DNA from: a virus | Taxonomy: Duplodnaviria > Heunggongvirae > Uroviricota > Caudoviricetes | Length of the DNA stretch: 4,202 nucleotides | Strand: one strand, 5' to 3' | IMG/VR virus record: IMGVR_UViG_2541047432_000013 | Coordinates: 1-4,202 of that record | In this document: positions 1-4,202 of the stretch, in pieces | How the letters are laid out: each line of letters starts with the position of its first letter | How positions within the stretch are numbered: position 1 is the stretch's first letter | Translations under genes and position numbers: made by a program | The notes under the pieces: model-generated | What the model was told of the DNA's origin: nothing | The model's database searches: none | Seen by the model: the letters and a program-made list of their open reading frames with translations, nothing else

Positions 1-116
1 GTCTGGCCGGTTCGGATTCGTACCTCGCAGAGGTCTTTCCTCGTTACCAGTGCCGTCACTATGACGGTTAAACAGATGACGATCAGGGCGATTAACATCG
101 CCTTTTGCTGCTTCAT
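1..116 (-). CDS. hokD: Hok/Gef-family type I toxin (small membrane-depolarising peptide); N-terminal 38 codons present, 3' end runs off the window start
   Basis: Minus-strand ATG at 116-114 translates to MKQQKAMLIALIVICLTVIVTALVTRKDLCEVRIRTGQT..., the Hok/Gef signature (hydrophobic TM segment then conserved RKDLCE). It matches HokD/RelF as I recall it; family call is firm, paralog call is from memory. AGGAG lies 9-10 nt upstream of the ATG. Confidence 0.85.
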   Translation of the reverse strand, partial: MKQQKAMLIALIVICLTVIVTALVTRKDLCEVRIRTGQ

Positions 117-173
117 AGCCTGCTTCTCCTTGCCTTTCGGCACGTAAGAGGCTAACCTACATGTGTTCAGCAT
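1..173 (-). CDS. mok-like overlapping regulatory ORF (in-frame 19-codon N-terminal extension of hok), partial
   Basis: In-frame upstream ATG at 173-171 gives MLNTCRLASYVPKGKEKQA before the Hok Met. The MLNTCR start resembles chromosomal Mok proteins (MokC, from memory). GAGG lies 8 nt upstream. No alternative-frame ORF with a start codon overlaps hok. Confidence 0.5.
   Translation of the reverse strand, partial: MLNTCRLASYVPKGKEKQAMKQQKAMLIALIVICLTVIVTALVTRKDLCEVRIRTGQ
130..158 (+). promoter_or_regulatory. Candidate sigma70 promoter for a Sok-like antisense RNA
   Basis: TTGCCT (130-135), 17-bp spacer, TAACCT (153-158) on the plus strand, antisense to the mok translation initiation region. 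The -10 is weak; this is a prediction only. Confidence 0.3.
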
Positions 174-243
174 GGATTGAGCCTCAGATTAATGTTAAGC
201 GTCTTGCAGGACGCGTAATGTTAACTGGGGCTTTTCTCTATCT
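165..243 (+). ncRNA. Predicted Sok-like antisense RNA covering the mok SD and start codon, ending in a terminator-like structure
   Basis: Plus-strand region complementary to the mok SD and ATG. Outer stem GCCTCAG (181-187) pairs with CTGGGGC (225-231) including one G-U pair; inner stem GCGTC/GACGC (199-214); then T-rich tract TTTTCTCTATCT (232-243). Ends are approximate. Confidence 0.3.
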
Positions 244-291
244 GCCGTTGGTGTTCATGCCCGAGGCAGATAGCCTCAAGCACCCGCAGCA

Positions 292-319
292 ATTCTACTT
301 AACTATCCTTTTCCCGCAA
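292..319 (-). promoter_or_regulatory. Candidate promoter for the hok/mok mRNA
   Basis: Minus-strand TTGCGG (319-314), 16-bp spacer, TAGAAT (297-292), about 110 nt upstream of the mok start, consistent with the long leader of hok mRNAs. Prediction only. Confidence 0.3.
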
Positions 320-406
320 ACCGTTTTTATCCCCAGCGGCAAATCGAATACACCACCAGCGCCACCGCCATCGCAATTCCTACCGTTGTGAATGCTTCAG
401 GCCAGG

Positions 407-964
407 TCATTGATTCACCTCCTGCGGCGGTTCTGGTAGCGACATCCAGTGGGTTGCTTGCCTAAGATCATTACCCGGACTAACTGCTATACCTCCGCGC
501 CGGAACGTGCCTCCGAGATAGCGTGCGGAATATATTAATGGCCCAGCCTCGCTATCGATATTCATCGAAATAAGCACGTTCTGGCTCTTTTCAGGCATTC
601 GCTCAGTACAGCTTATCCAGCCATCCAGAGTTATCGGAGATCTGGTTGACGTTTCCGAGATTTCCCGAAAATTGTTGGTTGACGAATTCTTATTTTCCCG
701 AAAGTTTCCGGCCTGAAGCATGGCGACGCGGCAGGCGTTCCAGCCATCAGCATATGTTTTAGTTACACCGTCGAGATGGCAGGTAAGCAAATCCATTTCA
801 TCAGGCACTACCATTGCTATCGGCTCTGCTTCCAGTGATGCCAGCGCGATACGAAACACATTAGCCAGCAGGCTGTCTGAAGACTTGTTATCGTGCGCCG
901 AGTCGCTCAGGAAGCCTGTGATGTATGATTTAATCTCCGCGCGTTCTCTGGTAATAGTGCTCAT
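407..964 (-). CDS. Phage protein with C-terminal DUF551-type domain (function unknown) and a distinct N-terminal region
   Basis: 185-aa ORF, ATG at 964 with AAGGA 8 nt upstream. C-terminus DGWISCTERMPEK...ATHWMSLPEPPQ matches the DUF551 hallmark (THWMPLPEPP) as I recall it. Its start lies 1 nt after the stop of the upstream ORF (TGATATG). Confidence 0.75.
   Translation of the reverse strand: MSTITRERAEIKSYITGFLSDSAHDNKSSDSLLANVFRIALASLEAEPIAMVVPDEMDLLTCHLDGVTKTYADGWNACRVAMLQAGNFRENKNSSTNNFREISETSTRSPITLDGWISCTERMPEKSQNVLISMNIDSEAGPLIYSARYLGGTFRRGGIAVSPGNDLRQATHWMSLPEPPQEVNQ
644..709. repeat. Imperfect 33-bp tandem duplication inside the DUF551 gene, encoding an 11-aa tandem linker repeat
   Basis: Unit 1 (644-676) GGTTGACGTTTCCGAGATTTCCCGAAAATTGTT and unit 2 (677-709) GGTTGACGAATTCTTATTTTCCCGAAAGTTTCC. 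They encode NFRENKNSSTN / NFREISETSTR on the minus strand. Near-palindromic TTTCCCGAAA cores. Confidence 0.7.
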
Positions 965-965
965 A

Positions 966-1184
966 TCAGTTTTCCTTATACGGATTAATTTTATTGTGCA
1001 GTGCGCTGAATGATTCCCATGTCACATCGGTATATAGCTCAATAACTGGTTCAAATGTCCTTCCAATTATCCAGACCAGTAATAGCGGGGATATCGGTAT
1101 CATCAACACTATAAACAGAATGAAAAACAGAAACTCTGTTGTTCTGCTCTTTCGTGGGTAATTTTTTTCTAAATAATGTTTCAT
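966..1184 (-). CDS. Small single-pass membrane protein (72 aa), AT-rich moron-like gene
   Basis: ATG at 1184. One predicted TM helix (FLFFILFIVLMIPISPLLLVWIIG) after a basic N-terminus (KNYPRKSR). About 35% GC by hand count versus roughly 55-60% in the replication genes. Confidence 0.6.
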   Translation of the reverse strand: MKHYLEKNYPRKSRTTEFLFFILFIVLMIPISPLLLVWIIGRTFEPVIELYTDVTWESFSALHNKINPYKEN

Positions 1185-1212
1185 TTCTTACCGCCCTTTC
1201 GGGCGGCCTCCT
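1185..1212 (-). promoter_or_regulatory. SD - GC hairpin - start codon arrangement upstream of the membrane-protein gene
   Basis: Minus strand reads AGGAGG-CCGCCC-GAAA-GGGCGG-TAAGAA-ATG: a perfect 6-bp GC stem with GAAA tetraloop sits between a consensus SD and the ATG. Linear spacing is 22 nt, about 6 nt if the hairpin folds. Confidence 0.45.
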
Positions 1213-1311
1213 GATGTTCTGAGGGTGCAGGAATCCCTCCGGTTAAGGATTTAATAAAAATCGTTTCTGATTTAAATCTTCAGTATTTAGTTGTTAGTTG
1301 GTTTATCGCCT

Positions 1312-1623
1312 TTATGCTTCAGCCTTATTTCGCAACCAGACACAAACCGGGCCATCTTCCGTATCATGAATGGAACCAATAAACCAGCCATCGCCCTCTG
1401 GTCGTTCCGGTTCCCATGCAGAAATATCAGCATCACACGCATCAAGGTCAGCACATCCTTCATCTCTGAAGCAGAGGACGTATTGAAGATTATTTTCCTC
1501 CATCCAGGCGTTAAACTCTTCCGTTGAAATATATTCCCGACCATCACAGAATTTTTCATATTCAGGATGCGTCCAGCAGCCATATTCATTACGTTCCACT
1601 GGCATTTCTTTAATTACGCTCAT
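1312..1623 (-). CDS. Highly acidic small phage protein (103 aa), function unknown
   Basis: ATG at 1623 with GGGGG 3 nt upstream. ATGA overlap with the stop of the upstream ORF. 16 Glu + 9 Asp versus 8 Lys/Arg (hand count), 5 Trp, 6 Cys. Confidence 0.7.
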   Translation of the reverse strand: MSVIKEMPVERNEYGCWTHPEYEKFCDGREYISTEEFNAWMEENNLQYVLCFRDEGCADLDACDADISAWEPERPEGDGWFIGSIHDTEDGPVCVWLRNKAEA

Positions 1624-1808
1624 TTACCCCCCTTATTTAATTTTCTACGACACTTTTTACAATCATCTGGACTTTCGAATGTATCCGGCTCACGCTCATT
1701 GCCAAAATACATCCACCCACCGCAAATACTTGTTATTTCACCTTCAGCAAAATAATGATGTTTTTTCGCCATAAGTGGCCTTGCCCAGCCCGGATTCGTT
1801 TTACTCAC
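1620..1808 (-). CDS. Small Cys/His-containing protein (62 aa), possible zinc ribbon, function unknown
   Basis: GTG start at 1808 preceded by AAGGAGG with a 6-nt spacer. GTGA overlap with the upstream stop. HH at residues 17-18, Cys29 and C50-x-x-C53, basic C-terminal tail. Confidence 0.6.
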   Translation of the reverse strand: MSKTNPGWARPLMAKKHHYFAEGEITSICGGWMYFGNEREPDTFESPDDCKKCRRKLNKGGK

Positions 1809-2161
1809 TTGTTGCCTCCTTTGCGAAGCTCTGCGACTAACTCGTCACATATGTGCGTCAAAGAGCAAAGTTTGATTGCTGGATGTTCGCGCACCATCTC
1901 CACACCCTGCGCCCGCAATTCTGCCAGAAAAGCGTAGGGGTCAGTTTTTTCACTGTGGTACATGGCATCATAGATAATCATTGCAGCGACACCTGCCTGT
2001 CCTGCATCTGTGACGGATATATGCTCAAGGGCTACGGCCATTGCGTGTTTCAACCTCTCATTTTCCACCTCAAGCACCACACGATTAGCCTCCAGCTCTT
2101 CTATGCGTTTTTTTGCTGCTCCCAGCTCAACACGCAGCTCCTGATAGTTAATCTCGCTCAT
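1805..2161 (-). CDS. Coiled-coil phage protein, possibly ead/Ea22-like family
   Basis: ATG at 2161 preceded by GGAGGAAGGAGA. ATGA overlap with the upstream stop. N-terminal heptad-like segment (ELRVELGAAKKRIEELEANRVVLEVENERLKH) then a globular C-terminus. Family resemblance is from memory and weak. Confidence 0.65.
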   Translation of the reverse strand: MSEINYQELRVELGAAKKRIEELEANRVVLEVENERLKHAMAVALEHISVTDAGQAGVAAMIIYDAMYHSEKTDPYAFLAELRAQGVEMVREHPAIKLCSLTHICDELVAELRKGGNK

Positions 2162-2382
2162 TCTCCTTCCTCCCGCACTGCTGTTTTATATGCCCGAAGC
2201 ACATGCGATGTTTTTCCTGACACAGTGCTTCTCAGAAAGAAAATTCCACTGGTGTTTATTACCAGATACGGGTCAGCAAGACGCAGCATATCCAGTATGT
2301 GATTATGTTTTCTTGTTTCCAGCACCGTACTTGAAATAAGCATATGTGACACGGGGCCGAAATCATGATATCTGATTTTCAT
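2158..2382 (-). CDS. Small hypothetical phage protein (74 aa)
   Basis: ATG at 2382, 21 nt after the stop of the winged-helix gene; weak SD (GGGTGA). Its stop overlaps the next start (ATGA). Supported mainly by operon context. Confidence 0.5.
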   Translation of the reverse strand: MKIRYHDFGPVSHMLISSTVLETRKHNHILDMLRLADPYLVINTSGIFFLRSTVSGKTSHVLRAYKTAVREEGE

Positions 2383-2403
2383 ATCATCACCCTGCTGTAA
2401 AAA

Positions 2404-3114
2404 TTACCCGTTATCTCCTGTCGTTATTTTCTGTATGACATCACGATGCTTATTAATTTCCCGCAGCGCGGCGCATAAGCGCTCCCACTTCTGAACCTGA
2501 CCTTTTGCCCGGCGCAGCTCGCGGTTAGCCACATGCAGCGATGGTAAAATCAGACCATCCGGATGCTTTCTGATGAACGACGACTGTGACTGCACTGTGA
2601 CCGCCACACTTTCAGTTTTAATTTCTTCCTGTGTTTCCGCTTCCCGGACTGGTAACGCAACACCTGCCGGCTGAGGAAAGGCTTTACCATCGGTTTCCGT
2701 TACCGATGCAGCTTTCGGCTCTGCCGGTAAATTATCGCCCGGTATGCAGTAACGATATTTACCGTCCTGATTTACGCGAATCAGACGACCTTTGCTGACA
2801 GCCATCGCCAGTGATGAATTCGCCCGGCGGGAGGTAATCCCGAACATTAACGCCAGTTCGTCCGCCGTTTGTGGGCCATGATGTTCAATCGCCTCAGTCA
2901 GCATTTGCGCTGTCACTTTCGGTACCGGTGACACTGGTTCACTTTCACCAGTCTGAGTCAGCCACCACATCGACCCCTTGTTATCCGCTTCACCACGGCG
3001 CTTCAGTTTCCACAGTTCGTTGACAGCATCTTCGCGGCTGATTCCAAGGCGCGATGCCACTACCTGTGAAGAGGCTTTTTTCAGTGCTTTCAGTGCGTCA
3101 AATACGGTTTCCAT
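2404..3114 (-). CDS. Phage protein with two tandem winged-helix-like (MarR-like) units and a C-terminal coiled-coil; possibly DUF1627-type
   Basis: True start is taken as ATG 3114 (GGAGG 8 nt upstream), not the in-frame TTG at 3132 used by the ORF track. Two similar units: ...[29 protein letters not shown]... and ...[32 protein letters not shown].... Occupies the position of ren in lambda. Confidence 0.75.
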
Positions 3115-3147
3115 TAATATTTCCTCCGACAAAATCGTTTCTCAGAT

Positions 3148-3810
3148 TCAAATAAAACCAGCTGCCTTCCGGCGTTCGTATTCCTGTTTCAGCCGTTCAA
3201 TTGGCGTTGGCCCTTGCGGGTGTTTCGCCCCTTCCAGTTGTCGTCGCACTGGCGGAACACTCATCCCGTTACCAACATGCTTTGCCCATTTCGTCAGTTG
3301 CCGTTCCGCAAGTCGTTTTAACTCACCTTGCGTCATCTGGCGCTCAATCCCTCTGGTACGCATTTCGAGGCAGATGTGGTACAGCACAGGCTGTGGCCAC
3401 GGGTATTTATCACTCCCGTCGTATCGCCAGGATTCATTGCGCCAGCGCCGGTACTCTTCCATCACGGCATCCACCGTAAGACCAAATGGATTTGCCCCAC
3501 TCTCCGAAATCAGCGCAACAAACTCAGCCAGGTCCGGGGGCCACGTTTCACCCGCCCGGCAGCGGTCCATGCACTGACGGCACACCAGACGGATTTGCTG
3601 TTCAGTCATCGCACCAATCTGGGCAATCCAGAGCTTCGAAGGTGCGGCCCCGTTCTTCTGAGTCCAGCGGTTCGAATACACCTCCCCCATGAGCTCCCAC
3701 AGCTTCCAGGCCGTTTCCGTTGCTGATAAATCCGTTGTCACGTTCCCACTGTTCGCGTGCAGCCCGGATTTCCTGAACTGCCCGTGATGCCGTGCCACCT
3801 GATGCTGCAT
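3148..3810 (-). CDS. Lambda P-like replication protein (replicative helicase loader); start codon uncertain
   Basis: Resembles lambda P as I recall it: TWPPDLAEFVALI versus PFLPSPGQFVAWC, and YPWPQPVLYHICLEMRTRGIERQMTQGELKRLAERQL versus YPWKSNAHYWLVTNLYQNMRANALTDAELRRKAADEL. ATG 3810 has a G-rich SD; alternative ATG at 3690 has GGGAG 3 nt upstream. Confidence 0.8.
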   Translation of the reverse strand: MQHQVARHHGQFRKSGLHANSGNVTTDLSATETAWKLWELMGEVYSNRWTQKNGAAPSKLWIAQIGAMTEQQIRLVCRQCMDRCRAGETWPPDLAEFVALISESGANPFGLTVDAVMEEYRRWRNESWRYDGSDKYPWPQPVLYHICLEMRTRGIERQMTQGELKRLAERQLTKWAKHVGNGMSVPPVRRQLEGAKHPQGPTPIERLKQEYERRKAAGFI

Positions 3811-4195
3811 GGCTTCCCCCCTTGCTGACTGGTTTTACCTGTGCCCTGACGTGCTGCACGTGGCGGGCAAATTTCTGCTCCCACTGAACCTGCGTGAAAA
3901 CCTTCCCCTCCGCCATCCAGTAATCCCGGAATGCGGCAAGCTCAGCAGGTGTAAATTCCGGCTCAGGCAGAGCCATACCCCACACTGCTGCCCGTTGTCG
4001 AAAATCCGGCGACGGCTGCCAGACAGTAGTCATCGAAAATTTCCCGATCGGTTCGCTCAGGCCGTCCAGGTATTCAGGTTCGGCTGTCTGCAACGGCGCG
4101 TCATTCGACTCACTGGTCGTAGTACTCTCGCGCGCGTTATGTGTGGGGTTTAATTCTTTATCTGTATCTGTATCTGTCGTGATTTGTCGTGACAT
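3602..4195 (-). CDS. DnaT-domain replication-initiator-like protein (phi80/Gifsy-type replication protein); 5' end may extend beyond the window
   Basis: GKFSMTTVWQPSPDFRQRAAVWGMALPEPEFTPAELAAFRDYWMAEGKVFTQVQWEQKFARHV matches the E. coli DnaT C-terminal domain ([29 protein letters not shown]...[23 protein letters not shown], recalled). Frame is open from ATG 4195 to the window end, so the true start cannot be fixed. Confidence 0.8.
   Translation of the reverse strand: MSRQITTDTDTDKELNPTHNARESTTTSESNDAPLQTAEPEYLDGLSEPIGKFSMTTVWQPSPDFRQRAAVWGMALPEPEFTPAELAAFRDYWMAEGKVFTQVQWEQKFARHVQHVRAQVKPVSKGGSHAASGGTASRAVQEIRAAREQWERDNGFISNGNGLEAVGAHGGGVFEPLDSEERGRTFEALDCPDWCDD
4160..4192. repeat. Short tandem repeats at the 5' end of the DnaT-like ORF
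   Basis: ATCTGT x3 (4160-4177) followed by GTCGTGA x2 at 10-bp spacing (4176-4182, 4186-4192). Encodes (TD)3 on the minus strand. Confidence 0.6.
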
Positions 4196-4202
4196 ATGCG
4201 TG

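What the first reader, a model, noticed from the sequence alone, without database searches (positions are those of the whole stretch)
1..320. Apparently intact hok/mok/sok-type type I toxin-antitoxin locus next to the phage accessory cassette
The Hok peptide is unmistakable, and the upstream region carries the expected parts. There is an in-frame mok-like extension starting MLNTCR with its own SD, a candidate promoter about 110 nt upstream, and an antisense candidate promoter with a terminator-like nested hairpin and U-tract covering the mok initiation region. K-12 hokD, as I recall, sits downstream of relE without these elements, so this may be a complete, active copy in a different context.
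Basis: partly seen in the sequence, partly recalled or inferred. Interest (0 to 1): 0.5.

Follow-up and report, generated by a model that had tools for sequence, protein, structure and literature searches.

The report
Prophage hok/mok/sok toxin-antitoxin locus

Summary
The minus strand carries a Hok toxin gene (ATG at 116, cut by the window edge after 38 codons). It also carries an in-frame mok extension (ATG 173, MLNTCR...) and the whole hok mRNA leader (5' end about 285). The leader matches Rfam RF01794 at 113.5 bits (threshold 59). The plus strand carries a Sok antisense RNA gene (about 165-241) with its own promoter and a long hairpin followed by a U-tract.

K-12 hokD shares only window 1-130.

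The unit is not new. It differs at 3 of 285 bases from the copy in an Sp5/933W-like Stx2 phage. Every published hokW-sokW primer that falls inside the window matches exactly. Hok toxicity and Sok antitoxin activity were shown experimentally for that locus (Takada 2021). Copies that include the mok/sok region occur in about 74% of complete E. coli genomes.

The hok 3' end and the fbi element lie outside the window. In all 28 phage contigs that share the window's sequence at both ends of the unit, hok is an intact 51-codon gene. The closest contig (284/285) also has fbi and a terminator.

Verdict: interpretation supported, already known, low interest.

The parts
1..116 (-). hok toxin gene, first 38 codons plus 2 nt (ATG at 116-114); the rest runs off the left edge
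   Evidence: Translation. Pfam HOK_GEF 61 bits. Window 1-200 is 100% identical to genes annotated hokD in many E. coli genomes.
126..130 (-). hok Shine-Dalgarno sequence AGGAG; homology with K-12 hokD ends here (130/131)
   Evidence: Read from the sequence. K-12 is identical over window 1-130 only.
117..173 (-). mok-specific extension of 19 codons (MLNTCRLASYVPKGKEKQA), in frame with hok, so Mok is a 70-aa N-terminally extended Hok
   Evidence: Same 57-nt in-frame layout as the annotated K-12 mokC/hokC. A 70-aa in-frame mok is present in all 28 related phage contigs.
182..185 (-). mok Shine-Dalgarno sequence GAGG
   Evidence: Read from the sequence. In the full-length fold it pairs with ucb, leaving one A unpaired. 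In the RNAalifold consensus of related leaders it pairs with dcb.
274..285 (-). 5' end of hok mRNA with the tac element GGGUGCUUGAGG
   Evidence: Start of the RF01794 match. Pairs with fbi in full-length folds built with the 3' ends of close relatives.
257..267 (-). partner of tac in the early (metastable) 5' hairpin
   Evidence: Folds of the first 40 nt and of the leader.
227..233 (-). ucb (anti-Shine-Dalgarno for mok), AAGCCCC; pairs with mok SD in the closed form and with tac in the open form
188..226 (-). AU-rich stem with a nested GC hairpin (GCGUC-CUGCAA-GACGC, 214..199); includes an 18-nt insertion relative to K-12 hokC
   Evidence: Insertion seen against the Rfam consensus and against hokC, hokB and hokE. 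Folds.
148..154 (-). dcb (UAGCCUC); pairs with the mok SD or the hok SD region in alternative folds
   Evidence: Consensus folds. Rfam structure.
292..320 (-). candidate hok promoter: -10 TAGAAT (297..292) and weak -35 TTTGCG (320..315)
   Evidence: Position relative to the RF01794 start. K-12 hokC has TATAAT in the same alignment columns. Below the threshold of the consensus scan. Inferred, not mapped.
130..158 (+). Sok promoter: -35 TTGCCT (130-135), 17-nt spacer, -10 TAACCT (153-158)
   Evidence: The mutagenic primer of the published sokW promoter-less construct matches this site apart from 4 changes, three inside this -10 and one just after it.
165..241 (+). Sok antisense RNA, about 77 nt: free 14-nt 5' tail (165-178) covering the mok start codon, hairpin 179-233, then a U-rich tail
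   Evidence: Transfer of the K-12 sokC annotation through the alignment. Fold -30 kcal/mol, z -5.0, 0 of 200 shuffles as stable. The published sokW Northern probe matches window 165-194 exactly.

Best explanation
Window 1-320 is the 5' three-quarters of a hok/mok/sok type I toxin-antitoxin module carried as a moron in a lambdoid prophage. It has a HokD-type toxin and a hokW-sokW-type leader.

Mechanism, inferred from the R1 hok/sok model and the folds made here:
- A weak promoter starts a roughly 410-nt hok mRNA at about 285 on the minus strand.
- In the full-length RNA, the 5' tac element pairs with fbi at the 3' end, and ucb covers the mok Shine-Dalgarno sequence, so nothing is translated.
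- Slow 3' trimming removes fbi. tac can then pair with ucb, which frees the mok Shine-Dalgarno sequence.
- Ribosomes translating mok then give Hok. Here mok is in frame, so Mok is an extended Hok. Hok is a 51-aa inner-membrane toxin.
- From the other strand, a stronger promoter inside mok makes the unstable Sok RNA of about 77 nt (165-241). Its free 5' tail pairs with the mok start region, blocks mok translation and exposes the duplex to RNase III.
- When Sok supply stops, the stable mRNA pool is translated and the cell is damaged.

In the prophage setting, the demonstrated consequence for the near-identical hokW-sokW is that prophage induction removes Sok, HokW appears before endolysin, and phage release roughly doubles.

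Shown here: identity of the parts, their conservation, and thermodynamic compatibility with the switch. Inferred: transcript ends, 3' processing, coupling of mok and hok translation, toxicity, and the biological role for this particular copy.
For: - Family matches: Pfam HOK_GEF, PHROG 'MokW-like host killing', and full-length RF01794 at 113.5 bits.
- Alignment to the annotated K-12 mokC/hokC/sokC puts the mok ATG at 173, the hok ATG at 116 and Sok at 165-241.
- Sok folds into a free 5' tail plus a -30 kcal/mol hairpin, z -5.0.
- The unit differs from the Stx2 phage I (933W/Sp5-like) copy at 3 of 285 positions: one hairpin-loop base and two synonymous hok sites.
- All hokW-sokW primers and probes that fall within the window match it exactly. 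The only exception is the deliberately mutated -10 primer.
- For that locus, HokW toxicity, SokW antitoxin activity, partial dependence on RNase III and Hfq, and RecA-dependent HokW production are published.
- A full-length RNA built from the window's 285 nt plus the 3' end of the closest relative (L040, 284/285 identical) has a 12-bp tac/fbi stem and ucb/mok-SD pairing in its minimum-energy fold. After removal of fbi, the closed and open (tac/ucb) forms differ by only 0.2 kcal/mol.
- Across 9 or 20 related leaders, 9 or 7 predicted pairs keep pairing through changes on both sides.
- All 28 IMG/VR contigs sharing window 1-45 and 241-300 have an intact 51-codon hok and a 70-codon in-frame mok.
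Against: - The hok stop codon, fbi and terminator are outside the window, and no contig identical to the whole window was found. Intactness of this copy is therefore extrapolated.
- Both promoters are weak matches to the sigma-70 consensus and were not called by the scan.
- Minimum-energy folding of the 3'-truncated RNA does not flip to the open form by itself. The open form is only iso-energetic.
- Chromosomal hok loci tested earlier (hokA, hokB, hokC) did not mediate post-segregational killing, as summarised. Presence of all parts therefore does not guarantee an addiction phenotype.
Confidence: 0.9

Rival explanations
1. A decayed, non-functional relic: the regulatory 5' part is intact, but the copy is inactivated downstream (truncated hok, lost fbi, IS insertion), as for the five K-12 hok loci.
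For: The K-12 copies are all inactivated by IS elements, point mutation or rearrangement. K-12 hokA, hokC and hokE have an IS next to them. Two R1-type plasmid copies picked at random also had IS elements close upstream of hok, and in L030 the IS replaces the 5' part of the leader. The window stops at hok codon 38.
Against: All 28 phage contigs with the same end sequences have an intact hok. The closest one (1 mismatch in 285) has fbi and a terminator. The 38 visible codons are identical to functional HokD, which the cited preprint lists among the previously characterised toxic controls used to validate its toxicity assay.
Confidence: 0.06
2. Same module, different main role. It may act chiefly as a prophage-retention (addiction) device, or as an abortive-infection defence against other phages, rather than as a helper of lysis on induction.
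For: R1 hok/sok stabilises plasmids and reduces T4 plating. hok genes are four-fold enriched in prophages.
Against: The only direct experiment on this sequence type showed help with phage release. The chromosomal loci tested did not give post-segregational killing. Nothing in the sequence separates these roles, and they are not mutually exclusive.
Confidence: 0.3
3. The conserved plus-strand ORF 161-391 (76 aa, phrog_7511) is a real protein gene, and the conservation of this region is due to it.
For: It matches a PHROG family end to end at E 8e-53. It is annotated as an ORF in Stx2 phage I (ORF-38).
Against: It lies exactly antisense to the hok leader and Sok, which explain the conservation. 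It has no Pfam match. RefSeq does not call it in the related loci. The PHROG family is most simply a collection of the same over-called antisense ORF.
Confidence: 0.03

Closest known systems
hokW-sokW of Sakai prophage 5 / 933W-like Stx2 phages (Takada et al. 2021, PMC8621323)
   Same: The leader, mok, Sok promoter, Sok RNA and the first 38 hok codons are essentially identical: 3 differences in 285 nt against Stx2 phage I. All published primers within range match exactly. The upstream flank is the same (DUF551 gene and a 27-aa ORF).
   Different: The two hok differences are synonymous and match the hokD allele. The C-terminus is therefore probably ...TAYEPEE (HokD) rather than ...VDYESEK (HokW). 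In the window the module sits between the replication genes and the Q region. In Stx2 phage I it sits near attP and the tail-fibre end.
K-12 hokD (relF) in the Qin cryptic prophage
   Same: Identical DNA over window 1-130: the hok coding part and its Shine-Dalgarno sequence. In relatives the Hok protein is the same.
   Different: K-12 has relB-relE directly upstream and lacks mok, Sok, tac and ucb. It gives no RF01794 hit.
K-12 hokC/mokC/sokC (gef)
   Same: Same architecture. mok is in frame, 57 nt upstream, and starts MLNTCR in the window; the aligned K-12 DNA encodes the same first five codons (ATGCTGAACACATGT, MLNTC). The first 9 nt of Sok are the same. RF01794 scores 118 bits for hokC against 113.5 for the window.
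   Different: About 76% DNA identity. The window type has an extra 18 nt forming a nested GC hairpin in the Sok/leader stem.
hok/mok/sok of plasmid R1 (the reference system)
   Same: The same set of elements (tac, fbi, ucb, mok SD, dcb, Sok tail plus hairpin) as defined in PMC9841398. The toxin is in the same Pfam family.
   Different: R1 mok is 58 nt upstream and out of frame, giving a distinct 70-aa product. HokW is 44% identical to R1 Hok. R1 is plasmid-borne, with a demonstrated post-segregational killing role.

Membership tests
hok/mok/sok type I toxin-antitoxin | Small hydrophobic Hok/Gef toxin (Pfam PF01848) | tested here: met
   61 bits, E 7e-17 on the 38 visible residues. phrog_251 'MokW-like host killing'.
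hok/mok/sok type I toxin-antitoxin | hok mRNA leader with the conserved sequence and structure (Rfam RF01794) | tested here: met
   Full-length match at 285..111 (minus), 113.5 bits against a gathering score of 59. Compensatory changes occur in related leaders.
hok/mok/sok type I toxin-antitoxin | mok reading frame with its own Shine-Dalgarno sequence, starting upstream of and overlapping hok | tested here: met
   ATG at 173 and GAGG at 185..182, 57 nt upstream and in frame, as in the annotated mokC. Translational coupling itself was not tested.
hok/mok/sok type I toxin-antitoxin | Cis-encoded antisense Sok RNA with its promoter inside mok, a free 5' tail over the mok start, and a terminator hairpin | tested here: met
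   Window 165-241 (+) by transfer of the sokC annotation. Fold z -5.0. The -10 element and the probe of the published sokW match. The RNA itself was not observed for this copy.
hok/mok/sok type I toxin-antitoxin | 5' tac element complementary to a 3' fbi element | tested here: inconclusive
   tac is present at 285..274. fbi lies outside the window. In the closest relatives fbi (CCTCAA[C/T]GCACCC) is present and forms a 12-bp stem with the window's tac.
hok/mok/sok type I toxin-antitoxin | ucb/mok-SD pairing (closed form) and the alternative tac/ucb and SD/dcb pairings (open form) | tested here: met
   Closed pairing appears in the full-length minimum-energy fold. The open form is the Rfam consensus and the RNAalifold structure. 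The two forms are iso-energetic after 3' truncation.
hok/mok/sok type I toxin-antitoxin | Toxin kills or arrests cells and Sok counteracts it; 3' processing activates the mRNA | not testable with these tools
   Toxicity and antitoxin activity are published for the near-identical hokW-sokW. Whether its shorter RNAs are the processed form was left open by the authors.
Truncated hokD (relF) arrangement of K-12 | hok directly downstream of relBE, without mok, Sok and tac | tested here: not met
   The window keeps the complete leader upstream of position 130, where K-12 diverges into relE.

The most novel reading that the evidence does not exclude
The locus may be placed so that induction-dependent early transcription reads through it in the hok-sense direction. 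In the window type that transcription comes from pR, through the replication genes towards Q. In Sp5-like phages it comes from pL, through int and attP after circularisation. Such read-through would collide head-on with the Sok promoter and silence it. That would explain the unexplained RecA-dependent disappearance of sokW RNA on induction.

Separately, the variation concentrated at window 161-180 (the Sok 5' tail and mok codons 2-6) could reflect selection for non-cross-reacting Sok/hok pairs among the 2-11 copies per genome.
Probability: 0.3. Interest if true: 0.4.

Novelty: already known. Interest (0 to 1): 0.1.

Why it matters
It matters little beyond correct annotation. [quoted passage not shown] Copies that include the mok/sok region are present in about three quarters of complete E. 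coli genomes.

The result is useful mainly as a reminder that RefSeq-style annotation records only 'Hok/Gef family protein' and omits mok, Sok and the neighbouring 27-aa ORF. It also shows that the truncated K-12 hokD is not representative of the locus.

Tried and rejected
1. The simple promoter and terminator scan of 1-700 found nothing within 1-330. Both promoters score 7-8 of 12, and the Sok terminator stem is too long and nested for the scan's rules. The scan therefore neither supports nor refutes them.

2. I tried to find the exact source contig, to read the hok 3' end directly. The attempts were megablast of the whole window against complete E. coli genomes and phages, exact look-ups of two window proteins, and an exact two-anchor pattern scan of IMG/VR. 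No record is identical over the whole window, which is a mosaic. The 3' end therefore had to be taken from relatives.

3. I fetched the early region of Sakai Sp5 expecting hokW there. It had no match. In the 933W-like Stx2 phage I the locus is near attP.

4. Minimum-energy folding of 3'-truncated RNAs did not switch to the open form. Only constrained folding showed the two forms to be iso-energetic.

5. The R1-type plasmid examples fetched for comparison (L030, L031) have IS elements close upstream of hok, and in L030 the IS replaces the 5' leader. Their lack of an RF01794 hit is therefore uninformative, and they were used only for the mok frame.

6. The weak Rfam hits to ceN48 and G-CSF_SLDE are far below threshold and were rejected as chance.

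Full report
**What is in the sequence**

The feature is real. hok and mok lie on the minus strand of window 1-320, and Sok lies on the plus strand.

- Reading 173..1 on the minus strand gives MLNTCRLASYVPKGKEKQA followed by MKQQKAMLIALIVICLTVIVTALVTRKDLCEVRIRTGQ, and then the window ends.
- The 38 Hok residues score 61 bits against Pfam HOK_GEF. The longer frame hits PHROG phrog_251, named 'MokW-like host killing'.
- A scan of the whole window against Rfam gives one strong match. RF01794 ('sok') matches 285..111 on the minus strand over the full model, at 113.5 bits against a gathering score of 59, E 3e-26.
- That model is written in the hok-sense direction and ends at the hok AUG. It therefore describes the hok mRNA leader to which Sok is antisense.

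**Anatomy of the mRNA**

I number the mRNA from window 285, taken as position 1.

| Element | mRNA position | Window coordinates (minus strand) |
|---|---|---|
| tac, GGGUGCUUGAGG | 1-12 | 285..274 |
| Partner for an early 5' hairpin | 19-29 | 267..257 |
| ucb, AAGCCCC | 53-59 | 233..227 |
| AU-rich stem with nested GC hairpin | 60-98 | 226..188 |
| mok Shine-Dalgarno, GAGG | 101-104 | 185..182 |
| mok AUG | 113 | 173 |
| dcb, UAGCCUC | 132-138 | 154..148 |
| hok Shine-Dalgarno, AGGAG | 156-160 | 130..126 |
| hok AUG | 170 | 116 |

These assignments come, using the element definitions in PMC9841398.

Upstream lie a good -10 (TAGAAT, 297..292) and a poor -35 (TTTGCG, 320..315). K-12 hokC has TATAAT in the same alignment columns.

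**Anatomy of Sok**

- On the plus strand, the Sok promoter is TTGCCT (130-135), a 17-nt spacer, then TAACCT (153-158).
- Carrying the RefSeq sokC annotation across the alignment places Sok at 165-241.
- This RNA folds into a free 14-nt 5' tail covering the mok start codon, followed by a hairpin at 179-233. The fold is -30 kcal/mol with z -5.0, and none of 200 shuffles was as stable. UUUUCUCUAU follows the hairpin.
- Neither promoter reaches the threshold of the consensus scan. Both rest on homology. The Sok promoter also rests on experiment, described below.

**Relatives**

- Window 1-200 is 100% identical to genes annotated hokD in many E. coli genomes, such as IHE3034.
- Window 1-330 is 99.4% identical to a copy in O157:H7 lambdoid prophages.
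- K-12 hokD is identical only over window 1-130. Upstream of the hok Shine-Dalgarno sequence it continues into relE, and it gives no RF01794 hit.
- K-12 is the exception. 4036 of 5426 complete genomes have a match covering at least 80% of window 1-200, which must include the mok/sok region. The median is 2 copies per genome and the maximum found in that search is 9; with the 420-nt query the maximum was 11.
- A 2009 review cites Pedersen and Gerdes 1999 for the point that all five K-12 hok loci are inactivated by IS elements, point mutation or rearrangement.

**Already characterised**

Takada et al. 2021 (PMC8621323) showed that hokW-sokW of Sakai prophage 5 is a working type I toxin-antitoxin system.

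- HokW arrests growth.
- SokW expressed from its own promoter prevents this. Mutating the sokW -10 restores toxicity, and SokW supplied in trans partly rescues it.
- Every primer or probe in that paper that falls inside the window matches it exactly. This includes the sokW Northern probe (window 165-194). The mutagenic -10 primer differs only at its four intended changes, at 153-159.
- Against the 933W-like Stx2 phage I, the 285-nt unit differs at three positions: one loop base of the nested hairpin and two synonymous hok sites.
- A recent survey found Hok in about 80% of Enterobacteriaceae genomes and reported a four-fold enrichment in prophages.

**The missing 3' end**

The hok stop codon, fbi and the terminator lie beyond the left edge. 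No record identical to the whole window was found.

- An exact scan of IMG/VR for window 1-45 and 241-300 at the right spacing found 28 phage contigs.
- All 28 have an intact 51-codon hok and a 70-codon in-frame mok. In 19 of them the protein is HokD (...TAYEPEE).
- The closest contig, L040, differs at 1 of 285 positions. It has fbi (CCTCAATGCACCC) and a rho-independent terminator.
- The two synonymous sites at window 7 and 21 match the hokD allele, not hokW.
- I therefore expect a HokD C-terminus and an intact gene, but this is extrapolation.

**How it most likely works**

- I built a full-length RNA from the window's 285 nt plus the 3' end of L040. Its minimum-energy fold has a 12-bp tac/fbi stem, with ucb paired to the mok Shine-Dalgarno sequence. 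The same result is seen with the IHE3034 3' end.
- With fbi removed, the best structure that has tac paired to ucb is only 0.2 kcal/mol above the closed one, and it frees most of the mok Shine-Dalgarno sequence.
- This agrees with the R1 model of a translationally silent full-length RNA that is activated by 3' trimming. Plain minimum-energy folding did not make the switch by itself.
- Consensus folding of 9 and of 20 related leaders recovers the tac/ucb stem, the internal hairpin and the pairings involving dcb. Of the predicted pairs, 9 and 7 respectively are kept through changes on both sides.
- mok is in frame here and in mokC, at 57 nt upstream. It is out of frame in R1 and mokB, at 58 nt upstream. 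In this subtype Mok is therefore simply a longer Hok.

**Setting and role**

- All window genes are on the minus strand, in this order: DnaT-like replication protein, lambda-P-like protein, DUF1627, several small phage ORFs, DUF4014, DUF551, a 27-aa ORF, then hok/sok.
- In related prophages the next genes are a BOF-family gene or small ORFs, then DUF968, RusA and a Q-type antiterminator.
- For hokW-sokW, prophage induction removes SokW in a RecA-dependent way. HokW appears about an hour before endolysin, and phage yield halves without the locus.
- Prophage retention and abortive infection remain possible additional roles. Sequence alone cannot separate them.

**Verdict**

The element is already known, so interest is low. 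The points worth recording are the unannotated Sok, mok and 27-aa ORF, the variable patch at the Sok 5' tail, and the consistent hok-sense orientation relative to early phage transcription.

Noticed in passing
window 327-410 (-): There is an unannotated 27-aa ORF, MTWPEAFTTVGIAMAVALVVYSICRWG, that is hydrophobic. Its ATG overlaps the TGA of the DUF551 gene (CAATGA). Stx2 phage I keeps it open despite 12 nt differences that change 6 residues. It has no Pfam or PHROG match. It is probably a real small membrane protein gene just upstream of the hok promoter.
   Followed up: partly
window 161-180 (both strands): Among 16 distinct leaders of this clade, 12 of these 20 positions vary, while most of the rest of the leader is nearly fixed. 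The patch covers the Sok 5' recognition tail and mok codons 2-6 (MLNTCR, MLYTRR, MLVTCR and others). This may reflect diversification of Sok/hok pairing specificity among co-resident copies.
   Followed up: partly
window 199-216: An 18-nt insertion relative to K-12 hokC forms a nested GC hairpin at the tip of the AU-rich stem, in both the hok leader and Sok; hokB and hokE lack this segment too, with a 20-nt gap in the alignment. In two phage contigs (L044, L046) the segment reads as the exact reverse complement of the window's version (GCGTCTTGCAGGACGC).
   Followed up: partly
window 161-391 (+): A 76-aa ORF antisense to the hok leader matches PHROG phrog_7511 end to end (E 8e-53) and is annotated in Stx2 phage I (ORF-38). 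It has no Pfam match. It is most likely an over-called ORF whose conservation comes from the RNA elements on both strands.
   Followed up: partly
L035 4497-5877 compared with window 1-964: The block DUF551, 27-aa ORF, hok/sok and BOF-family gene sits near attP and the tail-fibre end in the 933W-like Stx2 phage I. In the window and in O157 prophages it sits between the replication genes and the Q region. It behaves as a mobile moron block. In every context seen, hok points the same way as an early transcript (pR in the window type, pL through int and attP in the phage).
   Followed up: partly
window 1623-2459 and the whole window: The window is a mosaic. Positions 1-1622 and 2459-4202 are 97.7-99.2% identical to one O157 prophage type, and the middle segment comes from another type that is about 93% identical. 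No complete E. coli genome or phage record covers more than 80% of the window in one place.
   Followed up: partly
L030 1-340, L031 1-379, L028 2634-4076: IS elements lie close upstream of hok in two randomly picked R1-type plasmid copies (IS150 and ISKpn28); in L030 the IS replaces the 5' part of the leader. K-12 hokA has an IS150 inside its leader. Insertion next to or into hok leaders appears to be a recurrent way of disabling these loci.
   Followed up: no
L004 and L001, hok codon 47 (outside the window): Relatives carry a TAC Tyr codon within UACG near the hok 3' end. [quoted passage not shown] This could not be examined for the window copy.
   Followed up: no
L001 617-789 and L017 11939-12111: Rfam STnc100 sRNA matches (about 100 bits) lie downstream of the Q/tRNA region in the related O157 prophages. 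They are outside the window.
   Followed up: no

Follow-up and report, generated by a model that had tools for sequence, protein, structure and literature searches.

The minus-strand open reading frame (ORF) at positions 966-1184 of the window, by which we mean the whole 4,202-nucleotide stretch analysed, encodes a member of DUF4014, an already catalogued protein family, and nothing is new in the identity of the gene. Its low GC content is a stable property of the family that arises mostly from amino-acid composition, and the gene is an optional, shuffled cassette with fixed boundaries inside early operons. The overall best explanation of DUF4014, to which we assign a probability of roughly 0.55, is an early-operon membrane modulator or inhibitor of N-in/C-out topology, which would act by binding a partner and not as a pore-forming toxin. 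In the window, the gene belongs to the delayed-early (nin-like) operon of a STEC prophage of Rac-like type, with the replication module on one side and hok/sok on the other. The features of this region are listed below, with the evidence for each in brackets.

407-964, minus strand: downstream DUF551/EaA-type gene of 185 aa, the commonest but not an obligatory neighbour (Pfam DUF551)
962-968, minus strand: TGA-T-ATG junction, consisting of the DUF4014 stop, one base and the start of the next gene (sequence)
966-1184, minus strand: coding sequence of the DUF4014 family protein, 72 aa plus TGA stop (ORF list, Pfam, PHROG, identity to WP_000683609.1, dN/dS)
978-1001, minus strand: C-terminal motif LHNK(I/L)NPY, codons 62-69, predicted to be periplasmic (invariant columns)
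1065-1133, minus strand: predicted transmembrane helix, codons 18-40, with invariant F24, L27 and P30, the last at a kink (hydropathy, AlphaFold2, family alignment)
1134-1160, minus strand: basic juxtamembrane motif YPRxSRxxE, codons 9-17, predicted to be cytoplasmic (near-invariant columns, charge bias)
1162-1168, minus strand: A7 homopolymer, codons 6-8 (GAA AAA AAT), intact here (sequence)
1185-1255, minus strand: conserved non-coding leader of about 70 nt that heads different cargo genes (alignment, genome matches)
1190-1207, minus strand: GC hairpin GCCGCCC-GAAA-GGGCGGT between the Shine-Dalgarno sequence and the ATG (minimum-free-energy and centroid folds)
1207-1212, minus strand: Shine-Dalgarno sequence AGGAGG (sequence; invariant in the alignment)
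1221-1239, minus strand: upstream leader hairpin GAGGG-N9-CCCTC (minimum-free-energy and centroid folds; conserved in the alignment)
1312-1623, minus strand: upstream accessory gene of 103 aa, PHROG 1372, at the end of the preceding early-operon block (ORF list, PHROG)

The ORF list gave a minus-strand frame with an ATG start, 72 codons and a TGA stop. Its product was matched by Pfam DUF4014 (PF13198) at 87.2 bits, against a cut-off of 23.2 bits, with residues 1-72 placed on positions 1-72 of the 72-position model, and by PHROG 1832 over positions 1-72 of 72 (E = 1.1e-44, 151.5 bits). It is identical to RefSeq WP_000683609.1, a "DUF4014 family protein" from a Rac-like prophage of E. coli O157:H7 EDL933. 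Compared with the members of DUF4014/PHROG 1832, it has the same length, the same motifs and the same kind of genomic position, with no difference of substance. An NCBIfam search with the protein returned no match, and no family of PADLOC-DB v2, which comprises models of known anti-phage defence, was found at E <= 1. Pairwise dN/dS values of 0.13-0.42 among DUF4014 homologs reflect purifying selection, and in the sense (minus-strand) frame second codon positions are the most conserved, with 22% of substitutions. Because of the full-length Pfam and PHROG matches, these dN/dS values and the conservation of second positions, the ORF is, as judged from sequence comparison, a real gene and not a chance frame.

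That the real gene is instead the antisense ORF at 994-1161(+) is barely credible. This 55-aa frame matches phrog_20982 (E = 2e-20) and is open in most DUF4014 homologs, and older records of Stx phages carry two overlapping hypothetical proteins annotated at this site. The antisense and sense frames, however, have their wobble position in common, and in the antisense frame the second codon position is more variable than the first (36% versus 22% of substitutions). Moreover, the antisense ORF starts with TTG and is broken in epsilon15 and g341c, whereas the sense frame has curated family matches and a dN/dS below 0.45. On these grounds the antisense ORF was rejected as a shadow frame, and the substitution pattern already contradicts it.

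DUF4014 is a narrow family restricted to phages of Enterobacteriaceae. When 1.84 billion representative proteins were searched exhaustively with a profile, only 24 clusters at 50% identity emerged, many of which are fusions or fragments. Homologs were found in 127 phage records, comprising 933W-type Stx phages, epsilon15, the P22-like phages epsilon34, ES18 and g341c, and the P1-like D6; named members are 933W L0067, epsilon15 gp46, epsilon34 gp27 and ES18 gp39. The window protein is 47-76% identical to the phage members, and 50% identical to epsilon15 gp46 over the full length. An identical protein is encoded on at least 999 contigs, and the exact allele is present in about 500 E. coli genomes, mostly STEC (O157, O145, O111 and O121). 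The gene is an accessory one, and to that extent the sequence-only reading is supported. It is variably present: 1024 (19%) of the 5426 complete E. coli genomes carry a DUF4014 ORF, with up to six copies per genome, and it is missing from a sister O157 prophage. Accordingly, uniform conservation without a compositional anomaly was not seen, as presence is variable and composition is anomalous. A literature search with DUF4014, PF13198, L0067 and legacy names retrieved no paper on any family member, and the RefSeq/PHROG label "released from the phage upon host infection" had no traceable source in that search.

The earlier description of the product as a 72-aa single-pass membrane protein with a basic N-terminus was borne out by the ORF list, hydropathy and charge. 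The protein has a single hydrophobic stretch at residues ~18-40, with a Kyte-Doolittle 19-mer peak of 2.9. In the window protein, the N-terminus carries a net charge of +3 and the C-flank is net negative; across the family, the respective values are +3.8 and -1.9. AlphaFold2 calculations with a 23-sequence alignment produced a model with a mean pLDDT of 80 and helices at residues 14-28 and 31-66, separated by a kink at P30. From the charge bias of the family and these predicted helices, we infer an N-in/C-out topology. The C-terminal helix is modestly amphipathic, with a muH of 0.30 that 5.5% of shuffles attain. A structure search against the PDB and BFVD gave no match to DUF4014, as expected of a simple helical protein.

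Conservation across the family is sequence-specific. The residues YPRxSRxxE, P30, G41, E45 and LHNKxNPY are all found in the window protein and are invariant or nearly so across 22 diverse members. G41 follows immediately after transmembrane codons 18-40, and E45 and Y51 are further invariant residues of the alignment. Within the C-terminal motif, L62, H63, N64, K65, N67, P68 and Y69 are invariant in the homologs from E. coli, Salmonella, epsilon15, g341c, 933W and D6.

The GC content of the ORF was computed to be 35.6% (GC1 0.37, GC2 0.30 and GC3 0.40), compared with a window mean of 49.8%, and 0.3% of 219-nt segments are as low. The sequence-only reading had estimated about 35% by hand, which proved accurate, but the contrast that it drew with neighbouring genes was overstated: the adjoining DUF551 gene and 103-aa gene (orf103) have 50% and 45% GC, respectively, and the P and DnaT-like genes, at ~56%, are located 2 kb away. 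In the remaining small accessory genes of this block, GC is 41-43%. Phe, Ile, Leu, Lys, Asn and Tyr are abundant in the protein. Its amino-acid composition, taken together with the codon usage of the neighbours, leads one to expect a GC content of 39.6-41.0%, so that composition accounts for ~70% of the 14 points separating the ORF from the window mean. The rest is a modest AT bias at synonymous sites, which is likewise present in other small accessory genes of the block, as the observed GC of orf62, orf74 and orf103 is below expectation. Furthermore, all DUF4014 homologs are low in GC, with 36-41% in local backgrounds of 45-53%. The proposal of a recent acquisition is not supported, since a low GC content that is family-wide and derives for ~70% from amino-acid composition is no sign of it.

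In EDL933, the gene stands between a 103-aa gene annotated as hypothetical and the DUF551 gene. The cro/ydaT/DnaT-like/P replication module precedes this group, and hok and the region of the Q-type antiterminator follow it. The hok/sok locus is encoded at the left end of the window, with an Rfam match to sok at 111-285, ~700 bp from DUF4014. DUF4014 occupies the PR-side nin-like region of Rac-like prophages, but the PL-side ea region of 933W and of P22-like phages. In all five phage types in which the family was found, it is located in the early or accessory region and, in the contexts examined, never in a lysis cassette, and the holin and endolysin of epsilon15 are encoded away from gp46.

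The boundaries of the cassette are tight. The TGA-N-ATG junction is found in 71 of 74 related loci regardless of the downstream gene, which is of DUF551/EaA type (39 loci), an HNH endonuclease (~25) or an 87-aa ORF (7). This variation ruled out an obligatory DUF4014-DUF551 pair. Gaps to the neighbouring genes are 1 nt on both sides in 933W and 1 and 3 nt in epsilon15, and in g341c the gene overlaps the upstream one by 4 nt. A consensus scan of the minus strand over 966-1311 returned no sigma-70-like promoter, although non-sigma-70 sites, or weak ones in the 127-nt leader region, could escape it, and no intrinsic terminator was found there. In a sister prophage of O157:H7 PV15-279, the same upstream genes and leader are present without DUF4014, and the leader directly heads an EaA-like gene. 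The window is itself a mosaic, as positions 1200-2420 match, at 95.6%, an O157 prophage other than the one that carries the identical DUF4014.

The A7 homopolymer near the start of the gene is a frameshift hotspot. Among viral contigs, the window allele has an intact A7 in 26 and is frameshifted by A6 in 6 (6/32), the A6 product being 24 aa long. Alleles with an interrupted A tract are frameshifted in 0 of 33. A6 occurs once on a haplotype represented by 19 A7 copies, and a small, separate clade has it too, so that at least two independent A7-to-A6 events must have taken place on the window allele. A8 variants were not seen among the viral contigs examined. The many 54-aa "partial" DUF4014 proteins in databases are due to this frameshift. 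On the evidence of these alleles, the A7-to-A6 change is a recurrent loss of function in prophages, which fits poorly with a gene kept for the benefit of the lysogen; a harmful product or weak on/off switching is possibly behind the A6 alleles. A second allele, which has A7 in 15 contigs and A6 in 19 (19/34), adds further A7-to-A6 events.

The mechanism that we favour would run as follows. DUF4014 would be transcribed with the early operon upon infection or induction and translated from the strong AGGAGG, which the conserved GC hairpin would bring to ~6 nt from the ATG. The protein would then be inserted into the inner membrane, its basic N-terminus facing the cytoplasm and its last ~30 residues exposed to the periplasm. 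There it may bind a conserved enterobacterial envelope protein through YPRxSRxxE, the proline-kinked helix and the LHNKxNPY tail. The conservation pattern is the basis for this step, and such a partner is probably bound. The resulting role would be that of a small membrane-anchored modulator or inhibitor, comparable with those small membrane proteins of phages by which envelope functions are changed or superinfection is prevented.

Two alternatives bear on whom the product would benefit or harm. The sequence-only reading had called the gene a moron and a candidate host-fitness or defence gene. In its classical form, this account entails autonomous transcription, recent acquisition and expression from the repressed prophage, with protection of the lysogen by superinfection exclusion or abortive infection. 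It draws on the compositional anomaly of the ORF, on presence or absence between closely related prophages and on a small single-pass membrane architecture, which is that of the known exclusion proteins HK97 gp15 and T4 Imm. We nevertheless consider it unlikely. In the strict sense the term moron does not apply, given the outcome of the promoter and terminator scan, a stop 1 nt before the next ATG and the virtual lack of intergenic space in 933W, epsilon15 and g341c, where the gaps to both neighbours are 0-3 nt. The low GC is family-wide and mostly compositional, and PADLOC gave no match. A lysogen-protecting moron is further disfavoured because of the early lytic operon location in every phage type and because of recurrent inactivation, as the persistence of A7-to-A6 loss-of-function alleles in prophages is unexpected for a gene that benefits the lysogen. 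The same frameshifts could instead reflect counter-selection against a harmful product, as would be the case for a small Hok-like, holin-like or Kil-like toxin that damages the inner membrane. The short, hydrophobic nature of the protein and its distance of ~700 bp from hok/sok would be in keeping with such a toxin, which we regard as very doubtful. Neither HOK_GEF nor any other toxin family was matched in Pfam, NCBIfam or PADLOC. A pore-forming toxin is disfavoured because invariant polar motifs outside the membrane are atypical of pore-forming peptides, because genomes contain up to 6 copies, with the exact protein on very many contigs, because the only antisense RNA found with Rfam is sok, which belongs to hok and is not cognate to DUF4014, and because the gene lies outside lysis cassettes.

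A third alternative gives the partner a name, in that DUF4014 would inhibit an O-acetyltransferase of the AT3 family acting on O-antigen or another envelope polysaccharide, and thus be a stand-alone serotype-conversion or receptor-masking factor. Its origin is in nomenclature: g341c gene 23 and some E. coli proteins at NCBI are called "O-polysaccharide acetyltransferase inhibitor" or "sugar acetyltransferase inhibitor", and these legacy names trace to an older name of epsilon15 gp46 (NP_848254). Two inhibitors were proposed, though "not investigated" (PMC9558356), and the predicted periplasm-facing tail would suit inhibition of a membrane acyltransferase. In addition, the N-terminal half of DUF4014 weakly resembles epsilon15 gp28 (PRKS..E.LF.I...W), with an hhalign probability of 58% over 31 columns. 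The HMM score of 6.8 bits for this similarity was, however, reached by 133 of 2000 segment-preserving shuffles, and hence is not significant, and by 18 of 2000 full shuffles. The gp28 family, with 4 members, is too small for a profile. The resemblance is a lead and not evidence. Homology to gp46 shows common family membership and not function, and the current curated epsilon15 record restricts conversion to gp21, gp22 and gp28, with the inhibitor name gone from gp46. Moreover, g341c has its own O-acetyltransferase gene adjoining that of the supposed inhibitor, and DUF4014 occurs across a wide range of E. coli serotypes, a single genome having up to 6 copies. Overall, acetyltransferase inhibition is possible, but improbable as the actual function. 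A bolder version of the membrane-modulator reading, for which we see only slim chances, holds that DUF4014 inhibits a conserved enterobacterial envelope enzyme, under the control of the A7 tract as a switch. Candidate targets are a phage-entry factor or an AT3 acyltransferase whose substrate is O-antigen or enterobacterial common antigen. If so, many STEC and Salmonella prophages would carry a hidden surface-conversion or exclusion function, which A7 slippage would turn off and possibly on.

Morons of lambdoid phages, such as HK97 gp15, are autonomous extra genes within phage operons. DUF4014 resembles them as a small membrane protein of atypical composition with patchy presence among relatives, but it has no detected promoter or terminator and is part of an early operon and not of the late region. 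It shares with the prophage-encoded Hok/Gef peptides small size, hydrophobicity, membrane localisation and the same region, but differs in being longer, in its conserved polar motifs and in having neither a HOK_GEF match nor a cognate antisense RNA among the hits. Closer in size are the alpha-polymerase inhibitor gp21 and the "transacetylase repressor" gp28 of epsilon15 as well as Iap of the Pseudomonas phage D3, which are all, like DUF4014, phage-encoded, membrane-embedded proteins of 60-72 aa. In epsilon15, gp21 and gp28 are encoded close to the tailspike, lysis or integrase regions, whereas gp46 is among early accessory genes, and no sequence similarity was detected between DUF4014 and the Iap-type gp21 (hhalign probability 0.2%). 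Small membrane proteins of serotype-converting phages are thought to bind host envelope enzymes, and the Gnarl proteins are stand-alone phage accessory proteins of 40-90 aa that alter the O-antigen or cell surface (PMC12373910). The Gnarl genes originate from Mu and lytic phages, and the binding partner of Gnarl3 is the cytoplasmic GalU (PMC12373910); they provide a conceptual precedent for a possible role of DUF4014. The supplements of the 196-gene accessory-gene screen in the same study (PMC12373910) contain no DUF4014 sequence.

If an envelope target were proven, a defined role in surface conversion, in exclusion or in disturbing a membrane defence would account for a prophage cargo of wide reach: the gene is present in about one in five complete E. 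coli genomes, reaches up to six copies in STEC strains and is also carried by Stx-converting phages. For annotation, the locus teaches that low GC in the gene of a tiny membrane protein is no proof of recent acquisition, and that a gene can be optional without being an autonomous moron. The arrangement of Shine-Dalgarno sequence, hairpin and ATG in a leader with interchangeable cargo, together with the A7 hotspot, represents small features of cargo expression and loss.

Within this leader, which precedes the gene in Rac-like prophages, the AGGAGG is separated from the ATG by 22 nt in linear sequence and by ~6 nt with the hairpin formed. The hairpin ends 5 nt from the ATG, and TAAGAA stands between the 6-bp core stem and the start codon. 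The 93-nt leader folds with a z-score of -2.4. Among 119 viral contigs, pairing was kept through G.U in 12 of 14 instances of stem variants, and compensatory double changes in the stem were absent. Hairpin-bridged ribosome-binding sites are known from T4 genes 38 and 25, in which, as here, a strong Shine-Dalgarno sequence ~22 nt from the start is brought to an effective spacing of ~6 nt by a stable hairpin. By analogy, translation of DUF4014 may depend on such bridging, which is in this case deduced from the sequence, with a stem that lacks compensatory covariation. A genome-wide scan for the leader hairpin returned mostly chance GC-rich hairpins from unrelated phyla, and the relevant matches were limited to Shigella and Citrobacter. 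The possibility that 1185-1255 is a 3' remnant of a DUF7167 gene, raised by an open frame ending in ATGA, was rejected because the frame lacks a start codon and because the UMNK88 match is located upstream of the DUF7167 start. The leader instead heads the DUF7167 gene in UMNK88 and S. flexneri, and on its own it matches many E. coli genomes without DUF4014, at 93-97% identity.

By its sequence, the window is mosaic: its DUF4014 region (900–1320) was 100% identical to one prophage of E. coli O157:H7 PV15-279, located near 2.17 Mb, and the adjoining block, 1200–2420, gave a 95.6% match to another prophage in that genome, located near 2.70 Mb. Coverage of more than 80% of the window at a single place was found in no complete E. 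coli genome of the collection searched. Immediately upstream of the DUF4014 gene lies the following element:

1185–1255, minus strand: conserved non-coding leader of ~70 nt, with, in order, AGGAGG, a GAAA-looped GC hairpin, and ATG

The cargo gene behind this leader differs by prophage, being DUF4014 in the window, DUF7167 in UMNK88 and S. flexneri, and an EaA-like gene in the sister O157 prophage. The leader may mark a mosaic boundary, and it may act as a hairpin-bridged ribosome-binding site. Downstream of DUF4014, the DUF551 protein (407–964, minus strand) was compared with its positional counterpart in the sister prophage, a protein of 187 aa (L153 1419–1982), with which it shares only one central segment, AMLQAGNFRENK.SSTNNFR.ISETST.SP; as judged from this comparison, the DUF551 protein is itself mosaic. 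Just downstream of its gene, positions 1–285 hold a type I toxin-antitoxin locus, composed of:

111–285, minus strand: sok antisense RNA (Rfam RF01794, 113.5 bits)
1–116, minus strand: 3' part of the hok/gef toxin coding sequence

Two features were located within the DUF4014 gene:

1162–1168, minus strand: A7 tract in codons 6–8, a recurrent A7-to-A6 frameshift hotspot
994–1161, plus strand: shadow ORF antisense to DUF4014, matching PHROG 20982 (E = 2e-20)

Frameshifted DUF4014 was present in 25 of the 66 contigs with an uninterrupted tract, compared with none of the 33 in which the tract is interrupted. The A7-to-A6 changes arose independently at least three times, and no A8 variant was seen among the contigs compared. 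As for the shadow ORF, PHROG 20982 was probably assembled from antisense ORFs that older annotations of Stx phages had called in error. The product of DUF4014 homologs is named 'released from the phage upon host infection' in RefSeq viral records (e.g. L002 4001–4219 and epsilon15 gp46) and in PHROG 1832, whereas GenBank names the same genes 'hypothetical protein'; a search for the origin of the former name found no source.

Two proteins of other phages were considered:

L007 2483–2938: orf103 of the P1-like phage D6, an in-frame fusion of DUF4014 and the downstream gene (151 aa)
L011 14345–14527: epsilon15 gp28, a 60-aa membrane protein named 'serotype conversion: transacetylase repressor'

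The junction in orf103, ...AAAGAAACTGATATG..., has 1 base fewer than the usual AAC TGA T ATG, and the fusion is either natural or a sequencing error. The pattern PRKS..E.LF.I...W is common to gp28 and the N-terminal half of DUF4014, a match that is not statistically secure.

At the far end of the window, mechanical ORF calling gave:

3148–3810, minus strand: replication protein P
3602–4195, minus strand: DnaT-like ORF

These overlap by 209 nt (3602–3810, minus strand). In the annotation of O157:H7 strain EDL933, the P gene spans 462 bp (153 aa), starts at the equivalent of approximately position 3609 and shares only 8 nt with the DnaT-like gene, so the 209-nt overlap is an ORF-calling artefact.

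Follow-up and report, generated by a model that had tools for sequence, protein, structure and literature searches.

A portable intercistronic cassette with a candidate split ribosome-binding site in lambdoid prophages of Escherichia coli

To our knowledge, only a handful of split ribosome-binding sites have been described, chiefly those of bacteriophage T4 genes 38 and 25. At T4 gene 38, an RNA structure between the Shine-Dalgarno (SD) sequence and the AUG leaves a spacing of 5 nt instead of 22, and at gene 25 a structure shortens 27 nt to 11 nt; destabilising mutations lower initiation at these genes, and the arrangement is kept only in close T-even phages (reviewed in PMC3014915). In E. coli thrS, as cited in PMC7297116, the ribosome-binding region is broken up by a hairpin, and elements on either side of this hairpin are bound by the 30S subunit.

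We analysed a 127-nt gap (1311-1185, minus strand) between a 103-aa ORF and a DUF4014 gene in a stretch of viral DNA of 4,202 nt, referred to in its full length as the window. We propose, with a probability of roughly 60%, that the gap carries a portable intercistronic translation-initiation cassette of lambdoid (Rac/Qin-like, Stx-type) prophages, the core of which is a split ribosome-binding site. The cassette is new and the mechanism is already known; in the literature on the hairpin sequence, on DUF4014 and on split ribosome-binding sites of lambdoid phages we found no published description of the element.

Layout of the gap and its predicted folding

E. coli O26:H11 11368 and many O157 strains carry a Rac/Qin-like lambdoid prophage, part of which is identical to the window. 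In the 11368 prophage, a cro-like regulator, YdaT, O-like and DnaC-like replication genes and DUF1627 are followed by a DNA-binding protein, two hypothetical genes, the gap, DUF4014, DUF551 and hok/sok, with DUF968, RusA and the Q antiterminator further downstream. This gene order places the cassette inside the early-right ("nin-like") operon, in sense orientation. The sok RNA, at 111-285, is the window's one real match to Rfam 15. The remaining junctions in the run of six genes that extends from 2158-2382 to 407-964 are 4-nt overlaps or 1-nt gaps, so that the 127-nt gap stands out. The upstream gene (1312-1623, minus strand, 103 aa in the ORF list), whose UAA at 1314-1312 opens the gap, carries a hypothetical-protein annotation in the genome of E. 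coli O26 11368, and its product matched no Pfam family. The downstream gene (966-1184, minus strand, AUG at 1184-1182) encodes a 72-aa product with a hydrophobic central segment, assigned to DUF4014 by Pfam PF13198 (E = 1e-24) in agreement with the RefSeq annotation.

All features of the gap are read on the minus strand. An AU-rich 5' part of the type that we call II in the alignment (ACUAAAUACUGAAGAUUUAAAUCAGAAACGAUUUUU, 1256-1291) is followed by the conserved core (1189-1255), which consists of AUUAAAUCCUUAACC, hairpin 2, a linker, the SD, hairpin 1 and a terminal UA. Two UCCU motifs are found in this core, one that resembles an anti-SD sequence (1246-1249) and one in the loop of hairpin 2 (1229-1232), and for both a weak pairing with the AGGA of the SD is predicted. 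Hairpin 2 occupies 1221-1239, with GAGGG at 1239-1235, a 9-nt loop and CCCUC at 1225-1221. The SD AGGAGG (1207-1212) abuts hairpin 1 (1191-1206) with no gap between them; the latter is made of CCGCCC (1206-1201), the loop GAAA (1200-1197) and GGGCGG (1196-1191), and the spacer UAAGAA (1185-1190), which holds no SD-like tetramer, leads from the stem to the AUG. A preliminary description of this DNA had pointed out the AGGAGG, the perfect 6-bp GC stem with its GAAA loop and the 6 nt before the ATG, and had noted that the SD would lie 22 nt from the start in the unfolded RNA and at a normal distance in the folded one; the sequence bears out both statements, with a spacing of 22 nt in linear RNA and of 6 nt when the hairpin is folded. 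It had also reported the second hairpin, which indeed exists, two bases away from the position then given (1223-1241).

The folding-energy calculation that the preliminary description had proposed gave -15.5 kcal/mol for hairpin 1, i.e., a stable structure, with z = -3.3 in a 31-nt context and z = -4.9 in a 41-nt context. A wobble pair between G1207, the last G of the SD, and U1190 adds a seventh, closing pair to the hairpin. All pairs of hairpin 1 have an ensemble probability of 1.0, and the partition-function prediction contains no competing partner for either of its arms. Neither the SD nor the AUG lies inside the hairpin, and the spacer and the AUG are mostly single-stranded in the prediction. 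In contrast to hairpin 1, hairpin 2 on its own reaches only -7.2 kcal/mol (z = -0.8), a value equalled by 42 of 200 shuffled sequences; its sequence is nearly invariant and exhibits no covariation.

Accessibility of the SD depends on the context in which it is folded, with unpaired probabilities of 0.65-0.99 in the short context versus 0.03-0.38 in the long leader (partition function). The consensus helix predicted by RNAalifold pairs columns 50-53 with columns 88-91 (UCCU:AGGA). These predicted helices comprise only 4 bp and have no covariation support, and they do not occur in the cassette's short form, which is described below. The weak UCCU:AGGA pairing of the long form would be the only sign of modulation, and we take it as a hint.

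The preliminary description had gone on to suggest structure-dependent translational control of the membrane-protein gene. A role of the hairpin in initiation is indeed likely. Control by folding and unfolding is not supported: a switch of this kind is unlikely on the basis of the predicted structures because hairpin 1, capped by a C(GAAA)G tetraloop, is too stable for melting and no competing structure is predicted for it. With regard to an SD-sequestering riboregulator or an RNA thermometer, in which a metastable structure pairs the SD or the AUG until a signal opens it, hairpin 1 includes neither of the two, and the only predicted masking of the SD is the weak 4-bp pairing of the long form. 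We read the element as a constitutive portable adaptor rather than as a switch.

Several conventional explanations for a conserved intergenic hairpin were considered and rejected. The scan for intrinsic terminators found no such site on either strand of 1100-1400 or in L003; the stem is followed by UAAGAAAUG, and the earlier observation that neither hairpin precedes a U-tract agrees with the scan of 1100-1400. A consensus scan for sigma-70 promoters (-35 and -10 elements separated by 16-18 nt) returned 0 sites in 1100-1400 and in L003 2380-2680. Over this region, Rfam 15 gave only a chance-level match to G-CSF_SLDE (E = 0.9). A small ORF within the cassette was suggested by three differences in the linker that follow one another at 3-nt intervals; however, a canonical start is missing in all frames, a frequent C>U variant of the stem creates a UGA in one frame, and a GAA>UAA variant closes another. 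Indels of 1 and 2 nt in the hairpin 2 loop, present in several long-form versions, likewise disfavour a coding function.

Forms of the cassette and the genes it precedes

The cassette occurs in two forms. The long form, of about 100 nt, comprises the AU-rich part, AUCCUUAACC, hairpin 2, the linker, the SD, hairpin 1 and the spacer, and its 5' part falls into two sequence types and is more variable than the core in the alignment. The short form, of 33-38 nt, runs from the UAA of the upstream gene through UG, UCAGGAGG, hairpin 1 and the spacer to the AUG, and is exemplified by the copies L139, L140, L002:1469 and L179, among others. Identical downstream genes are found after either form. Because the SD and hairpin 1 stay together in the short form and the same genes stand behind both forms, the minimal functional unit would appear to be the SD together with hairpin 1, and because short-form cassettes lack hairpin 2, this hairpin and the remainder of the leader would appear to be dispensable.

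Throughout the cassette family, the linear distance between SD and AUG is 22-27 nt, made up of the 16-nt hairpin and a spacer of 6-11 nt. In 12 of the 13 spacer types, including UAAGAA, none of the tetramers GGAG, GAGG and AGGA occurs; the sole type with an SD-like tetramer of its own is the version that precedes the Q antiterminator (UGGAGAUAAUA). In all annotated contexts examined, the cassette lies in sense orientation between two genes of the same strand, and the start codon is found 6-11 nt 3' of the stem.

Homologues of the DUF4014 gene that lack the cassette provide a natural comparison. Such homologues are frequent at 47-80% identity and include 933W L0067, epsilon34 gp27, ES18 gp39 and D6 orf103, and several IMG/VR contigs carry DUF4014 homologues that likewise have no cassette. 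These genes abut the upstream gene and have GGAG or GGGGGAG 5-6 nt before the start. Thus, genes with the hairpin have their only SD at least 22 nt away, whereas genes without it have an SD at the normal distance. This natural swap among DUF4014 homologues supports the interpretation that the SD plus hairpin would do the work of an SD at close range. The near GGAG of the cassette-less homologues argues for a role as spacing adaptor rather than for gene-specific regulation. The preliminary description had stated that homologues keeping the gene without the hairpin would speak against its proposal; many DUF4014 homologues are of this kind, which argues against regulation specific to this gene.

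The same evidence bears on a different interpretation, in which hairpin 1 is mainly an mRNA stability, processing or insulating element, acting as a barrier that shields the upstream segment from 3'-5' exonucleases, as 5' protection following an endonucleolytic cut within the AU-rich segment or as a clamp that holds the start region free of structure, while the A/U-rich spacer drives initiation and AGGAGG is at most a standby site. A very stable, tetraloop-capped stem without a U-tract would suit such an element, as would the AU-rich and potentially RNase E-sensitive segment that lies upstream of it in the long form, the predicted single-strandedness of the spacer and AUG, and the rare copies that lack an intact SD and keep their ORFs. 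A stability element would need neither the register of 6-11 nt from the start codon nor the abutment to a near-invariant GGAGG, however, and it would not account for a minimal module that starts exactly at the SD or for the replacement of the whole unit by a near SD in cassette-less homologues. We consider this interpretation unlikely.

The cassette is widely distributed. The core 1255-1189 (query positions 66-132) is matched at 94-97% identity in many phage records, including Stx, Rac and other coliphages, where it stands between genes that have no relationship to the window's own. Of 5426 complete E. coli genomes, 2655 contain a match, at up to seven places per genome and with roughly 4,700 copies in all, and more than 120 IMG/VR contigs contain one as well. 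When the linker plus SD pattern was sought in one genome per species among 185,579 species representatives, Shigella flexneri was the sole non-chance match, and the cassette is essentially confined to Escherichia and Shigella. Conservation ends just after GGGCGG-UA, and in the similarity searches the core moves as a unit, independently of neighbouring genes.

At least six unrelated groups of early prophage genes are found downstream of the cassette. These include DUF4014, DUF7167, DUF551-containing proteins of 135-239 aa and a Phage_antitermQ protein, as well as a 43-aa ORF and proteins of 158-196 aa without an assigned family. Since the cassette precedes at least six unrelated families, control dedicated to the membrane-protein gene is not supported.

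The conservation could also reflect DNA-level history only, the cassette being a recombination linker at lambdoid module boundaries that homologous exchange keeps uniform and in which the SD-hairpin layout supplies some ribosome-binding site and nothing more. The similarity of otherwise different phages begins and ends at the cassette edges, it connects varying genes on its upstream and downstream sides, and a distribution essentially limited to Escherichia and Shigella would be expected of such a linker. What the proposal leaves unexplained is the perfect GC-rich hairpin that lies directly against a perfect SD and keeps a constant distance to start codons, the greater tolerance of C>U than of G>A substitutions (see the next section) and the exact match to the geometry of T4 gene 38. 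As a complete account we judge it improbable; it is nevertheless compatible with a split ribosome-binding site, inasmuch as a functional cassette can double as a recombination joint. A related idea, that stop codons in three frames at the 5' end make the cassette a universal adaptor, was rejected in view of the upstream genes, which mostly end at the same GAA-UAA.

Conservation, substitution pattern and competing interpretations

Conservation was counted over 108 distinct 222-nt contexts derived from 293 matches. GGAGG is intact in 107 of these contexts and the GAAA loop is present in 105. Among 648 stem cells, 601 are Watson-Crick pairs, 34 are G·U pairs and 13 are mismatched. Substitutions of C by U in the 5' arm, which keep pairing as G·U, account for 34 cells at four positions and are frequent variants, whereas substitutions of G by A in the 3' arm, which break pairing, account for 5 cells and occur only as rare variants. 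At the level of double-stranded DNA, a C>U change in the 5' arm and a G>A change in the 3' arm belong to the same mutational class. The asymmetry between the arms therefore points to an RNA helix on the minus strand, with pair-keeping changes far outnumbering pair-breaking changes of the same DNA class in cells that share ancestry and are not phylogenetically independent.

In an alignment of 61 distinct long-form versions, 97% of the hairpin 1 cells are paired; these versions contained no compensatory double changes and did not exceed shuffle controls. We attribute the absence of covariation to the fact that the element is too uniform for this type of analysis. The 24-nt SD-hairpin module is on average about 97-98% identical, with 92% for the lowest pair, compared to about 78% at the DNA level for the DUF4014 genes. 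This high identity reflects strong constraint, recombinational homogenisation, or both, and the near-invariant stem could be due to recent spread, gene conversion or sequence-specific recognition instead of selection for pairing.

Sequence-specific recognition would be the basis of a further alternative, in which the SD-hairpin is a common operator, analogous to the RegA or coat-protein operators, where a phage or host RNA-binding protein or an sRNA reads the C(GAAA)G hairpin and co-regulates the genes behind it, and where the UCCU motifs add a layer of SD masking in the long form. Such an operator would fit a stem and loop that are nearly invariant in 108 contexts in sequence, beyond what structure would require, as well as a module far more conserved than the genes it precedes, the presence of several copies per genome and the predicted pairing of SD and UCCU. 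On the other hand, it comes without a candidate binding protein, the hairpin sequence is confined to the cassette in these phage regions, recent spread by recombination explains the uniformity equally well, the predicted SD-masking helices comprise only 4 bp, and Rfam offers no match to the element. We give the operator a small chance of being correct. We regard as similarly improbable a more extended version, in which the cassette would be a mobile "translation regulon tag" that puts DUF4014, DUF7167, DUF551, the Q antiterminator and other genes under one post-transcriptional regulator. This regulator would recognise the invariant AGGAGG-C(GAAA)G, the UCCU, GGAGGG and CCCUC segments of the long form would tune ribosome access, and the tag would have spread by recombination among co-resident prophages.

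A few damaged copies are found in front of intact ORFs. The SD reads AGGAAG in L273 and is removed by a deletion in L230 and L263, and in the L004 type a G·G mismatch in the stem is accompanied by an ORF that is still intact. A scan for DUF7167 homologues that do without the cassette returned only genes of 100% identity, and brought to light a deletion variant that has lost the SD.

Points against a split ribosome-binding site include the lack of compensatory double changes, the predicted pairing of the SD with UCCU in the long form, which would lower initiation, and the retention of ORFs behind a few copies with a damaged SD or stem. Some SD-independent initiation is also possible from A/U-rich spacers alone.

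We also scanned about 1.5 Mb of DNA, mostly from lambdoid prophages, for the general architecture under strict requirements: an SD, a perfect GC-rich hairpin and 4-11 nt between this hairpin and the start of an ORF no shorter than 50 aa. The scan returned this cassette and one other instance only. Since almost nothing else was found in this amount of sequence, the SD-hairpin-AUG architecture of the cassette lies beyond chance.

We favour the split ribosome-binding site over the alternatives because the hairpin abuts an invariant SD, the distance to the start is fixed and the substitutions are strand-asymmetric. In the mechanism that we propose, a perfect SD AGGAGG is followed by a very stable GAAA-capped hairpin, a stretch of 6-11 A/U-rich nucleotides without structure, and the AUG. 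Folded constitutively, the hairpin would loop out 16 nt and place the SD at about 6 nt plus the width of the helix base from the AUG, so that the 30S subunit could bind the SD and the start codon as at an ordinary site. We infer that ribosomes make use of AGGAGG with the hairpin in between, and that the hairpin promotes initiation and does not just permit it. As a self-contained unit, the cassette could be put by recombination before any gene; at least six unrelated families of accessory genes in early operons stand behind it today.

If this is true, the cassette adds a further split ribosome-binding site to those described, this time in temperate phages, and one that is unusually widespread, with matches in roughly every second complete E. 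coli genome, O157 and O26 strains that carry Stx phages among them, and with a position in front of many different genes. Gene finders and predictors of ribosome-binding-site strength expect an SD 5-10 nt from the start; consequently, they will mis-score the starts of cassette genes. The cassette is also a marker of a recurrent recombination joint in lambdoid mosaic genomes and, as a natural, compact and context-insulating initiation module, could serve synthetic biology. It opens no long-standing question.

Comparison with known systems

Known prophage sRNAs were considered as counterparts of the element and rejected. AgvB and AsxR lie downstream of PR' and have terminators (PMC4104026). Neither these sRNAs nor the Pas sRNAs, which are found near the Q/lysis region, are encoded at this locus.

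Among lambdoid elements, lambda boxB resembles hairpin 1 in its short GC stem, its purine-rich loop of GNRA type and its presence in an early operon. Unlike lambda nut, however, the cassette hairpin is fused to an SD and is found directly before start codons, far from the early promoters. No boxA-like CGCUCUUA could be read in the 60 nt upstream of the hairpin, and the hairpin sequence was not found outside the cassette in the phage regions examined, including those near early promoters. We therefore rejected a nut/boxB site of the lambda type, given the lack of boxA and a position several genes downstream of the replication genes.

Mosaicism of lambdoid phages involves conserved boundary or linker sequences at the junctions of modules. 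The cassette is like these linkers in being a short, conserved, intergenic segment where the similarity between phages starts or stops. It differs from plain linkers in possessing an SD, a hairpin and a fixed distance to the AUG, which suggests a function at the level of RNA.

The hairpin of E. coli thrS, as far as it is described in the account cited above, resembles that of the cassette in that the ribosome-binding region is broken by a hairpin. According to the same account, the thrS hairpin lies upstream of a normally spaced SD and parts it from an upstream single-stranded enhancer, whereas the cassette hairpin lies downstream of the SD; the thrS hairpin is moreover an operator bound by ThrRS, whereas no binder has been identified for the hairpin of the cassette.

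A closer parallel is T4 gene 25, at the gene 26-25 junction, where a hairpin also shortens the spacing between SD and AUG. There the hairpin is conserved in close T-even phages and missing from more distantly related ones that still have the gene, and DUF4014 homologues likewise occur with or without the cassette hairpin. The residual spacing at gene 25 is longer than in the cassette, the structure is different and the arrangement is tied to one junction. The T4 site was validated by lacZ fusions and DMS probing, whereas the cassette is read from sequence.

The match is most detailed for T4 gene 38. The leader of that gene reads AAGGAG-AGGGGC-UUCG-GCCCUU-CUAAAU-AUG and has a folding energy of -16.7 kcal/mol, and the window in the same comparison reads AGGAGG-CCGCCC-GAAA-GGGCGG-UAAGAA-AUG, at -15.5 to -16.4 kcal/mol. 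In both, a strong SD is followed by a GC-rich stem of 6-8 bp with an extra-stable tetraloop, the SD and AUG are separated by 22 nt in linear RNA with 6 nt remaining after the stem, and the site occupies an intercistronic position within a phage operon. The loops differ (UUCG in T4, GAAA here), as do the stem sequences, which are not homologous. The T4 arrangement serves a single gene, whereas the cassette is common to at least six gene families and occurs in several copies per genome. The T4 site has experimental support, and the cassette is known here from sequence and predicted folding; based on the match to this experimentally characterised split site, the cassette hairpin very probably brings the SD to its working distance in the same way. 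With no sequence homology between the two, T4 gene 38 and the cassette represent convergence on one geometry.

Gene junctions and the 5' joint of the cassette

The six genes extending from 2158-2382 to 407-964 are tightly packed, and the only sizeable non-coding stretch among them is the 127-nt gap (1311-1185, minus strand) that contains the conserved intercistronic leader, referred to here as the cassette. Apart from this gap, the junctions taken from the ORF list (1620-1623, 1805-1808, 2158-2161 and 964-966) consist of either a 4-nt overlap of the ATGA type or a gap of a single nucleotide, an arrangement that implies translational coupling between the genes. At the left end of the window, a strong match to the Rfam model of the sok antitoxin RNA of the hok/sok type I toxin-antitoxin system covers positions 111-285 on the minus strand (113.5 bits, E = 3e-26), and comparison with the O26 annotation places the start of the hok CDS near position 116, from where the CDS continues past the left end of the window.

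Long-form cassettes with a type I AU-rich part share the conserved block CUGAAUAAUUAAAUUUAG (positions 2470-2500 of the related locus L003 and the equivalent positions elsewhere), which contains the ends of different upstream genes, mostly at the same GAA-UAA. Because different genes end inside this block, the recombination joint at the 5' side of the cassette falls in the final codons of whichever gene comes before it. A small hairpin, CUGAAU-AAUUAA-AUU(U/C)AG, can also form from this block, and in it the pairing with G is kept despite the U/C variation.

Altered copies and reading frames

Two kinds of altered cassettes were found upstream of DUF7167, one of the unrelated gene families that the cassette precedes in other prophages. 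In Escherichia phage Rac (MN652886; positions 2001-2080 of locus L226) and in locus L109, the DUF7167 start codon is changed to AUA, and a G in the loop of hairpin 2 (GGGAUGCCUG) yields an in-frame AUG 51 nt upstream. This upstream AUG is the annotated CDS start in MN652886, and consequently the DUF7167 ORF reads through the Shine-Dalgarno sequence (SD) and hairpin 1. In the IMG/VR loci L230 and L263, a cassette shortened by deletion, GGGGAUCCCUCAGGCCCGAAAGGGCGGUAGUGAAAUG, lies about 40 nt ahead of the DUF7167 start codon; it has lost half of the 5' arm together with AGGAGG, and the ORF downstream of it is intact.

The DUF4014 gene itself contains a run of seven A at 1162-1168 (minus strand, codons 6-8). 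Many related loci (for example, L170-L175, L179-L198, L066 and L094) have six A instead, which breaks the frame shortly 3' of the start; in the six-A allele the sequence is A AAA AAU, where slippage by -1 would bring translation back into frame. Possible explanations for this allele are a sequencing error in the homopolymer, decay into a pseudogene or expression that depends on slippage.

With the exception of PP818812.1, labelled as the Actinobacillus pleuropneumoniae phage vB_Apl-pPE4 ("Actinobacillus phage vB_Apl-pPE4"), the cassette was seen essentially only in Escherichia and Shigella and in phages of these genera; an uncultured phage gave one further match, weak and partial. PP818812.1 contains the cassette at 96% identity (11347-11421) and a DUF4014 gene (12344-12559) with 76% identity at the amino-acid level, and its host label or sequence origin looks doubtful.

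Candidate interaction motifs in the long leader

Two blocks of the long leader resemble an SD and two or three resemble an anti-SD (among them the UCCU motifs, the SD-like GGAGGG, and CCCUC from hairpin 2); folding predicts competition among these blocks for the real SD. The two UCCU motifs lie at 1229-1232 and 1246-1249 on the minus strand; one of them sits within AAUCCUUAAC, whose UCCUUA also occurs at the 3' end of 16S rRNA. A frequent C/U polymorphism at 1231 (AUUCCUG versus AUUUCUG) alters one UCCU, that is, one anti-SD-like motif.

Outside the conserved core, just 3' of the upstream stop codon, the minus strand carries the C/A-rich stretch AAACCAACUAACAACUAAAUAC (1282-1305), which is similar to the CA-rich target motifs of GcvB-type sRNAs. 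No exact match to CACAACA was found in this stretch, this heptamer being the consensus of the GcvB-type CA-rich target motif as quoted in PMC4104026.

What the first reader, a model, noticed from the sequence alone, without database searches (positions are those of the whole stretch)
1312..1623. Highly acidic 103-aa protein: candidate DNA mimic or anti-defence factor
The protein has about 25 acidic against 8 basic residues (net charge near -17) and is rich in Trp and Cys. Small, strongly acidic phage proteins in early operons are often DNA mimics that inhibit restriction or other DNA-binding defences. I find no recognisable family, so this is inference from composition and context.
Basis: inference. 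Interest (0 to 1): 0.6.

Follow-up and report, generated by a model that had tools for sequence, protein, structure and literature searches.

The report
Acidic early phage protein, orf184 family
This is a real, strongly acidic 103-residue early prophage protein from a widespread family of unknown biochemical function, one member of which ("orf184" of phage mEp213) has been shown to set off a bacterial suicide defence; whether it mimics DNA remains unproven.

Summary
Window 1312-1623 on the minus strand encodes a 103-aa protein with 25 acidic and 8 basic residues (net -17, pI 4.1), 5 Trp and 6 Cys. It has a strong ribosome-binding site, an ATGA overlap with the upstream gene, and dN/dS of 0.11-0.28.

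It has no Pfam, NCBIfam or PADLOC match, but it does belong to a family:
- It matches PHROG 1372, and a profile search finds 928 cluster representatives.
- Relatives occur in phages of Gamma- and Betaproteobacteria, in 16% of complete E. coli genomes, and in about 2000 mostly conjugative plasmids.
- Acidity is a family trait (mean -13.7). Cys richness is not.
- The charge is spread evenly over the surface. The main conserved, exposed polar element is an acidic hairpin, H-D-T-E-D-G.

The key evidence comes from the literature. A 44%-identical member, mEp213 gp45 ("orf184"; Silas et al. 2023), triggers cell death through the gop-beta-cII abortive-infection system. It lies in the accessory region that holds the anti-restriction gene ral in other phages. 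It was not reported as a counter-defence gene in that screen.

Best reading: an early accessory protein that binds a host or defence factor and is sensed by gop-beta-cII. DNA mimicry is possible but unsupported.

The parts
1312..1623 (-). Coding sequence of the 103-aa acidic protein (ATG at 1623-1621, TAA at 1314-1312)
   Evidence: ORF list; composition; phrog_1372 at E 1.9e-55; dN/dS 0.11-0.28; 44% identical to orf184 of mEp213, E 3e-30
1627..1634 (-). Shine-Dalgarno sequence AAGGGGGG, 3 nt upstream of the ATG, lying inside the end of the upstream ORF
   Evidence: Read from the sequence
1620..1623 (-). ATGA overlap between this gene's start codon and the stop codon of the upstream 62-aa ORF (1620-1808), suggesting translational coupling within one early transcript
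   Evidence: Coordinates and sequence; promoter- and terminator-like sites in 900-2500 do not exceed chance
1564..1599 (-). Codons for the N-terminal family motif V-E-R-N-E-Y-G-C-W-T-H-P (residues 9-20). R11, G15, W17, H19 and P20 are 89-100% conserved
   Evidence: Alignment A1; conservation over 140 representative domains
1426..1467 (-). Codons for the variable acidic loop (residues 53-66, RDEGCADLDACDAD). It has low model confidence, variable length across the family, and composition-level rather than position-level acidity
   Evidence: pLDDT below 50 at residues 56-60; insertions in the alignment; per-column acid fractions of 0.1-0.8
1330..1389 (-). Codons for the C-terminal signature G-W-F-I-G-S-I-H-D-T-E-D-G-P-V-C-V-W-L-R (residues 79-98). 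It forms a beta-hairpin whose tip, H-D-T-E-D-G, is the main conserved and solvent-exposed polar element
   Evidence: conservation; strands 80-88 and 91-99; exposure and geometry in the published orf184 model

Best explanation
The gene encodes an early-expressed accessory protein of a Rac-like lambdoid prophage. It belongs to the orf184/phrog_1372 family, a compact domain of about 100 residues with an antiparallel sheet and two or three helices and a strongly negative surface.

Proposed mechanism (inferred, not shown): soon after infection or induction the protein binds a host or defence protein. Binding would use its conserved acidic beta-hairpin (H-D-T-E-D-G) and the neighbouring conserved surface, helped by electrostatic attraction to a basic, probably nucleic-acid-binding, site. 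This would disable or redirect the target to the element's benefit.

In cells that carry the gop-beta-cII system of P4-like satellites, the protein or its effect is sensed and toxicity is released. That has been shown for the 44%-identical member orf184 and is inferred for this copy.

Shown here: the gene is real and under purifying selection; it belongs to the family; the acidity is conserved; the fold is an orphan; homologues sit in early accessory regions. Shown elsewhere: a homologue triggers gop-beta-cII. Inferred: the target-binding and counter-defence role, and that this copy behaves like orf184.
For: - Real gene: strong SD, ATGA coupling, dN/dS 0.11-0.28.
- Family membership: phrog_1372 at E 1.9e-55. 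orf184, the Salmonella homologue and the Klebsiella plasmid homologue hit the same PHROG. BLASTP to orf184 gives 44% identity, E 3e-30.
- Experiment on a member: orf184 activates gop-beta-cII toxicity in ECOR59 and in a reconstituted lab strain, and transposon suppressors map to beta and gop. gop-beta-cII protects against lambda and P1.
- Early accessory location in many elements: the nin-type region here and in O157:H7; N...cIII region in mEp213; directly after recE-recT and before xis-int in Salmonella; between cI/N and recombination genes or int in Erwinia, Klebsiella and Atlantibacter.
- Also found at the distal end of the tra operon of F-like conjugative plasmids.
- Conserved acidity: mean -13.7 over 141 representative domains.
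- The main conserved and exposed polar element is the acidic hairpin tip.
- One natural fusion to a Lar restriction-alleviation domain.
Against: - No member has a demonstrated target or counter-defence phenotype.
- In the 200-gene screen, orf184 is not among the genes that sensitised wild hosts to phage in the 45 phage-host combinations screened.
- The window protein is only 44% identical to orf184, so sensing by gop-beta-cII may not transfer.
- 59% of representative clusters carry the domain fused to other modules at either end: exonuclease, DHH phosphoesterase, wHTH, coiled coils. That pattern fits a targeting or adaptor module as well as it fits an inhibitor.
- A few members are barely acidic, at -2 to -5.
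- On plasmids the gene is not in the leading region, where anti-defence genes concentrate (leading-region biology from general knowledge).
Confidence: 0.45

Rival explanations
1. A true DNA mimic in the manner of Ocr or ArdA. Its carboxylates would imitate the phosphate backbone and competitively block a DNA-binding defence enzyme such as type I restriction-modification, BREX, RecBCD or McrBC.
For: Net -17 in 103 aa and pI 4.1. Acidity is conserved in the family. The size and the 41 x 33 x 23 A shape of the homologue model could cover about a turn of duplex. Location in regions that hold ral, and one fusion to Lar. Shared by phages and conjugative plasmids, as ArdA is (the ArdA distribution is general knowledge).
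Against: - No profile hit to Ocr, ArdA, ArdB/KlcA, Ral, Lar, Gam or Abc2 families.
- Carboxylates are distributed no differently from a random choice of exposed residues (p = 0.42), with no stripe or face.
- Most acidic positions are not conserved position by position.
- orf184 is not listed as triggering Ronin, which senses Ocr, ArdA and Aop1, nor as relieving restriction.
- mEp213 already carries abc2, which argues against an anti-RecBCD role there.
- Frequent fusion to nucleases is odd for a DNA competitor.
Confidence: 0.15
2. A protein-protein adaptor or targeting domain for phage and plasmid DNA-metabolism functions. It would dock on a conserved host replication, recombination or repair protein and recruit or regulate neighbouring or fused enzymes, rather than inhibit defence.
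For: - 83 of 141 representative domains are fused, at either terminus, to partners including an Rv2179c-like 3'-5' exonuclease, a DHH/DHHA1 phosphoesterase, a wHTH and Ead/Ea22-like coiled coils. There is also a tandem duplication.
- Standalone copies often lie beside recE-recT, rdgC, YqaJ/ERF or exonuclease genes.
- On F-like plasmids the gene is followed by a PLD-family protein (nuclease role assumed by analogy with Nuc, from memory).
- Near-invariant motifs across Beta- and Gammaproteobacteria suggest a conserved target.
Against: No single neighbour or partner is conserved; the upstream genes in six elements are unrelated. Early operons contain recombination genes anyway, so proximity is weak evidence. 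Most fusion partners have no annotation. This idea does not explain why an abortive-infection system senses orf184.
Confidence: 0.2
3. A regulator of host physiology or of the lysis-lysogeny decision, like the small exo-xis-region proteins of lambdoid phages, with no role in immunity.
For: In many prophages it sits in the leftward early operon between N/cI and xis-int, the same zone as ea22-type genes. Ead/Ea22-like genes are frequent neighbours or fusion partners.
Against: The family also occurs in phages annotated without lysogeny genes in the regions examined, and on conjugative plasmids, where the lysogeny decision is irrelevant. There is no fold similarity to solved exo-xis proteins in the PDB.
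Confidence: 0.1
4. A small-ligand or metal-binding protein, or a small enzyme, such as a sponge for an immune signalling nucleotide. It would use the conserved His, Trp, Arg and Asp residues.
For: H19, W17, W70, W80, R11 and R98 are near-invariant, and there is a conserved H-D-x-E-D turn. Some fusions are to phosphoesterase or exonuclease domains.
Against: - In the homologue model most conserved aromatics are buried core residues.
- The conserved acidic side chains of the hairpin are 6.7-9.4 A apart (computed by hand from the coordinates stored), so no preformed metal site is seen.
- The window's Cys are scattered and not conserved.
- A net charge of -17 disfavours nucleotide binding (inference).
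- No structural match to known sponges in the PDB.
Confidence: 0.07

Closest known systems
orf184 = gp45 of Enterobacteria phage mEp213 (AFM76385.1 / YP_007112388.1); Silas et al. 2023, bioRxiv 10.1101/2023.04.06.535777
   Same: Same family. 44% identity over the full length, E 3e-30. Both hit phrog_1372. Same signature motifs and the same net charge of -17. Same predicted topology. Both lie in early-operon accessory regions.
   Different: orf184 lies in the leftward N...cIII region, whereas the window gene lies in the rightward nin-type region after the replication genes. orf184 has a six-residue-longer, confidently helical insert where the window protein has a short Cys-rich loop of low confidence. 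Triggering of gop-beta-cII was shown only for orf184.
Ocr (T7 gp0.3), the archetypal DNA-mimic anti-restriction protein
   Same: Small, very acidic, expressed early; an accessory gene that can also trip abortive-infection sensors (Ocr properties from established knowledge).
ArdA (anti-restriction protein of conjugative plasmids and transposons)
   Same: Acidic; carried by both conjugative plasmids and phage-like elements (ArdA biology from established knowledge).
   Different: No profile or fold match. On F-like plasmids this gene lies at the distal end of the tra operon next to repA2, not in the leading region.
Ral (lambda) and Lar/RalR (Rac): restriction-alleviation genes of lambdoid early operons
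   Same: Occupies the same kinds of accessory slots: N...cIII in mEp213 and the position just after recT in Salmonella Rac-like prophages (the position of lar in K-12 Rac is from memory). One metagenomic protein fuses this domain to a Lar domain.
   Different: No sequence relationship. Ral and Lar act by modulating type I modification and restriction (established knowledge); nothing of the kind has been shown for this family.
Other phage accessory proteins that trigger abortive infection (Abc1 triggering P4, orf24 triggering the ECOR61 system, Ocr triggering PARIS)
   Same: Same operational class as orf184: a small early accessory protein whose expression alone activates a prophage- or satellite-encoded cell-death system.
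   Different: Unrelated sequences and folds. For Ocr the primary anti-defence function is known; for this family it is not.

Membership tests
orf184 / PHROG 1372 family | Significant full-length sequence similarity to orf184 and to the family profile | tested here: met
   phrog_1372 at E 1.9e-55 over residues 1-102. BLASTP to orf184: 44% identity, E 3e-30. orf184 itself hits phrog_1372 at E 1.5e-43.
orf184 / PHROG 1372 family | Signature motifs: R-D-x-x-G-x-W-x-H-P near the N-terminus and W-x-P-x-x-P-x-G-x-G-W-F-x-x-S-I-H-D-T-E-D-G-P-x-C-x-W-x-R at the C-terminus | tested here: met
   All positions are present in the window protein except N12 in place of D.
orf184 / PHROG 1372 family | Same predicted fold | tested here: met
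   Model of the window protein: pLDDT 82, pTM 0.73, element order b-a-a-b-(loop)-b-b. The published orf184 model has the same order and sheet pairing. BFVD relatives align at TM 0.6-0.86. Both are predictions, not experimental structures.
orf184 / PHROG 1372 family | Activates gop-beta-cII toxicity | not testable with these tools
   Shown only for orf184. It needs expression of the window gene in a gop-beta-cII host.
Ocr (Pfam Ocr family) | Profile match and all-helical elongated DNA-like dimer fold | tested here: not met
   No Pfam hit at E 0.1 or better. The model is alpha/beta. No PDB fold match. The oligomeric state was not testable.
ArdA | Profile match and three-domain ArdA fold | tested here: not met
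DNA-mimic proteins in general (a functional class, not a homologous family) | High density of surface negative charge | tested here: met
   Net -17 in 103 aa, pI 4.14; family mean -13.7.
DNA-mimic proteins in general (a functional class, not a homologous family) | Carboxylates arranged so as to imitate a phosphate backbone, and position-specific conservation of them | tested here: inconclusive
   In the orf184 model the carboxylates surround the whole molecule and are no more one-sided than a random choice of exposed residues (p = 0.42). Only about nine acidic positions are conserved, three of them in the hairpin tip. No explicit superposition on B-DNA was done, and the oligomeric state is unknown.
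DNA-mimic proteins in general (a functional class, not a homologous family) | Competes with DNA for a DNA-binding protein | not testable with these tools
   Requires biochemistry.
Lar / Ral restriction alleviation | Profile match to Lar_restr_allev or Ral | tested here: not met
   No hit for the window protein. The Lar domain is found only as a fusion partner in one distant relative.
DUF551 (encoded by the gene two genes downstream, 407-964) | Profile-profile similarity | tested here: not met
   hhalign probability 0.1%. An eyeballed resemblance of the hairpin region was not confirmed.
Anti-CRISPR AcrIE10 of Klebsiella plasmids | RHH domain plus Acr domain, with a solved structure | tested here: not met
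   The paper describes an RHH-Acr architecture with PDB entries. No PDB sequence or fold match to the window protein.

The most novel reading that the evidence does not exclude
The orf184/phrog_1372 domain is a new structural class of counter-defence or host-takeover effector, shared by temperate phages and F-like conjugative plasmids. Its conserved acidic hairpin would plug the nucleic-acid-binding site of a widespread host immunity or DNA-metabolism protein that has not yet been identified. gop-beta-cII would then be a guard or decoy that watches that same target. The window gene would be one allele of this effector.
Probability: 0.3. Interest if true: 0.7.

Novelty: new member of a known kind. 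Interest (0 to 1): 0.45.

Why it matters
The family is very common. A profile search finds 928 cluster representatives. Relatives occur in 16% of complete E. coli genomes, in one of the commonest Salmonella prophage arrangements, and in about 2000 plasmid records, mostly conjugative Klebsiella plasmids. Yet it has no Pfam entry, no structural relatives and no known biochemical function.

Its only experimental handle is that one member trips the gop-beta-cII abortive-infection system. Finding what these proteins bind would explain what gop-beta-cII senses. It could also reveal a target that phages and resistance plasmids both need to neutralise. For this particular window the finding is a further, ordinary member of that family, not a new kind of system.

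Tried and rejected
- Pfam, NCBIfam and PADLOC scans of the protein: nothing.
- PDB sequence profile search: only noise, best E 0.83.
- A conserved partner gene (toxin-immunity idea, prompted by the DUF2726 protein upstream on Klebsiella plasmids): rejected. The upstream genes in six elements are unrelated, and neighbours vary.
- Relationship to DUF551: rejected, hhalign probability 0.1%.
- Zn or Cys cluster: rejected. The Cys are not conserved and lie 7-30 A apart in the homologue model.
- Identity with the Klebsiella plasmid anti-CRISPR AcrIE10: rejected.
- A Gam- or Abc2-like RecBCD inhibitor, suggested by adjacency to recT: weakened, because mEp213 carries abc2 as well.
- Plasmid leading-region anti-defence island: rejected. 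The gene lies between traX/finO and repA2.
- Annotating the fusion partners: mostly failed. Only DHH/DHHA1, an Rv2179c-like exonuclease, Lar and a wHTH were recognised.
- Accession and PHROG-id searches of the literature: nothing. A peptide-motif search of the main texts also found nothing. The same motif searched in the supplements of Silas et al. gave the orf184 link.
- The viral-contig scan returned only near-identical Rac-like loci and added no diversity.
- An explicit carboxylate-to-phosphate superposition on B-DNA was considered and not run. Its power would be low on a predicted monomer of unknown oligomeric state.

Full report
OBSERVATION. Its product is MSVIKEMPVERNEYGCWTHPEYEKFCDGREYISTEEFNAWMEENNLQYVLCFRDEGCADLDACDADISAWEPERPEGDGWFIGSIHDTEDGPVCVWLRNKAEA. 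It has 9 Asp + 16 Glu against 3 Lys + 5 Arg (net -17), pI 4.14, 5 Trp and 6 Cys. It is the most acidic of the nine minus-strand ORFs in the window.

IS IT A GENE? Yes.
- An AAGGGGGG Shine-Dalgarno sequence lies 3 nt before the ATG. The ATG overlaps the TGA of the upstream 62-aa ORF as ATGA.
- No promoter- or terminator-like site above chance lies nearby, so the gene is an internal cistron of a polycistronic early transcript.
- Pairwise dN/dS against the orthologues in E. coli O157:H7, phage Rac-SA53 and phage D6 is 0.11-0.28.

CONTEXT IN THE WINDOW. The window is part of a Rac-like lambdoid prophage. It is 98% identical, over 80% of its length, to a prophage of E. coli O157:H7. All genes run on the minus strand, in this order:
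- DnaT-like (ydaU-type) gene
- lambda-P-like loader
- DUF1627 (ydaW)
- a 74-aa ORF
- a 118-aa Ead/Ea22-like ORF
- a 62-aa ORF
- the target
- DUF4014
- DUF551
- hok/sok
In the O157:H7 prophage this block lies between the replication genes and RusA and later genes. That is the counterpart of lambda's nin region, which is delayed-early and pR-driven (lambda map from established knowledge).

THE FAMILY. Pfam, NCBIfam and PADLOC give nothing. PHROGs gives phrog_1372, of unknown function, at E 1.9e-55.
- A word-indexed search found 151 clusters, all named 'hypothetical' or 'prophage protein'.
- A full profile search found 928 cluster representatives at E 1e-3 or better.
- tblastn finds members in 80 phage records from Escherichia, Salmonella, Klebsiella, Erwinia, Yersinia, Pectobacterium, Vibrio, Pseudomonas, Burkholderia, Acinetobacter and Variovorax.
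- Members occur in 2041 plasmid records, 1761 of them conjugative and 1499 from Klebsiella.
- 887 of 5426 complete E. coli genomes carry a DNA-level relative, with up to four copies each.

WHAT IS CONSERVED. I aligned 140 domains from the top-scoring representatives to the family profile.
- Near-invariant positions are R11, G15, W17, H19, P20, W70, P72, P75, G77, G79, W80, F81, I85, G91, W96 and R98.
- The segment S84-I-H-D-T-E-D-G-P-x-C94 is 75-96% conserved.
- Net charge of the domain averages -13.7 (range -21 to -2), so acidity is a family trait.
- Only about nine acidic positions are conserved as such: 12, 30, 36, 47, 54, 56, 87, 89 and 90. The rest of the charge is compositional. Much of it lies in a loop of variable length, residues 53-66.
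- Cys richness is peculiar to this lineage. Only C94 is conserved.

STRUCTURE. AlphaFold2 with the 38-sequence alignment gives pLDDT 82 and pTM 0.73. The elements are strand 16-17, helices 20-26 and 34-43, strand 46-52, a low-confidence loop, and a hairpin of strands 80-88 and 91-99.
- Foldseek against the PDB has a best E of 0.67.
- BFVD returns only uncharacterised family members.
So there is no resemblance to Ocr, ArdA, Ugi, Arn, Gam, gp5.9, known anti-CRISPRs or any other solved fold.

Silas et al. deposited their AlphaFold model of the homologue orf184 as text. I read it and analysed the CA, CB and terminal side-chain atoms.
- The model has an antiparallel sheet of order b0-b1-b3-b4-b2, with two helices and an inserted third one. 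Its size is 41 x 33 x 23 A.
- It has 23 acidic and 6 basic residues. Their carboxylates surround the whole molecule. The acidic centroid is no more off-centre than for random sets of exposed residues (p = 0.42).
- Most conserved residues are core, such as W73, P75, P95, C97, I88 and W99 in orf184 numbering.
- The main conserved and exposed polar element is the hairpin tip H-D-T-E-D-G, together with the conserved Arg and His of the N-terminal strand.
- The window protein's six Cys map to positions 7-30 A apart, so no metal cluster is indicated.

THE KEY LITERATURE LINK. Searching supplements for the peptide motif found the family in Silas et al. 2023 (bioRxiv 10.1101/2023.04.06.535777). The entry is 'UDP0184 / orf184', AFM76385.1 of phage mEp213. 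This is the same gene as my tblastn hit H33. It is 44% identical to the window protein, E 3e-30.
- The authors synthesised 200 accessory genes from hypervariable 'accessory regions' of enterobacteriophages and expressed them in wild E. coli.
[quoted passage not shown] They reconstituted the effect in a lab strain.
- Transposon suppressors hit 'protein beta' and 'protein gop'.
- orf184 is not among the genes reported to sensitise hosts to phage, which were Ocr, Ral, ArdA, six novel genes and IpII.
- It is not among the triggers of Ronin, the decoy that senses Ocr, ArdA and Aop1.
- I found no later paper on the trigger.

WHERE HOMOLOGUES SIT. There is no conserved partner. The upstream genes in the window, O157:H7, Rac-SA53, D6, PY54 and the Klebsiella plasmid are mutually unrelated. 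The neighbourhood type, however, is constant: an early operon among accessory genes.
- mEp213: cI, N..., gp46, orf184, gp44, cIII, kil, erf, abc2.
- Salmonella, a very common arrangement: recE, recT, homologue, two unknown genes, xis, int.
- Erwinia: cI, N, unknown, homologue..., YqaJ or ERF.
- Klebsiella michiganensis: cI, YfdP, DUF2303..., homologue..., Rv2179c-like exonuclease, int.
- Atlantibacter and Ewingella: downstream of rdgC.
- PY54: near a Lar-like gene and exonucleases.
- P1-like D6: before a metallophosphoesterase.
- F-like plasmids of Klebsiella, Enterobacter and Citrobacter: between traX/finO and a PLD-family protein followed by repA2 in the Klebsiella and Citrobacter plasmids; the downstream gene in the Enterobacter record is unnamed. 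This is the distal end of the tra operon, not the leading region.

FUSIONS. Of 141 representative domain copies, 83 are part of longer proteins, with the domain at either end. Recognisable partners are a DHH/DHHA1 phosphoesterase, an Rv2179c-like 3'-5' exonuclease, a Lar restriction-alleviation domain, a winged helix and Ead/Ea22-like coiled coils. One protein carries two copies in tandem. Most partners are unannotated. Some fusions may be gene-calling run-ons, but their variety shows that the domain is an autonomous module.

INTERPRETATION. Four things are shown.
- The gene is real, expressed early and under constraint.
- It belongs to the orf184/phrog_1372 family.
- The family is acidic, has an orphan fold, and is shared by phages and conjugative plasmids.
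- One member is sufficient to activate an abortive-infection system.

From these I infer that the protein acts on a host or defence factor early in infection. I place the likely contact surface at the conserved acidic hairpin. I also infer that gop-beta-cII senses this action or the protein itself. I put this at about 0.45.

The specific DNA-mimic reading is not excluded. The charge density is in the range of known mimics, the oligomeric state is unknown, and the published screen covered a limited set of hosts. It lacks positive support, though, and several observations count against an Ocr/ArdA-like role, so I put it at about 0.15. An adaptor role for DNA-metabolism enzymes (about 0.2) explains the fusions and the recombination-gene neighbours. 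It does not explain the sensing by gop-beta-cII. A host-physiology regulator (about 0.1) and a ligand-binding or enzymatic role (about 0.07) are less likely.

NOVELTY. The family has already been seen and one member tested, so this copy is a new member of a known but mechanistically unsolved kind. The finding does not reveal a new system. Its value is that it points to a very common orphan family with a ready experimental handle.

Noticed in passing
window 1-285, minus strand: A hok/sok-type toxin-antitoxin locus. Rfam sok antitoxin RNA matches at 111-285 (113.5 bits). A Hok/Gef-family ORF starts near 116 and runs off the window's left end; it is annotated as Hok/Gef in the O157:H7 prophage.
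   Followed up: partly
window 1620-1808, minus strand: The upstream, translationally coupled 62-aa ORF is basic (pI 9.2), carries C...CxxC-type cysteines, and matches only phrog_2358, of unknown function. It and the 118-aa Ead/Ea22-like ORF (1805-2161) are absent from the closest O157:H7 prophage. There a homologue of the window's 74-aa ORF directly precedes the target. This is local mosaicism.
   Followed up: partly
window 1185-1215, minus strand: Between the target and the DUF4014 gene lies a perfect hairpin, CCGCCC-GAAA-GGGCGG (1191-1206). It sits between an AGGAGG sequence and the DUF4014 start codon and has no T-run, so it is not an intrinsic terminator. It may bring the Shine-Dalgarno sequence close to the start codon or otherwise modulate translation.
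   Followed up: no
L003 (Klebsiella plasmid NZ_CP025006.1) 10002-12964; also L008 and L009: On F-like plasmids the homologue lies in a block finO - PIN-domain protein - unknown - DUF2726 (a PD-(D/E)XK-superfamily protein, here with an N-terminal hydrophobic segment) - homologue (4-bp overlap) - PLD-family protein - repA2. The PLD gene follows the homologue in three different plasmid lineages, with one small ORF between them in the Enterobacter plasmid. The function of the block is unknown.
   Followed up: partly
P0133 (305 aa), P0173, P0192, P0247 (metagenomic relatives): Natural fusions of the domain: a tandem duplication (P0133), which hints that the domain may work as a dimer; a DHH/DHHA1 phosphoesterase (P0173); an Rv2179c-like exonuclease (P0192); and a Lar restriction-alleviation domain (P0247).
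   Followed up: partly
window 3148-3810 and 3602-4195, minus strand: The longest ORF for the lambda-P-like loader (220 aa) overlaps the DnaT-like ORF by about 200 nt. RefSeq annotates the orthologue as a 153-aa product (462-nt CDS) that starts 8 nt before the DnaT-like gene's stop codon. The true start is therefore probably internal, near 3609.
   Followed up: no
window 966-1184, minus strand: The DUF4014 protein just downstream matches phrog_1832. That PHROG carries the unusual label 'released from the phage upon host infection'. This seems odd for a gene in an early-region block.
   Followed up: no
L011 (IMG/VR contig IMGVR_UViG_2541047097_000020, 4265 bp): An IMG/VR contig encodes a protein 100% identical to the target and has nearly the same length as the window. 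It is not an exact superstring of the window. It is probably the same or a sister prophage fragment.
   Followed up: no

Follow-up and report, generated by a model that had tools for sequence, protein, structure and literature searches.

Lambdoid phages exchange mosaic modules at conserved gene boundaries. In phage lambda, the interval from O to Q is held together largely by short gene overlaps: we counted 4-nt overlaps at 7 of its 11 junctions (6 ATGA and 1 GTGA), and the remaining junctions consist of three longer overlaps and one gap. The genes joined in this manner (O, P, Ren, NinB, NinC, NinE-I and Q) do unrelated jobs; besides Ren and NinC, they include the replication proteins O and P, the recombination mediator NinB/Orf, the nuclease NinG/Rap, the Fis-like NinH, the phosphatase NinI and the antiterminator Q. 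The ninR region of lambda has been called 'a chain of interlinked genes' (Kroger and Hobom 1982, Gene 20:25, as cited in PMC7166090).

In Escherichia coli, translational coupling has been demonstrated experimentally for overlapping gene pairs (PMC6728339). Short overlaps are 4.5-fold enriched among the genes for complex subunits in this species, and 69.6% of the gene pairs with a spacing of -8 to +10 nt code for proteins other than complex subunits (PMC10666635). The prior for a complex that can be drawn from an overlap is weaker still in a phage operon in which most junctions overlap.

Here, we analysed a 4,202-nt stretch of a viral genome (IMG/VR record IMGVR_UViG_2541047432_000013, positions 1 to 4,202; hereafter, the window), which contains four consecutive small ORFs, designated A, B, C and D, that are linked by 4-nt overlaps of their stop and start codons. 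An earlier note on this DNA had regarded the four ORFs as one translational unit, and had taken their tight linkage to imply a fixed stoichiometry and to suggest that the products act together as one accessory module of the early operon. Our analysis indicates that, with high probability, A-D are instead an ordinary nin-type chain of mosaic accessory genes in the early-right operon, the overlaps of which are no mark of joint function.

The four-gene chain and its operon

All coding in the window is on the minus strand, and coordinates are given in the 5' to 3' direction of that strand. The first gene, a DnaT-like replication gene, O, is represented by its 3' part (4195-3602; PF17948) and is followed by a lambda-P-like gene (PF06992), the PGAP-type start of which at 3609 overlaps the preceding stop by 8 nt, and by a DUF1627 gene (3114-2404), the upstream neighbour of A. 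Downstream of D, the overlap chain ends at a 127-nt spacer (1311-1185), in which a GC-rich hairpin of 7 bp (1207-1190) lies between an AGGAGG sequence (1212-1207) and the start codon of a DUF4014 gene at 1184. Short junctions also occur in the remainder of the window: the DUF4014 gene (1184-966) and a DUF551 gene (964-407) are separated by a gap of 1 nt, and an ATGA at 410-407 joins the DUF551 gene to a 27-codon hydrophobic ORF. The Rfam scan of the window identified sok alone (285-111; 113.5 bits), outside the cassette, and a hok ORF, with its start at 116, extends past the end of the window.

Matches to the window occur in prophages of thousands of E. coli genomes. In one of them, a lambdoid prophage locus of O157:H7 strain PV15-279 (L001) that carries the same cassette, the gene order is exonuclease, dicB, a LexA-type repressor, a Cro/CI family regulator, YdaT, the DnaT-like O, P, DUF1627, A, B, C, D, hokD, DUF968, RusA, Q and tRNAs. 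Across annotated relatives, Cro/CI and YdaT genes are located upstream and DUF968, RusA and Q downstream. The window thus belongs to a lambdoid E. coli prophage and covers part of its early-right (pR-type) operon, and the placement in an early operon proposed in the earlier note was borne out, with A-D co-oriented, tightly packed and located downstream of the replication genes. A scan with consensus promoters and terminators found sites no more often than in shuffled sequence, and the lone promoter-like match on the coding strand inside the cassette (1705-1678; 9 of 12 positions) is at chance level. This result fits a single transcription unit, and A-D may well be co-transcribed, as judged from their arrangement.

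The four ORFs and their three overlaps were found exactly as the earlier note had described them. ORF A (2382-2158; ATG at 2382-2380) encodes a basic protein of 74 aa (pI 9.6), ORF B (2161-1805) a protein of 118 aa with an N-terminal coiled-coil-like stretch, ORF C (1808-1620; GTG start) a basic protein of 62 aa with invariant His and Cys residues, and ORF D (1623-1312) an acidic protein of 103 aa (pI 4.14) with the conserved motif GDGWFIGSIHDTEDGPVCVWLR; the characterization of B, C and D in the earlier note as coiled-coil, Cys/His and acidic proteins was therefore apt. Stop and start codons overlap as ATGA between A and B (2161-2158), as GTGA between B and C (1808-1805) and as ATGA between C and D (1623-1620). 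Each downstream gene is preceded by a Shine-Dalgarno motif that lies inside the 3' end of its upstream neighbour, namely GGAGG at 2173-2169, 7 nt 5' of the B start; AAGGAGG at 1821-1815, 6 nt 5' of the GTG of C; and AAGGGGGG at 1634-1627, 3 nt 5' of the D start. ORF A has a GGTGA at 2391-2387, 5' of its ATG, and would be initiated de novo because its start lies 21 nt beyond the DUF1627 stop. In the PHROGs database, A matches phrog_1001 (E = 9e-24), B phrog_492 and phrog_368 (7e-24), C phrog_2358 (1e-31) and D phrog_1372 (2e-55), and the matched families are all labelled 'unknown function'.

If some of these ORFs or starts were annotation artefacts, the chain would be partly illusory. The GTG of C is the one start open to doubt, because the PGAP annotation in RefSeq places the start of C at an internal ATG, which shortens the protein to 50 aa and leaves a 32-nt gap after B. 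We regard such an error as extremely unlikely. Among the more than 30 relatives of C (64-78% identity), the N-terminus reads MSKK.GWARP or MNSLPAGWARP, and the residues between the GTG and the PGAP start are conserved. Most C homologues have an ATG where the window has the GTG, many lack the internal Met used by PGAP, the alignment of the phrog_2358 profile to C starts at residue 1, and the AAGGAGG motif ahead of the GTG is a strong one. The other three starts are also kept in relatives. A 75-aa protein that occupies the position of A in other prophages (hereafter A'; 38-39% identical to A) begins with (V/M)KILYQDYGPV against MKIRYHDFGPV in A; the N-terminus of B, MSEINYQELR, resembles the VSEINYQALRE of many Ead/Ea22-like ORFs; and relatives of D begin with (M/V)S.IKEMPV. 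The conserved N-termini, the match of each protein to a phage protein family and the Shine-Dalgarno motifs rule out the reading of the ORFs themselves as artefacts. A-D are real protein-coding genes, and their overlaps are real gene boundaries and, in that sense, not the result of chance. The overlap between B and C is real because C homologues favour the GTG position as the start, and the RefSeq start of C is probably 12 codons too short.

Ribosomes that end one ORF could re-initiate at the overlapping start or bind the internal Shine-Dalgarno motif afresh; in either case, the overlaps would save space and keep translation continuous on a polycistronic mRNA, which would be transcribed together with the replication genes early after induction. 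In this respect, the 'one translational unit' of the earlier note stands as far as anatomy is concerned, since stop/start overlaps with internal Shine-Dalgarno motifs allow coupling, but RNA folding gave no sign that coupling is obligatory. Less structure than in shuffled sequence was predicted for both the A/B and the C/D junction (z = +1.36 and +1.29, respectively), so nothing suggests obligatory coupling there, and no sign of sequestered ribosome-binding sites was detected in the folded junction RNAs.

Overlap partners and protein families

The same kind of joint recurs among relatives of these genes. In a sample of 65 viral contigs that contain a B-like C-terminal domain outside the A-D cassette, 50 of the B-like genes share 4 nt with the ORF that follows (36 GTGA, 13 ATGA and 1 TTGA). 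These next ORFs belong to 23 families, and C is the next ORF in a single contig. C homologues have approximately 15 different overlapping partners upstream and 14 downstream, and the overlap is nearly always 4, 8 or 11 nt long, while D overlaps either A' or an unrelated protein with a CPFC motif by 8 nt. Three successive 4-nt overlaps are, moreover, not unusual for phage operons of this type. Because the same overlaps are formed with many unrelated partners, they reflect the way in which genes are joined and not a shared function.

Scans of A-D against Pfam and NCBIfam yielded nothing above threshold, and no PADLOC-DB v2 family matched A, B, C or D at E <= 0.1. Searches against the sequences of solved structures, in which the query was B itself or a profile of A, C or D, returned nothing meaningful, and A has no match beyond PHROGs. 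For B, the nearest match is PF13935 (18.1 bits, E = 0.0041), which is below the gathering cut-off of 27 bits. Its N-terminal coiled-coil-like part is followed by a C-terminal domain (..AFLAELRAQGVEM..ELRKGGNK) that is common to Ead/Ea22-like proteins; the 3' third of the gene matches DNA annotated as ead or Ea22-like with 87-91% identity, and VSEINYQALRE is also the N-terminus of ORFs located behind B-like genes in other contigs. Lambda Ea22 has been reported to favour lysogeny (PMC7093339, PMC10834534). An Ead/Ea22-like developmental accessory role of B is the nearest functional lead, although a weak one.

In C, the residues H17, H18, C29, C50 and C53 are invariant, within the pattern REPDTFESPDDCxxCRRK, and this distribution of His and Cys suggests that C is a small zinc-binding protein. 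A structure model of C was too poor to use (pLDDT 47.9). A profile search collected 898 cluster representatives, most of which are stand-alone proteins of 60-75 aa that, like C itself, belong to no Pfam family; the long proteins with a C domain carry other N-terminal parts, and in one of them C is fused behind a DUF551 domain. D is a protein of Enterobacterales prophages with 151 homologue clusters. We considered a fusion of C and D as the cause of the longer PHROG profiles of both proteins, but rejected it, since none of 10 inspected D homologues that are longer (118-172 aa) than the usual length of approximately 103 aa contains a C-like part. Both C and D represent widespread phage protein families.

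Distribution of the genes and exchange between prophages

A megablast search of 5426 complete E. coli genomes detected A in 349 genomes (346 of them at >=99% identity), full-length B in 340, C in 347 and the whole A-D cassette in 332, whereas D was present in 790 genomes at 1214 places. The 3' part of B alone was found in approximately 130 further genomes, within genes annotated as Ead/Ea22-like or eae-like. About 70% of the D copies in these complete genomes occur without A-B-C, and C is possibly adjacent in at most 29%. Nearly all of the A-B-C copies reach at least 99% identity, and the examples listed are mostly of O157:H7; this pattern fits descent from one lineage. The almost constant co-occurrence of A, B and C in complete E. 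coli genomes is thus confounded by clonal descent, although on its own it would be compatible with a unit.

More diverged sequences separate the four genes further. In IMG/VR, A-B-C-D are present together in 17 contigs, in which A and B are 100% identical in amino acid sequence. Among the 79 further contigs anchored on D, none contains C and one contains a weak B-like match; 26 of the 79 hold only A', which abuts D directly, and in 47 more D-anchored contigs D comes after the CPFC protein. The approximately 30 other contigs anchored on C contain a diverged C and no match to A or D, with a weak B-like match nearby in one. Three arrangements were seen after A': D directly, an ORF of 157-162 aa with D behind it, or an Ead-like gene. 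In Salmonella, the most abundant D homologue is preceded by exonuclease VIII and RecT and followed by two small ORFs, Xis and Int; A, B and C were not found near it in this recT-xis region, which belongs to the other early operon. The neighbours of D in Pantoea are different again. No complete cassette was detected in the collection of isolated phage genomes, in which D or a piece of B occurs alone in other phages.

These results bear directly on the view that A-D form one functional module, such as a complex or a system for anti-defence or exclusion, with a stoichiometry fixed by coupling. This view can draw on the three successive overlaps with their internal Shine-Dalgarno motifs, on the presence of A, B and C together in approximately 340 complete E. 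coli genomes and on the enrichment of short overlaps among complex-subunit genes (PMC10666635), which makes the prior of the earlier note not unreasonable. Gene order provides a further argument for it: the earlier note had named independent occurrence in varying order as evidence against a module, and wherever several of the four genes co-occur, the order is always A, B, C, D. Independent occurrence was nevertheless found, with D at 1214 places against approximately 350 genomes each for A and C. Each of the four genes is widespread without the others and overlaps many unrelated partners in the same way, the co-occurrence of A-B-C represents near-identical copies of one lineage, no fusions among A-D were found, and none of them matches a PADLOC family. 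The module view, which is largely refuted by the independent distribution, is very improbable, and the fixed stoichiometry and joint action proposed in the earlier note are unsupported.

A smaller real pair within the chain, formed either by the B-type (Ead/Ea22-like) C-terminal domain and C or by C and D, is somewhat less improbable but still unlikely. Diverged C homologues were found in approximately 15 distinct contexts, and a B-like C-terminal domain (25-84% domain identity) precedes C in about 6-7 of them; D follows C with an ATGA overlap in five contexts, including one (L137) with identities of 73% for C and 60% for D. B and C are also gained or lost jointly between A-type and D-type genes. 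Viewed from the other side, both links are weak: C is next to 1 of the 65 B-like genes outside the cassette, to none of the D genes in the 79 further IMG/VR contigs and to no more than the above-mentioned share of the E. coli D copies, and the Salmonella and Pantoea D genes have other neighbours. Furthermore, Ead/Ea22-like genes are very common in this slot anyway, and the long D homologues include no fusion with C. If a B-C or C-D pair were real, the adjacency would represent a new small developmental or anti-host module of phages rather than a product of mosaic chance.

The preferred reading, a chain of mosaic accessory genes, is illustrated by the window itself, which is a recombinant. Its positions 1498-2862 (minus strand) are 100% identical to L001, whereas the sequence outside this block shows 85-94% identity to L001. 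The backbone resembles a second type of O157:H7 prophage (L002), in which a gene for a DNA-binding protein and A' replace A-B-C and the flanks are 97.6% (left) and 99.2% (right) identical. Positions 1-1569 are 99.5-100% identical to L002, L002-type sequence resumes at approximately 2863, and positions 2459-4202 are 97.6% identical to L002 overall. The left crossover is located at approximately 2861-2862, inside the DUF1627 gene, and the right crossover within 1498-1569, a stretch of 72 nt of D that is identical in the window, L001 and L002.

The block consequently contains the 3' two-thirds of the DUF1627 gene, all of A, B and C, and the initial 18-42 codons of D. The possibility that the exchanged block corresponds to the four-gene cassette was rejected, because the ends of the block fall inside DUF1627 and D. 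Since the block cuts D, homology in the flanks and not a four-gene module determined what was exchanged, which argues further against the module view. Single O157:H7 genomes can harbour both parental types of prophage (e.g. strains PA20 and HB6), and in view of this co-residence, an exchange between L001- and L002-type prophages within one cell is plausible. More generally, each gene family would move independently by homologous recombination, either at conserved gene ends or, as in the window, inside genes such as DUF1627 and D, and a relocated gene would re-form the same type of overlap with whichever neighbour it meets.

Relation to known systems

Compared with the mosaic exchange known from lambdoid phages, the window is similar in that two O157:H7 prophage types that reside together have recombined cleanly in it, and the B-type C-terminus, which stands with its GTGA or ATGA junction before 23 different genes, conforms to the same pattern. 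It differs from exchange at gene boundaries in that both crossovers of the window lie inside conserved genes, DUF1627 and D. The window thus provides a clean example of cassette exchange between prophage types that co-reside in O157:H7 genomes.

The coupled operons that encode complexes, such as trpBA and atp (PMC6728339, PMC10666635), share with A-D the 4-nt overlaps and the location of Shine-Dalgarno motifs in the upstream gene. However, those operons keep their partners across genomes, whereas A-D swap partners freely. This difference calls for caution: 4-nt overlaps are the default joint in lambdoid operons and do not constitute evidence of shared function or fixed stoichiometry. The test that counts for a module is co-occurrence across diverged genomes, and A-D fail it.

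B resembles Ead/Ea22-like proteins in its MSEINYQ.LR N-terminus, its coiled-coil-like stretch and its C-terminal domain. Unlike them, it is encoded in the early-right operon and not in the exo-xis region, and with 118 aa it is much shorter than its B-like relatives (135-223 aa).

The closest counterpart of the chain as a whole is the ninR region of lambda. Both occupy the slot of the early-right operon that follows the replication genes and precedes Q, both are made up of small ORFs, mostly dispensable and all on the same strand, that are joined by ATGA or GTGA overlaps, and in both the gene content varies among related phages. The differences concern the genes themselves: none of A-D is a homologue of a lambda nin gene according to the Pfam and PHROGs searches performed here, and the replication module of the window consists of a DnaT-like gene and P, in contrast to the O and P of lambda. 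Chains of interlinked mosaic accessory genes have long been known from lambdoid early operons, and A-D are a new instance of them.

Recombination between two prophage types

Sequence identity marks the window as a clean recombinant between two types of prophage, both of which are present within single O157:H7 genomes. The middle block (window 1498-2862) is 100% identical to L001, the O157:H7 prophage locus that carries the overlapping four-gene chain A-B-C-D, and the right flank (window 1-1569) shows 99.5-100% identity to L002, the locus in which a DNA-binding protein and A' replace A-B-C. The left flank (2863-4202) is also of the L002 type, with 97.6% identity to L002 across 2459-4202. One crossover site lies within DUF1627 and the other within D. 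In addition, the gene for the DnaT-like replication protein overlaps the P-like gene by 8 nt (ATGACTGA; window 3602-3609, minus strand), as it does in L001 and L002.

Domain and start codon of gene C

The small His/Cys domain of the C type is widespread, being found in 898 cluster representatives at E <= 1e-3, and despite this number it has no Pfam family. Its pattern in the C family (proteins P0133-P0285; P0194) is GWA.P...K.HYF...S.CG.W...DDCxxCRRK. In one fused member of this family, the domain is preceded by a DUF551 domain, and the DUF551 family is also encoded in the window, 650 nt downstream. In RefSeq (PGAP; L001 6649-6801), gene C is annotated as a 50-aa product that begins at an internal ATG. 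A GTG located 12 codons upstream of this ATG would yield 62 aa (window 1620-1808, minus strand). This GTG, rather than the internal ATG, is the probable start, as supported by homologous sequences, by the alignment to the PHROG profile and by a strong AAGGAGG motif.

Features downstream of the chain

A GC-rich hairpin with a 7-bp stem and a GAAA loop (1207-1190, minus strand; within window 1190-1212) separates an AGGAGG motif (1212-1207) from the start codon of DUF4014 (1184). Over the 136 nt that include the spacer after D (1180-1315), the predicted fold is more stable than that of shuffled sequence (z = -1.99). The hairpin might draw the Shine-Dalgarno motif nearer to the start codon, or might stabilize the mRNA. 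Further downstream, an unannotated hydrophobic ORF of 27 codons (MTWPEAFTTVGIAMAVALVVYSICRWG; 327-410, minus strand) was detected in the sequence; its ATG shares ATGA (410-407) with the DUF551 stop codon, an additional 4-nt overlap just beyond the A-D chain. A hok/sok type I toxin-antitoxin locus (1-285, minus strand) comprises sok RNA (285-111; Rfam RF01794, 113.5 bits) and a hok ORF that begins at 116 and is truncated by the window end.

B-like and D-like genes in other loci

Across 65 viral contigs (L242-L306) that carry the B-like C-terminal domain outside the cassette, the ...LRKGG.K terminus of Ead/Ea22-like genes, together with the GTGAG(T/C) start after it, precedes 23 different gene families, many of which are further Ead/Ea22-like genes starting VSEINYQALRE. 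This junction looks like a conserved joint for module swapping. The commonest Salmonella homologue of D (gene 2001-2321, L307-L311) is located between recT and xis/int, within the early-left region for recombination and excision and not in the replication/nin region.

Follow-up and report, generated by a model that had tools for sequence, protein, structure and literature searches.

In phage lambda, the initiator gene O is followed on the same strand by P, the gene for a helicase loader. The lambda origin (ori-lambda) lies inside O, and the C-terminal domain of O recruits P. DnaT (primosomal protein I), whose domain name recurs throughout this report, is a protein of ~179 aa that acts in PriA-dependent restart. 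Same-strand, out-of-frame genes are known from lambda Rz/Rz1 and from phiX174, where the Shine-Dalgarno (SD) sequence and ATG of the downstream gene lie inside the upstream gene. Further, the overlapped segments of classical overlapping phage genes tend to be disordered. Lambda P begins with a disordered 'lasso' at its N-terminus (domain I), continues with the compact domain II and with domain III, and ends in a C-terminal lasso (PMC12661323). A related pair, DopC/DopE, consists of a protein with an HTH_36 domain and a DnaT C-terminal motif together with a P-family protein (Brezellec et al. 2017, PMC5509034). The locus described here has an initiator gene and a P-like gene in the same order, and the two share 209 nt.

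Layout of the two genes

The window, by which we mean the whole 4,202-nt stretch of DNA that was analysed, comes from an E. coli prophage and belongs to a replication module of the lambdoid, CP-933O-like type. Rac-like and PPompW-like prophages match the region at 85-99% identity. Two open reading frames (ORFs) on the minus strand are of interest. The downstream, P-like ORF runs from an ATG at 3810-3808 to a stop codon at 3150-3148 and encodes 220 aa; this form is identical to AAG56164.1 of prophage CP-933O in E. coli O157:H7 EDL933. The upstream ORF encodes a DnaT-domain protein, ends with a TGA at 3604-3602 and is open as far as the window end (4201). Since no stop codon precedes 3604 in this ORF, the initiator must be translated to the stop at 3602-3604. 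An ATG at 4195 was considered as its start and rejected, as the frame is open to the window end and full-length relatives have 343-347 aa. Alignment with these relatives spans 100% of the fragment in the window, tail included.

The preliminary description of this DNA had estimated an out-of-frame overlap of about 209 nt at 3602-3810, and the ORFs give exactly 209 nt of shared bases, read in two frames that are offset by one base. The overlap codes for the last 69 initiator codons (residues 129-197 plus the stop) and for P residues 1-69. Position 3 of the P codons coincides with position 1 of the initiator codons, and a move out of the initiator frame into that of P would be a +1 shift, as read from the sequence. 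The features of the region are as follows.

3602..4202, minus strand: 3' part of the replication initiator ('phage replisome organiser', a DnaT-domain protein), which runs off the window end
3839..4039, minus strand: DnaT DNA-binding domain PF17948, fragment residues 53-119 (Pfam 63.8 bits; AF2 pLDDT ~80-84)
3605..3838, minus strand: C-terminal tail of the initiator, with no Pfam match and predicted to be disordered (AF2 pLDDT <50)
~3737-3790, minus strand: predicted amphipathic helix in the initiator tail, ASRAVQEIRAAREQWER (AF2 helix 138-155, model numbering)
3605-3712, minus strand: end of the initiator tail, acidic beyond expectation
3602..3810, minus strand: dual-coding overlap of 209 nt, from the ORFs and the comparison of loci
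3814..3823, minus strand: Shine-Dalgarno of P, AAGGGGGGAA, within the initiator Lys-Gly-Gly-Ser codons
3808..3810, minus strand: M1, proposed as the start codon of P; no earlier ATG occurs in the open P frame
3148..3810, minus strand: full-length gene of the P-like helicase loader, 220 aa (PF06992; homologues of 216-223 aa)
3712..3807, minus strand: N-terminal segment of P (residues 2-33), with little conservation and predicted disorder (mean identity ~0.15; pLDDT <50 at 1-28)
3610..3711, minus strand: P residues 34-67, the conserved, predicted helical start of the compact N-terminal domain, AWKLWELMGEVYSNRWTQKNGAAPSKLWIAQIGA (invariant residues, AF2)
3688..3690, minus strand: M41, alternative start of the 180-aa database form (SD energy averages -5.2 kcal/mol)
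3607..3609, minus strand: M68, RefSeq/PGAP start of the 153-aa form; it lies within ATGACTGA, with 8 nt of overlap at the initiator stop

Domains of the initiator and of P

The PF17948 (DnaT domain) profile matched residues 53-119 of the initiator fragment with 63.8 bits at a cut-off of 25. In an AF2 model of the fragment this domain was predicted with confidence, and the tail, with pLDDT below 50, is presumably disordered. Pfam gave no match to the 78-residue tail. The tail had been called Gly-rich in the preliminary description, and its last 73 residues (from K125) do hold 12 Gly, as counted from the sequence. A conserved motif of S137, A139, Q141, R144 and A146, predicted to form a helix, lies in the part encoded by the 5' half of the overlap. 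When a profile of 26 initiator tails was compared with a large protein database, the query was too short and only eight partial E. coli fragments were found. Relatives of the initiator carry names such as 'DnaT-like ssDNA-binding domain-containing protein', 'phage replisome organizer' and 'primosomal protein I'. Their overall architecture is not that of DnaT, as proteins of 343-347 aa have DUF1376, HTH_36 or other N-terminal domains and end in the 78-residue tail. The earlier label 'DnaT-like' fits the central PF17948 domain only; as a whole, the protein is a phage replisome organiser/initiator and not a DnaT orthologue. Its gene is located in the replication module of the prophage.

The PF06992 (Replication protein P) profile matched P residues 58-187 (57.9 bits, cut-off 26), and phmmer aligned residues 69-192 with residues 81-202 of lambda P (8v9t; E = 0.0025), which places residue 69 of the window's P at lambda P residue 81. 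An hhalign profile comparison with lambda P was significant only from residue 82 onward. By family, the gene encodes a lambda-P-like helicase loader, and binding and loading of DnaB are predicted for its product. An AF2 model of the 220-aa protein (mean pLDDT 67) showed a disordered segment at 1-28, followed by helices at 30-53, 59-66, 70-85 and onward. [quoted passage not shown] The position of residues 2-33 suggests that they correspond to domain I of lambda P. We hold the correspondence of the N-terminal part to lambda P domains I and II with moderate confidence, on the basis of collinearity and a medium-confidence structure match.

Conservation of the overlap

Both frames were kept in all 86 close relatives, where the overlap measured 209 nt (71 loci) or 212 nt (15 loci). 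The preliminary description had proposed that the region be checked for indels in other assemblies; no indel separating the two frames was found among these 86 loci, and both frames were intact throughout. A first search of viral contigs returned near-identical loci only (96-100%) and was used for a population-level count of variants. The divergent set was made up of 41 loci from one-genome-per-species contigs, with P proteins that are 42-95% identical. Loci with a lambda-type P N-terminus had overlaps of only 4-17 nt. Of the remaining 37 loci, which carry no lambda-type P, 34 have P preceded by an ORF of 307-394 aa that keeps the relative frame of the window and overlaps P by 149-224 nt. The stop codon of this ORF lies well within the P ORF, 22-94 nt before the 'WPPD' motif of P, a distance of 43-58 nt in all but three loci. 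At least 14 genera are represented in the 34 loci, including Escherichia, Citrobacter, Enterobacter, Klebsiella, Pectobacterium, Serratia, Rahnella, Erwinia, Rouxiella and Limnobaculum. The three exceptions are two stand-alone P genes beside chromosomal genes and locus L119, which was left out as possibly disrupted, its P frame being open only from about residue 70. Three Vibrio phages share the layout and relative frame, with overlaps of about 190-212 nt. Taken together, these comparisons of sequence indicate that the overlap is conserved and old, reaching from enterobacterial prophages to Vibrio phages.

The chance of finding both frames open was estimated by synonymous resampling, which ignores phylogenetic relatedness. 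With the P protein fixed, just 0.5-12% of trials per locus left the initiator frame open; with the initiator protein fixed, an open P frame was obtained in 4-59%. Despite these odds, both frames are open in 34/34 divergent loci with an upstream initiator, and they have been kept open across lineages beyond chance. Probabilities combined over the lineages are optimistic, since even the 23 representatives (the lineages referred to below), which share less than 80% DNA identity, are not fully independent. The preliminary description had offered a real long overlap as the first of three readings, and it is this one that agrees with the 86 close relatives and the 34 divergent loci.

The start of the P gene

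The SD of P, AAGGGGGGAA, lies 3-5 nt upstream of ATG 3810, the spacing depending on the choice of core bases, and has an energy of -11.0 kcal/mol against the anti-SD. At the M1-equivalent ATG of the 23 lineages, SD energies averaged -8.9 kcal/mol and were at or below -5 in all of them, compared with a mean of -2.5 kcal/mol at background ATGs (Mann-Whitney p = 1e-14). This ATG follows GGAGG, GAGG or GGGGG at normal spacing and is the sole upstream start common to all lineages. The initiator-frame codon at M1 is NAT in 34/34 loci and never NAC, encoding His in 18, Asn in 13, Tyr in 2 and Asp in 1, and the initiator codon after it is GNN in every one of the 34. The SD is also kept while the initiator residues that overlie it differ (GG, RG, EV, GE or RQ). 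Here the nucleotides stay constant although the encoded initiator residue does not, a pattern that we regard as a start-codon signature for the P frame. In the two stand-alone P genes, which have no upstream initiator, the start still precedes the AWxLW motif, and remote homologues match the P profile from positions about 14-30. Based on these observations, we consider the long overlap to be real, with a P start upstream of residue 34 and most likely at 3810, and we put the probability of this reading at roughly 75%. P would then most likely be translated independently from ATG 3810, using an SD that lies inside initiator codons.

A later start at M41 (ATG 3690) was also among the earlier suggestions; it would reduce the overlap to 89 nt and leave the upstream P frame untranslated. 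M41 is a Met in 22/23 lineages and serves as the start in many NCBI records (Salmonella, Citrobacter, Klebsiella) and in the 180-aa E. coli form. It is also preceded by an SD-like GGGAG that averages -5.2 kcal/mol. However, this GGGAG consists of the Trp-Glu codons of the P frame and stands 2-3 nt from the ATG, and the SD and ATG of M1 are far stronger and conserved at the nucleotide level. In addition, L102 has a Leu in place of M41. P-like sequence had been reported from about residue 33, and the alignment of homologues bears this out, as conservation in the P frame begins at A34/W35. The conserved residues A34, W35 and L37 and the invariant W38 all lie upstream of M41, remote homologues match upstream of it as well, and a start there would cut the predicted helix 30-53. 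Alignment of both proteins with their homologues had been proposed from the outset, with the expectation that, were the overlap not real, initiator homologues would run through the tail to the same stop and P homologues would begin only at residue 41 or later. Initiator homologues do share the stop, but P homologues start before residue 41. We therefore think it unlikely that P starts at M41; an additional P isoform may be made by internal initiation at this codon.

A start at M68 (ATG 3609) would give a P protein of 153 aa that is coupled to the initiator stop through ATGACTGA, with no long overlap. This is how PGAP and GenBank annotate the E. coli relatives, and ATGACTGA does resemble a classic termination-reinitiation site. 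Against it, nowhere is the P frame better conserved than in the 34 codons upstream of M68, where W38, W49, K52, N53, G54, P57 and W61 are invariant in the 23 lineages. Because these seven residues all fall within P residues 34-67, both the 153-aa (M68) and the 180-aa (M41) forms appear to be too short. The same codons evolve as P-coding sequence: 16/19 variants at the E. coli level in 3605-3711 are synonymous in P, a rate equal to that of non-overlapping P. M68 is a Met in only 15/23 lineages and has no SD, its SD energy averaging -2.6 kcal/mol, which is background. Since residue 69 aligns with lambda P residue 81, a start at M68 would also remove the equivalents of domain I and of about half of domain II. 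M68 is thus very improbable as the normal start of P, and a shorter isoform may arise from it by termination-reinitiation at ATGACTGA.

In a further alternative, a programmed +1 frameshift within the overlap would produce an initiator-P fusion. The fixed register over 209 nt and the +1 direction from initiator to P are compatible with this; the conserved SD and ATG point instead to independent initiation, and neither a conserved slippery sequence nor an RNA structure that could stimulate slippage was seen. RNA folding gave z-scores of 0.27 at the P start (3761-3880) and 1.29 at the initiator stop (3560-3700), with no regulatory or stimulatory structure at either place, and no promoter or terminator of relevance was picked up within the overlap when 3100-4202 was scanned. 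We give a fusion hardly any credence. Finally, an artefact or recent lesion, in which a frameshift or assembly error extended or truncated the initiator (the latter having been suggested earlier), might be read into a Gly-rich, presumably disordered tail without a Pfam match, but can practically be dismissed, as the same frames and stop recur in 86/86 close relatives, 34/34 divergent loci and the Vibrio phages, no indel separates the frames in relatives, and initiator homologues of 343-347 aa fully cover the tail.

Selection on the two frames

In the 5' half of the overlap (3712-3810), variants that would alter both proteins at once are depleted, with 4 observed of 143 possible. In the 3' half, 16/19 variants among the E. 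coli relatives change an initiator residue, and evolution of the initiator amino-acid sequence there is near-neutral. P synonymous divergence is 0.55-0.57 inside the overlap and 0.59 outside, a weak test that we do not use as evidence.

The composition of the tail is far from what would be expected. In the last 24-48 tail residues, about 36 in most lineages, 192 Asp/Glu were observed against 124.6 +/- 7.1 expected (about 9.5 sd above), and 61 Lys/Arg against 105.6 +/- 7.6. No stop codon occurs in the tails, compared with about 0.4-2.6 expected per lineage (more than 1 in 22/23). The choice of codon at the invariant P Lys52 is consistent with this, being AAG in 20/23 lineages against a background of 0.35 (p = 4e-7); AAG at this place yields Glu, rather than Lys, in the initiator frame. 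At the Lys52-equivalent place, the tails of the Vibrio phages read QEE or SEE. Because the 3' half is near-neutral and P synonymous divergence is barely lowered, selection on the tail appears to act on composition and length, not on sequence.

A selection signature was therefore found in each frame within the overlap, and from the sequence comparisons we regard it as shown, or nearly so, that both frames are held by selection. The constraint is staggered, in that the flexible segment of each protein overlies the constrained segment of the other. In the 5' half, the short predicted helix of the initiator is conserved, and the disordered N-terminus of P can change freely. Conservation in the 3' half belongs to the folded N-terminal domain of P, and all that is kept of the initiator frame is its lack of stops and its acidity.

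Annotation of P in databases

The same DNA has been deposited with P proteins of 220, 180 and 153 aa. RefSeq/PGAP and the Rac-SA53 record start P at M68, which gives 153 aa and an 8-nt overlap in ATGACTGA. In the PPompW records P has 140 aa and does not overlap the initiator, and the annotators of the Vibrio phages gave overlaps of 80 nt, 11 nt or none. Prodigal limits same-strand overlaps to 60 bp (PMC2848648), and this limit is a likely reason for the truncated P calls. The 153-aa and 180-aa forms are probably start-site artefacts of gene callers that restrict overlaps. The 153-aa RefSeq protein would lack the best conserved stretch of the N-terminal domain, and any expression, modelling or classification based on it would use a truncated protein. 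More generally, this locus offers a clean and deeply conserved case in which fixed limits on same-strand overlap systematically miscall real genes.

A possible role for the initiator tail

The tail is found behind initiators of differing composition. It follows DnaT-domain initiators in L086 and L109, a lambda-O-type N-terminal domain (Phage_rep_O) in L101, DUF1376 without a DnaT match in L102 and L105, and HTH_36/DnaD_N in L103 and Vibrio phage D67. In L104, L111 and L114 it follows initiators without a recognisable domain, and in the E. coli relatives DUF1376, HTH_36 or other domains are joined to the DnaT domain and the tail. By domain assignment, then, initiators of at least four unrelated architectures carry the tail. 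Since it is common to such different initiators, the tail follows the P subfamily rather than the origin-binding part.

With this in mind, we tentatively propose that this P subfamily may dock onto the tail, which would serve as an adaptor and be co-inherited with P. [quoted passage not shown] Under it, initiators with unrelated origin-binding domains would recruit this P subfamily through the tail, and the writing of the tail over the P N-terminus would keep adaptor and loader together during recombination among mosaic phages. For a large group of temperate phages of Enterobacterales and Vibrio, the data suggest that the specificity between initiator and loader sits in this short disordered segment, which cannot be physically parted from the gene of the loader; that would explain how mosaic phages swap origin-binding domains without loss of helicase recruitment. 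More doubtful is a further step, in which the shared 209 nt would encode mutual recognition surfaces, i.e. the helix and acidic tail of the initiator and the N-terminal lasso and first helices of P. In that event, one stretch of nucleotides would carry the specificity determinants of both initiator and loader, recombination could not split them, and the locus would be a portable 'adaptor-plus-loader' cassette onto which any origin-binding domain could be grafted.

Comparison with known systems

The module resembles lambda O-P in having an initiator gene followed directly by a loader gene on the same strand, and both loaders belong to PF06992. Repeats of 10 bp of the GTCGTGACA type form two clusters inside the initiator gene of a full-length relative (L003), and the first copies stand at the window end (4176-4202). 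They are candidate iterons with a putative origin function, placed in the initiator gene as ori-lambda is placed inside O. Unlike in lambda, where O and P overlap by 4 nt at start and stop, the overlap here is 209 nt. [quoted passage not shown]

The domain combinations of DopC/DopE also occur among the initiators found here, and the pairing of an initiator carrying a DnaT C-terminal motif with a P-like protein has been published (PMC5509034). DopCE is a chromosomal, domesticated pair and a proposed helicase matchmaker (PMC5509034), whereas the present locus is a prophage module; the text of that paper does not mention an overlap (the word 'overlap' occurs 0 times in PMC5509034). The 'phage replication proteins' of Rac-SA53 (ydaU/ydaV) and PPompW are the same genes, with 85-87% DNA identity, and the long open P frame is present at these loci and unannotated. 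The 220-aa ORF itself is not new, having been in GenBank since the EDL933 genome. We found no description of this overlap in the open-access literature, and what is new is the evidence that it is genuine, ancient, selected in both frames and hidden in a systematic way by present annotation. Compared with Rz/Rz1 and phiX174, the overlap described here is terminal and not nested; its two genes are partners in one replication pathway, and the tail that it encodes is shared by unrelated initiators.

Possible mosaic structure of the initiator gene

The E. coli relatives L005 (NZ_CP101302.1) and H27-H30 are 97-98% identical to the window over the lambda-P-like helicase loader gene (P) and over the tail and DnaT domain of the initiator. 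The N-terminal part of the initiator in these relatives differs from that of the window and is a DUF1376 domain. Taken together, the high identity across P, tail and DnaT domain and the differing N-terminal part suggest, from sequence comparison, a recombination breakpoint within the initiator gene, near window position 4173.

Neighbors and relatives of the P gene

Two other genes were recognized in the window:

1-117, minus strand: Hok/Gef-family toxin gene, 5′ portion only (MKQQKAMLIALIVICLTVIVTALVTRKDLCEVRIRTGQT...)
2404-3132, minus strand: DUF1627 gene, 242 aa (263.8 bits)

The toxin gene is interrupted by the start of the window, and a gene in the relative L003 is annotated as a Hok/Gef family protein. 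The DUF1627 gene lies immediately downstream of P and consistently accompanies P in E. coli relatives. The N-terminus of its product has weak winged-helix-like matches (AlkZ-like, AbiEi_4).

P-like genes also stand alone in two Erwinia genomes:

L112 2426-3052: stand-alone P-like gene, 208 aa
L120 2474-3043: stand-alone P-like gene, 189 aa

Both lack an upstream initiator and adjoin ordinary chromosomal genes, whose translations, read by eye, indicate TtcA-like and PTS transporter products. Possibly the two P-like genes are helicase-loader genes that have been orphaned or domesticated.

A phage with Actinobacillus as its recorded host ('Actinobacillus phage vB_Apl-pPE4', PP818812.1) shares 86.6% DNA identity with the E. 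coli prophage module. This is unexpected in a Pasteurellaceae phage, and the match may stem from sequence of E. coli origin or from an error in the host label.

At four loci (L123-L126), the upstream ORFs are initiators partnered with a lambda-type P, and their C-termini are acidic and aromatic (...NNTDWINGVFDEKSF, ...HWNSPEAWEDFV). These ends resemble the 'D-x-x-D-W/R/F-x-D-D' end of the window initiator's tail, and may represent a short docking motif common to both initiator groups.

Candidate replication origin

Iteron-like 10-bp direct repeats of the GTCGTGACA type occur at window positions 4176-4202, with the first copies lying in these final 27 bases. The full-length relative L003 carries two clusters, approximately 260 bp apart and both within the initiator gene:

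L003 4583-4632: GTCGTGACA-type repeats
L003 4853-4913: GTCGTGACA-type repeats

These repeats probably mark the replication origin of the prophage. Such an origin would lie inside the initiator gene, just as ori-lambda lies inside O in lambda.
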